A stretch of 64,000 bases of DNA from Planctomycetia bacterium (GCA_021414115.1 JAIOPD010000015.1:5424-69423); one strand, 5' to 3'. Counted from the first letter of the stretch, positions 1 through 64,000 are shown. A program made the numbers and translations. Notes: a model not told the origin generated them from the letters alone.

Positions 1-70
1 CGAATCGATGCATGCCCCGATGAAGGTTTCTTTCCAAACGATGGTTTCCCCTGTGAAGAAGGAGAGCGTG

Positions 71-550
71 ATGCGTTTCATGAAGCGGTGCCAGGCGGTA
101 GCGCTGATGTGCGGGCTGGCAGCGGTCGGGGCACGGTTGGAGGCGGCACCTGCGGCGGGGCATGCCCATGCTCATCCGACCGAGGGGCCGCACCACGGCG
201 GGCTCATCGAGCTCGGCAAGGAGGACTACCACGCGGAACTCGTGCACGACGACGCGACCGACACCGTCACGATCCACATCCTCGACTCATCCGCGACGAA
301 GCCCGTGCCGATCACGGCGAAGCAGCTCACGCTCAACATGCGAACCGCCGGCAAGCCCCAGCAGTTCACGCTGTCCGCGCAGCCGCAGAAGGGGGACGCT
401 GCCGGCTCGGCATCGGCCTTCGCCACGACGAGCAAGGAAATCTGCCGGGCGATCGATGGCAGCGGTGCGTCGGGCCGCCTCAACGTCGAGATCGGCGGAA
501 AGATCTACGTCGGCAAGGTCGGAGGCCACTCGCACAACCACAAGCACTGA
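71..550 (+). CDS. secreted His-rich protein, putative periplasmic metal-binding protein
   Basis: ORF 8..550. The ATG at 71 is preceded by GAAGGAGAG. Signal-like N-terminus MRFMKRCQAVALMCGLAAVGARLEA. The mature N-terminus (GHAHAHPTEGPHHGG) and the C-terminus (GGHSHNHKH) are His clusters. Function is inferred from composition only. Confidence 0.6.
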   Translation: MRFMKRCQAVALMCGLAAVGARLEAAPAAGHAHAHPTEGPHHGGLIELGKEDYHAELVHDDATDTVTIHILDSSATKPVPITAKQLTLNMRTAGKPQQFTLSAQPQKGDAAGSASAFATTSKEICRAIDGSGASGRLNVEIGGKIYVGKVGGHSHNHKH

Positions 551-609
551 TCGGCCGAGGACAGACCGCGGAACGAGTCGGCCGGCGCGACACCAACTTC
601 GGATGCGGT

Positions 610-2145
610 CTAGCGAATCTTCACGTCAGGCAGCGCGGTGTCGATGCCCTCGTCGAGAGGCATCGTGTCCTTGCCATCGGCCAGGCCATGGGTGGCGAGG
701 AGGTCGGCCAGCCCGCGTTCGAGGTCAGCTCGGATCGCGGCGTGGGCCGGATCGTCGGCGAGGTTGTGCAATTCGTCGGGATCGGCCACGAGATCGTAGA
801 GTTCCGGCGGGTGCCGGTCGGGAGAGCCGTCGCCGTGCGGGTAGCGGATGAACTTCCAGCAGTCGGTGCGGATGCCGCGAATGTTCGGCGTGTAGGGGAA
901 CGGCTTCTCGTAGTTGTATTCATAGAGCCAGGCAGTGCGCCAGGCGGGATCGCCGGTCGTCGTGAGTTTTACCCAGGAACGGCCGTCGCATGCAGCGAGC
1001 GGTTGGGCCGCGCAGGCCTCGAGGATGCTCGGTGCGACGTCCTCGGTGAGTACCTGCTCGTTCACCACGCGACTCCGCGGCAATCCCGGACCGCGGGCGA
1101 TGAGCGGGATGCGGATGCTCGGCTCGTGCATCGTCCGCTTGTCGATCATGCCGTGCTCACCCTCCAAGAGGCCGTTGTCGCCCATGAACACGACGATCGT
1201 GTTTGCAAGTTGGTCGGTCGAGCGGAGAAAGTCGATGAGCCTCCCCACACTGTCATCGACCGAGAGCACCGTGCCCCAGTAGGCATGCACCATGTTCTCG
1301 AAGTCCTTCACCGCTTCCGGCCGCGAGTCGGGAAAGTTTTTTCGCCACTCGAAGAGCGGGCCGTGGATGCCGTGCCAGGTCGGGAGACGCTGGCGGATCC
1401 AGTCCGGCTTGCCGTCGAGCCGGGAGCCGCTGGGTGGATAGGCTACGCGGACATCGTCGAACGCATGGGCGTATTGAGGCTCCGGAAAATAGAACGAGTG
1501 CGGCGCCTTGTGGCCGATGCAGAGGGCCCAGGGCTGCTCGCCGGGCCGCTTCCGCAGCCAGTCGAGGGCATAGTCGGTGACGACGTGGGTGTAGTAGCCC
1601 GGGGGCGTTTCGTGGCCCGCACCATTGACGTTCCACTCCGTGTCGAAATATTTGCCCTGTCCCTTGTGCGAGACGAACCAATCGAAACCCGGACGCGGGT
1701 CGTCGTTGTCCTCGCCCATGTGCCACTTGCCGACGTACGCCGTGGCGTAGCCTTGCTCGCGGAGACGGCCCGGCCAGTGGGTGATCCCGGCCGGCAGCTC
1801 GGTGAAGTTGTTACGGACGCCGTGGGCATGGGCGTAGCGACCGCTGAGGATGCTTGCCCGACTCGGCGAACAGAGGGATGTCGTGCAGAAGGCGTTGGCA
1901 AACCGCACGCCCTCCGCGGCGAGGGCGTCGATCTGCGGCGTCTTCACGTGTTTCGAGCCATAGCAGCCGAGGGCGTCTGGCCGCAGGTCGTCGCAGAGGA
2001 TGAAGAGCACGTTGGGTCGCGGCCCGGGCTCGACCGCGGTGGCCCGCGGGCCAGCGGCGAGAGCGGTTGCGATCCCGAGCAGGGCCAAGACGGTCCATCT
2101 CATGCGGAACAGTGTCCATCTGGGTGGTGGTGGGGAGGAAGTCAT
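610..2145 (-). CDS. secreted sulfatase (formylglycine-dependent type I sulfatase family)
   Basis: C-terminal 511 codons of ORF 610..3279. Signal peptide MRWTVLALLGIATALAAG. Motifs PNVLFILCDDLRPD and CTTSLCSPSRASILSGRY (the C-x-P-x-R formylglycine motif). The start is ATG 2145 or ATG 2103; the upstream part of the ORF is antisense to mmsA and spurious. Confidence 0.9.
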   Translation of the reverse strand: MTSSPPPPRWTLFRMRWTVLALLGIATALAAGPRATAVEPGPRPNVLFILCDDLRPDALGCYGSKHVKTPQIDALAAEGVRFANAFCTTSLCSPSRASILSGRYAHAHGVRNNFTELPAGITHWPGRLREQGYATAYVGKWHMGEDNDDPRPGFDWFVSHKGQGKYFDTEWNVNGAGHETPPGYYTHVVTDYALDWLRKRPGEQPWALCIGHKAPHSFYFPEPQYAHAFDDVRVAYPPSGSRLDGKPDWIRQRLPTWHGIHGPLFEWRKNFPDSRPEAVKDFENMVHAYWGTVLSVDDSVGRLIDFLRSTDQLANTIVVFMGDNGLLEGEHGMIDKRTMHEPSIRIPLIARGPGLPRSRVVNEQVLTEDVAPSILEACAAQPLAACDGRSWVKLTTTGDPAWRTAWLYEYNYEKPFPYTPNIRGIRTDCWKFIRYPHGDGSPDRHPPELYDLVADPDELHNLADDPAHAAIRADLERGLADLLATHGLADGKDTMPLDEGIDTALPDVKIR

Positions 2146-2197
2146 CAGGCGTCTTTGCGTCGGCGTGGCGATCCGTGAGCCTTGGCATCGGGTGTCT

Positions 2198-2390
2198 GGG
2201 ACGCCCGCAGCGCGAGCGACGGGAGAGCGGGTGGCCGCCCGAAGCGGTGCCGAGGAGCGGCTTGGGATGGAGAGCGTTGACCCCGCCCGGGCTTTTGGGG
2301 ATTCCAGTCGGGAACCGATGTCGATGGTAGCGTGCCGCGGAGCGAGGTGGAACCCGGAGTCCCCACGCTTCCGCTTGGGGCTTCCTGACG
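2198..2390 (+). repeat. family B palindromic intergenic repeat, long copy (B4)
   Basis: The left end gggacgcccgcagcgcgagcgacgggagagcggg and right end ccccacgcttccgcttggggcttcctgacg match the ends of the copies at 7074, 25735 (reverse) and 63077. It has an extra internal segment. It lies in the divergent sulfatase/mmsA intergenic region. Confidence 0.55.
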
Positions 2391-2478
2391 GAGAACACGG
2401 CTCAGCATGCTCATGCAGGATGGCGTGGGCTGCAGGTACACTGGCTGCCTTCCGCCGGGTCATTCGGAGCACCGTGCC

Positions 2479-3972
2479 ATGCCGCAACTCGTTCCCTGCC
2501 CGCTGTTCATCGGCGGCGAATGGATCACCGTCTCCGGAGTGCCGACCACACCGGTCCACAACCCATCGGTCGGCGAGGTGATCGCCGAGACGCCGATGTG
2601 CGGCGGTGATGTCGTCGATCAGGCCGTGCAGGCGGCGGCAGAGGCGTTTCCCAAGTGGATGGAGACACCGCCGGTTGAACGGGCCCGGATCCTGTTTCGC
2701 CTCAAGGTGCTCCTCGAAGACCACTTCGACGAACTCGCGCGGAGCGTGACCACCGAGCACGGCAAGACGCTCGCCGAGGCGCGGGGGGACGTTCGCCGCG
2801 GCCTCGAGAACATCGAGTTTGCCTGCGGCGCGCCGAGCCTGCTCATGGGCGAGTCGGCCGAGAACATCGCCCGGGGCATCGACTGCGACTCGATCCGTCA
2901 GCCGCTCGGGGTCGTGGCCGGCATCACCCCCTTCAACTTTCCCGCGATGGTGCCGCTCTGGATGTGGCCGATCGCCGTCGCCTGCGGCAACACCTTCGTG
3001 CTCAAGCCGAGCGAGAAGGTGCCGCTGACGACCAACCGGATCGCCGAGCTGGCCCGGCAGGCCGGCCTGCCGCCGGGCGTGCTCAACGTGGTGCATGGCG
3101 GCCGCGAGGCGGTGACGGCGATCCTCGAGCATCCCACGGTCAAGGCGATCTCGTTCGTCGGCTCGACGCCGATCGCCCGCGAGATCCACCGGATCGGCAC
3201 GCTGCACGGCAAGCGGGTGCAGGCCGCCGGCGGCGCCAAGAACTTCGTGCTCGTGATGCCCGACGCCGACGTCACGCACTCATCGACGGGCATTCTCGAA
3301 GCCGCCTTCGGCTGTGCCGGCGAGCGGTGCATGGCGGGCTCGACCGCCGTGGCGATCGGCAAGGCAGCCGAGACGGTGCTGCCGCAGCTCGTCGACATCG
3401 TCTCGAAGATCAGGGTGGGCCCCACCGACCGGGATCCCGAGGCGCAGATGGGGGCGGTGATCACCCGGCAGCATGCCGAACGGGTGTGCGAGCTGATCTC
3501 ACAGGCCGCGGGCCAGGGGGCGAAGCCGCTCACCGATGGCCGCACGACGAAGGTGGCGGCGGCCCCCGGAGGATTCTTCGTGGGCCCCACCGTGCTCGAC
3601 CACGTGCGGCCCGACATGATCACGATGCAGGAAGAAGTCTTCGGCCCGGTGCTCAACGTCGTGCGGATGGACGATCTCGACGCCGCGATCGAACTGGCCA
3701 ACACGTCGGCCTACGGCAACGGCGCGGCCATCTTCACTCGCAGCGGCAAGGCGGCTCGCGAGTTTCGCCACCGCGTGCAGGCGGGCATGGTCGGGATCAA
3801 CATCGGCGTGCCCGCACCGATGGCCTTCTTCCCGTTCAGCGGCTGGCATGCGTCGTTCTTCGGCGACCTCCACCTGCAGGGCCGCGAGAGCGTGGCCTTC
3901 TACACGCAACAGAAGGTGACGACGACCCGCTGGTTCAGTTACGGCGAGGGTTCGATCTGGGCCGATCGCTGA
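2479..3972 (+). CDS. mmsA: CoA-acylating methylmalonate-/malonate-semialdehyde dehydrogenase
   Basis: ORF 2407..3972 with the ATG at 2479. Aldehyde dehydrogenase motifs FVLKPSEKVP and catalytic-Cys context FGCAGERCMA. The N-terminal FIGGEW...HNPS pattern is typical of MmsA. Confidence 0.9.
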   Translation: MPQLVPCPLFIGGEWITVSGVPTTPVHNPSVGEVIAETPMCGGDVVDQAVQAAAEAFPKWMETPPVERARILFRLKVLLEDHFDELARSVTTEHGKTLAEARGDVRRGLENIEFACGAPSLLMGESAENIARGIDCDSIRQPLGVVAGITPFNFPAMVPLWMWPIAVACGNTFVLKPSEKVPLTTNRIAELARQAGLPPGVLNVVHGGREAVTAILEHPTVKAISFVGSTPIAREIHRIGTLHGKRVQAAGGAKNFVLVMPDADVTHSSTGILEAAFGCAGERCMAGSTAVAIGKAAETVLPQLVDIVSKIRVGPTDRDPEAQMGAVITRQHAERVCELISQAAGQGAKPLTDGRTTKVAAAPGGFFVGPTVLDHVRPDMITMQEEVFGPVLNVVRMDDLDAAIELANTSAYGNGAAIFTRSGKAAREFRHRVQAGMVGINIGVPAPMAFFPFSGWHASFFGDLHLQGRESVAFYTQQKVTTTRWFSYGEGSIWADR

Positions 3973-3988
3973 TCCTTCGGGGGCACCC

Positions 3989-5371
3989 ATGGCACTGCTC
4001 ATCACGAATGCCGACATCGTCAATGCCGACACCCGGTATACGGCCGACATTCTCTGCGAAGGCGACACGATCACCCGGATCGACCGGGGCATCGCCCCGC
4101 CCCCCGACGCCGAGGTGATCGACGCGACGGGGAAGCATGTCTTCCCGGGCTTCATCGACCCCCACACCCACATCTACCTGCCCTTCATGGGCACGTTCTC
4201 GAAGGACGACTACGAGACGGGCACGAAGGCGGCCCTCGTCGGCGGCACGACCACGATCTTCGAGATGGTCTGCCCGGCCCGCGACATGCCCGCCGCGGAG
4301 GGCTTCGACCTGTGGACATCGCAGGCGGAAGGCAAGGCCTGCTGCGACTACTCGTTTCACATGGGCGTGACCCGGTTCGATGCCGACGCGGCCGCTCAGC
4401 TCCGCGAGATCGTCCGGCAGGGCGTCGGCAGCTTCAAGGTGTTTCTCGCCTACAAGGGAGCCTTCGGCGTGGATGACGCCGAACTCTGGCAGACGCTGAC
4501 ACTGGCCCGAGAGTTGGGCGTGGTCGTCACCGCGCACTGCGAAAATGAAACCCTCGTGGCCGCGCTGCAGAAGCAGCTGCTCGCAGCCGGCCGCACCGGC
4601 CCCGACGCCCATCACGACAGCCGCCCGCCCCGCGTCGAGGCCGAGGGCGTGCACCACCTGATGACCTTTGCGCAACTCACGGGCGCCCGCGTCTACATCG
4701 TGCACCTGTCGTGCCGCGAGGCGCTCGACGAGGCCGTCGCCGCGCGGCAGCGCGGCGTGGACGTCTCCGTGGAGACGCTCATCCAATACCTCGTCCTCGA
4801 CAAGACCTGGGCCGAGAAGCCCGGCTTCGAGGGGGCGAAGTACGTGATGTCGCCGCCGCTCCGCGATGCCGCGAATCAGGCCGTGCTCTGGAACGGCCTG
4901 CGGAGCGGACTCGTGAACACGGTCGGCACCGATCATGCCCCGTTCGACTTCGTGACCCAGAAGCCGATGGGCAAAGACGACTTCACGAAGATCCCCAACG
5001 GCATCCCGTCGATCGAGGACCGCATCAACCTCCTCTGGACCCACGGCGTAAAGACGGGCCGGCTTTCCCTGCAGCAGTTCGTCGCCGTGGCGAGCACCAA
5101 CGCGGCGAAGATCTTCGACCTCTTCCCCCGCAAGGGCGTGATCCAGCCGGGTGCCGACGCCGACCTCGTGATCTACGACCCGTCCTACCGCGGCACGCTC
5201 TCGGCCAAGACGCAGACGCAGAACGTCGACTACAACGCCTTCGAGGGCTTTCCGATCGAAGGCCGACCGGCCGTGGTCACGGTCCGCGGCGAGGTGGCAG
5301 TTCGCGACGGCCGCTTCTGCGGCACCGTCGGCCGCGGACGATTCCTCAAGCGAACGCCCTCTCCGGTGTGA
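3989..5371 (+). CDS. hydA: dihydropyrimidinase / D-hydantoinase
   Basis: ATG at 3989. Cyclic amidohydrolase motifs PGFIDPHTHIYLPFMG, FKVFLAYKG (carboxylated Lys context) and GTDHAPF. Confidence 0.9.
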   Translation: MALLITNADIVNADTRYTADILCEGDTITRIDRGIAPPPDAEVIDATGKHVFPGFIDPHTHIYLPFMGTFSKDDYETGTKAALVGGTTTIFEMVCPARDMPAAEGFDLWTSQAEGKACCDYSFHMGVTRFDADAAAQLREIVRQGVGSFKVFLAYKGAFGVDDAELWQTLTLARELGVVVTAHCENETLVAALQKQLLAAGRTGPDAHHDSRPPRVEAEGVHHLMTFAQLTGARVYIVHLSCREALDEAVAARQRGVDVSVETLIQYLVLDKTWAEKPGFEGAKYVMSPPLRDAANQAVLWNGLRSGLVNTVGTDHAPFDFVTQKPMGKDDFTKIPNGIPSIEDRINLLWTHGVKTGRLSLQQFVAVASTNAAKIFDLFPRKGVIQPGADADLVIYDPSYRGTLSAKTQTQNVDYNAFEGFPIEGRPAVVTVRGEVAVRDGRFCGTVGRGRFLKRTPSPV

Positions 5372-5390
5372 TGTCGCGCAGCGCTCTCCC

Positions 5391-6863
<1,473 letters not shown>

Positions 6864-6913
6864 AGCGCATCCGACTTTCGTCTATCGCCAGACGGGGACC
6901 CGAGTGGTGGGTC

Positions 6914-7046
6914 GGGGCTTCCCGTTCCCCGAGAGCCGGACGTTCGCTCCGTCCATCCTGGACTCCGCTCACTCGGATGCCGCCTGCGCTTCGCCATCCT
7001 GGCTGCGCTTGGCGGCAACGCCGGCTCTCGGGGCACGGGCAGCCCC
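6914..7046 (+). repeat. family A palindromic repeat (A1), about 133 bp with terminal inverted repeats
   Basis: Ends ggggcttcccgttccccgagagcc (6914..6937) and ggctctcggggcacgggcagcccc (7023..7046) are complementary at 22/24 positions. The core ggacgttcgctccgtccatcctggactccgctc...cgccatcctggct aligns with the copies at 32226..32362 (reverse) and 45731..45869. Confidence 0.75.
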
Positions 7047-7073
7047 TCGCGGGTGCTCGCTTGTGTTTGTCGC

Positions 7074-7176
7074 TCGGGAAGCCCGGAGCGCGAGCGACGG
7101 GTAAACGGGTCGCGAGGTGGGCCAGCGGCGGAGAGCTGGTTGAGGTTGAGGACTGAGCTCCCGTGCTCACGCTCGA
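7074..7176 (+). repeat. family B palindromic repeat (B1)
   Basis: tcgggaagcccggagcgcgagcgacgggtaaacggg ... cccgtgctcacgctcgag. The two arms are imperfectly complementary. It lies immediately next to A1. Confidence 0.55.
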
Positions 7177-7233
7177 GAGCGCATCCGACGTTGGTGTCTT
7201 GCAGACGCTCGTCGAGCGTTCGCCGACTCTCTA

Positions 7234-7266
7234 CGCCTACCCGTTCTGGATTGCCAAAACAACGCT
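7234..7266 (+). repeat. family C short repeat (C1)
   Basis: cgcctacccgttctggattgccaaaacaacgct resembles cgcctacccgccctggtttgccaaaacgacgct at 29021. The associated motif agagcgcatccg also occurs at 6862, 7177 and, reversed, at 29064. Confidence 0.45.
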
Positions 7267-8317
7267 ACGCATCGCGCTCATCTGCGTCGAGGCGGTGGCG
7301 GGCGAGGGTGGCCCACGGACTTTCCGGCGCGAGGGCGAGGAACCGCCGGAGGTGGTGCGCCGCCTCGTCGTCGAGCCCCGTCTCCTGCAACACGCCCGCC
7401 ATGTGCCAGTGGGCGTCGGCGTAGGCCGGCTCCTGGCGGAGAACGCCTTCGAGGGCGGCCAGGGCGAGTTCGTGTTCACCGAGTTCCGCGAGCACGCAGC
7501 CGAGGCTCGAGCGGGCTTGCAGATGGTCGGGATCGAGCTCGATCACCGCGTAGTAGCGCTCACGTGCGGCCGTCAGATCGCCCGCCCGGTAGAGCAGCTC
7601 GGCCAGCATGAACATCACGCGGGCCGTCGGGCCCTGGGCCTGGAGCACGGCGCGGAGCGCCTCGGCGGCCTCGACAAACTCTCCCGCAGCCTCGAGGTCG
7701 TCGGCGAGATCGAGAATCTCGGCCACATCGCCGGGAGCGGGAGGATTCGTCAGCTCGTCGCTCTCCGGCAGTTGCTCGCGAACCGCCGAGCGTCGGGCCG
7801 GCAGCCCGACGACGGTCGGCATCTCCGGCGGTTCTGGCTGGGCCAGTGGCGCCGTGTAGAAGACGAACTGCAACTGGCCTCCCGCGGCGAGCAGCCGTGA
7901 GCCGTCGTCGAGGCTCAGCCGCCGGCCGTCGATCCGCACCCGGCCCAAGGCGGCGGCCGCCGCCCGGGCACCGCCCGGTGCGAGGTCGGCGAGCTTGGCG
8001 TCGATCTCACGCAGCGAGAGCCCTTGGTCGAGGAGTCGGGCCAGATGGCGGCCCACGACGAGCTGCTCGAAATCGAACCATTCGACCGAGCCCACACCCT
8101 TCACGACCTCGAGCAGTCCGCCGCGGACCCAGTGCCGGATGGCTGCCGGTGGCACGTCGAGCACCGCCGCCATCATCGCGGACGTATGGAGCCGGCGCAC
8201 GCCCGGATGGTCCGCGGGATGCTCGTCGGCGAGCAAGGCCCGCGGGGAAGGCCGGCTGCGGCGCGACGGCAGCAGCCCGCGCTGAGGTGTCTGGTCGTCC
8301 TTGACCTCGTGTGACAT
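7265..8317 (-). CDS. MerR-like HTH domain protein with C-terminal TPR repeats
   Basis: In-frame ATG at 8317 within ORF 7265..8689. HTH-like MMAAVLDVPPAAIRHWVRGGLLE. The C-terminal half has TPR-like repeats (AEALRAVLQAQG..., AELLYRAGDLTAARERYYAVIELDPDH, ...CVLAELGEHELALAALEGVLRQEP). The start is uncertain. Confidence 0.7.
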   Translation of the reverse strand: MSHEVKDDQTPQRGLLPSRRSRPSPRALLADEHPADHPGVRRLHTSAMMAAVLDVPPAAIRHWVRGGLLEVVKGVGSVEWFDFEQLVVGRHLARLLDQGLSLREIDAKLADLAPGGARAAAAALGRVRIDGRRLSLDDGSRLLAAGGQLQFVFYTAPLAQPEPPEMPTVVGLPARRSAVREQLPESDELTNPPAPGDVAEILDLADDLEAAGEFVEAAEALRAVLQAQGPTARVMFMLAELLYRAGDLTAARERYYAVIELDPDHLQARSSLGCVLAELGEHELALAALEGVLRQEPAYADAHWHMAGVLQETGLDDEAAHHLRRFLALAPESPWATLARHRLDADERDA

Positions 8318-8450
8318 GCATGAGCTTCCGGCGGCGATCGCAGGAATGTACTCCGCGCATGCACTGCTGCCAAACGCTGAGCGCAGTATGGGGAGAAGCT
8401 GCTCGGCAACGGTCACACCAAGCGAGCACCGCGGGCCGCAGCGGGCGAGC

Positions 8451-10166
8451 TCAGGTCGTGTGATCGGTAGGGATCGGCCGGAGAAAGCCGGTGCCCGACG
8501 TGCCGGAGGCCGGCACATCGCGAGGATCGTGAACCGGCGGAGCGGGCTCGACGGCGGGGCCCAGCGGGGCGATGGTCGGCGCATTCTCGGCGGGAACGGT
8601 TGCCGCCGGCCCGGGAGTGGGAGCAGAAGGGATGCTCTTGATGCGGCTCGGCGAGTCCGCATCGGTCGGGGTGGCCGGCTTCTCCGCACGATAGGCCTCG
8701 GGTTCGGTCTTCGAGGGGGCGGGGCGCTCAGGCATCTCGGCTGACTTCCAGCCGTCGGCGGCTGGAGCAGGGGTGCCGGCCGGCTTTTCGCTGAACGTCT
8801 TCATCGGACCGCCATCGGCCGGTGCCGAGGCGGGCGGCGTGGTGGGGCGAGCCGACGATGCGGCGGGTGCGGGAATCGTCTCGTAGCTCGCGGCCGCGGC
8901 AGGCATGGCCGGGGCAGCCGTGGCGGGAGCGTTCATCGCGGGAGCGGCGGGCACGGGGTTGCCACAGGGATCGAGTGGCACCTTCGTGACCACGGTCCGC
9001 GGCATGCGGACGGTGTAGGTGTAGGGGGTCTTCTTCTCGACCACCCGCGGCACCTGCATCGTCCGCTCCTCGGTGACGTACTTCATCACCTGCACCTGCA
9101 CGGGCTCGACCTTTTCCTCGGTGACGTACTTGCACACCTGGAAGGCGACCTGCCGAACCTGCTCCTCTGGAACCATTTTCATGACCTGGACGGGCACCTT
9201 GTTGTCGACCCGCTCCACGACCTTCCGCACGGTCTGCACGGGCACCTGCCGCACGGCGGTCTCGGCCACCATCTTCATGCTCTGCACGGGCACCTGCTGC
9301 ACCACCTGCTCGTCGATGTAGCGCACGGTCTGCACCGGCACCTTCTGGGTGACCACGCGATTGACCATCGTGGTCTCGGGCACCTGCACCGGCGTGTAGG
9401 TTGGCTGGTAGACGCGATTGACTTGATTGACCACCGCGCCGGGCGTCATCACCCAGGCGTAGCCGCCCCGCTGCCAGACGGCCAGACCGGTGAGGGGATC
9501 GACGACCCAGCCGCCCGGTGCGTAGGCGAGACCGGTCGAGCCCGGCGTGACGACTGGCGTGACGGTGTCGACGGCCTGACTGCCGACCGAGTAGGCGGTT
9601 CGCATCTGGGTGACTGGCTCGGAGACGGTGTAGGCCTGCTCACGCTCGCTCGTCTCGTAGACGGGCTTTCGCACCGTGGTCACCTGCTGCTGCATCACGG
9701 TCTCGTAGACCGGCTTCATCACGGTGTATTGCTCCTCGCGGGTGGCCGTTTCGACCACATCGCGGGTGACGTCGTAGCTGCGGTCCTCGACCACGGTCTC
9801 GTAAACCGGCTTCATGACCGTGAAGCGTTCCTCGCGGGTCTGCGTCTCCCAGACCGGCCGCTGCACTGTGTAACGACGCTCTTGCGTCTGAGTCTCCATG
9901 ACCGGCTTCTGGACGGTGTAAGACTTCGTGTCGTAGACGGTTTCGGTGGACACCCGGTAGGCCGTTACCTGCTGCTCGTCATAGACGGTCTTGTAGTCGA
10001 GGCGGTACGTCTGCGTGGGGACCGCCACGGAGGCGGGCGCGGCACCGCAGCCGCACTCTGCGGTCGCGCTTTGCATGACGGGAGCCTGCGGGGCGAGCAC
10101 GAGGCCCGCGCAAACAAGCGACTGCAGGCGGCGGAGAAAGGACGGTCGGGTACGGTTCGTGATCAT
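8451..10166 (-). CDS. secreted repeat protein (YTV-type repeats, then VPVQ repeats, then a Pro/Ala-rich tail)
   Basis: ATG at 10166 with GGAGAG upstream. Signal-like N-terminus. About seven units of roughly 16 aa (YTVQKPVMETQTQERR / YTVQRPVWETQTREER / FTVMKPVYETVVEDRS ...), then repeated (Q)VPVQ(T/S)(V/M)(R/K) units, then a low-complexity P/A/T tail. Confidence 0.85.
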   Translation of the reverse strand: MITNRTRPSFLRRLQSLVCAGLVLAPQAPVMQSATAECGCGAAPASVAVPTQTYRLDYKTVYDEQQVTAYRVSTETVYDTKSYTVQKPVMETQTQERRYTVQRPVWETQTREERFTVMKPVYETVVEDRSYDVTRDVVETATREEQYTVMKPVYETVMQQQVTTVRKPVYETSEREQAYTVSEPVTQMRTAYSVGSQAVDTVTPVVTPGSTGLAYAPGGWVVDPLTGLAVWQRGGYAWVMTPGAVVNQVNRVYQPTYTPVQVPETTMVNRVVTQKVPVQTVRYIDEQVVQQVPVQSMKMVAETAVRQVPVQTVRKVVERVDNKVPVQVMKMVPEEQVRQVAFQVCKYVTEEKVEPVQVQVMKYVTEERTMQVPRVVEKKTPYTYTVRMPRTVVTKVPLDPCGNPVPAAPAMNAPATAAPAMPAAAASYETIPAPAASSARPTTPPASAPADGGPMKTFSEKPAGTPAPAADGWKSAEMPERPAPSKTEPEAYRAEKPATPTDADSPSRIKSIPSAPTPGPAATVPAENAPTIAPLGPAVEPAPPVHDPRDVPASGTSGTGFLRPIPTDHTT

Positions 10167-10232
10167 GGGTTCTCTCCTGGAAAGACCCTTCGAGACTAAT
10201 CCGGTCTACGCAGGCCACAAGCGGTGAGTTGA

Positions 10233-10260
10233 GAAAAACTTCCGGTTTTTTCCCGGAAAA
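10233..10260 (-). terminator. weak candidate intrinsic terminator downstream of the DUF1854 gene
   Basis: The minus strand reads TTCCGG-GAAAAAA-CCGGAA followed by GTTTTTCTC. The stem is only 6 bp, so support is weak. Confidence 0.35.
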
Positions 10261-10372
10261 AAGGCCTCCCGTCCCGCAGGAACGGTGCAACCCGTCCATC
10301 TTACGGCCCCGGGGAAGGGTCTTCGCACGATGCGGGTCAACCTGGCGAGTCGGCGCAGGCTGCGGACCTGGG

Positions 10373-10879
10373 CTACGCCAACGTCTCGAGGAGGCGGCGG
10401 CTGTGGGAATCAAGAGCGGCCACTCGCGGGATCCGGTATCTGGTCCCGAACGTGTCGGTGATGAACACGCTGCCGTCCGGCTGGCGGGCCACGTCGTCGG
10501 CGTGCGCAACGGTGAACCGATGCGGCCCGCGATCGGTGTGGACTGCCCATTCGGTCGGTTCCGTGTCGGACACCGTCTCGATCCGCTCGATCACCGGCAG
10601 AAACTCCCGTTGGGCGAGTTCGCGATCAAGCAGTGCCTTGAGCGCGGCGGGGAGCGCGGCCAGAGACTCCACCCACGCTAGTTCACCACCGTCGGCGGCG
10701 ACGACGGCCACCGGCCCCGCTGACGCCGTCACCGGAAAGGCGCGAAGCACATCGACGTCCGCATGTCGCCGGCCCTCCGCGTCGATGAGATCGAGCCGTC
10801 CATGGGCATGCCGCTCCAGCCGCCAGCCTTCGGGCGAATCGCCGGTGATGGTCGCGAGGGGGTTGGCATGCGTGTTCAT
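10373..10879 (-). CDS. DUF1854 family protein (cyanophycin-locus associated)
   Basis: ATG at 10877..10879. The pattern GRLDLIDAEGRRH...VLRAFPV...GELAWVESLAALP...ELAQREFLPVIERIE...PTEWAVHTDRG...FITDTFGTRYRI...LDSHSRRLLE matches my memory of DUF1854 proteins. It lies 13 nt downstream of the ABC gene. Confidence 0.8.
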   Translation of the reverse strand: MNTHANPLATITGDSPEGWRLERHAHGRLDLIDAEGRRHADVDVLRAFPVTASAGPVAVVAADGGELAWVESLAALPAALKALLDRELAQREFLPVIERIETVSDTEPTEWAVHTDRGPHRFTVAHADDVARQPDGSVFITDTFGTRYRIPRVAALDSHSRRLLETLA

Positions 10880-10892
10880 GAGGAACCGTGTT

Positions 10893-13229
10893 TCATGCGG
10901 AAGGGGCGGTCTCGCTGGCAGCGGCCGCCTCCTCGGCGGCTTTCATCTGGGACCGGTAGAGTCGGGCATACATGCCGTCGACGGCGAGCAGATCGTCGTG
11001 CGTGCCCATTTCCACGATGCGGCCGGCGTCGAGGACGACAAGCCGGTTGGCGCGGCGGAGCGTCGAGAGCCGATGGGCGATGGCGATCGTGGTCCGCCCC
11101 GTCACCAGCCGGTCGATCGCTGCCTGGATGATCGACTCGGTCTCGGCATCGACGCTCGAAGTGGCCTCGTCGAGGACGAGGATACGCGGGTCGACGAGCA
11201 GAGCGCGGGCAATCGAGAGCCGCTGCCGCTCACCGCCGGAGAGGCCGCCGCCGCGCTCGCCGACCCGCGAATCGTAGGCCAACGGCTGCGAGAGGATGAA
11301 GTCGTGGGCTCCGGCGGCCCGGGCCGCGGCGACGATCTTCTCGCGGGCTGCGGCAGGCCGCCCGTAGGCGATGTTGTCGGCGATGGTGCCGAAGAAGAGG
11401 AACGGCTCCTGAAGCACGCAGCCGAGATTTCGATGGTAGTCGGCGATATCGACGTCGCGGAGATCGACACCATCGACGCGGATCGAGCCGCTCGACGGGT
11501 CGTAGAACCGGCACACGAGATTGGCGAGTGTCGACTTGCCGGACCCGCTCGTGCCCACCAGACCGATCATTTCACCCGGTTCGATCACGAGGTCGATGCC
11601 GTGGAGCACCTCGCGGGCCCCGTAGCGGAAATGCACGCCCGAGACCTCGATCCGCCCTGCCACGCGGCCGAGCCTCACCGGCCGTGGGGCTTCGGCAACG
11701 GTCGGCTTGCAGTCGAGGATCTCGAAGATCCGCTGGGCACTCGCCGCCGCACGCTGGGTGGCCGGCACCATCCGGATCATCGATTCCACACGGCCGTAGA
11801 ACCGGGCGATGTAGGCGAGAAAGGCGGTCAGTCCGCCGACGGTCACGCTGCCGGAGAAGACGAGCCACGCACCGCAGGCCCAGACAACGAGCAGGCCGAT
11901 CTCGCTGAACAGGCTGACGAACGGGCCGCAGAACGACCAGACCACGTTGACGCGGTCGTTTGCCTCCAGCACTCGCTCGTTGGCGGTGACGAAGCGGTCG
12001 ATCTCCCGCGACTCCTGGGCGAACGCCTTGACGACACGGATGCCGGGAATCGTGTCGGCCAGCACGCTCGTCATGTCGCTCCAGGCGACGGCGGCCCTGG
12101 CGAAGCCGCGGCGGAGCCGTTCGCGGACCGCATAAATCAGCCAGACCACGAAGGGAAAGGGCACGAGCGTCAGCAGGGCCAGCAGCGGGTTGAGCCAGAT
12201 CAACACCGCCGCCGTGAGCGCCAGGAGCATCACGTTGGAGGCGAACTCGATCAGGTTCACCGACAGGAAAATGTTGATCTTGTCGGTGTCGCTGCCCACC
12301 CGGGACATCAAATCGCCCGTCCGCTTGCCCTGGAAGAAATCGAGCGAGAGCGACTGCATGTGGGCGTAGGTCCGCGTGCGCAGGCCCGCGGCGATGCGTT
12401 CGCTGACCCAGGCGAGCGTCCACGTTTGAATCCACGAGAGCAGCCACGCAGCGACGGCCGCGAGCAGGAGACCGCCGAGATACCACCAGACGAGGGAGAA
12501 CGGCACGTCCTTGCCGTTCTGTCTGGGGATCAACACGTCGTCCACCAGCGGCATCGTGAGATAGGGGGGCACGAGCGCCGCCGCCGTGCTCGCCAGCGAG
12601 AGCATGGCTCCAAGGATCGCCATACCCGCATGGGGCCTGGCGAAGGAGATGAGTCGGAAGAGTGGCCGCCACGAGGCCAAGCCGCCCGTTGCCCCCGCAT
12701 CGTCGGCCAGGCCGCGGGGCGCGGCGGCCGCCGGCTTCTCTTCGGTCTCCTCGACGTCGGCTGCCGCAGATGGCTGTCGGGCTTCTCGGAGGCCGTCGGG
12801 TTCGGTCAGCCCGTCGGGGCCACGCAGCCGCGAGTCGAAGGCGTCTTCAAGCGCGTGGATGGCAGGTGCCTTGGCGGGCGTGAACAGCCAGCGGGCCACG
12901 ATCCGGTCGCCTTGCGAGAGCTCCACGCGGCCCACCGCCGAACGCAACTGCACGTCGAGTCGGGTGGCGGCATCGATCGTCCACGAGCGGGGGCCGCCCG
13001 CCGTGCGTTCGCCGCCTTCCGCGGAGGCCGGCTCGTCGGCGATCACCCGCTTGGTTGTCAGCACGATCCAGCCGTCGCTGAACCGCAACTCCCCGTCGAG
13101 GTCGAAGCGTCCGATCGCCAGCACGGTCTCATCCGGCGCGATGACGACGTCCCCGTGCCAGGGAAGCCCGGACCCGACCAGGGCAGCTGGTGAGCCGACG
13201 TCAGGGGATCCGGAGGAAGGGGAGGTCAT
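10893..13229 (-). CDS. ABC exporter (fused permease and ATPase) with an extra N-terminal domain of about 200 aa
   Basis: ATG at 13229. Six-TM exporter domain. Walker A GTSGSGKST, signature LSGGERQR, Walker B ILVLDEATS, H-loop AIAHRL. The N-terminal soluble region (..FDLDGELRFSDGWIVLTTKRVIADEP..) is absent from plain MsbA-like exporters. Confidence 0.9.
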   Translation of the reverse strand: MTSPSSGSPDVGSPAALVGSGLPWHGDVVIAPDETVLAIGRFDLDGELRFSDGWIVLTTKRVIADEPASAEGGERTAGGPRSWTIDAATRLDVQLRSAVGRVELSQGDRIVARWLFTPAKAPAIHALEDAFDSRLRGPDGLTEPDGLREARQPSAAADVEETEEKPAAAAPRGLADDAGATGGLASWRPLFRLISFARPHAGMAILGAMLSLASTAAALVPPYLTMPLVDDVLIPRQNGKDVPFSLVWWYLGGLLLAAVAAWLLSWIQTWTLAWVSERIAAGLRTRTYAHMQSLSLDFFQGKRTGDLMSRVGSDTDKINIFLSVNLIEFASNVMLLALTAAVLIWLNPLLALLTLVPFPFVVWLIYAVRERLRRGFARAAVAWSDMTSVLADTIPGIRVVKAFAQESREIDRFVTANERVLEANDRVNVVWSFCGPFVSLFSEIGLLVVWACGAWLVFSGSVTVGGLTAFLAYIARFYGRVESMIRMVPATQRAAASAQRIFEILDCKPTVAEAPRPVRLGRVAGRIEVSGVHFRYGAREVLHGIDLVIEPGEMIGLVGTSGSGKSTLANLVCRFYDPSSGSIRVDGVDLRDVDIADYHRNLGCVLQEPFLFFGTIADNIAYGRPAAAREKIVAAARAAGAHDFILSQPLAYDSRVGERGGGLSGGERQRLSIARALLVDPRILVLDEATSSVDAETESIIQAAIDRLVTGRTTIAIAHRLSTLRRANRLVVLDAGRIVEMGTHDDLLAVDGMYARLYRSQMKAAEEAAAASETAPSA

Positions 13230-14214
13230 AAATGAGCCAGATGCGTCGCAGTCTGCGGAACGGCGGTGAACCGAGGGAAAACCTTCAATTTTAGGCGTTT
13301 ACGACTGGTTGCACGGGCTGGCCGCCCTCCAGCCACAGAAATTTGCGTGGCTTTCCGAACATGCCTAGATTACCGTCCGCTCCCGAAGCACAGTGCTGGA
13401 AACATCGCTTTGCCCGCTGGCCACGCGACCGCTCCCTGCAGTCTCGCCGCCGTACCCGCGTTTGTCTGCCGTTTCTGTAGAAATTTCCGACCCGCCTGCC
13501 GTCACTGGCCTTATTTTGCCACGCCCAACGGTCATCTTTTCCGCCATCCCAACCACCGGGATCCGCTCCGAGTCAGGGTTTTCGGCCATCACACTGGCCG
13601 CTGCCCGCTCAGCGGCCATTCGGCACACGACGTGCTTCTGCTCCGAGGCGTCGAAAAATCATTCGCAGTCGATGGCTGGAAGCGTAAACTCTGGCGATCG
13701 AACTGCGAAGACGGCCACGGGAAACCGGAGCCGGGCTTTTCGGCGATGCAGTGTCGGCCGGGCTTGTTCCGGAACGTGCTGCAGTTGGAATCATGGTGCC
13801 GCGAGGAACGGGTATCGCAAGCGAACGCGCGTCCGTGTGGCGTGCGGCGTTACCATCCGGCCTCGCGGTGTAGGAATCCTTTCGTCTCATGGCCACTTCG
13901 GCCGGTCGGTTGTCGGTGGGCTTCTGCTTCCCATTGTTCTCGAGCCTGTCCGCGAAGAATCGCTTCGCCGGAGGCATCTCTCCCGCGGCACCGGATTGCC
14001 AGCCGCCGCCCTGACGACCTCATTCGTCGGGTTCGTGCGGATGCCTGCCCAGGCAGGCAGGACTGTGCAGGCGACGCGCCGGCACAGTGCCGTTGTGAAC
14101 CGTGCGACCTCCTTTCCAGAACCATCCGTCGGAGTGTCCGGCGGCTGGAGGAGGCGCACACGACCAGACCCGCGCATGCGTCTGCGACCGGTCTAAGAGA
14201 ACTGTATTCCATCC

Positions 14215-17200
14215 ATGGAGATTCTTTCGCTCAAGGTCCTTCGCGGTCCCAATCAATGGGCATCGTTCCCCTGCCTGGAAGCCTGGGTCGATCTCGGCCG
14301 GCTGGAGGATTTCCCCTCCCACACGCTCCCTGGCTTCAATGAGCGGATCATGTCGTGGCTGCCCACCATGATCGAGCACCGCTGCTCGATCGGGACCCGC
14401 GGTGGTTTTTTCGAGCGGCTTCGTACGGGCACGTGGATGGGCCACGTTCTCGAGCACGTCACGCTCGAACTCCAGACACTCGCCGGCACGCCGGTGGGGT
14501 ATGGCCGCGCCCGCGAGGCCAAGACCCGCGGTGTCTACAAGGTCGTGATCGAATACAAGGAGGAGAAGTTCGCGATCGAGTGCTTTCACACGGCCCACCG
14601 GCTGCTGATGGCTGCGATCGACGGCACCATCTTCGACGTCACCTGCGAGCTGAAGCGGCTCCGCAAACTGCTCCTCGACGTGCAACTCGGTCCGAGCACG
14701 AGGTCGATCGTCGAGGCTGCGGCGGCACGGGGCATTCCACCGCAGCGGCTGACCGAGGGATCGCTCGTGCGGCTCGGACACGGGGCCAAGCAGCGGCGGA
14801 TTCTTGCCGCGGAGACCGATCGAACAGGCGCGGTCGCCGAGACGATCGCGCAGGACAAGGAACTCACCCGGACGCTTCTGGCGGAGTCGGGCATCCCCGT
14901 CCCCGAGGGCCGGCCTGTCAGCGACGCGGCCGACGCGTGGGCCGTCGCCGAGGAGATCGGTGGCCCTGTCGTGATCAAGCCGCGGTATGGCAACCAAGGC
15001 CGTGGTGTGTCGGTGAACCTCGTCACCCGTGACGAGGTGGAAAAGGCCTGGGCTCTCGCCAGCGAGCAGGATGCAGCGGTCGTCGTCGAGCGGTTCGTGA
15101 GTGGTGCCGATTACCGCGTGCTGGTGGTGGGCTCTCGCATGGTTGCGGCGGCGCGCCGGCACCCGCCGCTCGTCGTCGGCGACGGCTGCTCGACGGTGAG
15201 GCATCTCGTCGACAAGGTCAACGAGGATCCGCGGCGGTGCGGCGACCATGCCACGTCGCTGAGCCCGATGGTGATCGACGAGGTCGCCGTCGCGGTCCTC
15301 GCCGAGCAGGGGCTCGCCGCGGAGGCGGTCCCGGCAGCGGGACGGGCCGTCTTGCTCCGGCGCAACGCGAACCTGAGCACCGGCGGTTCGGCGGAGGACG
15401 TGACCGACATCGTCCATCCGGAGGTGGCCGCCCGGGCCATCGAGGCTGCCCGGATCATCGGCCTCGACGTGGCGGGCATCGACATGGTGATGGAAGACAT
15501 CACCATGTCGCTCGAATCCCAGCGGGGCGTCGTGATCGAGGTCAACGCGGCTCCGGGGCTGCGGATGCATCTGGAACCGACGGTCGGCACGCCCCGCAAT
15601 GTCGGCGCCGCGATCGTCGACGCCCTTTTCGGCCCCGGCGACGACGGCCGCATTCCCACCGCCGCCGTCACCGGCACCAACGGCAAGACGACCGTCGTCC
15701 GTCTGATCGCGCACCTCGCCGCCACGGGTGGTGCCACCGTCGGCTCGACGTGCACTGAAGGCGTCTGGATCAACGGCCGACAGATCGACTCGGGCGACTG
15801 TAGCGGCCCGAAAAGCGCCCGCCGCGTGCTCGCGAATCCGGCGGTCACCACGGCCGTGCTCGAGACCGCACGTGGGGGCATTCTTCGCGAGGGCTGCGGT
15901 TTCGACTGCTGCGACGTCGCGGTCGTGACGAACATCGCTTCAGGCGATCACCTCGGTATCGCCGAGATCGACACTCCCGAGCAGATCGCCTGGGTGAAGG
16001 GAGCGATCGTCGCGGCCGTGCGGCCCAGCGGCGCCGCCGTACTCAATGCCGCGGATCCGCTGGTCGTGGGGATGAAGAAGTGGTGCAAGGGCCAGGTGGT
16101 CTACTTCGCCCTCGACCCCGCCAACCCCGTGCTCGTCGAGCACCTCGCACAGGGCGGCCTCGCGGCCACTGTCCGCGAGGGCTGGATCGTGCTCTGTGAC
16201 GGTCCCCGTGAGACGCGACTGGCGCATCTCGACCGCGTGCCGCTCGTGCACCGCGGCCTGGTCGACTTCCAGGTGGAGAACGTGCTGGCCAGCGCCGCGG
16301 CGGCCTGGCGGCTCGGCGTGCCGCTGGAACTGGTTCGGCTCGGTCTCGAGAGTTTTTCGTCCGGCTCGTCCGGCTCGCCTGGTCGATTCAACCTCCTCGA
16401 TCTCCAGGGCGCCGCGGTCGTGGTCGACTACGGCCACAACGTACCGTCGCTCGAGCGGATCTGCGGCTCGCTGGCGAAGTTTCCGCACCCGCGGCGGACG
16501 GCGGTCTACTCCGCGGCAGGCGACCGTCGCGACGAAGACCTCATCGCTCAGGGCCGGCTCCTCGCCGCGACCTTTGATCGGGTGGTGATCTACGAAGACG
16601 CCTACATCCGCGGCCGCGAGCCCGGCGAGATCACGAGAATCATCTCGCAGGGCATCCAGGCAGGGATGGCGGCAGAAAAACCGGTCGTGATCGAGGCCGG
16701 GGGCGATTGGGCGACGAGTGCCGCGCTCGTGCTCGACGCCGTCGGCGCGGGCGATCTCGTGCTGCTGCAGGCCGACTCGATCGAGCAGACGATGCCCTGG
16801 CTCACAGAACGCTACGGCAGCCGGCTCAAGGACTCCGTCTTCGACGAGTTCGCCGGGATGGCGGCGGGTGATGCTTCTGCGATCGCTCCCAAGCCGGGCG
16901 AGCCGCTGGAGCTGAAGGTCGGGCGTCTCGGCCGGGGTGTCAGTGCGACCCGCGACATCACGGCCGGCGAAACGGTGCTGAAGACCTGGGGACAGCAGTC
17001 CCCGCAACGGACGCGCTACACCGTCCAGGTCGATCGGCAGACCCACATCGTGCCGGACGGGGTGGCCGTGCTCGTGAACCACTCGTGCGAGCCGAACTGC
17101 GGCGTTGTCATCCGCTCCGGCGTCAAGGAGATCGAGATCCGCGCCCTGCGGCCGATCGCCGCGGGCGAGGAGATCACCGTCGACTACGAGACCTTCGAGG

Positions 17201-17370
17201 AAGAGGTCGTGCATCTCGGCGGGCCGTGCCGCTGCGGTGCGGCGACGTGCCGCGGCCGGGTGGCCGGCTACAAGCACCTGCCGGCCGACGTGAAGGCCCG
17301 GTACGGCGTCTTCATCGCCGAGTATTTGCGGATCCTCGAGTCGGAGACGTCTCTGCCCGTCGGCGTGTGA
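14215..17370 (+). CDS. cphA: cyanophycin synthetase fused to a C-terminal SET-domain methyltransferase
   Basis: A single 1051-codon ORF with the ATG at 14215. CphA-like N-terminus MEILSLKVLRGPNQWA..., an ATP-grasp region and the Mur-ligase P-loop TGTNGKTT. From about nt 16903 it carries SET motifs: GRGVSATRDITAGETV, NHSCEPN (17077..17097), EEITVDY and post-SET CRCGAATCRG. Confidence 0.92.
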   Translation: MEILSLKVLRGPNQWASFPCLEAWVDLGRLEDFPSHTLPGFNERIMSWLPTMIEHRCSIGTRGGFFERLRTGTWMGHVLEHVTLELQTLAGTPVGYGRAREAKTRGVYKVVIEYKEEKFAIECFHTAHRLLMAAIDGTIFDVTCELKRLRKLLLDVQLGPSTRSIVEAAAARGIPPQRLTEGSLVRLGHGAKQRRILAAETDRTGAVAETIAQDKELTRTLLAESGIPVPEGRPVSDAADAWAVAEEIGGPVVIKPRYGNQGRGVSVNLVTRDEVEKAWALASEQDAAVVVERFVSGADYRVLVVGSRMVAAARRHPPLVVGDGCSTVRHLVDKVNEDPRRCGDHATSLSPMVIDEVAVAVLAEQGLAAEAVPAAGRAVLLRRNANLSTGGSAEDVTDIVHPEVAARAIEAARIIGLDVAGIDMVMEDITMSLESQRGVVIEVNAAPGLRMHLEPTVGTPRNVGAAIVDALFGPGDDGRIPTAAVTGTNGKTTVVRLIAHLAATGGATVGSTCTEGVWINGRQIDSGDCSGPKSARRVLANPAVTTAVLETARGGILREGCGFDCCDVAVVTNIASGDHLGIAEIDTPEQIAWVKGAIVAAVRPSGAAVLNAADPLVVGMKKWCKGQVVYFALDPANPVLVEHLAQGGLAATVREGWIVLCDGPRETRLAHLDRVPLVHRGLVDFQVENVLASAAAAWRLGVPLELVRLGLESFSSGSSGSPGRFNLLDLQGAAVVVDYGHNVPSLERICGSLAKFPHPRRTAVYSAAGDRRDEDLIAQGRLLAATFDRVVIYEDAYIRGREPGEITRIISQGIQAGMAAEKPVVIEAGGDWATSAALVLDAVGAGDLVLLQADSIEQTMPWLTERYGSRLKDSVFDEFAGMAAGDASAIAPKPGEPLELKVGRLGRGVSATRDITAGETVLKTWGQQSPQRTRYTVQVDRQTHIVPDGVAVLVNHSCEPNCGVVIRSGVKEIEIRALRPIAAGEEITVDYETFEEEVVHLGGPCRCGAATCRGRVAGYKHLPADVKARYGVFIAEYLRILESETSLPVGV

Positions 17371-17429
17371 TTCTGGGTTCGAACGCAGCCGGTCGACGCA
17401 CGGCTCCGCGGCGGACAAGGGTTCGCGGG

Positions 17430-18497
17430 TTACTTCAGCCCTGGGCGGCGGTCGAGGGCGCCCCTCACACCGAGTTGCTCGGGGTGGCGGGCGATCTTGT
17501 CGGTGAAGACGCGGACATCGTCGACGATCGGCCGCAGTTCCTTCGTGAGACGGTTCACGTTGCCCGCGGCTTGGGCGAGATCGTTGTAGACCTGCGGGTC
17601 GCGGACGAGCTTGCCGAGAGTGCCCTGCGACTCGTTGAGCGCCTTGGTGAACATCGCGGCCTGCTGGAGGGTCTCGTCGAGCCGGCCGATGGTCTGATTG
17701 ATCTGGGCCACCATCCCCTCGCCCCGTTCGCCAAGTGGCTTGGTGAGGCCCTCGAGGTTGCGGAGATTGCGATCGGCGGTGTCGACCGTCTCGCCGATAC
17801 CCTGGACCGTGGTCCGCAGGTCGGTGATCACGTCGGGGAGGGAATTGAGCGTCTGTTTGAGATTGGCGCGGGCCTGCGGATCACCCATCACGTCGTTGAT
17901 GTTGGCCATCGCGAGGCTGAAGGCATCGAGGGCCGCCTCGGTCTTCTGCACCATCTTGCTGAAGGTGTCGTCGTCGCCGAGCAGCAGCCGGTCGAGGTTG
18001 TCGGAGAGTTTCTTCACCGACTCGCTCGCCTCGGCCAGGGACTCGAGGGCCCCGCCGAGTTTTGGCTCGAGCGTGGCGAACATCTCGAAGGGGTCGCGGG
18101 AGACGGCGCCCGGCAACACCTCGTCCTTGCTCACCCGCTGCCGCGGCGGCTTGATCGATCCGGGCACGAGCTGGATTTCGGCATCGCCGAGCAGCGTGCT
18201 CGCGATCCGCGGCTGCTCGTCCTTGTAGATCGGCACGTACGAGTCGATGTCGGCCACGACGCTCACGCCCCCCCGCTCGTCGAGTTTCACATCGGCGACG
18301 CGACCGACGAGGATGCCATTTTTTCGGACCGGTGTTCCCTCCGCCACGCCTCGAGCGTCGGAGAAACTCATCTTGAGCGGATAGGTCGCCTGCACGAGCG
18401 AGGGCAGGTCGCCGAAGAGCACGATCAGGATGCCGGTGATGATGGCTGTCGCCAGCACTACCACTCCCACGCGGAACTGCATCACGCGTTCGTTCAT
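17430..18497 (-). CDS. MlaD/MCE family substrate-binding protein
   Basis: ATG at 18497 overlaps the upstream stop (ATGA). N-terminal TM segment, then an MCE domain (PVRKNGILVGRVADVKLDE..). Confidence 0.85.
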   Translation of the reverse strand: MNERVMQFRVGVVVLATAIITGILIVLFGDLPSLVQATYPLKMSFSDARGVAEGTPVRKNGILVGRVADVKLDERGGVSVVADIDSYVPIYKDEQPRIASTLLGDAEIQLVPGSIKPPRQRVSKDEVLPGAVSRDPFEMFATLEPKLGGALESLAEASESVKKLSDNLDRLLLGDDDTFSKMVQKTEAALDAFSLAMANINDVMGDPQARANLKQTLNSLPDVITDLRTTVQGIGETVDTADRNLRNLEGLTKPLGERGEGMVAQINQTIGRLDETLQQAAMFTKALNESQGTLGKLVRDPQVYNDLAQAAGNVNRLTKELRPIVDDVRVFTDKIARHPEQLGVRGALDRRPGLK

Positions 18498-19414
18498 GCG
18501 TCGGCCTCCCCTTCGAGCGTGTCGGCATCGGCATCGGCCGTGGCGGTCGATTCGGCCTGGATTTCATGGTCGCGGGCTTGTTCCTCGCGGAGCTCCATCA
18601 GCCGCGCCCCCGCCCGCCCCTCGACGAACTGACGAATTCGCGGGTCACGGGAGCGGTCGAGTTCCTCCACGGTACCGTCAAAAACGACCTGCGGCTCGTC
18701 GGGGCGAAGGCGGAAGACCGGGTAGAGCATGATCACGCGGTCGGCCACTTTGCGGGCGGTGTGCATGTCGTGCGTGACGACGACGCTGGTCACGTAGGGC
18801 CGGCCGCGCACCCGGATGATGAGCTCGTTGATCACGTCGCTCATGATCGGATCGAGGCCGGTGGTCGGCTCATCGTAGAGCACGAGCTGCGGATCAAGAG
18901 CGAGGGCCCGGGCGAGTCCGGCCCGCTTCCGCATGCCGCCCGAGAGCTGGACCGGCTTCTTGGGAAGCACGCTGCGGGGCAGCCCCACCTCGTCGAGAAG
19001 CGACTCGACGATCGTGCGGACCTCGGCGTCGGGGATCCGCGTGTGCTCGCGGAGGGGGAAGGCGATGTTGTCGAGGATCGTGAGGCTGTCGAAGAGGGCT
19101 GCGCCCTGGAAGACGAAGCCATACCGCGTCCGCAGGTGGGCGAGCGACCGGTCGTTCAGGCCGGCGAGCGACCGTCCCTCGAACTGCACGTCGCCCCGCG
19201 TGGGCCGGATCAGGCCGATCATCGACTTCAGGAGGACGGTCTTGCCGCAGCCGCTCTCTCCGAGGATCACGAGTGTTCGCCCTGGCTCAAGGTCGATCGA
19301 GATGTCGCGGAGTACTTCCTGGCTGCCGAAGCGGACGTGGAGCGAGTCGACCCGCAGGAGCGGGCCGGCGGGCTCGTCGGGGCGTCGGGGCTTGGCGGGT
19401 GCTGCGGCGGGCAT
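18494..19414 (-). CDS. MlaF-like ABC transporter ATP-binding protein
   Basis: Walker A GESGCGKT, signature LSGGMRKR, Walker B LVLYDEPT. It has an acidic C-terminal tail. Confidence 0.9.
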   Translation of the reverse strand: MPAAAPAKPRRPDEPAGPLLRVDSLHVRFGSQEVLRDISIDLEPGRTLVILGESGCGKTVLLKSMIGLIRPTRGDVQFEGRSLAGLNDRSLAHLRTRYGFVFQGAALFDSLTILDNIAFPLREHTRIPDAEVRTIVESLLDEVGLPRSVLPKKPVQLSGGMRKRAGLARALALDPQLVLYDEPTTGLDPIMSDVINELIIRVRGRPYVTSVVVTHDMHTARKVADRVIMLYPVFRLRPDEPQVVFDGTVEELDRSRDPRIRQFVEGRAGARLMELREEQARDHEIQAESTATADADADTLEGEADA

Positions 19415-19421
19415 GATGGCG

Positions 19422-20285
19422 TCAGAGAAGCTTGCGCGGGCCTTCGGGACGGAAGAAGTCGTGGACGTTGTTGAGCCAGATTCCCAGAAACAGGTCGAGG
19501 ATGAGGATCAGGACGAACGAGTGGACGAAGGCGTTGGTCGCGGCCCGACCGACGCCCTCGGCGCCGGGCTCGCAGTGGAAACCGTGATGGCAACTCACCA
19601 GGGCGATCGCCGCGCCAAAGAACAGGGTCTTGAAGATGCCGAGGAGGAAGTCGAAGACATCGACGTATTCGCGGGAGTTGGCCCAGTAATGGTGGTAGTC
19701 GATCCCCAGGAGCACGTGTGAGTAGAAGTAGCCGCCGAGCACGCCCATGAAGTCGGCCATGACCGTGAGCGACGGGATGAGGATCAGGCAGCCGAGAAAC
19801 CGCGGCACGACGAGGTAGTAGATGGGGTTGGCCCCCATGCTCTCCAGCGCGTCGATCTGCTCGGTGACCCGCATCGTGCCGAGTTCGGCCGCCATCGCGC
19901 TGCCGACGCGGCCCGCCAGCATCGTGGCCGCGAGCACGGGCCCGAGTTCCCGTACGAGCGACAGGTTGATGACCGATCCGAGACGGGTCTGCAGCCCGAG
20001 TGCCTTGAACTGGGCGTAGCTCTGCACTGCGAGCACCATGCCGATAAACAGGCCGGTGAGCGCCACCACGGGCAGCGACATGACGCCGATCTGATAGAAG
20101 TTGGGCAGGAGCACGTCTCGCCGCTGCCGGCGGGCGAAGATCCAGCCGATGGTCTGGATGGCGAAGACGGCCACGTCGCCGACGCCCGTGACCCAGTCCA
20201 TGGCGAACTGCCCGAGGTTCGCCACCTGATTGGCGAACCAACCGGTGACGCCCGCAGGCGGGGAGGCGGAGGAACGTGCGGCCAT
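19422..20285 (-). CDS. MlaE family ABC transporter permease
   Basis: In-frame ATG at 20285 within ORF 19422..20465. The conserved block LGPVLAATMLAGRVGSAMAAELGTMRVTEQIDALESMG is typical of MlaE. Confidence 0.85.
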   Translation of the reverse strand: MAARSSASPPAGVTGWFANQVANLGQFAMDWVTGVGDVAVFAIQTIGWIFARRQRRDVLLPNFYQIGVMSLPVVALTGLFIGMVLAVQSYAQFKALGLQTRLGSVINLSLVRELGPVLAATMLAGRVGSAMAAELGTMRVTEQIDALESMGANPIYYLVVPRFLGCLILIPSLTVMADFMGVLGGYFYSHVLLGIDYHHYWANSREYVDVFDFLLGIFKTLFFGAAIALVSCHHGFHCEPGAEGVGRAATNAFVHSFVLILILDLFLGIWLNNVHDFFRPEGPRKLL

Positions 20286-20539
20286 GGGAGCGAGTCCAAG
20301 CAGGGTGTGCGCGATTGGGGGCGCATCAAACCCTGCAGGTCGTATCGGCCGTGCGGGTCGGGCAACATGAGCCGGCCGGAAGGAGTGCCGGGCGAACGGG
20401 CAGGCTGGGCATGTCGGGGCGGGCAGGTGAAGAACGAAGCTCGCCGAGCGTTCGCCGACCCCCATCGCCTTGTTCGGCGAGAGATCCTGGGCGTGCCCGT
20501 GCCTTCGCGCTTCGGTGCCGATTTCGCGGCTGGACGCGG

Positions 20540-23086
<2,547 letters not shown>

Positions 23087-23303
23087 GGGCGAGTGTCCTA
23101 AGTGCGAAATGCCGGGGCGAAATCCTGGGCCGAATCCTGCTCGGTCCTGTTCGTCGGGCCGGCGTGCCAATCCGGCAGTCGCCGCCCCTCATCTTGTGGA
23201 GCAGCAAACCTTACGCCAAACCCGTCGGAGGATTCTAGGAGCGACGGCCAGGAAAGTCTGTCTGCGGGTCGTTCGACCGGTGAAAACGCGGCTTTCCCCG
23301 GTT

Positions 23304-23915
23304 TCAGGCCGCCGCTGTGCGGCCGTGGGCGGCGGTGGACTCCTCGCGGAGCGGCAGAACGACTGAATCGTCGTCGGTGTCGTCGGGCCGCCCGGCCGCG
23401 AGCCGGTGGAGTTCCTTGGCAATCGCCCCACGCCATGCCGCACCGCAATCGCTGCGGGAGAGTTTCTCGAGGGCCTGCCGAGCTTCGGGCTTGCGGCCGA
23501 CGCGGCGCAGGAGCGTGCCGAGGAGGAGTTGGGCTTCGCCGTCGGTCGGTGCGAGGTCGAGGAGTTCACGGAGCCGCGTTTCCGCACGGAGCCAGTCCCG
23601 CGCGAGATAAGCGTCTCGGGCTCTTGCAAAGAGGGCATCGGCCTCCGCGGCCCGGACCGCTGGAATCGCCGACGGGAAGGCGGATGCCGCAGAGACCGTC
23701 GATACCAGCCAGATCACGGCCGTCGCCGTCCAAAGCCCGAGGACGAACGGCAGTTCGACGAGCCCGGGCCAGATCCAGGTGGCGACCACCGCGATGTCGA
23801 GCGACACGGCGAACGCCAGCGCGAGCGCGAGCCCCATGAGGCTGCCCCGCAGCCAGAGCCAGGGAAGTCCTGGCCAGACGAGCGTGAGGTAGCGGAAGGG
23901 GGCCATGGCTCTCAT
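23304..23915 (-). CDS. membrane protein with a C-terminal TPR-like segment (hypothetical)
   Basis: ATG at 23915 (alternative ATG at 23906). About three hydrophobic segments, then ADALFARARDAYLARDWLRAETRLRELLDLAPTDGEAQLLLG. No specific family recognised. Confidence 0.55.
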   Translation of the reverse strand: MRAMAPFRYLTLVWPGLPWLWLRGSLMGLALALAFAVSLDIAVVATWIWPGLVELPFVLGLWTATAVIWLVSTVSAASAFPSAIPAVRAAEADALFARARDAYLARDWLRAETRLRELLDLAPTDGEAQLLLGTLLRRVGRKPEARQALEKLSRSDCGAAWRGAIAKELHRLAAGRPDDTDDDSVVLPLREESTAAHGRTAAA

Positions 23916-25116
23916 CCGAGGCGCTTTCGGGGCGGGGGAGTGTAGGAATCGGGGTGGCTTTCTCCAAGGCGAGTGGCGAGCGTGCTACAACGGGGAAAAC
24001 GAAGGAAAGGCGGCGGCTGTGCAACCCGGTGAATCAAACGGCACGAGCGGGTCCGGGTCTTCGGCCGGCATCTGGCGGGCCGTCGATGCCTCGGCCAATC
24101 GTGCGTCCGAGGCCCTGCGGGTGATCGAGGACGTCGTTCGCTTCAGTCTCGACGACGTCATGCTCACGGCACTCGCGAAGGACCTGCGACATGAACTGGC
24201 CGCGGTGCTCGCCCGGCCGGAACTGGCAGGCCGCAGCGCCGCCCGGGACGTGCCGGGCGACGTCGGCCAGGGCCTCGACGCCGCCGCGTCTCTGCCGCGA
24301 ACCGGGATCGCCGACCTCGTGGCCGCCAACGCCGCCCGCGGCACGCAGGCACTGCGGAGCCTCGAGGAGTGCGTCGCCGTCGTGGCTCCGGGAACTCCGA
24401 GCGGTTTCGAGCGCATTCGCTACCGGCTCTACGATCTCGAGCGACGCGTGATGGCGATCGTGCGGGCCCGGGACAGGCTCGCGGGAGTCACGCTCTGCGT
24501 GCTCGTCGATGGCCGGGACGACGTCGCCGTCTTCGAGCGGCTCGTGGAAGGCCTCTTTGGGGCGGGTGTGCGGATGCTCCAGATCCGCGACAAGGATCTG
24601 CCGATCGCCTTCGTCACCGACCGCATGCAGCGGGCGGTGACCATCGCGCGCCGACACGACCCCGCGCGGCCGCCGCTGGTGGTCGTGAACGACCGGCCCG
24701 ATGTCGCCGTGGCGGTCGGCGCCGACGGAGTCCATGTCGGGGCCGATGATTTGCCGGTGCCGCTCGTCCGTCGGGTGCTGGGGCCTGGCAGCGTCATCGG
24801 CAGCACGGCGCATTCGATCGCGGAGGCCCGCACAGCGGCCGCCGCCGGAGCCGACTACCTCGGGATCGGTCCCTGCTTCCCCTCGGCCACGAAGTCGTTC
24901 GCCGAGCACGCCCCGCCGGAGTTTCTGCGGACGGTCTGCCGTGAGCTCGCGATCCCGTCGTTTGCGATCGGCGGCGTTACGCTCGAGCGGCTCGAGACGC
25001 TCGCAGCGCTCGGCGTCAGACGCGTGGCCGTCGCCTCCGCCGTGACGCGGGCGGCCGACCCGCTCCGCGTCGCCCGGGCGCTGCTCGAGCGGCTGGAATC
25101 GCTGCATCAATCGTGA
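23905..25116 (+). CDS. thiE: thiamine-phosphate synthase with an extra N-terminal domain of about 170 aa
   Basis: The C-terminal half is ThiE-like (LQIRDKDL, VNDRPDVAVAVGADGVHVG, GIGPCFPSATK, AIGGV). An ATG at 23905 would overlap the divergent gene start by 11 nt. An in-frame GTG at 24019 is an alternative start. Confidence 0.8.
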   Translation: MALIRGAFGAGECRNRGGFLQGEWRACYNGENEGKAAAVQPGESNGTSGSGSSAGIWRAVDASANRASEALRVIEDVVRFSLDDVMLTALAKDLRHELAAVLARPELAGRSAARDVPGDVGQGLDAAASLPRTGIADLVAANAARGTQALRSLEECVAVVAPGTPSGFERIRYRLYDLERRVMAIVRARDRLAGVTLCVLVDGRDDVAVFERLVEGLFGAGVRMLQIRDKDLPIAFVTDRMQRAVTIARRHDPARPPLVVVNDRPDVAVAVGADGVHVGADDLPVPLVRRVLGPGSVIGSTAHSIAEARTAAAAGADYLGIGPCFPSATKSFAEHAPPEFLRTVCRELAIPSFAIGGVTLERLETLAALGVRRVAVASAVTRAADPLRVARALLERLESLHQS

Positions 25117-25137
25117 GACCGGGCAGGCCGGTCCGGC

Positions 25138-25686
25138 TCACTGTTCTTTGAGCAGCGTGACGATCGCCGCCGCGATGTCGGCCTCGTCGCTCGAGCGATA
25201 GCCGGTCCAGACGCGGCGCACGCGGGCATCCGGACCGATGAGATAGGTCGTGGGGAATGCCTCCAAGCCGTACGCCGAGGCGAAGAGCGACGCGGCGAGC
25301 GGATCGGAGAGTGCCCAGGCGGAGACGGCGAGCTGCCGAGCGGCGAGAAACTCCCGCGTCTCGCGGGCAAGATCATCGAGGGTTTCGTCGCCCCCCGAAC
25401 CGCACGAGACGGCAACGAGCTGGAAGGCGGGCTCACCAGCGAGCCGGTCGGCGATGCGGACAAGTCCCGGCAGTTCCTGGCGGCAGGGCGGGCACCAGGT
25501 GCCCCAGAAGTTGAGCAACGTCACCTGGCCCGCGAGGGACGGCGCGGGCAGCGCGGGATCGCCGATCGCCACGACCGGCAGTGGCCCCATCCGCCGGCCG
25601 ATCGCCGGGTGCGCGGGCCGGCCGTCACCGCAGCCGGCGACCAGGGCGGTTATCACGGCGGCGATCACGAGGTATGCGGGTCGCAT
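25138..25686 (-). CDS. TlpA/redoxin-family thiol:disulfide oxidoreductase, lipoprotein
   Basis: In-frame ATG at 25686. Lipobox LVAGC and the thioredoxin motif WGTWCPPC. The upstream part of ORF 25138..25800 runs over repeat B2. Confidence 0.8.
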   Translation of the reverse strand: MRPAYLVIAAVITALVAGCGDGRPAHPAIGRRMGPLPVVAIGDPALPAPSLAGQVTLLNFWGTWCPPCRQELPGLVRIADRLAGEPAFQLVAVSCGSGGDETLDDLARETREFLAARQLAVSAWALSDPLAASLFASAYGLEAFPTTYLIGPDARVRRVWTGYRSSDEADIAAAIVTLLKEQ

Positions 25687-25734
25687 TGAGACGGCACCGG
25701 ATTGGCTCTCTGAGCGTGGCATGCTGTCCTTTTC

Positions 25735-25845
25735 GGGAAGCACCAAGCGCGAGCGCGGGGAATACGCCCTCCACCCCGACTCGTTCCGCGGTGGATTCAT
25801 GGCTCGCTACCCGTCTACCCGTCGCTCGCGTTCCGGGCTTCCTTG
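25735..25845 (-). repeat. family B palindromic repeat (B2)
   Basis: The reverse complement reads ggaagcccggaacgcgagcgacgggtagacggg ... ggggtggagggcgtattccccgcgctcgcgcttggtgcttccc. The block ggggtggagggcgtattccccgcgct is identical to the one in B3. Confidence 0.6.
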
Positions 25846-25891
25846 GCTCCCGCCGCCAGCCGGCTTTCTTCCCGCGCCCAACCGGATGGAC

Positions 25892-27076
25892 TTACTTGTC
25901 TCTGGCAAACAGGACACACACCGGCGCCGGCACATCGATCGACGTGCCGGTGAACCCCAGGGCTCCCGTCGCTGGGTCGATCGCGAACACGGTCACGGTG
26001 TTCGAATCCTGGCCGGCCGCGAGCAGGTAGCGGCCCGTGGGATCGATCGCGAAGCTGCGCGGTGTCTTGCCGCGGATGGGCTCCACGCCCTGAAACGTGA
26101 GCCGGCGGGTCGCGGCGTCGATCGTGTACCTGGCGATCGAGTGATGGCCGCGGTTCGACGCGTAGAGAAACTTTCCGCTCGGGTGAACGGCGATCTCGGC
26201 CGTCGAGAAACCGGTGCGATCGACCACATCGGCGGGAATCGTGGAGAGCGTCTCGACGGCGGCGAGCGTCCCGGACGCCGCATCGTAGGCGAAGCCCGTC
26301 ACGGTGAGGTCGAGTTCGTTGACGCACCAGGCGTGGCGGCCGTCGGGGTGCAGGGCGAAGTGTCGCGGCCCTGCCCCCGCCTTCACCTTCGCGGTCGTAT
26401 GCGGGGCGAGGGTGGCCCGGTCTCGGTCGAGGGCGTACACGAGCACCTCGTCGAGGCCGAGGTCGCACACGAACGCGAACCGTCCATCGGGCGAGACATC
26501 GACCGAATGGGCGTGGGGCTTCTCCTGCCGCTTCGGCTTGATGCCCGGCTCTCCCGCCCGCGAGAAGGTGTGTTGAATGAAGCCGGCGGGCGTGCCGGTG
26601 GCGACCGGCTCGAGGCTGCCGTCCTCGGCCACGCCCAGGCAGATCGTGCTGCCCCCGCCGTAGTTGGCCGCGAGCACGACCCGGCCCTCGCGATCGAAGC
26701 ACACATGACATGCCCCGCTTCCGCCGGTGGAGCGATGATTTTTCGCAGTGAGCCTTCCGGTCGAGACATCGATCCCGAACGCGGTGACCGCGGCCCCGGG
26801 CAACCCCTCCACGTCGGCCACTTCCGCGACGGCGCAGAGCACGGGCAGTACGGGATGCGCCGCGAGAAACGAAGGGTTTTTCGCCGCTGCGGCGAGCGTC
26901 GGCGGCGCGAGCGTGCCCGCCTCGTCGTCGAATCGCGAGACGTAGATCCCCTCCGACTTGGATTGCGGATTGGTGTAGGTGCCGAACCAGACGAGCCGCT
27001 CGGCAGCCCGTGCGGTGGGCGCGAGCGAGACCATGCAGCCGCAGAGCATCATGGCGGTGACGCGGATGGACGCCAT
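25892..27076 (-). CDS. secreted lactonase family beta-propeller protein (6-phosphogluconolactonase-like)
   Basis: ATG at 27076, signal peptide, and repeated blade motifs (..AHSVDVSPDGRFAFVCDLGLDEVLVY.., ..FALHPDGRHAWCVNEL.., ..IAVHPSGKFLYASNRG.., ..FAIDPTGRYLLAAGQDS..). Confidence 0.8.
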   Translation of the reverse strand: MASIRVTAMMLCGCMVSLAPTARAAERLVWFGTYTNPQSKSEGIYVSRFDDEAGTLAPPTLAAAAKNPSFLAAHPVLPVLCAVAEVADVEGLPGAAVTAFGIDVSTGRLTAKNHRSTGGSGACHVCFDREGRVVLAANYGGGSTICLGVAEDGSLEPVATGTPAGFIQHTFSRAGEPGIKPKRQEKPHAHSVDVSPDGRFAFVCDLGLDEVLVYALDRDRATLAPHTTAKVKAGAGPRHFALHPDGRHAWCVNELDLTVTGFAYDAASGTLAAVETLSTIPADVVDRTGFSTAEIAVHPSGKFLYASNRGHHSIARYTIDAATRRLTFQGVEPIRGKTPRSFAIDPTGRYLLAAGQDSNTVTVFAIDPATGALGFTGTSIDVPAPVCVLFARDK

Positions 27077-27142
27077 CTTGAAAAACCCTCATGCTGCCGG
27101 AATGAATCGATCACTTGGATCCGGAGCCGCTGATCCTACCCC

Positions 27143-28453
27143 ATGACCGACGGCCGCACAGCAGCGAGGCCCGCCGCCGACCGCGAAGCCCGCAACACGT
27201 TCTGGTTGGAGTGCTACCAGGTCGTCGTCCGCGTCGGCTGGATCTTCAAAACCGAGACGATCATCATGCCGGCGGTGCTCGACGCCGTCGTCGATTCGGG
27301 GTTTCTGCGGGGCCTGCTGCCCGTGCTCAACCGCGGAGGGCAGAGCGTGCCCCCGCTGCTGTTTGCCGGTGCCCTCGCGCGGCGACCGGTGAAGAAGTGG
27401 ACGCTCGTCCGGACGAGCCTCGCGATGGCGGCCTGCTTCGCGGTGTTGGCCGTTGTCTGGGGGCCGCTCCAGGCCGGCCGGCCGGACTTGTTGGCGGTGG
27501 TGTTTCTCGTCGTCTACGCCGCCTTCTCGTCGGCCAACGGTCTCAACCAGCTCGTGGCCGCCGCGTTGCAAGGGAAACTCATCTCGCCCGGACACCGCGG
27601 CAGGGCCATGGTGATGAGCGTCGCGATCGGCAGCGTGCTGGCCATCGTCGCAGCGGTATTGCTACTCGGACCCTGGCTCCGCGAGCCCGACGGCTTTCCC
27701 AAGATCTTCGGCGTCACCGCGGCGTTCTTCGCCCTGGCGGCCCTGGCGCCCCTGATGATCGACGAGCACCCCGACGAGCCGGCGCGGGCGACCGTGGACA
27801 GCGGCGGCACCGCAGGCTGGTTCGCCCGATCGGTCATCGCGGTGCGACACGGCGTGGCCCTCTGGCGGGTGACGATCGCCCGTGATCGGGCGCTCGTGCG
27901 GCTCTCGATGGTGGCGGCCTGCTTCTCGGCGGTGCTGATGCTGTTTCCGCACTACCAGGCGTTTGCCCGTGACCGGCTCGGCAGCGGTACGGGCAGCCTC
28001 TTGGCATGGGTCGTCACGCAAAACGCCGCGACCGGTCTCGCGAGCCTCGTGGCCGGTCCGGTCGCCGACCGCCGGGGCACACGGATCGTGCTCGTCTGGC
28101 TCGTCGCGCTCTCGTCGCTCACGCCCCTGGTGGTGACGGCGCTCTCGCTGGCGGCGCACGCCGTCGCCGTGGAGTGGTTCTGGATCGTCTACGTTCCGCT
28201 CGGACTCAATCCGATTTCGCTCAAACTCTTCACGAACTACGCGCTCGAACTGGCACCACGGGCCGCCGATCACCCCCGATACGTGAGCATCGTGGGGGCG
28301 GCGCTGGCGGCGCCGTTCGTGCTCTCGCCCCTGGTGGGCCTGGCGGTCGACGTGTTCGGGTTTCGGCACGTCTTCGTGACGGGCGCGGCCGTGATCGCCG
28401 CCGGGGCCTTTCTCGCCCTCGGCCTGCCGGAACCTCGGCATTCACCCGGCTGA
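27143..28453 (+). CDS. MFS-type transporter
   Basis: ATG at 27143, 436 aa, about 12 hydrophobic segments in two halves. Substrate unknown. Confidence 0.75.
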   Translation: MTDGRTAARPAADREARNTFWLECYQVVVRVGWIFKTETIIMPAVLDAVVDSGFLRGLLPVLNRGGQSVPPLLFAGALARRPVKKWTLVRTSLAMAACFAVLAVVWGPLQAGRPDLLAVVFLVVYAAFSSANGLNQLVAAALQGKLISPGHRGRAMVMSVAIGSVLAIVAAVLLLGPWLREPDGFPKIFGVTAAFFALAALAPLMIDEHPDEPARATVDSGGTAGWFARSVIAVRHGVALWRVTIARDRALVRLSMVAACFSAVLMLFPHYQAFARDRLGSGTGSLLAWVVTQNAATGLASLVAGPVADRRGTRIVLVWLVALSSLTPLVVTALSLAAHAVAVEWFWIVYVPLGLNPISLKLFTNYALELAPRAADHPRYVSIVGAALAAPFVLSPLVGLAVDVFGFRHVFVTGAAVIAAGAFLALGLPEPRHSPG

Positions 28454-28543
28454 GCGTTTCCGACTATCATGCGGCCAGCGGGAACAGGTCCGGGTGCCGT
28501 CACCAGTGCCGGACTTCACCATATCACCCCTCAGGAGTGCGTC

Positions 28544-28993
28544 ATGAAGAATCATCGTCTCGCCGGCATGTCCGCGTTGCTCGTCGCCGTCATCTGCTCG
28601 ACCGTCGCCATGTCGGCCGCGGTCAAGGAACCGAAGGACGCCAAGTGTCCGGTGTCGGGGCACGAATGTGATCCGGCGGCATCAGCCGACGTGGCGGGAG
28701 GCAAGGTCTACTTCTGCTGCGAGAAGTGTGTGGCCGCGTTCACGGGCGACCCGGCCAAGTTCACTCCCAAGGCACACCAACAGATGGTGAGCACCGGTCA
28801 GCTCGTGCAGAAGGGCTGCCCGTTCAGTGGCGGCCCCGTGAAGCCGGGCACACAACTCGCGATCGGCGATGCCGAGGTTGGCTTCTGCTGCCCCAACTGC
28901 AAGGCCAAGGTCGAGAAGGCCTCGCCGGACGACCAGGTCGCGATGGTCTTCGGGAAGGTCGACAAGGGCTTCTCGGCACCGACGAAAAAGTAG
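28544..28993 (+). CDS. secreted Cys-rich protein with two YHS/TRASH-like metal-binding modules
   Basis: ATG at 28544 with CAGGAG upstream. Signal peptide. Two modules: CPVSGHEC..KVYFCCEKCVAAF and CPFSGGPV..VGFCCPNCKAKV. Confidence 0.65.
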   Translation: MKNHRLAGMSALLVAVICSTVAMSAAVKEPKDAKCPVSGHECDPAASADVAGGKVYFCCEKCVAAFTGDPAKFTPKAHQQMVSTGQLVQKGCPFSGGPVKPGTQLAIGDAEVGFCCPNCKAKVEKASPDDQVAMVFGKVDKGFSAPTKK

Positions 28994-29020
28994 GCTCTTC
29001 GAGGGATCGGCGACCCCCTT

Positions 29021-29077
29021 CGCCTACCCGCCCTGGTTTGCCAAAACGACGCTCCAGAGCCTCCGGATGCGCTCTAG
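29021..29077 (+). repeat. family C short repeat (C2)
   Basis: cgcctacccgccctggtttgccaaaacgacgct followed by ccggatgcgctctag, which is the reverse complement of the ctagagcgcatccg motif at 6861. Confidence 0.45.
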
Positions 29078-29096
29078 GGTGCGTGGCGGAGAACTG

Positions 29097-29136
29097 AAAT
29101 ACTCCGCACGGGCCCTGGTGCCCGTGCGGAGTATTT
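29097..29136 (+). promoter_or_regulatory. perfect 17-bp stem-loop abutting the lpxB start codon
   Basis: aaatactccgcacgggc (29097..29113) / loop cctggt / gcccgtgcggagtattt (29120..29136). The right arm contains GGAG at 29128..29131, 6 nt before the ATG at 29138. Confidence 0.6.
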
Positions 29137-29137
29137 C

Positions 29138-30373
29138 ATGCGCGTCTTCCTCTCGGCCGGCGAGCCCTCGGGCGATCACCATGCGGCGCTGCTCGTGCGC
29201 GCGATTCGGGCGCGACGGCCCGACGCGGTGTGTGTCGGGCTGGGCGGGCCCCACATGCAGGCGGAGGGCTGCAGGCTCGTCGCCGACATGACGACGCTCG
29301 CGGTCATGTGGTTTCTGCGGTCGTTGGTCAACATCCACCGTTTCGTCGACCTGGCCCGTCGGGCGGAGCGGAACTTCCTCGACGCCCGGCCCGACGTCTG
29401 CGTGCTCGTCGACTTCCCGGGCTTCCACTGGTGGCTGGCGTGGCGGGCGAAACGGCATGGGATTCCCGTCGTCTTCTATTGCCCGCCGCAGATCTGGGCG
29501 TGGGCGAGTTGGCGGATCAAGAAGATGCGCCGGCTGGTCGACCACGTGCTTTCCGCGCTGCCCTTCGAGCACGACTGGTTCACGGCCCGGGGGATGCAAA
29601 GCACGCTCGTCGGCCACCCCTTCTTCGACGAACTGAACCCGGCCGAACCGCGCGGTGCCGAGGATTCCACGCACCCGCTCGTCCTGCTCCTGCCGGGATC
29701 TCGTGGCCAGGAGATCGAGAGCAATCTGGGCACGCTCGTGAAGGCGGCGGCGGCGATCCAGGCGGAGGTCCCGGGGGCTCGCTTCGCCATCGGGGCGCTC
29801 CACGACCGACACGCACGGCGCATCAGCGAGATCATTGAGGCCGGTACCATGGGCCGCGGCCTCGGCATCGAGATCCACGCCGGCCGAACGCGGAGCCTGA
29901 TCGGCAGGGCGACGGCTGCGATCGCCTGCTCCGGGTCGGTATCGCTCGAGCTGCTCGCCGCGCGGGTGCCGACCGTGATCGTCTACCGGCTCACAGGCTG
30001 GGCGTACGTCGTGCAGAGCTGGCTCCGCCAGGCCCGGTATTTCACGCTGGTGAATCTGCTCGCGGCGCGAGAACCGATCGGCCCGGCGCAGGGCGTGTGG
30101 CTGCCGCCATTGACGGTGCCGCCTGCCGACCCCGAAGCCGCCTATCCTGAATACCTCGCCGTGCAGGATCCCGCCGATCGGATGGCGGGGCATGTCGTCG
30201 AGTGGCTCGTTGACGCAGAGGCGCGGCAACGGGTCGTCGAACGGCTGGAGGCAATCGCATCCGTCGTGGCCCGCCCCGGATCGGCCGACCGCGCCGCAGA
30301 CGCCGTGCTCGCGATGGCCGTGCGCGGCTGCGGCGCGGCTCCGGCGGAAGTCGCCGATCGCCGCGCAGCCTGA
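29138..30373 (+). CDS. lpxB: lipid-A-disaccharide synthase
   Basis: N-terminal MRVFLSAGEPSGDHHAA motif and the overall LpxB pattern (VDFPGFHWWLAWRAKRHGIPVVFYCPPQIWAW). Confidence 0.9.
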   Translation: MRVFLSAGEPSGDHHAALLVRAIRARRPDAVCVGLGGPHMQAEGCRLVADMTTLAVMWFLRSLVNIHRFVDLARRAERNFLDARPDVCVLVDFPGFHWWLAWRAKRHGIPVVFYCPPQIWAWASWRIKKMRRLVDHVLSALPFEHDWFTARGMQSTLVGHPFFDELNPAEPRGAEDSTHPLVLLLPGSRGQEIESNLGTLVKAAAAIQAEVPGARFAIGALHDRHARRISEIIEAGTMGRGLGIEIHAGRTRSLIGRATAAIACSGSVSLELLAARVPTVIVYRLTGWAYVVQSWLRQARYFTLVNLLAAREPIGPAQGVWLPPLTVPPADPEAAYPEYLAVQDPADRMAGHVVEWLVDAEARQRVVERLEAIASVVARPGSADRAADAVLAMAVRGCGAAPAEVADRRAA

Positions 30374-30404
30374 TCCGTCGTCGCTCGTGTACAATTGCCG
30401 CACG

Positions 30405-31178
30405 ATGCTCGCCGAACCGCAGTCAACCTCCGCCGATCTCGAGTTCGATCTTGCCGGCATCCGCGTCCGCGTGTCGGCCTGGTTTTGGTTGGCCGCGGCC
30501 CTCCTGGGCTGGAACGTCTGCCAGGCCTTTTCCGGGGGCGATCAGCGGATGCTGCTGCAGATGCTCGTGATCTGGATCGGCGTCGTCCTGCTGTCGATCC
30601 TCGTGCACGAAATGGGCCACGCCCTCGCCTACCGCGGCTTCGGCCAGTCGGCCCACGTGGTGCTCTACCACTTCGGCGGTCTGGCGGTTCCGGATTCGTG
30701 GGGCCGGCGGCATCTGCGGCCGTTCGAACGGCTGCTCGTCTCGGCCGCCGGGCCGTTGGCTCAACTGTTCCTCGCCGGGCTGGTCATCATCGGCCTCAAG
30801 GCCACGGGTTACGCAGTGCCCTTTCCGATCCCCGGGATCGCGGTCTTCGAGAACTCCGCCGGCCGCGGCTTCTCGTCGCCCCTCGTCTACGCCCTCTTCG
30901 ACTTCCTGCTCTACGTCAACATCTTCTGGCCGCTTTTGAACCTCATCCCGGTGCCACCGCTCGACGGCGGCCAGATCGTCCGCGAGGGACTGCTGACGCT
31001 CGGCGTATCGGATGCCTATCGGATCGCCGGCATGATCGGCGTGGTGGCCGGCGGCGCCGTGGCCTGGTGGGGCTACACCCGCGGCCAGCCGTTTCTCGGG
31101 ATCATGTTCGCGATGCTGGCCGCGTCTTGCTTCCAGGGCCTTTCGGCCGGTGACACGCCGTGGCGGCGTTGGAACTGA
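30405..31178 (+). CDS. M50 (site-2 protease) family membrane metalloprotease
   Basis: In-frame ATG at 30405. HEMGHAL zinc motif inside a TM segment and the second motif NLIPVPPLDGGQIV. Confidence 0.8.
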   Translation: MLAEPQSTSADLEFDLAGIRVRVSAWFWLAAALLGWNVCQAFSGGDQRMLLQMLVIWIGVVLLSILVHEMGHALAYRGFGQSAHVVLYHFGGLAVPDSWGRRHLRPFERLLVSAAGPLAQLFLAGLVIIGLKATGYAVPFPIPGIAVFENSAGRGFSSPLVYALFDFLLYVNIFWPLLNLIPVPPLDGGQIVREGLLTLGVSDAYRIAGMIGVVAGGAVAWWGYTRGQPFLGIMFAMLAASCFQGLSAGDTPWRRWN

Positions 31179-31972
31179 CGGTGAATCCACAGCCGAGCCG
31201 CCCGCCGATCGTCGTGCTCGGGGCGAGCAATGTGTCGCGCGGCCTCGTGAGGCTGGCCGCGATTTCACGGGCTCGGACCGGCGGCGCGGCCGATCTGTTC
31301 GTCGCGGCCGGCCACGGCCGCTCGTACGGCGTCAACAGCCGAGTCGCCCTGCGCCGGCTGCCGTCGATCCTCGGCTGCGGCCTCTGGCGGGGGCTCGACC
31401 GCGAGCGGGCGGCGACGGGCGAGTCCACGGCGCCGCTCGCGGTCGTGACCGACATCGGCAACGACCTGCTCTACGGATTCGCGGTCGACCAGGTGGCGGC
31501 GTGGGTGCGGGAGAGTGTCCGCCGATTGGTGGATCACGGGGCCATGATCGCGATCACGCGGCTCCCGCTGGCGAGCATCGCCGGCGTGGGCCCGTTCCGC
31601 TACCGTGCGCTGCGGACGTGCTACGTGCCGGGATGCCGGCTCACGCTGGACGACATGAAGTCGACGGCAGAGCGACTGGACGACGCGGTCGTCGCGATCG
31701 CAGGTGACTTCGGGGCGACGCTCGTCGAGCAGCCGGGCGACTGGTATGGCCTCGATGCGATCCACGTCCGCCGCCGCCGGCTCGACGACTTCTGGCACCG
31801 CGTGTGTGGGGCCTGGGGTTTGCCGGAGGTGGCGGCGCCGGCGAGGCCGTCGTTTCGAGACTGGGCGCGGCTCGGCACGAAGTCGGCCGAGGTCCGGTCG
31901 GTGGCGCGGGTGATGCGGTTCACGCCGCAGCCCGTGGTGCAGCGGCCGGACCTGCGGCTGTGGTTGTATTGA
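31160..31972 (+). CDS. SGNH/GDSL-like hydrolase (tentative)
   Basis: Blocks VVLGASNVS, AAGHGRSYG, VVTDIGNDLLYG and LDAIHV. The start is GTG 31160 (19-nt overlap with the upstream gene) or in-frame GTG 31181. There is no early ATG. Confidence 0.6.
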   Translation: MAALELTVNPQPSRPPIVVLGASNVSRGLVRLAAISRARTGGAADLFVAAGHGRSYGVNSRVALRRLPSILGCGLWRGLDRERAATGESTAPLAVVTDIGNDLLYGFAVDQVAAWVRESVRRLVDHGAMIAITRLPLASIAGVGPFRYRALRTCYVPGCRLTLDDMKSTAERLDDAVVAIAGDFGATLVEQPGDWYGLDAIHVRRRRLDDFWHRVCGAWGLPEVAAPARPSFRDWARLGTKSAEVRSVARVMRFTPQPVVQRPDLRLWLY

Positions 31973-32225
31973 CGCGGGTCTTCTCGAGGGGGGCGGTCCG
32001 TGGGCGATTGCCAGCATCGAGATCCATCGAGTCTCCGCCGGCTGCGGGACGGCATGAGGTTCCTCGCGGGAGTATTTCGCTCGGCGCCTGATGAGGGGAT
32101 GAACTCCGATGAGCGAAATCCTCAACGCTCGTCACGCTCACGCCGATCCCTCCGCCTCGTCCAGCGATGCTCGTCGAGGTCACAGCCGATCGGCGTGTTC
32201 CGGGTGCAGAACACGACGGATGCCG

Positions 32226-32362
32226 CCAGGGATTGCCCCTCCCGTGTCGCCGGGCTTGCTGGCCAGCGGAGCCATGGATGGCGGAGCGCAGGCAGCACGC
32301 AGAGAGCGGAGGCCAGGATGGCCGCAGTGAACGTCCGGCGACACGGGAGGGGTAATCCCTGG
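32226..32362 (-). repeat. family A palindromic repeat (A2)
   Basis: Ends ccagggattgcccctcccgtgtcgcc (32226..32251) and ggcgacacgggaggggtaatccctgg (32337..32362) are complementary at 25/26 positions. The core is the reverse complement of the A3 core. Confidence 0.8.
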
Positions 32363-32388
32363 CCCGCGAGAGAATAATGTCGCCAGGG

Positions 32389-33477
32389 TCAGAGCACCGG
32401 CAGCGAGGGCATCGGGGGGCGGACGGCGGCGGTGGCGGCGAGATTGCCCACCAGCCGTTCGCAGATCGCCTCGAGGTAGGGTCGGCTCGCCGGATCGTCG
32501 TAGTTGGCGGCGGTCGTGCCCGCGTCGCCGTGTTCACGGATCGGAATCTGGAGCGGAACCTCGCCGAGGAACGGGATGTCGAGTTCCTGGGCGGTCCGCT
32601 TTGCGCCGCCGGTGCCGAAGATGTCGTATCGCTTCTGCGTGTCGGGACAGACGAAGAAGCTCATGTTCTCCACCATGCCGAGCACGGGGATATTGACCTT
32701 GCGAAACATCGCGATCGCCTTCGTGGCGTCGAGCAGGGCGACATCCTGGGGCGTGCAGACGACGACGGCGCCCGAGAGCGGCAGGGCCTGCGAGAGCGTC
32801 AGCGCGATGTCGCCCGTGCCCGGCGGCATGTCGATCACGAGATAGTCGAGCGGGCCCCAGAGCGTGTCGCGGAGCATCTGGGTGATCGCCCCGTGGAGCA
32901 TCGGTCCCCGCCACACCACCGCTTCGCCAGGCGGCACGAGAAACCCCATCGACATCACGGGCAAAGGGTTCCCGCCGACGTCGAGGGTCATGGGGAGGAT
33001 CTTGCCGCTCTCTACCTGGGGCCGGCCAGTGAGGCCCAGCAGGTGGGGCACGCTCGGGCCATAGACGTCGGCATCGAGCAGGCCGACGCGGCTGCCGGCC
33101 CGCGCCAGGCCGATCGCGATGCTCGCGGCGATCGTGCTCTTGCCCACGCCCCCCTTGCCAGAGCCGACCGCAATCACACTCTTGGCCTCCAGCCCGATCT
33201 GGCCGAGCTTCGTCGGCGGCCGGTCGTGCGGCACGACGGCGACGGAGACGGTGCCCACGTCGGGGAACTTTGCCCGGACGATTTCCTCGATCCGTGCCCG
33301 AGTGGTGTTCCAGCGGATGGCGGAGTGCGTGGTGAGGCCGACGGTGACGGCGATCGCCGCCGGATCAGCAGCGACCGACACGACCTGCCCCATGGCGGTG
33401 AGCGGTCGGCCTGTTTCCGGATCGGCGACATCGGCGAGGATCGCCTCGACGGCCGCGGGGGTGGGCGTGGTGCTCAT
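32389..33477 (-). CDS. mrp: Mrp/NBP35 (ApbC/Ind1-like) P-loop ATPase with an N-terminal DUF59/MIP18-like domain
   Basis: The ATG at 33477 overlaps the nuoN TGA (TGATG). Deviant Walker A GSGKGGVGKST. LDADVYGPS. The usual CxxC region reads FFVCPDTQKRYDIFG, with a single Cys. Confidence 0.9.
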   Translation of the reverse strand: MSTTPTPAAVEAILADVADPETGRPLTAMGQVVSVAADPAAIAVTVGLTTHSAIRWNTTRARIEEIVRAKFPDVGTVSVAVVPHDRPPTKLGQIGLEAKSVIAVGSGKGGVGKSTIAASIAIGLARAGSRVGLLDADVYGPSVPHLLGLTGRPQVESGKILPMTLDVGGNPLPVMSMGFLVPPGEAVVWRGPMLHGAITQMLRDTLWGPLDYLVIDMPPGTGDIALTLSQALPLSGAVVVCTPQDVALLDATKAIAMFRKVNIPVLGMVENMSFFVCPDTQKRYDIFGTGGAKRTAQELDIPFLGEVPLQIPIREHGDAGTTAANYDDPASRPYLEAICERLVGNLAATAAVRPPMPSLPVL

Positions 33478-35144
33478 CAGGGTGTGGTGGCGATCGATTC
33501 GGGGGTGAGGGAAACCTGTGCGGCGGGAGCGGCTGCCTGGGGAAGAATGCTTTCGCCGGCCCGCGAGGCGGCAGTGAACAGGCCGCGGGGCTGGATCGTG
33601 ACCATACCCACGAGCGCGAGGCAGGCGAGCATCGCCAGCCCGCCCGTGAGGCCGCCGTCGGCCTGCACGCCCCGCTTCGTGGTCTTGAAGTACATCGCGG
33701 CGATGATCCGCAGGTAGTAGGCGGCCGCGATCGCCGCGTTGATCACGAGCACGACGGCCAGGCCCACGAACCAGCAGCGGCGGCTGCCCAGCGTGATCGG
33801 CGAGTTCCAATCGACCTCGAGCGTCGAGACGGCGAGCGTGAGTTTGCCCCAGAAGCCCGGCAGGGGCGGAATGCCGGCCAGGGAGAGCAGAAACACGGCC
33901 AGTGCGAAGGCGGCGACCGGGTTGGTGGACGAGAGGCCGTCGAGATCATCGACCGTGGTGATCTCCTCGCGGGGCGGCCGCGGTCCGCTGCCGCTGGTCC
34001 ACTCGGGCCACCGATGGCCGAGGTAGGCGATGGCACCGAACAGGCCGATCGTCGCCAGCGCGTAGGTCGTGAGATAGAAGAGCGTGGCCGAGAGGCCCCC
34101 CGCGGCGAACAGCCACGACGACCGACCGTCAGCAGTCGCTCCCGGAGCCGACACGGCCGCGGCCACCGCGATCCCGACGAGCAGATAGCCCGCGTGGGCG
34201 ATCGACGAGCAGGCCAGCAGCCGCCGCAGGTTCTTTTGCCAGAGGGCCATCACGTTGCCGACCGTCATCGTGACTGCGGCCAGTACCACGGCCAGCCGCC
34301 AGAAGAGCTCGGGCGAGGTGCCGGAGCCGACCAGGGCGATGAGTCGGGCGAGGATCACGATGCCGGCCACCTTCGGCAGCGTGGAAAGCAGGGCGGCATT
34401 GCCGGGGCTCGTGCCCTCGTAAACGTCGGGGGCATAGAAGTGCATGGGGACTGCGGCCAGCCGGAAGGCCGCACCGACGATCGCCATACCGATCGCCAAC
34501 GGGAGGAGCACCTGCACCGTGCGGTTCGTGGCGGCCTCGGTCTGCAGCCGGGAAGCGATCGCCTGCAGGTCGGTCGAGCCGCCGATGCCGTAGAGGCAGA
34601 CGAGGGCGTAGAGGAAGATGGCCGAGGCGACCAGCGAAAGAAAGAAATACTTGAGACTCGCCTCCTGGCCGCGGGCGTCGGTCCGCTTGAGGCCGAGCAA
34701 GATGTAGGTGGGAATCGAGACGAGCTCGAGACCCGCGAAGAGGAGGACCAGGTCGCCGGCCACGCCCACCAGCGAGAGGCCCGCGAGCAGCAGGAGAAAC
34801 GTGCCCGCCTCCTCGCAGGTGCCGCCCCGATGGAGTCCCGGCCCGCGGCTCACGGCCGAGGCGAAGAGATCGCCCGACTGCACCAGGCAGAGCAGGAATC
34901 CCAGGGCGAGAACCGTCCAGCGGATGAATCCCGAAAACGCATCGACCGTCACGCCGGCCGAGAAGACGGGATCGGCGGCCTGGCCGCGGGTGACGGCCAT
35001 CGCCGCCACGATGCCGGCGGCGGCGACGAGCCAGCCGAAGCGGAGGCCCGCGAACGCCCCGCCGAGATAGGCGACGAGGGCCGCCAGCACGAGCACGATC
35101 TCGGGGGCGAGCAGACTGAAGGTTTCGAGCGACGTGGCATTCAT
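33477..35144 (-). CDS. nuoN: NADH-quinone oxidoreductase subunit N
   Basis: In-frame ATG at 35144 overlaps the nuoM stop. Polytopic antiporter-like subunit, last in nuoA-N order. Confidence 0.9.
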   Translation of the reverse strand: MNATSLETFSLLAPEIVLVLAALVAYLGGAFAGLRFGWLVAAAGIVAAMAVTRGQAADPVFSAGVTVDAFSGFIRWTVLALGFLLCLVQSGDLFASAVSRGPGLHRGGTCEEAGTFLLLLAGLSLVGVAGDLVLLFAGLELVSIPTYILLGLKRTDARGQEASLKYFFLSLVASAIFLYALVCLYGIGGSTDLQAIASRLQTEAATNRTVQVLLPLAIGMAIVGAAFRLAAVPMHFYAPDVYEGTSPGNAALLSTLPKVAGIVILARLIALVGSGTSPELFWRLAVVLAAVTMTVGNVMALWQKNLRRLLACSSIAHAGYLLVGIAVAAAVSAPGATADGRSSWLFAAGGLSATLFYLTTYALATIGLFGAIAYLGHRWPEWTSGSGPRPPREEITTVDDLDGLSSTNPVAAFALAVFLLSLAGIPPLPGFWGKLTLAVSTLEVDWNSPITLGSRRCWFVGLAVVLVINAAIAAAYYLRIIAAMYFKTTKRGVQADGGLTGGLAMLACLALVGMVTIQPRGLFTAASRAGESILPQAAAPAAQVSLTPESIATTP

Positions 35145-36811
35145 GGTGTCGGGGCCTGAGCGACTTGGGCGGCGGGATCGGTGAGCCGCATCCGGGCGGC
35201 GAAGGCGGGCCTGAGAAAGGTGGCGGGGGCGAGGCCGATCCAGATCGCGAACACCGCCAGTGGCAGCAGCGCCGCCAGTTCGTGCCAGCGGAGATCGCAG
35301 CGGTCGTGCGGGACGGCGTGGCCGCCGTGCGAACCGTGCGAGCCAGTTGTGGCATGCGACGCAGCTGCATCGTGCCCGTGGTCCCGCGGCGGCTCCCGGG
35401 AGCCGCCGAAGAAGACCCGCTCCACCGCCCAGAGCATGTACCACGCTCCAAGCACGACCCCGACTACCGCGAGCAGCGACATCGCGAGGTAGGCCGTCTG
35501 CCAGACGGGCGACACGCCAGACCATGCCCGCTGGAACGAGCCGGCGAGGATCATGAACTCGCCCACGAAGCCGTTGAGGCCCGGCAGGCCGATGCTCGAG
35601 AACGTGAACAGCATGAACATGACCGTGAGCCAGGGCGCCTTCGAGGCGATCCCGCCGAGGCTGGCGATGTTACGGGTGTGAAATCGCTCGTAGATCATGC
35701 CGACGAGCGCGAACAGGCCTGCCGACGAGATGCCGTGATTGATCAGCTGCAGATTCGCTCCCTCCGTCGCCACGGGCGTGAGGGCGAAGAGGCCCATCAC
35801 GATGTAGCCCATGTGACTCACCGAGGAGTAGGCGATCAGCCGCTTGAGATCGGTCTGCACCAGCGCCACCAGGGCCCCGTAGATGATCCCCGTCACGCCG
35901 AGTCCGAAGAGCCATGGGGCCGCGACGGCCGTGGCCTCGGGCAGCATGGGCAGCGAAAACCGCAGGAAGCCATAGATGCCGAGCTTGAGCAGCACGCCGG
36001 CGAGGTCGACGCTGCCGCCGGTCGGCGCCTCGACATGGGCCAGCGGCAGCCAGGTGTGGAAGGGCACGATCGGCACCTTGACCGCGAAGCCGGCGAGCAG
36101 CGCCAGAAACACGATCATCTGCAGCCAGCCCCCCTCGGCCGACATCGGCATCGGGTTGATCTTCATGGCGTCGGTGAGCGTCTCGATGTCGAAGGTCACG
36201 GTGCCGGAGTGCGAGGCATTCCAGAGCACGATCGCCAGGAGGCCGAGAAACGTGAACACGCTGCCGGTGAGCGTGTAGATGAAAAACTTGGCGGCCGCCC
36301 GCCGGCGGTCGTCGTGGCCCCAGATGCCGATCAGGAAGAACAGCGGGACGAGCGTGAACTCGAAGCAGGTGTAGAACAGGATCACGTCACGGGCCGCGAA
36401 CACGCCGAGCATCGCCGCTTCGAGCACCAAGAGGAGCACGTAGAAGCCGACCGGACGGTCCTTGACGGCGTCCCAGCTCACGAACACGGCCGTCACCGAG
36501 AGCAACGCCGCCAGGCCGAACATCCAGAGCGAGAGGCCATCGAGGCCGAGTGACAGCTTCACGTCGAAGATGCCCTCGGTAAGCCACGGCATCTCGACCA
36601 GCGCGAAGGGGAGGCCCGACACGGCGGCCGCGTCACCCAGAAAGCGGACGATCAGCCAGCCGGCGAGTCCGAGGGTCACCACCGCGGAGACGGCGGCGCT
36701 CTGCCGCACGGCCGAGACGCCGCGCGAGCCGAGGGCCCAGGCGACGACGGCGCCGACGAGCGGCGCCGCGATCGTGAGCAGGAGGTGGGAGGATGGACTG
36801 AAGCCGTTCAT
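35141..36811 (-). CDS. nuoM: NADH-quinone oxidoreductase subunit M
   Basis: ATG at 36811. Antiporter-like subunit. It has a His-rich insertion near the C-terminus (HGHDAAASHATTGSHGSHGGHAVPH). Confidence 0.9.
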   Translation of the reverse strand: MNGFSPSSHLLLTIAAPLVGAVVAWALGSRGVSAVRQSAAVSAVVTLGLAGWLIVRFLGDAAAVSGLPFALVEMPWLTEGIFDVKLSLGLDGLSLWMFGLAALLSVTAVFVSWDAVKDRPVGFYVLLLVLEAAMLGVFAARDVILFYTCFEFTLVPLFFLIGIWGHDDRRRAAAKFFIYTLTGSVFTFLGLLAIVLWNASHSGTVTFDIETLTDAMKINPMPMSAEGGWLQMIVFLALLAGFAVKVPIVPFHTWLPLAHVEAPTGGSVDLAGVLLKLGIYGFLRFSLPMLPEATAVAAPWLFGLGVTGIIYGALVALVQTDLKRLIAYSSVSHMGYIVMGLFALTPVATEGANLQLINHGISSAGLFALVGMIYERFHTRNIASLGGIASKAPWLTVMFMLFTFSSIGLPGLNGFVGEFMILAGSFQRAWSGVSPVWQTAYLAMSLLAVVGVVLGAWYMLWAVERVFFGGSREPPRDHGHDAAASHATTGSHGSHGGHAVPHDRCDLRWHELAALLPLAVFAIWIGLAPATFLRPAFAARMRLTDPAAQVAQAPTP

Positions 36812-36829
36812 GCCAGCGAGAGGTCCCTT

Positions 36830-39046
36830 CTAACCCATGGCCCGCGCGACGAGCGCGAGGACGATCAGGAGCATGCCGATCACGCCGGCGAGTGCATAGC
36901 GTTGGACGAGACCCGACTGGAGATGCCGGACGACGGCGCCCAGGGCGAATGGCAGCCGGGCGACCAGATCGACCGTTCCATCGATGAGATACCGGTCGAT
37001 GACCGCGGAGAGCGTGGCGACGAACTCCAGCGGCTTCACGATCAGGCCCGCGTAGATCTGGTCGAAGTAGAACCGGTTGGCGAACAGCGTCTCGAGGGGC
37101 CCGAGGAACCGCTCCATCTGCGGGCCGTCGCTCCGCTTGCCGAGATGGCCGAGGGCGGCGACCACGATCCCGGCCGCAGCGGCCAGCGAGCCCTGGATGG
37201 CGAGATCCCAGTGGAAGGCGGGGGGCGTGGCCGTCGAGGCGACCGACGGCGCCGTGAATGAAGGCGTTGCGGCGAGGAAGGTGGCCAACGCATGGCTGTT
37301 GAACAGCAGCCAGCCGCTCATCGCGGAGGCGACGGCGAGGATCACCAGCGGGATCGTCATCACGGGGGGCGATTCGTGGGCCGCGGAGCCCGCCGCACCA
37401 TGAGAATGGCGCCCGGCCTCCTCGGGCACCCTCGTGGGGCCGGTGAACGTCATGAACACCGCTCGGAACGTGTAGAAGGCGGTGAGGCCAGCCGTCACGA
37501 GTGACATCCAGAAAAGCAGCCGCCAGGTGGAAGGATGGTTGAGCGAGTCGAGCTGCGAACCGCGGCCGCCGCCGGCGAGCTGGCCCGCGTCGGGAGTGAC
37601 GCTCACGAGATGGAACGAGCCCGCGGTCAGAGCGTGGCCGCCGGCCGGAACGGCCTCGTGGTGCTCGCCATGGGCGTCGGGCCAGCCCCGCGAGTGGAGC
37701 GAGGCGAGGATCTCGTCCTTGCTGAAGAAGCCGGCGAACGGCGCCACGCCCGCGAGGGCGAGCGATCCGATCAGGAACGTGGCCGCGGTGATCGGCATGA
37801 TCCGCCTCAAGCCCCCGAACCGGCGCATGTCGATCACGCCGCCCATCGAGTGCATCACCGAGCCTGCGCCGAGGAACAGAAGCGCCTTGAAGAAGGCATG
37901 AGTGACGAGGTGGAAGATCGCTGCGGTGAAGCCGAGCAGCGTGCCCGTGCCGAGGCTGGCGAACATGTAGCCCAGTTGGCTGATCGTGGAGTAGGCGAGC
38001 ACCCGTTTGAGGTCGTTCTGCACCGTGCCGATGAGCGCAGCGACGAGCGCCGTCGTGGCGCCCACGATCGAGACCATCGTGAGGGCGCCCGGGCAGGCAA
38101 CGAACAGGGGCGCGGAGCGGGCCACGAGATAGATGCCCGCCGTGACCATCGTCGCGGCGTGGATCAGGGCGCTGGCCGGCGTGGGGCCCTCCATCGCGTC
38201 GGGAAGCCAGACGTGCAGCGGCAGCTGGGCGCTCTTGCCGCAGGCGGCCAGGAGCAGGAGCAGGCAGATCGCGGTGCCGACCACGCCGCCGACGTAGCCC
38301 GAGGCGTCGGCCAGCCGCGTGACGCCCAGGATGCCGGGCATGGTCGTGCCGTCGGCCAGCACCGTGTCGTGGAAGTTGAGCGTGCCGTAGGTCATCCAGA
38401 GCAGGAAGGTCGCCACGGCCAGGCCGAAGTCGCCCACGCGATTGACGAGGAAGGCCTTCTTAGCCGCCTTCGCCGCCTCCGGCTTCGTGAACCAGAACCC
38501 GATGAGCAGATAGCTGCACGCCCCCACCGCCTCCCAGAAGACGTAGACGAGCAGGAAGTTGCTGGCCGCGACGAGCATGGTCATCGAAAAGACGAACATC
38601 GAGACCAGCACGAAGAACCGCGGATAGCCCGGGTCACCGTGCATGTAGCCGATCGAATAGACGGCCACGAGGAGGCCGACGCACGTGATGATCACCAGCA
38701 GCGTCGAGGTGAGCGGGTCGAGTCGCAGGGCGACCGGGATCGACAGATTCGTCGCGGTCGCGACACCGGCGGCCTGGGCGTCGGGGACGCTCGCCCACTC
38801 CCAGAGCGTGGTCACCATCTCGACGGGCCGGGCCGGCTGGTCATGCCCCGAACCGCCGACGCCGACCTCCCGGGCCATGCCGACGAGCAGCGTGATAGCG
38901 ACGGCCGCCGAGGCGGCGATGCCGGCGATCGCGGGGAGGTGCGCCCGGGAGCCGAGCGTGCGGCCGAGGGCGACGGTGAGGATGGCGGCCACGAGCGGCA
39001 GGAGCGGCACGAGGACGAGCAGGGTGGAGGGAGCGATGTCTTGCAT
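36830..39046 (-). CDS. nuoL: NADH-quinone oxidoreductase subunit L
   Basis: ATG at 39046, 738 aa. It is the largest antiporter-like subunit, with the C-terminal lateral helix region. Confidence 0.92.
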   Translation of the reverse strand: MQDIAPSTLLVLVPLLPLVAAILTVALGRTLGSRAHLPAIAGIAASAAVAITLLVGMAREVGVGGSGHDQPARPVEMVTTLWEWASVPDAQAAGVATATNLSIPVALRLDPLTSTLLVIITCVGLLVAVYSIGYMHGDPGYPRFFVLVSMFVFSMTMLVAASNFLLVYVFWEAVGACSYLLIGFWFTKPEAAKAAKKAFLVNRVGDFGLAVATFLLWMTYGTLNFHDTVLADGTTMPGILGVTRLADASGYVGGVVGTAICLLLLLAACGKSAQLPLHVWLPDAMEGPTPASALIHAATMVTAGIYLVARSAPLFVACPGALTMVSIVGATTALVAALIGTVQNDLKRVLAYSTISQLGYMFASLGTGTLLGFTAAIFHLVTHAFFKALLFLGAGSVMHSMGGVIDMRRFGGLRRIMPITAATFLIGSLALAGVAPFAGFFSKDEILASLHSRGWPDAHGEHHEAVPAGGHALTAGSFHLVSVTPDAGQLAGGGRGSQLDSLNHPSTWRLLFWMSLVTAGLTAFYTFRAVFMTFTGPTRVPEEAGRHSHGAAGSAAHESPPVMTIPLVILAVASAMSGWLLFNSHALATFLAATPSFTAPSVASTATPPAFHWDLAIQGSLAAAAGIVVAALGHLGKRSDGPQMERFLGPLETLFANRFYFDQIYAGLIVKPLEFVATLSAVIDRYLIDGTVDLVARLPFALGAVVRHLQSGLVQRYALAGVIGMLLIVLALVARAMG

Positions 39047-39094
39047 GGGGTGTGGTGCGGGGTCGGCCGCGAGCCGGCCGCGCGAAGGGATGGC

Positions 39095-39538
39095 CTAAAC
39101 GTGCTCGCGCTCGAGCAGCGCGTCCTGGTCGACCGACGGCTCGACGCCTGCCGGGGTGAGTTTCGGAAACTTCAGCGGCAGCACGTCGACGGCGGGCAGT
39201 TCGTGATCGACCGTTCGCGGCAGGTTCGACTCGCGGAGCGACTGCCAGGCGGCCGAGTCGAGCCGGCCGGTACGGGCAAAGGCCTGCAGCACGAAGACGA
39301 GGGCCACCGCCGCCTCGCAGGCGGCGACCGTGAGCACGAAGATCACGAGCACGTGGCCGCCCCAGTCGCCGTGATGGCGGCTCCAGGCGACGAGGCTCAC
39401 TGAGATGCCCTGCAGCATCAGTTCCGCGCAGAGGAACATCACGATCAGGTTGCGGCGGGCGAGGATGCCGACGAGGCCGAGCGAGAACAGGATCGCACCC
39501 ACGACGAGGCCGTCGAGAACGAGGGGAGCGGGGGTCAT
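39095..39538 (-). CDS. nuoK: NADH-quinone oxidoreductase subunit K (with a C-terminal extension of about 45 aa)
   Basis: In-frame ATG at 39538 overlaps the nuoJ stop. Core LGLVGILARRNLIVMFLCAELMLQG. The tail after about residue 100 is hydrophilic. Confidence 0.88.
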   Translation of the reverse strand: MTPAPLVLDGLVVGAILFSLGLVGILARRNLIVMFLCAELMLQGISVSLVAWSRHHGDWGGHVLVIFVLTVAACEAAVALVFVLQAFARTGRLDSAAWQSLRESNLPRTVDHELPAVDVLPLKFPKLTPAGVEPSVDQDALLEREHV

Positions 39539-40350
39539 GGGACGGCCCTCCGGGCTGGGGCGACGGTGCCATCGGCCGAGGCCGCGCGGGACACGATCGC
39601 GATCGAACCGATCAGCGCCACCAGCAGGAGCACGCCGGCCACCTCGACCGCGAGAAGATGACGTCCGAAGAGTTCGCCGCCGAGACGGGCGACGTGATTT
39701 TCGATGAGCAGATCGACGCCCGCCTCCGACGCCGCGGGGACGGGGTCGGCCGCGGCGTTGCCGGCGATTGCGGCCGTCTTCGACGGCATGCGGCAGCACA
39801 GCGGCGGCTCGGCGGTGAGCCGGCCGATCGAGAGCGAGAGGATGCCGAGCAGCACGGCCCCCGCCACTGCGGAGAGCAGCGGCTCGTTGGACACGCGGTC
39901 ATAGGGGGCGAGCCCCGCGGGCGCCGCCAGCATGAGCACGAACAGAAACATCACGAGGATCGCGCCGGCGTAGACCACGATCGTGGCCACGCCCAGGAAC
40001 TGGGCGCCGAGCACGAGCAGCACCCCCGCCACGCCCGCCAGCGCCATGGCGAACCAGATCGCGGAGTAGACCGGAGACCGCGTCACGACCGTGGCGGCGC
40101 CCGAGATCACCGCGACAAGCGACACGATCAGGAACACGGCCTCCTCGCCGAGGCCCCCGAGGCGGTGGCCGGTAGCGACGAAGCAGGCGAGCGCGGCGAG
40201 GCCAAGCAGGGTGCCGAGCCAGCGGCTCGTCCGCTCCGCGGCGCCGGACTGCCCGCGAGGCAGAAGCAGCCAGAGGCTGGCCGCGGTGGCGGTCACGCCG
40301 CCGGCGAGGAGCGTGCCCGGCGAGATCGTGGGCAGAACGGAGGCGATCAC
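39535..40350 (-). CDS. nuoJ: NADH-quinone oxidoreductase subunit J
   Basis: The GTG start at 40350 overlaps the nuoI stop. Motif VVTRSPVYSAIWF...VYAGAILVMFLFVLML. Confidence 0.88.
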   Translation of the reverse strand: MIASVLPTISPGTLLAGGVTATAASLWLLLPRGQSGAAERTSRWLGTLLGLAALACFVATGHRLGGLGEEAVFLIVSLVAVISGAATVVTRSPVYSAIWFAMALAGVAGVLLVLGAQFLGVATIVVYAGAILVMFLFVLMLAAPAGLAPYDRVSNEPLLSAVAGAVLLGILSLSIGRLTAEPPLCCRMPSKTAAIAGNAAADPVPAASEAGVDLLIENHVARLGGELFGRHLLAVEVAGVLLLVALIGSIAIVSRAASADGTVAPARRAVP

Positions 40351-40880
40351 AGCGTGCCCCCCATCGCAGCCGACTTCATCGGCTCGGCGTCTTTCGTCAT
40401 GTCGTAGACGCTCAGCAGCTTTTCCTTGTCGAAGATCATCTCCTCACGGCTCTTGCCGGTGAGGTCGAGCAGGCTCGTGAGCTCGATCGCATCAACGGGG
40501 CAGGCCTCTTCGCACATGCCGCAGAATATGCACCGCAGCTCATCGATCTGGAAACTCTCCGGATACTTCTCGCGATCGGGCCAGGGGCTCTCGGTGGCCA
40601 CGATGTCGATGCAATGCGCCGGGCAGGCGGTGGCGCAGAGGAAGCAGGCCACGCACTTCACGCGGCCCTCGGGGTCGCGATTGAGCCGGTGGACACCGCG
40701 GTAGATCAGCGGGTTGCCCACCTTCGGTCGCTGTTCGGGATAGCTCACCGTGACCTTCGGGCTCACGAGATGCCGAGCGGTGGTCGTGAGCCCCTGGACG
40801 AAGAGCGGTAGGTAGAGTCGTTCCGTCAGGCCCAGCGGCCGTTCCTCGAGCCAGGTGATCGCCGGATCATTGGGCTTCAT
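40347..40880 (-). CDS. nuoI: NADH-quinone oxidoreductase subunit I
   Basis: In-frame ATG at 40880. Two 4Fe-4S ferredoxin motifs: CVACFLCATACP and CIFCGMCEEACP. Confidence 0.93.
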   Translation of the reverse strand: MKPNDPAITWLEERPLGLTERLYLPLFVQGLTTTARHLVSPKVTVSYPEQRPKVGNPLIYRGVHRLNRDPEGRVKCVACFLCATACPAHCIDIVATESPWPDREKYPESFQIDELRCIFCGMCEEACPVDAIELTSLLDLTGKSREEMIFDKEKLLSVYDMTKDAEPMKSAAMGGTL

Positions 40881-40881
40881 G

Positions 40882-42177
40882 TCAGACCTCCACCAGTTCG
40901 CGTTTCGAGCCGCCCAGCGCGTGCTTGGCGCCCAGCGCGTGCTCGGCGTCGAGCGGGCCATGCGTGCGGATCGGCGTGTTGTCGGTGCCCGAAGGGGTGA
41001 AGATGCCGGCGGCGATCCAGCCGACGAAGAACACGCCCCATGGAATCGCGATCGCCGCCGTTTTCGCCCAGCCCTCGCCGAGCGCGGCCACCAACTGCGG
41101 CCGGAACTCCTCGACGGCCGCCACGGTCACGAGGTTGGCGATCCCCAGGGGGAGCATCACCTTCCAGGCGAGGTTCATGAGCTGATCGAAGCGGAACCGC
41201 GGCCAACTCCAGCGGACCAGCATGAAGAACAGGATCACGCCCAGGATCTTGGCGGAGAGCACGGCGAAACGGATGAAGGCCACCAGCCAGGTCTCGACCG
41301 GCCCGGCACCCGTCACACCCCAGAGGTGCCAGCCGCCGAGGAACATGATCACGATCAGGAACGCCGCCGTGACCATGTGGAGAAACTCGGCCACGAGAAA
41401 GAGCAGGAGCTTGATGCCCGAATACTCGGTATGGTAGCCGCCCACGAGTTCCTGTTCGGCCTCCGGCAGGTCGAAGGGCAGCCGGGCCGCTTCCGCGAAA
41501 CTCGCCACGAGAAACACGAGGAAGCCAAGCGGCTGGGCGAAGGCGTACCACACGCCCGTCGAGGCCTGGGCATCCATGATCGTGTCGAGCTTGAGGGATC
41601 CGGCCGCGAGCACGACGCCCAGGAGTCCGAGCCCGAGCGGGATCTCGTAGGCGACGAGCTGGGCGCTGCTTCGCAGCCCTCCGAGGAAGCCGTACTTGTT
41701 GTTGCTCGCCCAGCCCCCGAGCAGCACGCCGTAGACCGCGATGCTCGAAAGCGCAAACACCCAGAGCACGCCCACGTCGAGGCCGGGAGCCACGAGCAGC
41801 GGCTCCTCGCCGGTCAGGCCGAGCGCGGGGATCGCGGGGAGCGAACTGCCGAACGGGATCGCCGCGAAGATGGCCAGCGACGCGGCGAGGATCACCACCG
41901 GCGCCGCCGTGTAGAGCACCTTGTCGACGTGCCGCGGCGTGAAGTCTTCCTTGAGGATGATCTTCAGCCCGTCGGCGAGCGGCTGGCCGAGTCCGAAGAG
42001 CCGGATCTTGGTGAGCGGAATGCCGACGCGGTTGGGGCCCTTGCGGTCCTGCACCCAGGCGGCCATCCACCGCTCGACGAGCACGAGATACGCCGCCGCC
42101 GTCATCAGGCCGCCGACGAGCAGGCCGATCTTCACGAGGGCGACGATCGTGGGCAGCGAAGGGAGGAGTGCGTTCAT
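40882..42177 (-). CDS. nuoH: NADH-quinone oxidoreductase subunit H
   Basis: ATG at 42177. Motif VERWMAAWVQDRKGPNRVG...GLGQPLADGLK. Confidence 0.93.
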   Translation of the reverse strand: MNALLPSLPTIVALVKIGLLVGGLMTAAAYLVLVERWMAAWVQDRKGPNRVGIPLTKIRLFGLGQPLADGLKIILKEDFTPRHVDKVLYTAAPVVILAASLAIFAAIPFGSSLPAIPALGLTGEEPLLVAPGLDVGVLWVFALSSIAVYGVLLGGWASNNKYGFLGGLRSSAQLVAYEIPLGLGLLGVVLAAGSLKLDTIMDAQASTGVWYAFAQPLGFLVFLVASFAEAARLPFDLPEAEQELVGGYHTEYSGIKLLLFLVAEFLHMVTAAFLIVIMFLGGWHLWGVTGAGPVETWLVAFIRFAVLSAKILGVILFFMLVRWSWPRFRFDQLMNLAWKVMLPLGIANLVTVAAVEEFRPQLVAALGEGWAKTAAIAIPWGVFFVGWIAAGIFTPSGTDNTPIRTHGPLDAEHALGAKHALGGSKRELVEV

Positions 42178-42200
42178 GGGTGTGGGATTCGCAAGGGCGG

Positions 42201-43841
42201 TCAGGCGAGCTGATGGATGCGGAGATCGACGCCGGTGGCGGGCATCTCGCCGGCGAGGGCGGCGAGCGCCGCCGACGAACCGGCGATCTGCTGCCGAACG
42301 GAGACGGGATCATAGAGGCCGCGGCGACCGAGCATGTTCCAGAACAGCCGACCCTCAGGCCAGACACCCGCTGGCGGGCGGATCGCTTGGCTGAAGCTCT
42401 GCGCGTGATGGGCCACGTTGACCCACGTGCCGGCCCGCTCGGCGAAACCCGTGGCGGGCAGCCGCCACGAGGCGAGCCGCATCAGCGGCGAGTCGAAGAG
42501 ATCCTGCACGACGAGCTGCACGAGACCGGCGAATGCTTCGGCCGTCGCCGTGTCGATCCACGGGCCCGGATAGCCGCCGGTGATCCAGGCGGCAGCCGCC
42601 TTGCCCGCGGCCACGTGTGCCACCAGATCGTTCCACGATCGGCCGCCGGCGCCGTAGAGCGCGAGCACCTCCTCGACGCCGCGGCGGTTGGGGCACTTCT
42701 CGGCACGGATCGTGAAACCGCCAGGGAACGACTCGTCGGTGCCGGTCACGGGCACGAAGCCCGGAGCGAGCCAGGCCTCGGGATCGATCGACCGGGCGAC
42801 GGCGCAGAGCATCCACGCCTCTTCGACGGTGAGCATCGGGGAGACGGCCACGGCCAGCCGTCCGGCGGCCTTGAGGTCGTCGCGGAGCTTCGTCACCACG
42901 TCGGCCCATTCGATCGTCTCGACGGCGGGCGTGATCGACCCGTGGACGCGGTGGGCCGGGCCGGCGACCTTCCGCGACGCCTCGAGGATGCGGGACGAGT
43001 CGTGGAGGTGGTGCCACCCATACCGGCCGTCGTCACAGATCCACCACTTGTTGACGTGCGGGTTTTCTCGGGGCTTGAGCCGGTAAACGGCGTCCTGGTT
43101 GTGCTCGGTGGAGATCGAGCAGCCGGCGGAGCAGCCGCCGCAGACGTTGGCCTCCCGCTTCAGAAACCAGACCCGCTGCTGGTAGAGGAAGTCCTTGTCG
43201 CCGAGCGCGCCCACCGGGCAGAGGTCGACCACGTTGCCGGAAAGCTTGTTGTCGAGGGGATGGCCGGGGAAGACGTCGATCTCCTCCTTCGCGCCGCGGC
43301 TCGTCACCATCAGTTCGGCCGTGCCCGAGATCTCGCGGGTGAACCGCACGCACCGCGTGCACATGATGCAGCGGTCGACGAACAGCGTGACCGTGGGCCC
43401 GACGTCGCGTTTGCGGCTGGTGAACGGATGCAGGTCGGCCCGCCGCTCGGCCTGGCCGTGCTCGAAGTGGTAGTCCTGCAGCAGGCACTCGCCCGCCTTG
43501 TCGCAGATTGGGCAGTCGATCGGGTGGTTGATGAGCAGCGCCTCTTCGACGCGGGCCCGGCTCTCCTTCACGAGCGGGCTTTCCGTGACGATCACGGTGC
43601 CGTCCTTGACCGGCGTCTGGCAGCCGGGCACGAGCTTTGGCACCATCGAGATCTTGCCGGTGGCCGCGTCCCGCTGCCCCGTCTCGATCAGGCACATCCG
43701 GCAGCTGGCCACGACCGACAGGCCTGGATGCCAGCAGTAGTGCGGGATCTCCTTGCCGGCGCGGCGCGCGGCCTCGATGCAGTTGAGCCGTTCGTCGGCC
43801 CCGATCTCGATCTCTTGTCCATCGACGATGACGACCGGCAT
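42201..43841 (-). CDS. nuoG: NADH-quinone oxidoreductase subunit G (short form, 546 aa)
   Basis: In-frame ATG at 43841 overlaps the nuoF stop. A 2Fe-2S region (CWHPGLSVVASCRMC) and 4Fe-4S motifs (HPIDCPICDKAGEC, CIMCTRCVRF). The C-terminal molybdopterin-like part is shorter than in E. coli NuoG. Confidence 0.9.
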   Translation of the reverse strand: MPVVIVDGQEIEIGADERLNCIEAARRAGKEIPHYCWHPGLSVVASCRMCLIETGQRDAATGKISMVPKLVPGCQTPVKDGTVIVTESPLVKESRARVEEALLINHPIDCPICDKAGECLLQDYHFEHGQAERRADLHPFTSRKRDVGPTVTLFVDRCIMCTRCVRFTREISGTAELMVTSRGAKEEIDVFPGHPLDNKLSGNVVDLCPVGALGDKDFLYQQRVWFLKREANVCGGCSAGCSISTEHNQDAVYRLKPRENPHVNKWWICDDGRYGWHHLHDSSRILEASRKVAGPAHRVHGSITPAVETIEWADVVTKLRDDLKAAGRLAVAVSPMLTVEEAWMLCAVARSIDPEAWLAPGFVPVTGTDESFPGGFTIRAEKCPNRRGVEEVLALYGAGGRSWNDLVAHVAAGKAAAAWITGGYPGPWIDTATAEAFAGLVQLVVQDLFDSPLMRLASWRLPATGFAERAGTWVNVAHHAQSFSQAIRPPAGVWPEGRLFWNMLGRRGLYDPVSVRQQIAGSSAALAALAGEMPATGVDLRIHQLA

Positions 43842-45196
43842 CAGTGGGCTCCGACGATCTGGAGGGCGGGAACGGGATCGGTGACCATCCAGCCGGATGG
43901 ATTCGTCCGCTTGATGTAATCCTCGAACTCGCCGCGGAACTTCTTGATCGCATTCTTGATCGGCCAGGCGGCGCCGTCGGCGAGGCCGCAGATCGTGCTG
44001 CCGGGCATCATGCCCATCGTGTTGCCGATCTCCAGCAGGATGTCGAGGTCCCGGAGGCGGCCCTTGCCGGCCTTGATCCGCTCGAGCATCCGCAGCGACC
44101 AGCTCGTGCCCTCGCGGCAGGGGGTGCACTGGCCGCACGACTCGTGGGCGAAGAACCGGCAGGAGTTGTGGAGGAAGTCGACGATGCTCGTCTGGTCGTC
44201 GATCACGACCACGGCCGCGGTGCCGAGTCCGAGGCAGCCGACCTTGCCCGGGCCGGCGAAGTCGAGCGGCGTGTCGAGCTCGCTCTCCGTCATCAGGCCC
44301 ATGGAGATGCCGCCGGGGATCACCGCCTTGGCCTTGCGGCCCTTCCAGACGCCGCCGCCGAAACGATCGATCAGCTCCCGGGCCGTGATCCCGAGCGGGG
44401 CCTCGTAGCAGCCCGGCTTCTCGACGTGGCCCGAGAGGCAGTAGAGCTTCGGTCCGTAGGAGCCCGGATCGCGCGGGTTGGCGGGATCGGCCGGCACGCC
44501 GATCGACTTGAACCACTCGATGCCGCGGCGGGCGATCTGGGCGACACAGGCCATCGTCTCGATGTTGTTGACGACCGTGGGCTTGCGGAAGAGCCCCTCG
44601 ATCGCCGGGAAGGGGGGCTTGATTCGCGGCCAGGCCCGCTTCCCCTCGAGGCTCTCGATCAGGCCGGTCTCTTCGCCGCAGATGTAGGCGGCCGCGCCAC
44701 GATGGAGGTAGATGTCGAGCGAGAAGGCCGAGCCGCGGATGTTCTTGCCGAGATAACCGGCGGCGTAGGCCTCGTCGATCGCCGCCTGGAGCCGGTGCCA
44801 ACTCCGCGGATACTCGTAGCGGAGATAGATGTAGGCCGTGGAGGCCCGCGTGGCGTAGGCCGAGAGGATGATCCCCTCGATCACCTGGTGCGGGTCGTCC
44901 TCCATCAGGATCCGATTGTTGAACGTGCCCGGCTCGCTCTCGTCGGCATTGATGCAGAGGTAGATCGGGCCCGGATGGTCCTTGGGCAGGAACGTCCACT
45001 TGAGTCCGGTGGAGAAGCCGGCACCGCCGCGGCCGCGGAGGCCCGACGACTTCACCATCTCGACCACGTCGACCGGCTGCTTTTCAGCCAGCACCTTCTC
45101 GAGCGGGGCGTAGCCGCCGCGGCTCTTGTAGCTGGCCAACGTGTAGCCATCGGGCACGCCGACGGCCTCGAGCAGGACTGGTTTGAAAGGCTGCAT
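43841..45196 (-). CDS. nuoF: NADH-quinone oxidoreductase subunit F
   Basis: ATG at 45196. FMN/NADH motifs GLRGRGGAGFSTGLKW and ESCGQCTPCREG. Confidence 0.95.
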   Translation of the reverse strand: MQPFKPVLLEAVGVPDGYTLASYKSRGGYAPLEKVLAEKQPVDVVEMVKSSGLRGRGGAGFSTGLKWTFLPKDHPGPIYLCINADESEPGTFNNRILMEDDPHQVIEGIILSAYATRASTAYIYLRYEYPRSWHRLQAAIDEAYAAGYLGKNIRGSAFSLDIYLHRGAAAYICGEETGLIESLEGKRAWPRIKPPFPAIEGLFRKPTVVNNIETMACVAQIARRGIEWFKSIGVPADPANPRDPGSYGPKLYCLSGHVEKPGCYEAPLGITARELIDRFGGGVWKGRKAKAVIPGGISMGLMTESELDTPLDFAGPGKVGCLGLGTAAVVVIDDQTSIVDFLHNSCRFFAHESCGQCTPCREGTSWSLRMLERIKAGKGRLRDLDILLEIGNTMGMMPGSTICGLADGAAWPIKNAIKKFRGEFEDYIKRTNPSGWMVTDPVPALQIVGAH

Positions 45197-45197
45197 G

Positions 45198-45695
45198 TCA
45201 GGTGGCCCTCGCGCGGGGCTTCTTGAGCTCGGCCTCGGCGGCCTCGGGGGTCATGTTCTTGAGCAGGTCGTCGTTGGCCAGGATGCAGGGAGCGAAGTCA
45301 CAGGCACCGAGGCACTCCGCCGGCTCGATCGTCAGGCTGCCGTCGACCGTCGTGCCGTAGGGTGGGATGCCGTTCGTGTGGCAGAGGTGCTCGAGCAAGT
45401 GATCGCCGCCCCGCAGGGCGCACGACACCGACCGGCAGACGAACGCCCGCACCGTGCCGTGCGGCTTCTCCTGATGGAAAAACTCGTAGAAGGTCAGCGT
45501 GTCTTGCACCTCGGCCGGCGCCAGGCCGAGCACCGCCGCGATCTCGGCAACGGCCTGGAGCGGCACGTGCCGCAGCTCGGCGTTGACGATGTGGAGCGCC
45601 GGCAGCGTGAGCGCACGGCGGTTGGGATACCGGGGCGCGAGCGCCTCGATCTTGGCAACCATCTCGTCGGTGAGGATTGTTCTTTGGGCGATCAT
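45198..45695 (-). CDS. nuoE: NADH-quinone oxidoreductase subunit E
   Basis: In-frame ATG at 45695. 2Fe-2S motifs VCRSVSC and ECLGACDFAP. The upstream part of ORF 45198..45776 runs into repeat A3. Confidence 0.9.
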   Translation of the reverse strand: MIAQRTILTDEMVAKIEALAPRYPNRRALTLPALHIVNAELRHVPLQAVAEIAAVLGLAPAEVQDTLTFYEFFHQEKPHGTVRAFVCRSVSCALRGGDHLLEHLCHTNGIPPYGTTVDGSLTIEPAECLGACDFAPCILANDDLLKNMTPEAAEAELKKPRARAT

Positions 45696-45730
45696 GGTTT
45701 GAGTGCACTCAGTCTCAGTGGCAAGGTGCC

Positions 45731-45869
45731 GGACGGGGTTGCCCATGCCGTCTCGCCGGACGCTCGCTGCGGCCATCCTGGCCTCCGCTCGCTCGATGCC
45801 GGCTGGGCTTCGCCATCCATGGCTTCGCTGGCCGACAACGCCGTCTCGACGGCATGGGCAACCCCGTCC
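45731..45869 (+). repeat. family A palindromic repeat (A3) inside the nuoD-nuoE spacer
   Basis: Perfect 22-nt terminal inverted repeats ggacggggttgcccatgccgtc (45731..45752) and gacggcatgggcaaccccgtcc (45848..45869). The core aligns with A1 and A2. Confidence 0.85.
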
Positions 45870-45936
45870 TGCCGTGAGCGAAACGGGGGGATGAGAGCGA
45901 GAGAGGGGCGGTCGAGTTGGGCGTCGGCAGTGTGGT

Positions 45937-47169
45937 TCATCGGTCGAGCTCCGCGGCGATGATGTTGAGGCTGCCGAGGACGGCCACCACGTCGGAGAGG
46001 GTATGGCCGCGGATGAGGTGGGGAAACATGGCGAAGTGGAGCACCGACGGCGGTCGGCAGCGGGCCCGGTAGGCGGTGTCGTTGCCGTCGCCCACGATGT
46101 AGAAGCCGAGTTCGCCGTTGGGAGCTTCGGTCGCGGCGTACGTCTCCTCGTGCGGCACCTCGAAGCCCCGGTTGCTCATCGAGAGCTCGAAGTGCGAGAT
46201 CGTGCCCTCGATCGTGGAATAGACCTGCTGCTTGGTGGGCAGCGCGGTCCGCTGATCGATGCCCACGTTGACGGGGCCCGCGGGAAGGTTCTCGAGGGCC
46301 TGGGCCACGATCTTCAGGCTCTCCCGCATCTCCTGCATCCGGATGAGATACCGCGCGTAGCAGTCGCCGGCGCTGGCGCAACAGATCTGGAAGTCGAGGT
46401 CACCGTAGGCGAGGTAGGGCTCGTCCTTGCGGAGATCGCGGGTCACGCCGCTGCCGCGGGCGACCGGCCCCGTGGCACCGCGGTTGATCGCCTCCTCTTT
46501 CGTGAGCACGCCCACGCCCTTCGTGCGGTCCACGAAGATGCGGTTGCGGGTGAGGAGCCGCTCCATGTCGTCGAGCGTCTTGGGGAATGTCTTGAGGAAG
46601 CTGCGGATCTTTTCGATCACCAGCGGCGTGAAGTCGTGCGAGACGCCGCCGACGCGGGTGTAGGAGTTGGTGAACCGCGCCCCGCAGAGCGTCTCGAAGA
46701 TGTCGTAGATCACCTCCCGCTGATAGAAGGCGTAGAGGAAGAACGTGAACGCTCCCGTGTCGAGCCCGACGGCGCCGTTGCTCAGCAGGTGATCGCTGAT
46801 CCGGGCCAGCTCCGCGATGATCGTACGGATGTAGGTGCACCGGGGAGTGAGCTCGATCCCCAAGAGGGCCTCGACCGCGTGGTGCCAGGCCACGTTGTTG
46901 GCCATCGGGGAGATGTAGTTCATCCGATCCGTGACCGTCACGTATTGGTTGAACGTGAGATACTCGCCGAGTTTCTCGAAGCCGGAGTGCAGGTAGCCCA
47001 TCTCCGGCATCGCATCGACCACCCGCTCGCCGTCGAGTTTGAGCACGATCCGGAGGGTCGTGTGGGTGGCCGGATGCTGCGGGCCGAAGTTGAGCGTCCA
47101 GAGGTAGTCCTCGGAACGGGCGCCCGCCTCCGGGCCGGAGGTGCCGAACTCAGCCGTGGCGATGGACAT
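45937..47169 (-). CDS. nuoD: NADH-quinone oxidoreductase subunit D
   Basis: In-frame ATG at 47169. Motif LNFGPQHPATHTTLRIVLKLDGE. Confidence 0.95.
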   Translation of the reverse strand: MSIATAEFGTSGPEAGARSEDYLWTLNFGPQHPATHTTLRIVLKLDGERVVDAMPEMGYLHSGFEKLGEYLTFNQYVTVTDRMNYISPMANNVAWHHAVEALLGIELTPRCTYIRTIIAELARISDHLLSNGAVGLDTGAFTFFLYAFYQREVIYDIFETLCGARFTNSYTRVGGVSHDFTPLVIEKIRSFLKTFPKTLDDMERLLTRNRIFVDRTKGVGVLTKEEAINRGATGPVARGSGVTRDLRKDEPYLAYGDLDFQICCASAGDCYARYLIRMQEMRESLKIVAQALENLPAGPVNVGIDQRTALPTKQQVYSTIEGTISHFELSMSNRGFEVPHEETYAATEAPNGELGFYIVGDGNDTAYRARCRPPSVLHFAMFPHLIRGHTLSDVVAVLGSLNIIAAELDR

Positions 47170-47177
47170 GGGCGTGC

Positions 47178-47687
47178 TCAGCTGTGGTCGCGGGTGATGA
47201 CGGGGAAGTTGTGCCGCTCGCCGCGGCCCTGAAGCGGATAATCCTTGCGGAGGGGATGGGCCGTGAACTCCTCGGGCATCACGAGGCGGCGGAGATCGGG
47301 ATGGCCCGTGAAGCGGATGCCGAACAGGTCCCAGACCTCCCGCTCCAGCCAGTTGGCGGCCTCCCAGAGCGGCACCACGCTCTTCACGGTCGGATCGGGA
47401 TCGTCGACGAACACGCGGATCGTGAGCCGCTGGTTGGTGGCCGTCGAGGCGAGGAGGTAGACGAGGCCATAGCGGTGTTTGGCGGACTTGTACTCGAGAT
47501 AATCGACGCAGGTCACGTCGACGAGCAGGTCGAAGCCCTGGTCCTTGAGCCACGCGAGCGCCTCGAACGCGAGCGGCTCCGGAACGACCACCCGCGTCTG
47601 GCCGCGGTTGACCGACGTGTCGAGGCTGCCGAAGCGGGAGATCAGGCCGGCGAGCACGTCATCGACGGAAGGGGGCGTGAAGGGCAT
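47178..47687 (-). CDS. nuoC: NADH-quinone oxidoreductase subunit C
   Basis: ATG at 47687. Motif ANWLEREVWDLFGIRFTGHPDLRRL. Confidence 0.93.
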   Translation of the reverse strand: MPFTPPSVDDVLAGLISRFGSLDTSVNRGQTRVVVPEPLAFEALAWLKDQGFDLLVDVTCVDYLEYKSAKHRYGLVYLLASTATNQRLTIRVFVDDPDPTVKSVVPLWEAANWLEREVWDLFGIRFTGHPDLRRLVMPEEFTAHPLRKDYPLQGRGERHNFPVITRDHS

Positions 47688-47738
47688 GGGTGGAAGGGTT
47701 GGCGACGTGTCGGTGAAGGCGGGCGGGTGGTTTGCGGG

Positions 47739-48377
47739 TCAGTTGCGGCCGGCGATGGCGTCGGCCGCCGCGGCCAATTCTCGCTGCATCATCGGGTTTC
47801 GAGAGGCATCGATCGACAGGGGATTGGCGATCTCGACGAGCGACCGCTTGCGGAGTTGGCGGCCTGCCGTATCGAACTCGCGGCCGCTGATCGTGCCCTC
47901 CCGCTGAATCTTGTCCTGCAGGTCGATGATCGCCTGAATGAGCTGTTCGGGACGGGGTGGGCAGCCGGGCACGTACATGTCGACCGGAATGAACCGGTCG
48001 ATTCCCTGCACGACGGCGTAGGTGTCGAATACGCCCCCCGTGCTCGCGCAGGCGCCCATCGAGATGCACCACTTCGGCTCGTGCATCTGCTGCCAGATGC
48101 GCTGGAGCACCGGCAGCATCTTCATCACCACCCGGCCCGCCACGATCATCAGGTCGCACTGCCGCGGGCTGAAGCGAAACACCTCGGCACCGAAGCGGGC
48201 GAGGTCGTGCTTACTGGCCCCGGTAGCCATCAGCTCGATGCCACAGCAGGCCGTGGCGAACGGCATCGGCCAGAGACTGTTTTTGCGGCACCAGTTGGCG
48301 AGCGAATCGAGCCTGCCGATCACGACGTTCTCGGGGAGCTCGAGCCGGCCGGGCGAGTTTGTGTGCACTACCGCCAT
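47739..48377 (-). CDS. nuoB: NADH-quinone oxidoreductase subunit B
   Basis: In-frame ATG at 48377. N2 cluster ligand context: [17 protein letters not shown] and VPGCPPRPE. It has a hydrophilic C-terminal extension. Confidence 0.93.
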
Positions 48378-48763
48378 CGGAAAACCCCTTTTCTCCAATC
48401 GTAGGCAAAGCCGACGACCACCATCGCGATGAAGGCCATCGCGGCACCGAAGACGAGGCCTCGCGACGAGACAAGGCCTCCCTGCACGGCCGCATCGACG
48501 CCGGCCGCCGACCGGCTGGCGACCGCCCACGGATAGAGGAAGAGCAACTCGACGTCGAATACGAGAAACGTGATCGCCACCAGGTGAAACCGCACGTCGA
48601 ACCGCCGCTTGGTGTCGTGAACGGGGTCCATGCCGCTTTCGTAGGGCATCTCCTTGACGGCGCCCGACCGCCGCGGGCCGATCAGGTTGGCCGCCACGAG
48701 GAGCCCGACCGAGACGGCCGCCGCGATCGCGACGAGCAGCAGGACCGGGAGGATCGCGTCCAT
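48368..48763 (-). CDS. nuoA: NADH-quinone oxidoreductase subunit A
   Basis: In-frame ATG at 48763. Motif YESGMDP...[26 protein letters not shown]. Confidence 0.9.
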
Positions 48764-48825
48764 CAGGGCCTCGAAGGGCGAAGGTTCCAGGGAGTCACTC
48801 TGCGATTTTCGGCCGTGGAAACCGA

Positions 48826-48847
48826 CTTCGTGAAATTCGTCACGAAG
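48826..48847. promoter_or_regulatory. perfect palindrome CTTCGTGA-N6-TCACGAAG upstream of nuoA (candidate CRP/FNR-family operator)
   Basis: cttcgtgaaattcgtcacgaag has 8-bp perfect arms and lies about 60 nt upstream of the nuoA ATG. The GTGA-N6-TCAC core has the spacing of CRP-family sites. Confidence 0.4.
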
Positions 48848-48856
48848 TTTGGGCCC

Positions 48857-48888
48857 AAAAAAGCCGGGGGCCACTCTGGGCCACCGGC
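48857..48888 (-). terminator. intrinsic terminator after the glycosyltransferase genes
   Basis: The minus strand reads GCCGGTGGCCCAGAGTGGCCCCCGGC followed by TTTTTTGGG. It is a GC-rich nested stem plus a T6 tract, about 85 nt after the stop at 48974. Confidence 0.7.
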
Positions 48889-48973
48889 GCGTCCGAAACC
48901 GACACTGTTATACAGGTGGTCTCTCCAGCCGACGAGTCGTCCTCGTTTTGCCGGGCTTCCGGCCGCCGCCGCG

Positions 48974-49924
48974 TCATCCGCAGCGGGCGAGATGCCCGCG
49001 GATGAGGCCCAGATCGTAGGCTGTCGACCTCGTCAGGCCCCTTCTGACGCGGTCCAAATCGATGCCGTAGTGGTTCAGTCGGAAAAGACCGACTTTGACG
49101 AACGGGACTCCCGCCTCCAGCAGCCGCCACCAGACCAACTCGCTGGGATTGTGCGGCGTGCGGCGGCTTTTTTTCACCAGCCGCCACGACCGGAGCGGCG
49201 CGGCGATCGAGAGCTGCGGGATCACCTCCCGCAGGCTCACGCGAGCCGCCGTGGTGGCGTCATACAGCCCGGCGACGGAGAACCCGGCGTGGAGAACGTG
49301 CTGCGAGAGTCCGACCTCGTGCCGCTCGACCACCTCGCGCTTCGAAGAAAGAGGCTCGACTGCCGACCAGAAAGCATCGAAGCAGGATGACTCGAGCAGT
49401 GGCTTTCGCATGCCGAAAAACCACGACTGCACGTGCCTGCGGCGGGGCAGATCGCGGCTGGTGGGCTGGTCCGAGACGACCATGCCCCACAGGTCGGCGG
49501 CGGCCGTCCGAGAGTCTTCGAACGCGGGCTTCAGGTCGAACAGCGGACCATAGACGCTGTCGTTGACGCAGATCACTTCGTCGAACGCGGATCGATCGAG
49601 CGTCGCAAGTCCGTCTCGCCAGGCGCAGAAGTCATAGCCGATGTTCGCGCGGGGCAGGAAATCATCGACCAATGACTTCAGCGACGCCGGCAGCTCCCGG
49701 CCACCGTTGGACACCACCACCAGCCGGTCGGCGAACCGGCGGTATTCAGCGATGGCGTGCCGGACATGCGGATCGAAGTCGCCGTGCGGATCGAAGTGGG
49801 CCAGCACGATCGCCCGCGGAGATCGTCCACGGGAAGCCGTTCGGATCACACTCGGGTGGCCTGCGGTCATGAATCGCCTGCGGCAGGGATCAGGCCGCTC
49901 TCCGCCCGGCGAGTTGGTCGTCAT
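48974..49924 (-). CDS. RgpF-like (rhamnan synthesis protein F family) glycosyltransferase, tentative
   Basis: Pattern IVLAHFDPHG...VVVSNGG...RANIGYDFCAWRDGL...ICVNDSVYGPL. The start is ATG 49924 (overlapping the upstream gene by 35 nt) or in-frame ATG 49870 (no overlap). Confidence 0.6.
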   Translation of the reverse strand: MTTNSPGGERPDPCRRRFMTAGHPSVIRTASRGRSPRAIVLAHFDPHGDFDPHVRHAIAEYRRFADRLVVVSNGGRELPASLKSLVDDFLPRANIGYDFCAWRDGLATLDRSAFDEVICVNDSVYGPLFDLKPAFEDSRTAAADLWGMVVSDQPTSRDLPRRRHVQSWFFGMRKPLLESSCFDAFWSAVEPLSSKREVVERHEVGLSQHVLHAGFSVAGLYDATTAARVSLREVIPQLSIAAPLRSWRLVKKSRRTPHNPSELVWWRLLEAGVPFVKVGLFRLNHYGIDLDRVRRGLTRSTAYDLGLIRGHLARCG

Positions 49925-50924
49925 CGAGCCGCATCTGCAGCACCGCCAGCCGGCGCTCGGCGGAGCGGTCGGCTAGCCCGCCGTCGATCAGATCAAGAAG
50001 ATCGGGAATGGCTCGCAGCGTTTCGGCGGCGGCCCCGTTCGCTCCCGCTGCGAGCTGCCGGCGGGCCGTGCGGAGGGCCGACGCCGCATGCCAGCGGACG
50101 CTGGCGGCGAGGCTGCGATCACGAATCGACTCGGGCAGCGCGGCCGCGTTGATCCGGATGGCGCGGGCCATGTCGGGCCAGACGGCGCCCATGGCAAAGA
50201 GCCGGGTGGTCTCGTTGGCGACGTGCCGGCGGTAGACGGCCAGAGCCCGCGGCTCGTACCAGACGCGATACCGCGCGGCGATCCGCACCCACATCTCCCA
50301 GTCGAGCGCATGGCAGAGATCGGACCGAAAGCCTCCGACGGCCTCGTAGGTGTTGCGGGGCACGACGGCCGCCGGTGTCTGGATTCGCTGGCGTTCGGCG
50401 ATCGTCGGCAGCCAGTTGGCGAGCACCCCCGAGAGCCACTGCTGCCGCGAGTTCGTTTTGACGTGGCGGCCGCCGGCATCGACGATCCGGCTGCGACAAA
50501 ACGCCATGCCGACGCCCGGTGCCCGCATGAAGCCTCGCGCGATCCGCGCGTAGAATCCTGGCAGGACATAGTCGTCCTGATGAAGCAGGTGGACGAGTTC
50601 GCCGCGTGCCAGGCTGATCGCGCGGTTCCAGTTGCCGCTCAGCCCCAAACGGCGGTCATGATCGATCACGGTGATCCGCCGGTCGCAGTCCACCGATCGA
50701 ACCAGATCGGTGACGAGCCCCGGCGTCGAGGCGTCGTCCACGATGGTGATCTGCATGACGTCCCGCGCGGGAGCCTGCCGGAGTACCGACTCGAGCGTTC
50801 GGCAAAGCATCTCGTCCGGCTCACACGTCGGCACCATCACCGAGAAGAGCGGCCGCGCCTCCGATCCTGCCACGGGCGGAATCCGTGGGGGCGTGAAGGC
50901 GGCGTGCGCGGGCGTGCGAAGCAT
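49890..50924 (-). CDS. family 2 glycosyltransferase
   Basis: Motifs FSVMVPTCEPDEMLCRTLESVLRQ, ITIVDDAS and LLHQDD. ATG 50924 was chosen; ATG 51035 is also possible. Confidence 0.8.
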   Translation of the reverse strand: MLRTPAHAAFTPPRIPPVAGSEARPLFSVMVPTCEPDEMLCRTLESVLRQAPARDVMQITIVDDASTPGLVTDLVRSVDCDRRITVIDHDRRLGLSGNWNRAISLARGELVHLLHQDDYVLPGFYARIARGFMRAPGVGMAFCRSRIVDAGGRHVKTNSRQQWLSGVLANWLPTIAERQRIQTPAAVVPRNTYEAVGGFRSDLCHALDWEMWVRIAARYRVWYEPRALAVYRRHVANETTRLFAMGAVWPDMARAIRINAAALPESIRDRSLAASVRWHAASALRTARRQLAAGANGAAAETLRAIPDLLDLIDGGLADRSAERRLAVLQMRLDDDQLAGRRAA

Positions 50925-51234
50925 GGGCGTGTGAACGGCGTCGAGGATGCCAGCGGGATTCGCCGGCAGGGTTCGCCGACGGCGGGGATAAATACCAGGC
51001 CCCGAGGCGCCGCGACAGACCGGACGGGATGCCATGGCTCGAAAATATCTTGCACCACCCGGCGGGGCCTTGCCGGTCTTTACTCGCCCTCCCAGAGTGC
51101 CCGCCCGGGCCGTGTTACGCATGGGCGCGGGTGAAACGAGACCGGCCTGGTGCCGCAGGAGGTACGCTTTCGCGGCCACCCTCTCGTTGAGGCCCCGCAG
51201 GGTGTGCTCGTCACCGCGGTGCCGACGGCAGCGG

Positions 51235-52026
51235 TCAGAAGTTCCCCACGTTGAAACTCGCGTAGGCGCCGAACGGTCCCACCCCCACGCTCATTCCCGA
51301 ACCCTTCACGTCGGAGAAGGGCGGCTTGCCGCCCCCCTGGCTCCGGTAGGGCGAGAACGACACCCCCGACTGCATTTGCGCCGCCGCGGCGTTCGAGGCG
51401 GCGGCCGTTTGCTGTCGCGCTGCCTGCGCTCGCTCCACGAGCTGCTGGCGGCTCGCGTCGAAGCCCGCCTGCTGTCGCTGGAGGGCGGTCCGCGTCTGCT
51501 CGATCTTATCGATCTCCTGCTGGAGCTGGGCTGACGACATCTTCACGACGTCGGGCACGTCCTTGAGGACCTTGGCCCGCTTCTGGTCCGACATCACCGA
51601 GAGATACTGGCCGACCCACTGCCGCGCGTCCTTGGCCTCGGGCGTCTCGAGAATCTTGAACTTCGAATCGAGGTCGTCGAGCAGGTAGTCGAGTTCGTAT
51701 GACGACATCGCGGCCACTCGCTTGTTGAAGTCGGCCTTGATGTTATGCACCTCCTGCGGGCTGTAGATCCGCTGTGACGAGAGCCACTCGCCGAGCTCAA
51801 AGATGGCCCGCCGCCACCGCTGGCTGTTCATTATTTCAGCCTTGCGTGCCAGATCGCCGTCGTCGTCGGCGGCGGCGGTTCGGGCCGCCGCGGGTTGGGG
51901 CGCGGGCTCCTGTCCTCGAGAACGTGGGCACGCGAAGGCGGTCATGCAGCCAAGCAGGACCACGCTGACACAAGGCCCGCGGAACCGCGGCAGGCTGCTC
52001 ACCGATGTGATGCGTGATGTCCTCAT
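51235..52026 (-). CDS. secreted hypothetical protein, Gln/Ala-rich and probably coiled-coil
   Basis: ATG at 52026 overlaps the upstream stop (ATGA). Signal-like N-terminus. It ends ...GAYASFNVGNF. No family recognised. Confidence 0.6.
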   Translation of the reverse strand: MRTSRITSVSSLPRFRGPCVSVVLLGCMTAFACPRSRGQEPAPQPAAARTAAADDDGDLARKAEIMNSQRWRRAIFELGEWLSSQRIYSPQEVHNIKADFNKRVAAMSSYELDYLLDDLDSKFKILETPEAKDARQWVGQYLSVMSDQKRAKVLKDVPDVVKMSSAQLQQEIDKIEQTRTALQRQQAGFDASRQQLVERAQAARQQTAAASNAAAAQMQSGVSFSPYRSQGGGKPPFSDVKGSGMSVGVGPFGAYASFNVGNF

Positions 52027-53033
52027 CGTCCCGTTCCCTCGGTGGTTTCCGAACCAGACTTGCGAATCATCGTCATGTTGACCTGCGGCATGTGTTCGCC
52101 GCCCACGTGCGTCGGCAGCGATCGCCAGACACAGCGGTCTTTGCCGTCATAGGAGTAGATGTTGATCGAAGACGTCTGACTGCCATCAGGAAGCACGGCG
52201 GTCGTCCGCGCCACCCACGAGCCGTCGTCGCGGCTCCATGACGCTTCGCCGTGGCCGCCATCCTCGCTGAACACCCAGGAGCGGATACTCCTGGAGAGCG
52301 GATCCCAGCCGATCCGCTGCGTGATATGGGTCGCGGCGGCCGGGCTGTCCGGGCCGCCCGCAGGCGTGATCTTCAGGTCGCGAAGGAGGTAGGTCCGGCT
52401 GGGATTCCAGCGGACCGACATCGCGATGCTGGGCTTGGCGAGCTTGCTGGGCTGGCTTGGCTCGTCGTCGCCCGGTTCGTCGACCACCACCCAGTCACCC
52501 ACCATCCAGGCAAGATCGGCGAGCGTCTCGGGGCCGGTCGCCTGATCGCCGCGAGCCTCGCGGATCGCCGACAGTTTCCAGGCATCGGCGTGCCGGACCC
52601 AGGTCGCGGAGAAACGCCCGTGCAACGGCGCTGCGTGACCGGGGTGGACGACTTTCACCGTGCCATCCTCGACGGCGACATCGGGCGTGATGAACCGTAG
52701 GCTCGTTTCGCTGATCGCTACCTCGGGCCTGCCGGTTTTCACGGACTCGGTGGGCAGCGGTTCAAGCATGGCGACGGTGTCGCTTCCCTTCATCACGCGG
52801 CCGGCATCGTCGATGATGTCGCCGTCGGGCATCCACAGGGCCGCGAGCGTCTTGCTGTCACCCCGCTCGAGCGCGTTCTTGTAGGTTTGGGATGCGGTGC
52901 GCACCGCCCGCTCGTCAGCAGCCTGATCCGCCGCGGTGGTCGCCGCGCTGGCCATGGCCATCAGCATGGCGAGGAGACTGGCGGCGGTGGCCGGGGCGGC
53001 GCGGTGGAGCGGTCGAAACACGTGCGATGACAT
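52023..53033 (-). CDS. secreted protein with two NTF2/SnoaL-like (DUF4440-like) halves, tentative
   Basis: In-frame ATG at 53033 within the long ORF 52023..55682. Signal peptide. It contains AVRTASQTYKNALERGDSKTLAALWMPDGDIID and a second, similar half. The remainder of the long ORF is antisense to argE-like and icd. Confidence 0.6.
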   Translation of the reverse strand: MSSHVFRPLHRAAPATAASLLAMLMAMASAATTAADQAADERAVRTASQTYKNALERGDSKTLAALWMPDGDIIDDAGRVMKGSDTVAMLEPLPTESVKTGRPEVAISETSLRFITPDVAVEDGTVKVVHPGHAAPLHGRFSATWVRHADAWKLSAIREARGDQATGPETLADLAWMVGDWVVVDEPGDDEPSQPSKLAKPSIAMSVRWNPSRTYLLRDLKITPAGGPDSPAAATHITQRIGWDPLSRSIRSWVFSEDGGHGEASWSRDDGSWVARTTAVLPDGSQTSSINIYSYDGKDRCVWRSLPTHVGGEHMPQVNMTMIRKSGSETTEGTGR

Positions 53034-53156
53034 GGAGCACCCAGCGGGGGGAACGGGCTGCGGCAATGCGCACAAACCAGGGGGAGTCTGGGATTTTACC
53101 ACGCTCTCGGTGGGTGGGGAAAGCATACGGGCAGTTCGTTTGGTAGGGTGATTTCC

Positions 53157-54371
53157 ATGTCCGATCATGTATCCCTCCTCGCCGACCTGGTGCGCCGCCC
53201 CAGCGTCAACCCGATGGGCCGCGACGTTTCCGGCCCGGAATACCTGGAAGGTCGGGTCAGCGACTACCTCGTTCAGCGGTTCACGGCCGCCGGCCTGCAG
53301 TGGGCCCGACAACCGGTCGCCCCTGGCCGCGACAACGTGATGGCGCGGCTGGAGGCCACGGTGCCCCGGGCGCCGGTCATTCTCTGGGATGCTCACCAGG
53401 ACACGGTGCCGGTCGAAAACATGACCATCGACCCGTTCGCACCGGTTGTCCGAGAGGGGCGGATGTATGGCCGCGGGACATGTGACGTGAAGGGAGGGAT
53501 GGCGGCCATGGTCGCGGCATTGGAGCGGCTCTCTGCGACCAGCGGCCCCCGCAAGGCGACGGTCGTCTTTTCCGCGACGGTCAACGAGGAGTTCGGTTTC
53601 ACCGGTGCCAAGTCTTTGGCCCGCTTGTGGGACCCGGCCGTGGCCGGGGATGCTCCGGCGTCGGATGCCGCAGCCCGCAGGGTCGTCGGCCGTCGCCCGA
53701 CGGTCGCGATCGTCGCAGAGCCCACACGTCTCGATCTCGTGGTGCAGCACAAGGGGGCGGTCCGTTGGCGGATCCTGGTGCACGGCCGCGCCTGCCACAG
53801 TGCGTTTCCGGAGCAGGGGGTGAACGCGATCTATCCAGCCGGCCGGGCGATCCTCGCGATCGAATCGCTGGCCGGTGAGCTGCTCGCCCGTCATGCCGAC
53901 CATCCCTGCGGTCCGCCGACGCTCAACCTGGGCACGATCCGCGGTGGTGCGGGAGTGAATCTGGTGCCCGATTTGACGATTCTCGAGATCGAACGACGGG
54001 TGCTGCCGGGCGAGTCGCCGCACGAGGCGCGGGCCGAAGTGATCGCGCGGATTGCCGCCGCCTGCGGCGACGCGCGGATCGAGCACGCGGAGCCGTTCCT
54101 CGAGAGCGCTGGCCTCACCGACGCCACGGCCGACTCGAAGGCGAAGGCGTGGGTCGAGGCGCTGGCGGCGGCCTCGCAGGCTCGGGGCGCGACCGCCGCC
54201 AGTACGGCCGCCCGCTACGGCACCAACGCCAGCGTGTTCGCCGCAGCCGGCGTGCCGAGCGTGGTCTTCGGTCCCGGCTCGATCGAGCAAGCGCACACCG
54301 CCGACGAATGGATCGATCTCGCCGAGATCGGCACCGCAGCCGAGATCCTCGCGGCGATCGTCACGACCTGA
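53157..54371 (+). CDS. M20 family metallopeptidase (ArgE/DapE-like deacylase)
   Basis: ATG at 53157 (GTG at 53148 also possible). Motifs WDAHQDTVP, GRGTCDVKGG and NEEFGFTG. Confidence 0.85.
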   Translation: MSDHVSLLADLVRRPSVNPMGRDVSGPEYLEGRVSDYLVQRFTAAGLQWARQPVAPGRDNVMARLEATVPRAPVILWDAHQDTVPVENMTIDPFAPVVREGRMYGRGTCDVKGGMAAMVAALERLSATSGPRKATVVFSATVNEEFGFTGAKSLARLWDPAVAGDAPASDAAARRVVGRRPTVAIVAEPTRLDLVVQHKGAVRWRILVHGRACHSAFPEQGVNAIYPAGRAILAIESLAGELLARHADHPCGPPTLNLGTIRGGAGVNLVPDLTILEIERRVLPGESPHEARAEVIARIAAACGDARIEHAEPFLESAGLTDATADSKAKAWVEALAAASQARGATAASTAARYGTNASVFAAAGVPSVVFGPGSIEQAHTADEWIDLAEIGTAAEILAAIVTT

Positions 54372-54431
54372 AGGCGCGGCTCTTTCCGACTGGTACAACA
54401 TCGCCTCCGTCACCCCCGCAGGAGCGCGAGC

Positions 54432-55664
54432 ATGGCAGACACGATCAATGTCAAGATCCGGGTCAAGGGTCCGGTCGTCGATCTCGACGGCGACGAGATG
54501 ACGCGGATCATCTGGCAGTTCATCAAGGACAAGCTGATCCTGCCCTACCTCGATCTCGAGATCCGATACTTCGACCTCTCGATCGAAAACCGCGACGCCA
54601 CCGCCGACCAGGTGACGATCGACGCGGCGAATGCCATCAAGGAGTGCGGCGTGGGAATGAAGTGCGCCACGATCACGCCCGACGAGGCCCGGGTGAAGGA
54701 GTTCAGCCTCAAGAGCATGTGGAAGAGCCCCAACGGCACGATCCGCAACATCCTCGGCGGCGTGATCTTCCGCGAGCCGATCATCATCAAAAACATTCCG
54801 CGGCTGGTGCCCGGCTGGACAAAGCCGATCGTGGTCGGCCGTCATGCGTTCGGCGATCAATACCGCGCCACCGACGTGAAGATTCCGGGCAAGGGTGCGG
54901 TCACGCTCACCTTCACGCCGGCCGACGGCTCGAAGCCGATGGAGCTGAAGGTCTTCGACTTCCCGTCGCCGGGCGTGGCCATGGCGATGTACAACCTTGA
55001 CGATTCGATCCGCGACTTCGCCCGGGCGAGCTTCCGCTACGGCCTGGCGCGGAACTATCCGGTCTACCTCTCCACGAAGAACACGATCCTCAAGGTCTAC
55101 GACGGCCGCTTCAAGGACATCTTCCAGGAGATCTTCGATGCCGAGTTCAAGGCCGACTTCGCCGCCAAGGGGATCATCTACGAGCACCGACTGATCGACG
55201 ACATGGTGGCCAGCGCGCTCAAGTGGGAAGGGGGCTACGTCTGGGCCTGCAAGAACTACGACGGCGACGTGCAGAGCGACATCGTGGCCCAGGGCTTCGG
55301 ATCGCTCGGCCTGATGACAAGCGTCTTGATGACGCCCGACGGCAAGACGGTGGAGGCCGAGGCGGCCCACGGCACGGTCACGCGGCACTACCGCCAGCAC
55401 CAGCAGGGCAAGCCCACGAGCACCAATCCGATCGCCTCGATCTTCGCCTGGACGCGGGGCCTGGCCCACCGCGGCAAACTCGACGGCACGCCCGAGGTGA
55501 CCCGCTTCGCCGAGACACTCGAGCGGGTCTGCATCGAAACGGTCGAGGAAGGGAAGATGACGAAGGATCTCGCGATCCTCGTCGGCCCGAGCCAGCCGCA
55601 TCTCACGACCGAGCAGTTTCTCGCGGCGATCGACGCCAACCTCGTGAAGGCGATGCACGCGTAG
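54432..55664 (+). CDS. icd: NADP-dependent isocitrate dehydrogenase (about 410 aa, eukaryote-like subfamily)
   Basis: ATG at 54432 with AGGAG upstream. Motifs [29 protein letters not shown] and GRHAFGDQY. Confidence 0.95.
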
Positions 55665-55896
55665 CGGAGCCGCCTCGCCCATTTGCTTCCTAGGTGTCCA
55701 GAAGCGGCGATCGGCCGTTTTTCGGGCGTTTCACGCCGGTTGGTCGAACCTTTCGGCGACGGTGGCCGTAAGACGTAAAATCGCACCGTCTTTTATGCAT
55801 GGGGGAGGGCCAAAAGGCGTCGGCGACGGGCATCCGGTTCTGACAGCCGGTCGGGCGACGGCGCGAATGCCAAGGCGCGATCACAAGGAGACAAGC

Positions 55897-57120
55897 ATGG
55901 ACGTACCACGCAGAATGCGTTCGAGCGGCGATGAGCGCCGCACGGCCGGTTTCAACCTCGTCGAACTTCTCGTCGTCTGCGCCATCGTCGCCGTGCTCAT
56001 CGGATTCCTGTTGCCAGCGGTGCAGGGTGCCCGTGAAGCAGCCCGCATGACGGCCTGTCGCAATCACATCCGGCAGCTCTCCACGGCCTTGCTCCATCAC
56101 GAGGCCTCGCTCCAGCACTATCCCTCGGGCGGCTGGGGGCCCACCTGGCTGCCCGTCGCAGATCGAGCGAGCGACGCGGCCCAGCCTGGCGGCTGGACCT
56201 TTGGCGTCCTGCCCTACCTGGAAGCCAACAGCACGCGGGGCCTGATCGGCACCGTCGACGCGACCACGGCGGCCGCTGCCTACCAGCAGTTCGCGAAGGC
56301 CGGAGCCGATGTCTTTGCCTGCCCCAGCCGTCGTGCCTCCCGGGCCGTGCAGATGGCGGCCGCGACGTCCTACAAGACCATGTTCACCGCCGCGCAGTCG
56401 CTGCCCATGGCTACGCTGACCGACTATGCCGCCAACGGTGGATCGACGGCCACGTGCCCACCGATCGAGTTGCTCGAGCTGGCGATCCGCTTCGTCGATT
56501 CCTCCACCAAGGTCACGTTCTGCCATGTGCCGCCGGGAAACTCGGGTAACTACCAGACGCAGACGCTCTCTTTGTCAGCGACCGAGCAGGGACATGCCGA
56601 CCATACCGGAGACCACATCGGCCCCTGTTTTTCATGCGACGACGACATGGCCACGATCGCTCAGGAGCCGGCGTCGCTCACGCAGGGCGATGCGTGGAGC
56701 CGGATCACGCCTCTCGGCCGCCTCATGCTGCCCGACGGCGGCATCCCCGACCTGCAAAACGGAATCCTGCACCGCATGAGCCGGATCACGGCGCCGGCGG
56801 TCAAGGACGGCTTGAGCAACACCTACCTCATGGGCGAGAAGAACGTCGCCGCTGACCAATACGAATCCGGTGCAGATGCCGGCGACAACCGGGCGCTTCA
56901 TGCGGGCTATTCCAGCAGCAACGTGCGCTGGGCCTACGAGACACCGATGCAGGATGAACGCGGCACATCGCACCCCAACGTCTTCGGCAGTCCCCACCGT
57001 GCCGGGTGGAATGCCGCGCTGGCCGACGGTAGCGTGCGAACGATTGTCTTCGACATCGACCTGCAGGTGCACCGGGGCCTTGCGGCGCGGGCCGATGGCC
57101 GCGGCACCGTGCCCGACTGA
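55897..57120 (+). CDS. DUF1559 family protein with a prepilin-type N-terminal methylation motif
   Basis: ATG at 55897 with AAGGAG upstream. GFNLVELLVVCAIVAVLIGFLLPAVQGAREAARMTACRNH and a C-terminal H-X9-DG (HRAGWNAALADGS). This is a hallmark planctomycetal family. Confidence 0.88.
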   Translation: MDVPRRMRSSGDERRTAGFNLVELLVVCAIVAVLIGFLLPAVQGAREAARMTACRNHIRQLSTALLHHEASLQHYPSGGWGPTWLPVADRASDAAQPGGWTFGVLPYLEANSTRGLIGTVDATTAAAAYQQFAKAGADVFACPSRRASRAVQMAAATSYKTMFTAAQSLPMATLTDYAANGGSTATCPPIELLELAIRFVDSSTKVTFCHVPPGNSGNYQTQTLSLSATEQGHADHTGDHIGPCFSCDDDMATIAQEPASLTQGDAWSRITPLGRLMLPDGGIPDLQNGILHRMSRITAPAVKDGLSNTYLMGEKNVAADQYESGADAGDNRALHAGYSSSNVRWAYETPMQDERGTSHPNVFGSPHRAGWNAALADGSVRTIVFDIDLQVHRGLAARADGRGTVPD

Positions 57121-57248
57121 TGGCATGGGAACCCCGAACCCATGAACATCCCGGAAGAACTGCGGCGCTTTCGCTGCCTTCGCGGCACCGCACGAGGCAT
57201 GCGGCCGAAAAAGTGACGAATCGGGCACAGGCGGAGAAGAATCGGCCG

Positions 57249-59123
57249 TCAGCCGGCGCCAAACACCTTCATGACCTCGAGCACCAGAATGATCGCCACG
57301 CCCATCAGGCTCTCGCCTGCGATCAGGCCGCTCGACACCGGTACCGTGTAGGTCTCGGCGACCTTCGGCCGGGCGCGGGCGACGAGCCAGGCGATCAAGG
57401 CCCCGGCAAACATCGCGATCGAGTTGAAGGCCGGGATCACGCCCGCGATGCCGAGGCCCGTCGTCGACGGGAGCCAAGGCCGCCAGGCCTTGGGGCCGAG
57501 TTCTTCGAGCAGCGTCAGCACGATCCCGATGGCGGCGCCGACGGCGATCGCCATGACCGCCCCGGCCGGCAGCGCGTCGATCCCCTTGGCGAGCAGTTCG
57601 GCCACGCCGGCCCAGACCTTCGCCGATGGCGCGGGCAGGGCCTCGGTACCGAGCCTCGCCGGGTCGCGCTGGACCACGAAGAGATAGGCCGGCACCGAGA
57701 CGATCGTGCCCGCGATCACGCCGAAGAGCTGTGAGATCGTCTGCTTGCGGGGATTGCCGCCGAGCAGGTAGCCGCTCTTGAGATCGGTGAGGAGGTCGGC
57801 GGCGTGGGAGGCCGCGCCCGAGGTGATCGACGCGGTCATGAGGTTCGTCGTGATGTTCGCCGGCGCCACCACGCCATACATCAGCTGTGTGATCTTCCCC
57901 ATCGCTCCGATCGGCGTGATGTCGGTTTCACCGGTGGCCCGCGCGGCCACGATCGACAGGAAGAAGGTGACGAGCACGGCGAGGATGCCCATCCACCAGG
58001 TGATCTCGAACAGCCAGTGGCCGAGGATCACGCAGGCCGTGCCCGCAGCGAGCGTGCCGGCCACGAACCAGCTCGACGGCACCTCCACGCGGGCGAGCGG
58101 ATCGTCATGTGGGTCGGCCGCACCGCCGACCAGCCGGCCGAGCCCGCCGAAGGCACGCAGCACGGTCTTCCACTTGAGAGCAAAGGACAAGAGCCCCGAC
58201 GCCACCATCATCGCGGTGGAGGGCCAGAGCACCCACGACACGATCCCGCGGTAGCCGGGCTGGGCGATGCCCCGCTCGACGAGCATCGGCCCGATCACGC
58301 CATAGAAGATGACCGACCCCACGAGCATCGACGCGGCGACCCGCAGGCCCATGATCGCCCCGGCAGCCACCATGATCAGCGAGCCCTCGATGCCGATCGT
58401 GTATTTGGTCAGCAGGTCGCGGGCGAAGCCGCCGGGGCCGAAGGGAATCTCGGTGGGCATGGCCCAGGCGGCGAGCGGCTTGATGCCGCCTACGAGATCC
58501 CGCCAAGCGGCCACGACGGCGCCGAGGATCGCGGCACCGAAGAGCGACCGGGCTTTCACGACCGCCTCGCCCCCTTCGCTGTGCATGCTCGTGAGCGTCT
58601 CGGCGGTGGCGATTCCGGAGGGGAAGGGGAGCTGGTCGATGTTGATCAGCTGCCGTTTGAGCGGGATCGCCATGAACACGCCGAGGATCGAAAGCGCGAA
58701 CAGCCAGAGGCCGATCTCCCACCAGGTGAGCAATCGGCCGGTCGTGAGATAGAGCGCCGGAATCGCCGACACGAGGCCGGCGCTCGACATATAGCCGGCG
58801 GCGCTGGCAGCGCTCGACATCGTGTAGTTTTCGAGCGTCGAGAACGGCCGGTTGCGATAGGCGGGCACCACCTGCTCGAGAAACTTGAACACCGCGTAGG
58901 CGATGATGCACGAAGTGATCGTGACGCCGAGCCCCCAGCCGGTCTTGAGGCCGACGTAGAGATTCGACACCGACATCAGCCCGCCGATCAGCATCCCGCT
59001 GACGACGGCCCGGGGCGTGAGCTGCACGGCATCGTCACCGGCGTAGACGTTGGCCAGCCACCACCGCGCGGCCTCTCGTTCGTCGGCGAAGGCTTCGTGG
59101 CGGGGTGATCGTTCCTGGCTCAT
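57249..59123 (-). CDS. OPT family oligopeptide transporter
   Basis: In-frame ATG at 59123 (the ORF track starts at GTG 59222). 624 aa, polytopic. Motif LTPRAVVSGMLIGGLMSVSNLYVGLKTGW is typical of bacterial OPT proteins. Confidence 0.85.
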   Translation of the reverse strand: MSQERSPRHEAFADEREAARWWLANVYAGDDAVQLTPRAVVSGMLIGGLMSVSNLYVGLKTGWGLGVTITSCIIAYAVFKFLEQVVPAYRNRPFSTLENYTMSSAASAAGYMSSAGLVSAIPALYLTTGRLLTWWEIGLWLFALSILGVFMAIPLKRQLINIDQLPFPSGIATAETLTSMHSEGGEAVVKARSLFGAAILGAVVAAWRDLVGGIKPLAAWAMPTEIPFGPGGFARDLLTKYTIGIEGSLIMVAAGAIMGLRVAASMLVGSVIFYGVIGPMLVERGIAQPGYRGIVSWVLWPSTAMMVASGLLSFALKWKTVLRAFGGLGRLVGGAADPHDDPLARVEVPSSWFVAGTLAAGTACVILGHWLFEITWWMGILAVLVTFFLSIVAARATGETDITPIGAMGKITQLMYGVVAPANITTNLMTASITSGAASHAADLLTDLKSGYLLGGNPRKQTISQLFGVIAGTIVSVPAYLFVVQRDPARLGTEALPAPSAKVWAGVAELLAKGIDALPAGAVMAIAVGAAIGIVLTLLEELGPKAWRPWLPSTTGLGIAGVIPAFNSIAMFAGALIAWLVARARPKVAETYTVPVSSGLIAGESLMGVAIILVLEVMKVFGAG

Positions 59124-59230
59124 GTGGGAGAGTGTATGCCCATCCAGGTTTCTCGTGGGCCGGGATTGCCCCTCGTGCAAAGAGCCCCTCGACGTTCGCC
59201 GGAATGGCGACCGGATCCCCACGTTGGCGC

Positions 59231-60898
59231 TCAGGGCATGTGTGCCGGCGTCGCCAGCCGGAGCCCGATGTCGTCGTTGCCCTCAACCGCATCGGTTCCG
59301 GGTGCCCGTGGCCCGCCATCGTCTTCGCCGTCGGGGCCGACGGAGTACACGAGCCATGCGTCGTCGGCCCATTTCGTCAGCAGCGGCTGATCGACGGTGA
59401 ATGGATCCCGCGGCACGGCGGGCACGATCCCGGGCACAAGGGACTCGGGCGTTTCCGGCAGGCGTCCTGTCGTCACCCGCTCGCGAGTGATCGCCACGAG
59501 CATCTCCGCCGCGCGGTGGCGGGCCTGCCCCTGAGCCTGCGACCGCACGACGCTTGCAAGCGCCGGAACCATGAGCGCCGTGAAGATTCCTTTACGGCGA
59601 GTCGCCAGCGGGTCTGCGATCTCCTCGGATTGCTGCTTCACGTCGGGATACGGTCTGCCGGTCGCGTGTGCTGCGGTAATCTCTTGGTAGCGCCGCATGA
59701 TCGCCCGGTAGCTCGCCATGTCGGAGGGGAGCAGAAAGCAGCGGAAGAGGAACGACAGCGGCTCACTCCCGAACCACTCCCGCGGCCCCGAGCCGTCCAT
59801 CGCGGAGAGCAGAGCAAGCATCGACAGGCCATGGCGGCCGTCGGCGAGATCGGCGAGCATGGCCAGCCCGAATGCCTCCTCTCCGAGAAAGTGACGCTGG
59901 TACGAGAGCGGCGTTCCCGGAAAATCAGTGCGTGCCTGATCATCAAGAAGCGGAAGATCCTGCCGCTGGAGTGCGGGGAGCACGTCCGCAAGCGTTTCGA
60001 GCGCGATCAAATCGATCGCCTGGCCCCAGAGTCCGCAGACCAGGATCGGATCGGCGGCGGCGTGAAGCCCCATGCGGTGGAGCCGCACGACGTCGTGGAG
60101 ACCCGCTGCCGCTTCGCCTTCAGCAGCCTCGCGGCGGGCGGCCAGCGCGAGGAGCTTGGCTGCCTTCCGCATGGGTGCCATCTCCGGAAGTGTCATGGAG
60201 ATCGACGGCCTCGACCAGTCGCGGACGAAGCGGCAGCCTGACCGATCCGCGGCCTGCCGCAGGAGATCGAGGGTCGCGGCGTGCCGAGACAGGATCGCAG
60301 TGACCGCTGGAGACGCGACGTCGGCGATCCCGGGCTTGGATGCCGGAGAGTCGTCTGCGACGAGTGCAGAGTCGGCCTCGATCGCTGCAAAGGCCCGGAG
60401 ATAGAGCGGCGCCGCGTCGTCGTCGGCCGCCGGGGCCGGCGGCAGGCTCGAGGCCATGAGCTGGGCCGCCTCGACCCGCAGTGCACGGCCCTCCGCCGCG
60501 GCGGTATTGTCGATGAAGAGCAAGGTGCCGAAGGCGACAGCCTTCGCGAGCACGAACATCGCGGCCAGCCCGACGACCGGCCATCCCGCCGCCACGAAGT
60601 CGCCCTCGCCGGCCCGTCGCGAGAGCCCCGCCGCACGGATCCAGAGCGCGCCGACGAGGGCCGCGAGAAACACGGTGACCGTCGGTGCAAACCAGTTCAC
60701 CTGGAGCTTCGCGTTGGACGCGAGGAGCCACGTCAGCCCGACCCAGGGCACGAGGGCAAGCAGCGGCACGAGCACGGCGGCGGCCACGAGCACCCGTCGC
60801 AGCCAGGTTCGTTGCGTCCGAGCTGCCGCGGCAATGCACGTGGCCGACCAGAGCAGAGACGCGGCCACGACGGCCACGAAGAACATGAAGTAACCCAT
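59231..60898 (-). CDS. hypothetical membrane protein co-transcribed with the ECF sigma / anti-sigma pair
   Basis: The ATG at 60898 overlaps the anti-sigma stop by 1 nt. About five N-terminal TM segments and a large soluble domain. The C-terminal LVYSVGPDGEDDGGP resembles pseudopilin-type tails. Confidence 0.7.
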   Translation of the reverse strand: MGYFMFFVAVVAASLLWSATCIAAAARTQRTWLRRVLVAAAVLVPLLALVPWVGLTWLLASNAKLQVNWFAPTVTVFLAALVGALWIRAAGLSRRAGEGDFVAAGWPVVGLAAMFVLAKAVAFGTLLFIDNTAAAEGRALRVEAAQLMASSLPPAPAADDDAAPLYLRAFAAIEADSALVADDSPASKPGIADVASPAVTAILSRHAATLDLLRQAADRSGCRFVRDWSRPSISMTLPEMAPMRKAAKLLALAARREAAEGEAAAGLHDVVRLHRMGLHAAADPILVCGLWGQAIDLIALETLADVLPALQRQDLPLLDDQARTDFPGTPLSYQRHFLGEEAFGLAMLADLADGRHGLSMLALLSAMDGSGPREWFGSEPLSFLFRCFLLPSDMASYRAIMRRYQEITAAHATGRPYPDVKQQSEEIADPLATRRKGIFTALMVPALASVVRSQAQGQARHRAAEMLVAITRERVTTGRLPETPESLVPGIVPAVPRDPFTVDQPLLTKWADDAWLVYSVGPDGEDDGGPRAPGTDAVEGNDDIGLRLATPAHMP

Positions 60899-61350
60899 CA
60901 GAGCAGTTCCTTGGAAAGGCGCCGGATATCGATCACGCGGGCAGGCAAGCGGACGGCAGGGGCAGCCTCCCGACGAGGCAAGATCGATCGGGAGTCGCTG
61001 CTCGGCGGGCTGACGAGCGAGGCCAGCAACGAATCGTCGGCAGCGCTGACGGCTCGCAGCCGTTGGGCGAGCGTGAGCGGCTCGGCGTGGAGAATCGGCA
61101 GGGCAGCCGCGACGCAGTTCGTCACGAGGGCGCAGCCAAGCAGTGCCGCCGCCGCCCAGGTCCAGCCCGGAATCCGGCGGTCTTGGGCGTCGCGAACCGA
61201 CGGCGCCTTCTCCGCGAGCACGTCGTCGATCGACGCGAGCACGCGGCGACGCAGTTTCGGCGACGGCGCTTCTCGGGGGAGGCGTTCCAGTCGCTGCGCG
61301 AGCAAAGCGAGCTGGTGTCCCAGGGGCTTCGGTTCATGCTGATCGCTCAT
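60898..61350 (-). CDS. putative anti-sigma factor (single-pass membrane protein)
   Basis: The ATG at 61350 overlaps the sigma gene stop (ATGA). There is one central TM segment (WTWAAAALLGCALVTNCVAAALPIL). The call rests on position and topology only. Confidence 0.6.
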   Translation of the reverse strand: MSDQHEPKPLGHQLALLAQRLERLPREAPSPKLRRRVLASIDDVLAEKAPSVRDAQDRRIPGWTWAAAALLGCALVTNCVAAALPILHAEPLTLAQRLRAVSAADDSLLASLVSPPSSDSRSILPRREAAPAVRLPARVIDIRRLSKELL

Positions 61351-61916
61351 CGGCGGACCTCCACGGTCGCGAGCGTGGCTCGGAGTTTTTCCAGGGCATA
61401 ACGATAGCGACTTGCCGCCGTGTTGAGACTCGTGTTCGTCACGGTCGCGATTGCCGCGAAGGTGAGCCCGCCGGTGATCTTCAGGGCGATCACCTCGCGC
61501 TGCTCGGCGGGCAGTGCCGCCACAGCCGCCGCCAGTTCGTCGTCTGGCAGCTGCGGTGGCGATTCGCTCCCGCTTCCATTCCGGGCCCGCTCCGCGGCGA
61601 TCCGGTCCATGGCCTTACGGTCGATCGCAACCCGGCGCCGGCGGCGGCTGACGGCATGCCTGAGCATCGTGAACACATAGGCCTCCAGGTCGACGACCTG
61701 GTTGAGCCGCTCCCGCGATCTCGCCAGGTCCACGAAAACGTCATGCACGATGTCCTCCGCGTCAGCTGTCGACGTAAGGGTACGAGCCGTGTTGAACAGG
61801 CGGATCGCCAGGCGGTCGTAGAGCGCGGCGAACGCCGCGGGATCACCTACGGCGAGCGAGTCAGCAAGCGTCGGTGCCACCGGTGAGCCTCCGCCGAGCC
61901 GCCCGAAGCGGCTCAC
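61347..61916 (-). CDS. ECF-type RNA polymerase sigma-70 family factor
   Basis: Region 2 (AFAALYDRLAIRLFNTARTLT...AEDIVHDVFVDL) and region 4 (LPAEQREVIALKITGGLTFAAIATVTNTSLNTAASRYRYALEKLR). The start is GTG at 61916 or GTG at 61880. Confidence 0.85.
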   Translation of the reverse strand: MSRFGRLGGGSPVAPTLADSLAVGDPAAFAALYDRLAIRLFNTARTLTSTADAEDIVHDVFVDLARSRERLNQVVDLEAYVFTMLRHAVSRRRRRVAIDRKAMDRIAAERARNGSGSESPPQLPDDELAAAVAALPAEQREVIALKITGGLTFAAIATVTNTSLNTAASRYRYALEKLRATLATVEVRR

Positions 61917-62031
61917 GTAGCAAGGGGCCCTGACGCCCCCGATTTTGTCTGGCCGGATTCACGGCCGCAGTCCGTGTCGTCCGCCGCGGCGTCGACCGTC
62001 TGCAGTATAAAAGCCCACCGAACCGCTTTCC

Positions 62032-62045
62032 CGGGGCATGCCCCG
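62032..62045. promoter_or_regulatory. 14-bp perfect palindrome in the divergent ECF-sigma / SGNH-hydrolase intergenic region
   Basis: cggggcatgccccg is its own reverse complement. An AT-rich gtataaaa lies at about 62005..62012. No function is assigned. Confidence 0.3.
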
Positions 62046-62135
62046 CGGGCCCGGGGCGCTCGCCTTCCCTGCGGATACGATGGATGAAACGATGGTGCGG
62101 ACACAAGCCCGCGCAACGAGTGGCCCAGTGGAGAA

Positions 62136-63026
62136 ATGGTTGCCATGTGGATGCAATCGAGGGCGGAGGCTTCGATGCTGGATGTCTTGTTCGGTGTCGC
62201 GATGTGCGTGGTGATCACCGCGGCTTCGAGCGGGTCTGCGGCGCCGCCTGCCGCAGCGGAGGCCGAGCCGACCACGGCCGACGAGGCGGCAGCCAAGAAG
62301 CAGGCCGAGGAAGCGGCGATCAACGAGGAGTATGCGGCCCTGGTGGTCACGCTCTCACCCGAGCAGCAGGCTTGGGAGAAGGCCCTGCAGGAAAATCTCG
62401 GCAGTTTTTACCTACCGATTCACAAACGCGAAAGGGTGGCGGGCCGCAGCTCCGCCTGGGACTTCGTCAAGGACGATCCGGCGCTGCCGCGCGTGCTCCT
62501 GATCGGCGATTCCGTGTCGCGAGCCTACACGCAGCCCGTTCGCATGGCCCTCGCCGGGAAGGCCAACGTGCATCGTGCACCGGCCAACTGTGGGCCGTCG
62601 GCCAGCGGCGTCAAGAACCTCGATGCCTGGTTGGTAAGCGCACCGGGCGGTGACCGCTGGGACGTGATTCATTTCAACTTCGGTATCCACGATCGCAACA
62701 CGCCGGTGGCCGACTACGCCGTACGGCTGGAGAAGATCGTCGAGCGGCTGAAGAAGACCGGCGCAAATCTCGTGTGGGCGTCCACGACGCCGATCCCGGA
62801 CGTGCCGGCCCAGAAGCAGACGGCCGCGTCGATCATGGAGCGCAACGCTGCCGCGGCCGCGGTGATGGATAAGCACGACGTGGCAATCGACGACCTGTTC
62901 GCGTTCATCACGCCGCATCTTGCCGAGGCCCAGTTGCCGAACGACGTACACTTCAAGCCGGAGGGCTACGATCTGCTGGGCCATCAGGTGGCCGAATCGA
63001 TCCTGGCCGTGATCAAGCGACCGTAA
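62136..63026 (+). CDS. secreted SGNH/GDSL family hydrolase
   Basis: Blocks VLLIGDSVS, IHFNFGIHD and NDVHF. Several candidate ATGs (62136, 62145, 62151, 62175). Signal-like MLDVLFGVAMCVVITAASSGSAA. Confidence 0.8.
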   Translation: MVAMWMQSRAEASMLDVLFGVAMCVVITAASSGSAAPPAAAEAEPTTADEAAAKKQAEEAAINEEYAALVVTLSPEQQAWEKALQENLGSFYLPIHKRERVAGRSSAWDFVKDDPALPRVLLIGDSVSRAYTQPVRMALAGKANVHRAPANCGPSASGVKNLDAWLVSAPGGDRWDVIHFNFGIHDRNTPVADYAVRLEKIVERLKKTGANLVWASTTPIPDVPAQKQTAASIMERNAAAAAVMDKHDVAIDDLFAFITPHLAEAQLPNDVHFKPEGYDLLGHQVAESILAVIKRP

Positions 63027-63030
63027 TCCC

Positions 63031-63049
63031 CGCGTCCTCGCGGCACGCG
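63031..63049 (+). repeat. 19-nt direct repeat, left copy (flanks B3)
   Basis: cgcgtcctcgcggcacgcg is identical to 63221..63239. Confidence 0.8.
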
Positions 63050-63076
63050 TCCGACGCCAGCCGCGGCCTTGGGTGC

Positions 63077-63189
63077 TCGGGAAGCCCGAAGCGTGAGCGA
63101 TGGGGAGACGGGCGGCGCTGCGTGCGGGTGGCGCGGAGCGGGTTGGGGTGGAGGGCGTATTCCCCGCGCTTGCGCTTGGGGCTTCCCGA
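63077..63189 (+). repeat. family B palindromic repeat (B3)
   Basis: tcgggaagccc at the left end and gggcttcccga at the right end. Inner arms are aagcgtgagcgatgggga and tccccgcgcttgcgctt. It shares long blocks with B1, B2 and B4. Confidence 0.65.
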
Positions 63190-63220
63190 CGAAGAGGCGG
63201 CACGTGTGGAACGCCCCCGC

Positions 63221-63239
63221 CGCGTCCTCGCGGCACGCG
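63221..63239 (+). repeat. 19-nt direct repeat, right copy
   Basis: cgcgtcctcgcggcacgcg is identical to 63031..63049. Confidence 0.8.
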
Positions 63240-63240
63240 C

Positions 63241-63328
63241 TTTCGACGGCCGCCGGGATGGCGGCCGGTCGGGCGCGGCGAACCTCGGCTTCGCCCCGCC
63301 CGACGCAAGCCCGCCGGGGCCATGGATG
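63241..63328 (+). repeat. 88-bp direct repeat, copy 1
   Basis: tttcgacggccgccgggatggcggccggtcgggcgcggcgaacctcggcttcgccccgcccgacgcaagcccgccggggccatggatg. It is repeated at 63371 with one extra c. It contains the internal hairpin cggccgcc-gggat-ggcggccg. Confidence 0.85.
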
Positions 63329-63370
63329 AGCCGTTGTCGCGCCGGCGAATCCCTTCGGGCCTTCGGCGGC

Positions 63371-63459
63371 TTTCGACGGCCGCCGGGATGGCGGCCGGTC
63401 GGGCGCGGCGAACCTCGGCTTCGCCCCCGCCCGACGCAAGCCCGCCGGGGCCATGGATG
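63371..63459 (+). repeat. 89-bp direct repeat, copy 2
   Basis: Identical to 63241..63328 apart from a single-c insertion. The two copies are separated by 42 bp. Confidence 0.85.
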
Positions 63460-63470
63460 GCCCGGCGGGC
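63440..63470 (-). terminator. GC-rich hairpin just after the stop of the 63478..63822 gene
   Basis: gcccgccggggcc / atggat / ggcccggcgggc has near-perfect 12-13 bp arms and begins 8 nt after the stop. There is no clear U-tract. Confidence 0.4.
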
Positions 63471-63477
63471 GCTCAAT

Positions 63478-63822
63478 TCAGAAAACGTCGAGATTGAAGT
63501 GGTGGCCGTGGTGATAACGCCGCGACTTCGGATATTCGTTATGCCACTGGCGGTTGTAGACCGGCGTCCGCATTTCCTGCGGATAGCGGTGATAGAGGTC
63601 GTTGGCTGATTGCATGTAACCGTCTTGGTAGAAGTTTTGCGGATACCACACGTAGGGATAGTGGTAGAGCCGGTTCCAGTCTTGGGCGTTGTACGAGTTG
63701 CCCCACTGGTAGCCGTAGGCCTGCGTGCCTGCCCCAGCCGGCGGTTGGGCGACCGCGTTGGTGGCGGTGAAGCAGAGCAGCGCCAGGGCCGTGAGCCCCC
63801 CGGCGGCAAGGTGCCGTGTCAT
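63478..63822 (-). CDS. small secreted Tyr/Trp/His-rich protein (hypothetical)
   Basis: ATG at 63822 and signal peptide MTRHLAAGGLTALALLCFTATNAVA. The mature part is extremely rich in Y, W, H, Q and N (..YGYQWGNSYNAQDWNRLYHYPYVWYPQNFYQDGY..RRYHHGHHFNLDVF). Confidence 0.7.
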   Translation of the reverse strand: MTRHLAAGGLTALALLCFTATNAVAQPPAGAGTQAYGYQWGNSYNAQDWNRLYHYPYVWYPQNFYQDGYMQSANDLYHRYPQEMRTPVYNRQWHNEYPKSRRYHHGHHFNLDVF

Positions 63823-63935
63823 CGGATTGTCCCCCTGAGAATCCAGCGTCAGGAGGAATATCGGCCGGCCCTACGACCGTTCTTCACGGAAAATCCCGCA
63901 GAGTCGGGCGGGCCGCCCCGGCGGCGATGCCCGCG

Positions 63936-64000
63936 TCACGCCCGCTGGGGTTTCACGTCGGGAAACGTGCCTTCGGCGAGTTCGCGGTCCCACGCGTCCA
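63936..64000 (-). CDS. possible 3' end of a CDS that continues beyond the window
   Basis: The frame is open from the window edge to the TGA at 63936..63938 (..DAWDRELAEGTFPDVKPQRA*), with mostly G/C at third positions. It is too short to classify. Confidence 0.3.
   Translation of the reverse strand, partial: DAWDRELAEGTFPDVKPQRA

Follow-up and report, generated by a model that had tools for sequence, protein, structure and literature searches.

What does a methyltransferase fold do at the end of a cyanophycin synthetase? Cyanophycin is a bacterial store of nitrogen and carbon and a bio-based polyamide, and its side chains set its solubility and uses. To our knowledge, descriptions of the synthetase CphA1 have so far shown a self-contained machine that has three sites and lacks tailoring domains. 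A gene from a freshwater planctomycete departs from that description. It lies in a 64,000-nucleotide stretch of Planctomycetia bacterium DNA (GCA_021414115.1, JAIOPD010000015.1:5424-69423), hereafter the window, and an earlier note made from the sequence alone had described it as a cyanophycin synthetase fused in frame to a SET domain.

The gene and its product

The gene, the parts of its product and its upstream surroundings are as follows, in window coordinates.

10373..10879, minus strand: 'cyanophycin metabolism-associated DUF1854 protein' (NF052234, 151.5 bits against a cutoff of 150)
10893..13229, minus strand: 'cyanophycin metabolism-associated ABC transporter', divergent from cphA (NF052233, 1031 bits against a cutoff of 880)
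13834..14186, plus strand: structured non-coding leader directly upstream of cphA, a candidate cis-regulatory RNA
14215..17370, plus strand: cphA-SET gene, one 1051-codon open-reading frame (ORF) plus stop, ATG start; protein NCBI MCE9629399.1
14215..14694, plus strand: CphA1 N domain, residues 1-160 (Pfam PF18921), with the Cx19HxxEH primer-generating metallopeptidase motif
14695..15654, plus strand: G domain (ATP-grasp), residues 161-480, poly-Asp backbone extension (Pfam and alignment to 7LG5)
15655..16812, plus strand: M domain (Mur-ligase-like; Mcore and mobile Mlid), residues 481-866, adds the side-chain amino acid
16813..16920, plus strand: linker, residues 867-902 (roughly 35 amino acids), the least conserved segment
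16921..17274, plus strand: SET and post-SET domain, residues 903-1020 (Pfam, motifs and fold)
17275..17367, plus strand: two C-terminal helices, residues 1021-1051, typical of the BurB-like bacterial SET subfamily

Reading the ORFs of the window confirms exactly the single uninterrupted 1051-codon frame that the earlier note had claimed. The in-frame fusion of CphA1 to SET is likewise real: the same single-frame ORF is found in 25 further genomes, and in other metagenomes fragments at contig edges continue across the junction as well. The protein was already public, with 'cyanophycin synthetase' as its sole label. That an error (missed stop, frameshift or chimeric assembly) made one gene out of two has practically no probability left: certain public gene calls do give just a 115-aa 'SET' protein (e.g. 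in GCA_026400965.1) and on a single long-read contig (L004) the gene is in two pieces, but every 115-aa call begins at an internal Met within the SET fold, the L001 DNA underneath is an uninterrupted 1051-aa ORF, the frame is identical across 25 independent assemblies, and L004 has many split genes, as is typical of indel errors. We therefore rejected the stand-alone 115-aa proteins as evidence for two genes, since they are gene-calling truncations, and for practical purposes the artefact reading is refuted.

Residues 1-866 form a complete CphA1. Both NCBIfam models match this region above their curated cutoffs (TIGR02068, 1056.8 bits against 850; NF010623, cyanophycin synthetase, 1185.2 bits against 877), and Pfam places the Cyanophycin_syn N domain at residues 24-135 (7e-39), RimK/ATP-grasp at 212-316, Mur_ligase_M at 485-696 and Mur_ligase_C at 723-851, which bears out the three-part layout first read from motifs. 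Profile searches with CphA models and Pfam SET, proposed earlier as a check on the two parts, were thus significant for both. The N-G-M region aligns with CphA1 of Synechocystis (SuCphA1, PDB 7LG5) and Thermosynechococcus (TeCphA1, PDB 7WAC) over residues 1-866 at an E value of about 1e-211, with conserved N-domain site, G-domain residues, and M-domain P-loop and Mg ligands. Unlike these enzymes, which end in a short variable tail, the window protein continues for about 185 residues of linker and SET.

The active sites of the three CphA1 domains are largely those of characterized enzymes. In the N domain, the zinc-site motif consists of C57, 19 residues, and then H77-V-L-E-H81 (nt 14443-14457), with C57, H77, E80 and H81 invariant in our alignment (A3); this Cx19HxxEH site places the window CphA1 in the primer-independent subtype that it defines (PMC9262961). 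The G-domain catalytic residues of Te/SuCphA1 (Te numbering E215, K220, K261, H267, R309, R323, N394 and R458; PMC9427784) are kept in the alignment to 7LG5, save the P-loopG His (Te H267), which is Gln261 (KPRYGNQGRG) in the clade of the window protein. Because Gln261 is invariant across the whole clade, in SET-bearing and SET-less proteins alike, G-domain activity is probably retained despite the exchange. The M domain has its P-loop TGTNGKTT at residues 486-493 (nt 15670-15693), and its Mg ligands and Mlid Arg/His are conserved in the alignment (T514, E550, R724 and H741). The Mlid is a mobile element, and a charged patch on it is thought to guide cyanophycin (PMC9427784), and some CphA1 enzymes incorporate Lys (PMC10206079).

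Spread, selection and loss

The fusion is widely conserved. Uninterrupted orthologues of 1048-1052 amino acids occur in 25 other species-representative Planctomycetota MAGs, at 67-93% identity, and public databases hold full-length fusions in more than 70 protein clusters, with Pfam SET precomputed and 'cyanophycin synthetase' as their only name. The earlier note knew of no described CphA-SET architecture, and for the literature this is borne out: we found neither the architecture nor methylated cyanophycin described in cyanophycin gene surveys, CphA1 structure papers, a bacterial SET review or the results of keyword searches (a set that does not include the Iyer et al. 2009 survey of ATP-grasp contexts, PMC3268129). 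The architecture itself is neither rare nor hidden.

The SET domain is under purifying selection. Its divergence is correlated with that of CphA (r = 0.87, Mantel 0/2000), its dN/dS of 0.04-0.26 is in the same range as in the N, G and Mlid domains, and GxG, HSCxPNC, GEE..DY and CxCx4C are invariant in 26 species. The C-terminal helices rank with its most strongly constrained segments (dN/dS 0.03-0.14, whole protein considered), whereas the linker has 17% invariant columns, dN/dS up to 0.55 and low model confidence.

The CphA-SET fusion is ancestral in the clade and has been cleanly lost at least twice in close relatives. As the synthetase is unchanged in the lineages that lost it, the function of the SET domain is accessory, and the domain is dispensable. 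The M domains of SET-bearing proteins and SET-less orthologues are indistinguishable and so give no sign of a different side chain. A SET-less group of ~912 amino acids is set apart by T551A and D634N only, and in one of ~888 amino acids changes are weakly enriched in the last Mlid helix (836-866). We considered CphA positions that track SET loss as a hint of a contact surface or altered specificity and rejected them, because the alignment comparison found no CphA change common to both loss lineages. In a SET-bearing paralogue, which adjoins a complete cphA in L032 and L004, the SET domain is retained together with the N motif and the M P-loop. This set of retained parts links SET to polymer binding or side-chain ligation and not to backbone elongation.

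The SET domain and its relatives

Pfam SET (PF00856) matches residues 906-991 (E 3.5e-14, 53.5 bits against a cutoff of 22.4) and, when the tail is scanned alone, reaches 5.4e-16 and 59.4 bits. The domain carries GxG, W925-G926, (N)HSCxPNC at 955-962, GEE-x3-DY at 984-991 and C1005-x-C1007-x4-C1012. All motifs quoted in the earlier note were found at the sites it gave (TGTNGKTT, GRGVSATRDITAGETV, NHSCEPN at 17077..17097, EEITVDY and CRCGAATCRG), and its claim of a full set of SET hallmarks is upheld, as all catalytic motifs are present, conserved and under purifying selection. The fold is modelled with confidence (AF2 pLDDT 93.1, pTM 0.88), and Foldseek matches the model to 368 PDB SET structures at E<=1e-3. 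C958, C1005, C1007 and C1012, invariant or nearly so, form a predicted post-SET zinc site. An AlphaFold model of the full-length protein (pLDDT 74, pTM 0.51) gives no confident docking of the SET domain and is too uncertain to tell which way its active site faces.

The nearest solved relative is BurB, by sequence (E 7.7e-15) and by fold (Foldseek rank 1, TM 0.64/0.68 over 155 columns), with MLL-type enzymes next; its identity of only 28-33% indicates a shared subfamily and not an orthologue. BurB, or MSMT, from Burkholderia thailandensis is a methionine S-methyltransferase with a SET fold (PDB 9L4T/9L4V); it reportedly forms tetramers in solution and crystallizes as a dimer (PMC12542666). Its substrate is free Met, held through main-chain contacts in a pocket that is sealed on SAM binding (PMC12542666). 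BurB is thus proof that such SET domains can use a non-protein amino-acid substrate. The two domains share small size, a post-SET CxCx4C, C-terminal helices and the HSCxPN and DY motifs, and the BurB substrate-binding segment R70-L-H72-T73-L-Q aligns with T933-R-Y/H-T-V/M-Q of the window protein. They differ at pocket positions in the alignment (S88 to A951, M132 to H1000, R133 to L1001 and H138 to R1006); because BurB holds Met by main-chain atoms, sequence cannot decide on a Met-specific pocket. They differ too in setting: BurB is a stand-alone protein in a DMSP/malleicyprol cluster, whereas the window SET is fused to a polymer synthetase. A scan of genes at 0.6-40 kb of the window found no BurI/BurD/BurE-type decarboxylase, aminotransferase or dehydrogenase of the kind that accompanies DMSP or malleicyprol synthesis.

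Members of this BurB-like subfamily are fused to Orn/Arg decarboxylase, Lys/Orn N-monooxygenase, Ddl-type ATP-grasp ligases, an NRPS C-A-PCP-TE module (Pendulispora albinea, WP_394827290.1), aromatic amino-acid (Phe) hydroxylase and GNAT. The window SET is one of these BurB-like bacterial domains, whose recurrent fusion partners are enzymes that handle amino acids. The premise that SET domains are protein-lysine methyltransferases survives as to the SET hallmarks, but its restriction to protein lysine is too narrow, given the nearest solved relative and the fusion partners of the subfamily. The SET1/MLL, NSD, ASH1L and SETD2 lysine methyltransferases and viral vSET do share the SET and post-SET fold (TM 0.55-0.62) and the SAM-binding and catalytic motifs. 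Unlike histone-type enzymes, the window SET is bacterial, is fused to a metabolic enzyme, and lacks pre-SET/AWS, WDR5-type partners and chromatin-reader domains; its family context points to small-molecule substrates.

A functional analogy is offered by the tailoring methyltransferases of NRPSs, which are Rossmann-fold class I domains that sit within A domains and take substrates tethered to a carrier. There too, a SAM-dependent domain and ATP-dependent amino-acid ligation are combined in one polypeptide, and in-cis change of a building block or growing product is possible. The window enzyme differs in having a class V (SET) fold, placed C-terminally on a carrier-independent polymerase.

What the SET domain may do

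Most likely, SET is a tailoring domain for the cyanophycin side-chain amino acid, acting on the polymer or just before ligation. In the form we favour, a complete CphA1 of the primer-independent type, a flexible linker and SET would together tailor the side chains of nascent cyanophycin in cis, a reading to which we give somewhat less than an even chance. The short flexible linker would tether a SET/post-SET methyltransferase, predicted to be competent, to the end of the mobile M-lid, where it would use SAM to methylate a side-chain residue of nascent cyanophycin. The pendant residue would still have both its alpha-carboxylate and its side-chain terminus free. The Lys epsilon-amine, which CphA1 can attach in place of Arg, would have the best chemical precedent; Arg could be a target as well, without precedent. 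The product would be a methylated polymer with changed charge, solubility or cyanophycinase resistance.

Several lines of evidence count for tailoring: the conserved, uninterrupted fusion, SET-CphA co-divergence, low SET dN/dS and invariant motifs, the confident SET fold, the amino-acid-enzyme fusions of the subfamily, the SET-bearing paralogue, attachment of SET to the mobile charged Mlid, and Lys incorporation by some CphA1. The earlier suggestion that basic polymer side chains may be the target is still reasonable, and context strengthens it. Against it stand the M domain that is the same in SET-less orthologues, the clean loss of SET at least twice, and the lack of confident docking in the full-length model. 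A sealed free-amino-acid pocket of the BurB type might not admit a polymer-bound residue. Arg is the usual side chain of cyanophycin and Lys incorporation by CphA1 is inefficient, and we know of no SET enzyme that methylates a guanidinium group.

A conserved, selected methyltransferase within CphA1 raises the possibility of natural chemical diversity in cyanophycin, of a store shielded from foreign cyanophycinases, and of an engineering route to methylated, permanently charged or more soluble cyanophycins. The finding also lends weight to a view that BurB first suggested, on which many SET proteins of bacteria serve metabolism and do not mimic eukaryotic chromatin modifiers; this would alter the reading of thousands of 'SET domain-containing protein-lysine N-methyltransferase' annotations. 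More tentatively still, and with the balance tilted against it, one could envision that these planctomycetes make an enzymatically methylated cyanophycin new to science (e.g. with beta-Asp-(N-epsilon-methyl)Lys or methyl-Arg units). No tailoring domain would have been found on a cyanophycin synthetase before, and no earlier SET domain would have been shown to modify a non-ribosomal polymer. In this reading, BurB-like SETs would also be general amino-acid small-molecule methyltransferases in ligases, decarboxylases, N-monooxygenases and NRPSs, and not 'eukaryote-like' protein-lysine methyltransferases.

Alternatively, SET could act as BurB does and methylate a free amino acid (Lys, Orn, Arg or Met), and the product would then either serve the M domain as substrate, so that methylated monomers enter the polymer, or be released as a separate metabolite. 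We consider this rather unlikely, even though BurB, a free-Met enzyme, is the best match by sequence and fold, its substrate-binding segment aligns with the window segment from T933, and other subfamily partners (ornithine decarboxylase, Lys/Orn monooxygenase and Phe hydroxylase) use amino acids in free form. The M domain is unchanged after SET loss and hence not specialized for methylated monomers, the scan at 0.6-40 kb of the window turned up no partner genes of the DMSP or malleicyprol type, and identity to BurB is low. That SET is kept on a paralogue whose N domain binds polymer agrees at least equally well with a polymer substrate.

A protein-lysine methyltransferase role is unlikely. Its target would be a CphA Lys, in an auto-regulation linking SAM status to nitrogen storage, a partner (the ABC transporter or DUF1854 protein, for instance), or an unrelated cellular protein. 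Such a role would be classical SET chemistry, and it is consistent with the predicted post-SET zinc knot and with the NCBI name of one paralogue, 'SET domain-containing protein-lysine N-methyltransferase'. By fold, MLL, NSD, ASH1L and SETD2 come close behind BurB (E 1e-9 to 1e-8); the model similarity to MLL, NSD and ASH1L is compatible with a protein-lysine role, not diagnostic of one. However, SET-bearing lineages have no conserved CphA Lys of their own, no CphA position changes along with SET presence, the subfamily is overwhelmingly fused to enzymes of small-molecule metabolism, and SET-less relatives have the ABC and DUF1854 genes just as well.

Highly improbable is a non-catalytic SET, serving as a polymer-binding, oligomerization or granule-organizing module or persisting as a decaying relic: its loss at least twice had no visible effect on CphA and the BurB tetramer and dimer make self-association plausible, but 26 species keep the SAM-binding and catalytic motifs without change, at the low dN/dS given above, and a relic or mere scaffold would not retain NHSC, DY and the Cys knot.

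The surroundings of the gene are a recognized cyanophycin locus. As at known CphA1 loci, the NCBI-defined cyanophycin-associated ABC transporter and DUF1854 genes are present, and they are equally present in SET-less relatives. No cyanophycinase, isoaspartyl dipeptidase or SAM-cycle gene was found at 0.6-40 kb of the window; an amidohydrolase at 3989, considered as IadA, is a dihydropyrimidinase. The leader upstream of cphA has no Rfam match at E<=1, and a simple scan found neither a sigma-70-like promoter nor an intrinsic terminator there. An ORF at 13393..14196, 'conserved' by tblastn, was rejected as an operon partner: its translation is of low complexity, its GC3 is low and its substitutions are without codon periodicity, signs of non-coding DNA which indicate that the conservation belongs to the structured leader. 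This leader, of about 350 nt, is conserved and covarying and occurs in SET-bearing and SET-less relatives.

One polypeptide with a synthetase and a SET domain

The gene that we call cphA-SET is a single ATG-initiated reading frame:

14215..17370, + strand, cphA-SET, 1051 codons

It encodes a complete CphA1 and a motif-complete SET domain under selection on one polypeptide. The earlier note had read it as one CphA-SET open reading frame (ORF), and this is confirmed, with both halves matched by profile searches. Residues 1-866 exceed the curated cutoffs of the cyanophycin synthetase models NF010623 (1185 bits against 877) and TIGR02068 (1057 bits against 850), and Pfam detects the CphA N domain, ATP-grasp, Mur_ligase_M and Mur_ligase_C. 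The Pfam SET domain covers residues 906-991, with E 3.5e-14 in the scan of the whole protein and 5.4e-16 for the tail by itself. All of the motifs that the note had quoted, including NHSCEPN of SET at 17077..17097, lie where it placed them. The linker joining CphA1 to SET is attached to the Mlid, is poorly conserved and is modelled with low confidence. In the structural literature the Mlid is mobile and bears a charged patch that guides cyanophycin.

We judged the CphA residues from an alignment to SuCphA1 (7LG5, E about 1e-211) against the residue lists of structural papers. The N-domain zinc site Cx19HxxEH (C57, H77VLEH81) is kept, as are the Glu, Lys, Arg and Asn residues of the G domain and the P-loop TGTNGKTT, Mg ligands and Mlid Arg and His of the M domain. 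The sole deviation from the listed residues concerns P-loopG, where His267 of TeCphA1, reported to be important for the acyl-phosphate step, is replaced by Gln261:

14980-15009, P-loopG segment KPRYGNQGRG (residues 256-265), Gln261 in place of His

Gln261 is invariant across the planctomycete CphA clade, in SET-bearing and SET-less proteins alike.

The substrate of the SET domain

CphA-SET extends a well-studied enzyme by a domain that is real, conserved and easily tested, and for which we infer the following function. Tentatively, we favor methylation by the SET domain, in cis, of a side-chain residue on the cyanophycin polymer. In such a pendant residue the alpha-carboxylate and the side-chain terminus are both free, as in a free amino acid, so recognition like that of the SET enzyme BurB would be compatible with a polymer substrate. 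Methylation of lysine has chemical precedent among SET enzymes; for arginine we know of no such precedent. Some CphA1 enzymes incorporate lysine (PMC10206079).

BurB, from Burkholderia thailandensis, is the closest solved relative by sequence (E 7.7e-15) and ranks first in Foldseek (TM 0.64/0.68 over 155 columns). This 172-aa enzyme S-methylates free L-methionine, holding the amino acid via main-chain contacts in a pocket that is sealed by SAM binding (PMC12542666). Methylation of a free amino acid by the window SET, either ahead of ligation or to yield a separate product, is possible but less probable than methylation on the polymer. The lysine methyltransferases MLL, NSD, ASH1L and SETD2 are almost as near to the window SET as BurB is, and fold alone thus cannot separate a peptide-lysine from a small-molecule substrate. 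Protein methylation or auto-methylation is nevertheless unlikely; no conserved lysine is particular to the SET-bearing CphA proteins, and the fusion partners of the subfamily speak for other substrates. With HMMER we exhaustively scanned 1.84 billion representative proteins and found fusions of the SET subfamily, at 42-50% identity, to the following enzymes:

Fusion partners of the SET subfamily
Ornithine/arginine decarboxylase (P0288)
L-Lys 6- / L-Orn 5-monooxygenase (P0364)
NRPS C-A-PCP-TE module (P0327, WP_394827290.1; Pendulispora albinea, a cultured myxobacterium)
M29 aminopeptidase (P0293)
Polysaccharide pyruvyl transferase (P0344)
SDR (P0330)
GNAT (P0373)
Phenylalanine hydroxylase (P0365, WP_267037604.1; Streptomyces)
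D-Ala-D-Ala-ligase-type ATP-grasp enzymes (P0281)

The great majority of these partners act in amino-acid chemistry, with basic amino acids as a recurrent theme, and this supports a putative role in tailoring an amino-acid-derived substrate rather than a protein. It also suggests that the subfamily is widespread and serves metabolic tailoring, with BurB as its sole characterized member. The ATP-grasp fusion was seen directly in DNA, as a single ORF in which a Ddl-type ATP-grasp is joined to one SET domain or two, at two loci:

L068:4951-6435, Gemmatimonadales MAG
L080:4981-6426, Lewinellaceae MAG

These ATP-grasp-SET proteins, from other phyla, represent a second type of amino-acid-ligase/SET fusion, independent of CphA-SET.

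A purely non-catalytic role for SET is improbable. Across 26 species its GxG, W-G, HSCxPNC, GEE..DY and CxCx4C-RGR motifs are invariant. Its dN/dS (Nei-Gojobori) is 0.04-0.26, in the same range as in the N, G and Mlid domains, and values of up to 0.55 mark the linker as more relaxed. The AlphaFold model of the SET region has a pLDDT of 93 and a pTM of 0.88, and the full-length model, with a pTM of 0.51, is too uncertain for reading the direction of the SET active site.

Several neighborhoods combine SET and ATP-grasp genes. The fusions of L068, L080 and P0281 each adjoin either one more Ddl-like ATP-grasp or one more SET gene. A Neptuniibacter MAG holds another such neighborhood:

L042:5899-6372, stand-alone SET gene
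L042:6404-8662, 752-aa ORF

The 752-aa ORF, immediately after the SET gene, contains a CphA-G-like ATP-grasp with 26% identity to window residues 186-573 and an NWSTGG motif; another ATP-grasp lies upstream. The top-scoring matches in the representative library, P0241 (1479 aa), P0242 (1449 aa) and P0244 (1415 aa), have 5-8 SET domains of this subfamily in tandem.

Spread, age and loss of the fusion

When one genome per GTDB species was scanned with the junction-plus-SET region, 26 Planctomycetota MAGs, most of freshwater-lake origin, matched from the CphA C-terminus through the linker and SET. In tblastn every one of them aligned with the window protein in one frame, at 67-93% identity. Of the 26 alignments, 24 span residues 1-1039 or more, and contig ends truncate the remaining two. 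An assembly artefact at the junction, against which the earlier note had cautioned, can hardly account for the same uninterrupted single-frame ORF (1048-1052 aa) in 25 assemblies, locus L001 included. Pairwise distances of the CphA and SET parts are correlated (r = 0.87; Mantel 0/2000), with SET evolving at about 1.5 times the rate of the CphA part, which indicates one old, vertically inherited fusion.

The exact window protein is in NCBI nr as MCE9629399.1 (P0121), 'cyanophycin synthetase [Planctomycetia bacterium]', and a full-length protein search returned more than 70 clusters (90% identity) of 1044-1079-aa proteins with a precomputed Pfam SET, all named members of which are called just 'cyanophycin synthetase'. 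The earlier note knew of no described CphA-SET architecture. We found no published description in cyanophycin synthetase/SET searches, cyanophycin gene surveys, CphA1 structure papers or a bacterial SET review (the amidoligase survey of Iyer et al., 2009, lay outside this scope), but many such sequences are publicly available. Methylated cyanophycin was likewise absent from cyanophycin/methyltransferase searches and from the same surveys, structure papers and review.

Public annotation is inconsistent: most fusions are called 'cyanophycin synthetase', and the paralogue MBL8797139.1 is a 'SET domain-containing protein-lysine N-methyltransferase'. We rejected the stand-alone 115-aa 'SET' proteins as gene-calling truncations; each takes as its start an internal Met of the fold (..RTRHT-M-QVD..). 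The DNA under one such call, in L001, is an uninterrupted 1051-aa ORF, of which the record (L001:6001-6348, GCA_026400965.1) lists only the 115-aa protein.

Two groups of close relatives are SET-less, one of ~912 aa (86-90% identity to the window CphA part) and one of ~888 aa (78-80%). Both end in a short Pro/Ala-rich tail and share the synteny of SET-bearing loci; neither a separate SET gene at these loci nor a SET remnant in their DNA was found. In a neighbor-joining tree of the CphA part, built without bootstrap support but agreeing in direction with the identity values, both groups fall within the SET-bearing clade, whose deepest branches bear SET. The fusion is thus ancestral in the clade, with at least two clean losses. 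No CphA position is changed in both loss lineages. SET is an accessory on which the synthetase does not depend.

A second form, a CphA-like-SET protein of ~950-990 aa with ~50% identity to the window protein, occurs in L032 (MBL8797139.1; P0247), the P0258 cluster (n = 237 members) and L004, an indel-ridden contig. In L032 and L004, read at the DNA level, a complete cphA directly follows:

L032:3676-6639, CphA-like-SET; 6924-9524, cphA
L004:5680-8567, CphA-like-SET; 8632-11210, cphA

The G domain of both CphA-like-SET proteins is without the P-loop and the G-omega aspartate-recognition module (NANLSTGG region); N-domain HxxEH, M-domain P-loop and SET are intact. The complete cphA of L032 has no HxxEH site. 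The pair looks like an older, sub-functionalized form of the fusion, with SET apparently kept on the copy for polymer binding/cleavage (N) and side-chain ligation (M), not on the backbone-extending copy. The two products possibly form a hetero-oligomer.

The cphA locus and its leader

Upstream of cphA-SET, and divergent from it, lies a pair of NCBI-defined genes that is conserved in relatives:

10893..13229, - strand, 'cyanophycin metabolism-associated ABC transporter' (exporter; 1031 bits against 880)
10373..10879, - strand, 'cyanophycin metabolism-associated DUF1854 protein' (151.5 bits against 150)

The cyanophycin gene surveys that we consulted make no mention of this pair. The downstream neighbors MlaD, an ABC ATPase and MlaE are convergent with cphA-SET; ClpB comes next. 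With divergent and convergent neighbors, cphA-SET is thus a single-gene unit in a recognized cyanophycin locus. Genes for a cyanophycinase, an isoaspartyl dipeptidase, the SAM cycle or a DMSP-type pathway were not found at 0.6-40 kb of the window. A pyrimidine or hydantoin nitrogen-scavenging pair lies ~8 kb from the cyanophycin locus:

3989-6863, + strand, dihydropyrimidinase (TIGR02033, 554 bits) and cytosine/purine/allantoin-family permease

The ~1 kb gap between the ABC transporter and cphA (intergenic 13230-14214) is non-coding, with no codon periodicity, and its last 350-430 nt form a structured leader ending ~29 nt before the cphA ATG:

~13834..14186, + strand, leader

The leader is 74-89% identical across 13 SET-bearing and SET-less species, and its apex GGCGACGCGCC is invariant. 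The predicted fold is multi-branched, with 79 pairs in 16 helices; G·U pairs place it on the + strand. In the alignment from which the structure was itself derived, pairing reaches 93% of cells, compared with 37-45% for slid controls. Compensatory changes occur at 28 pairs; slid controls have 5-9 such pairs, and shuffles have 13 +/- 2.3 (0/500). No Rfam family matches. We consider the leader a candidate new cis-regulatory RNA for cphA, riboswitch-like or otherwise regulatory. A 267-aa ORF at 13393-14196 (+ strand) was rejected as a gene for its junk translation, low GC3 and absence of codon periodicity; its apparent protein conservation arises because the leader is conserved at the nucleotide level. 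Its counterpart in a public metagenome, L087:6227-6982, is called a 251-aa hypothetical protein.
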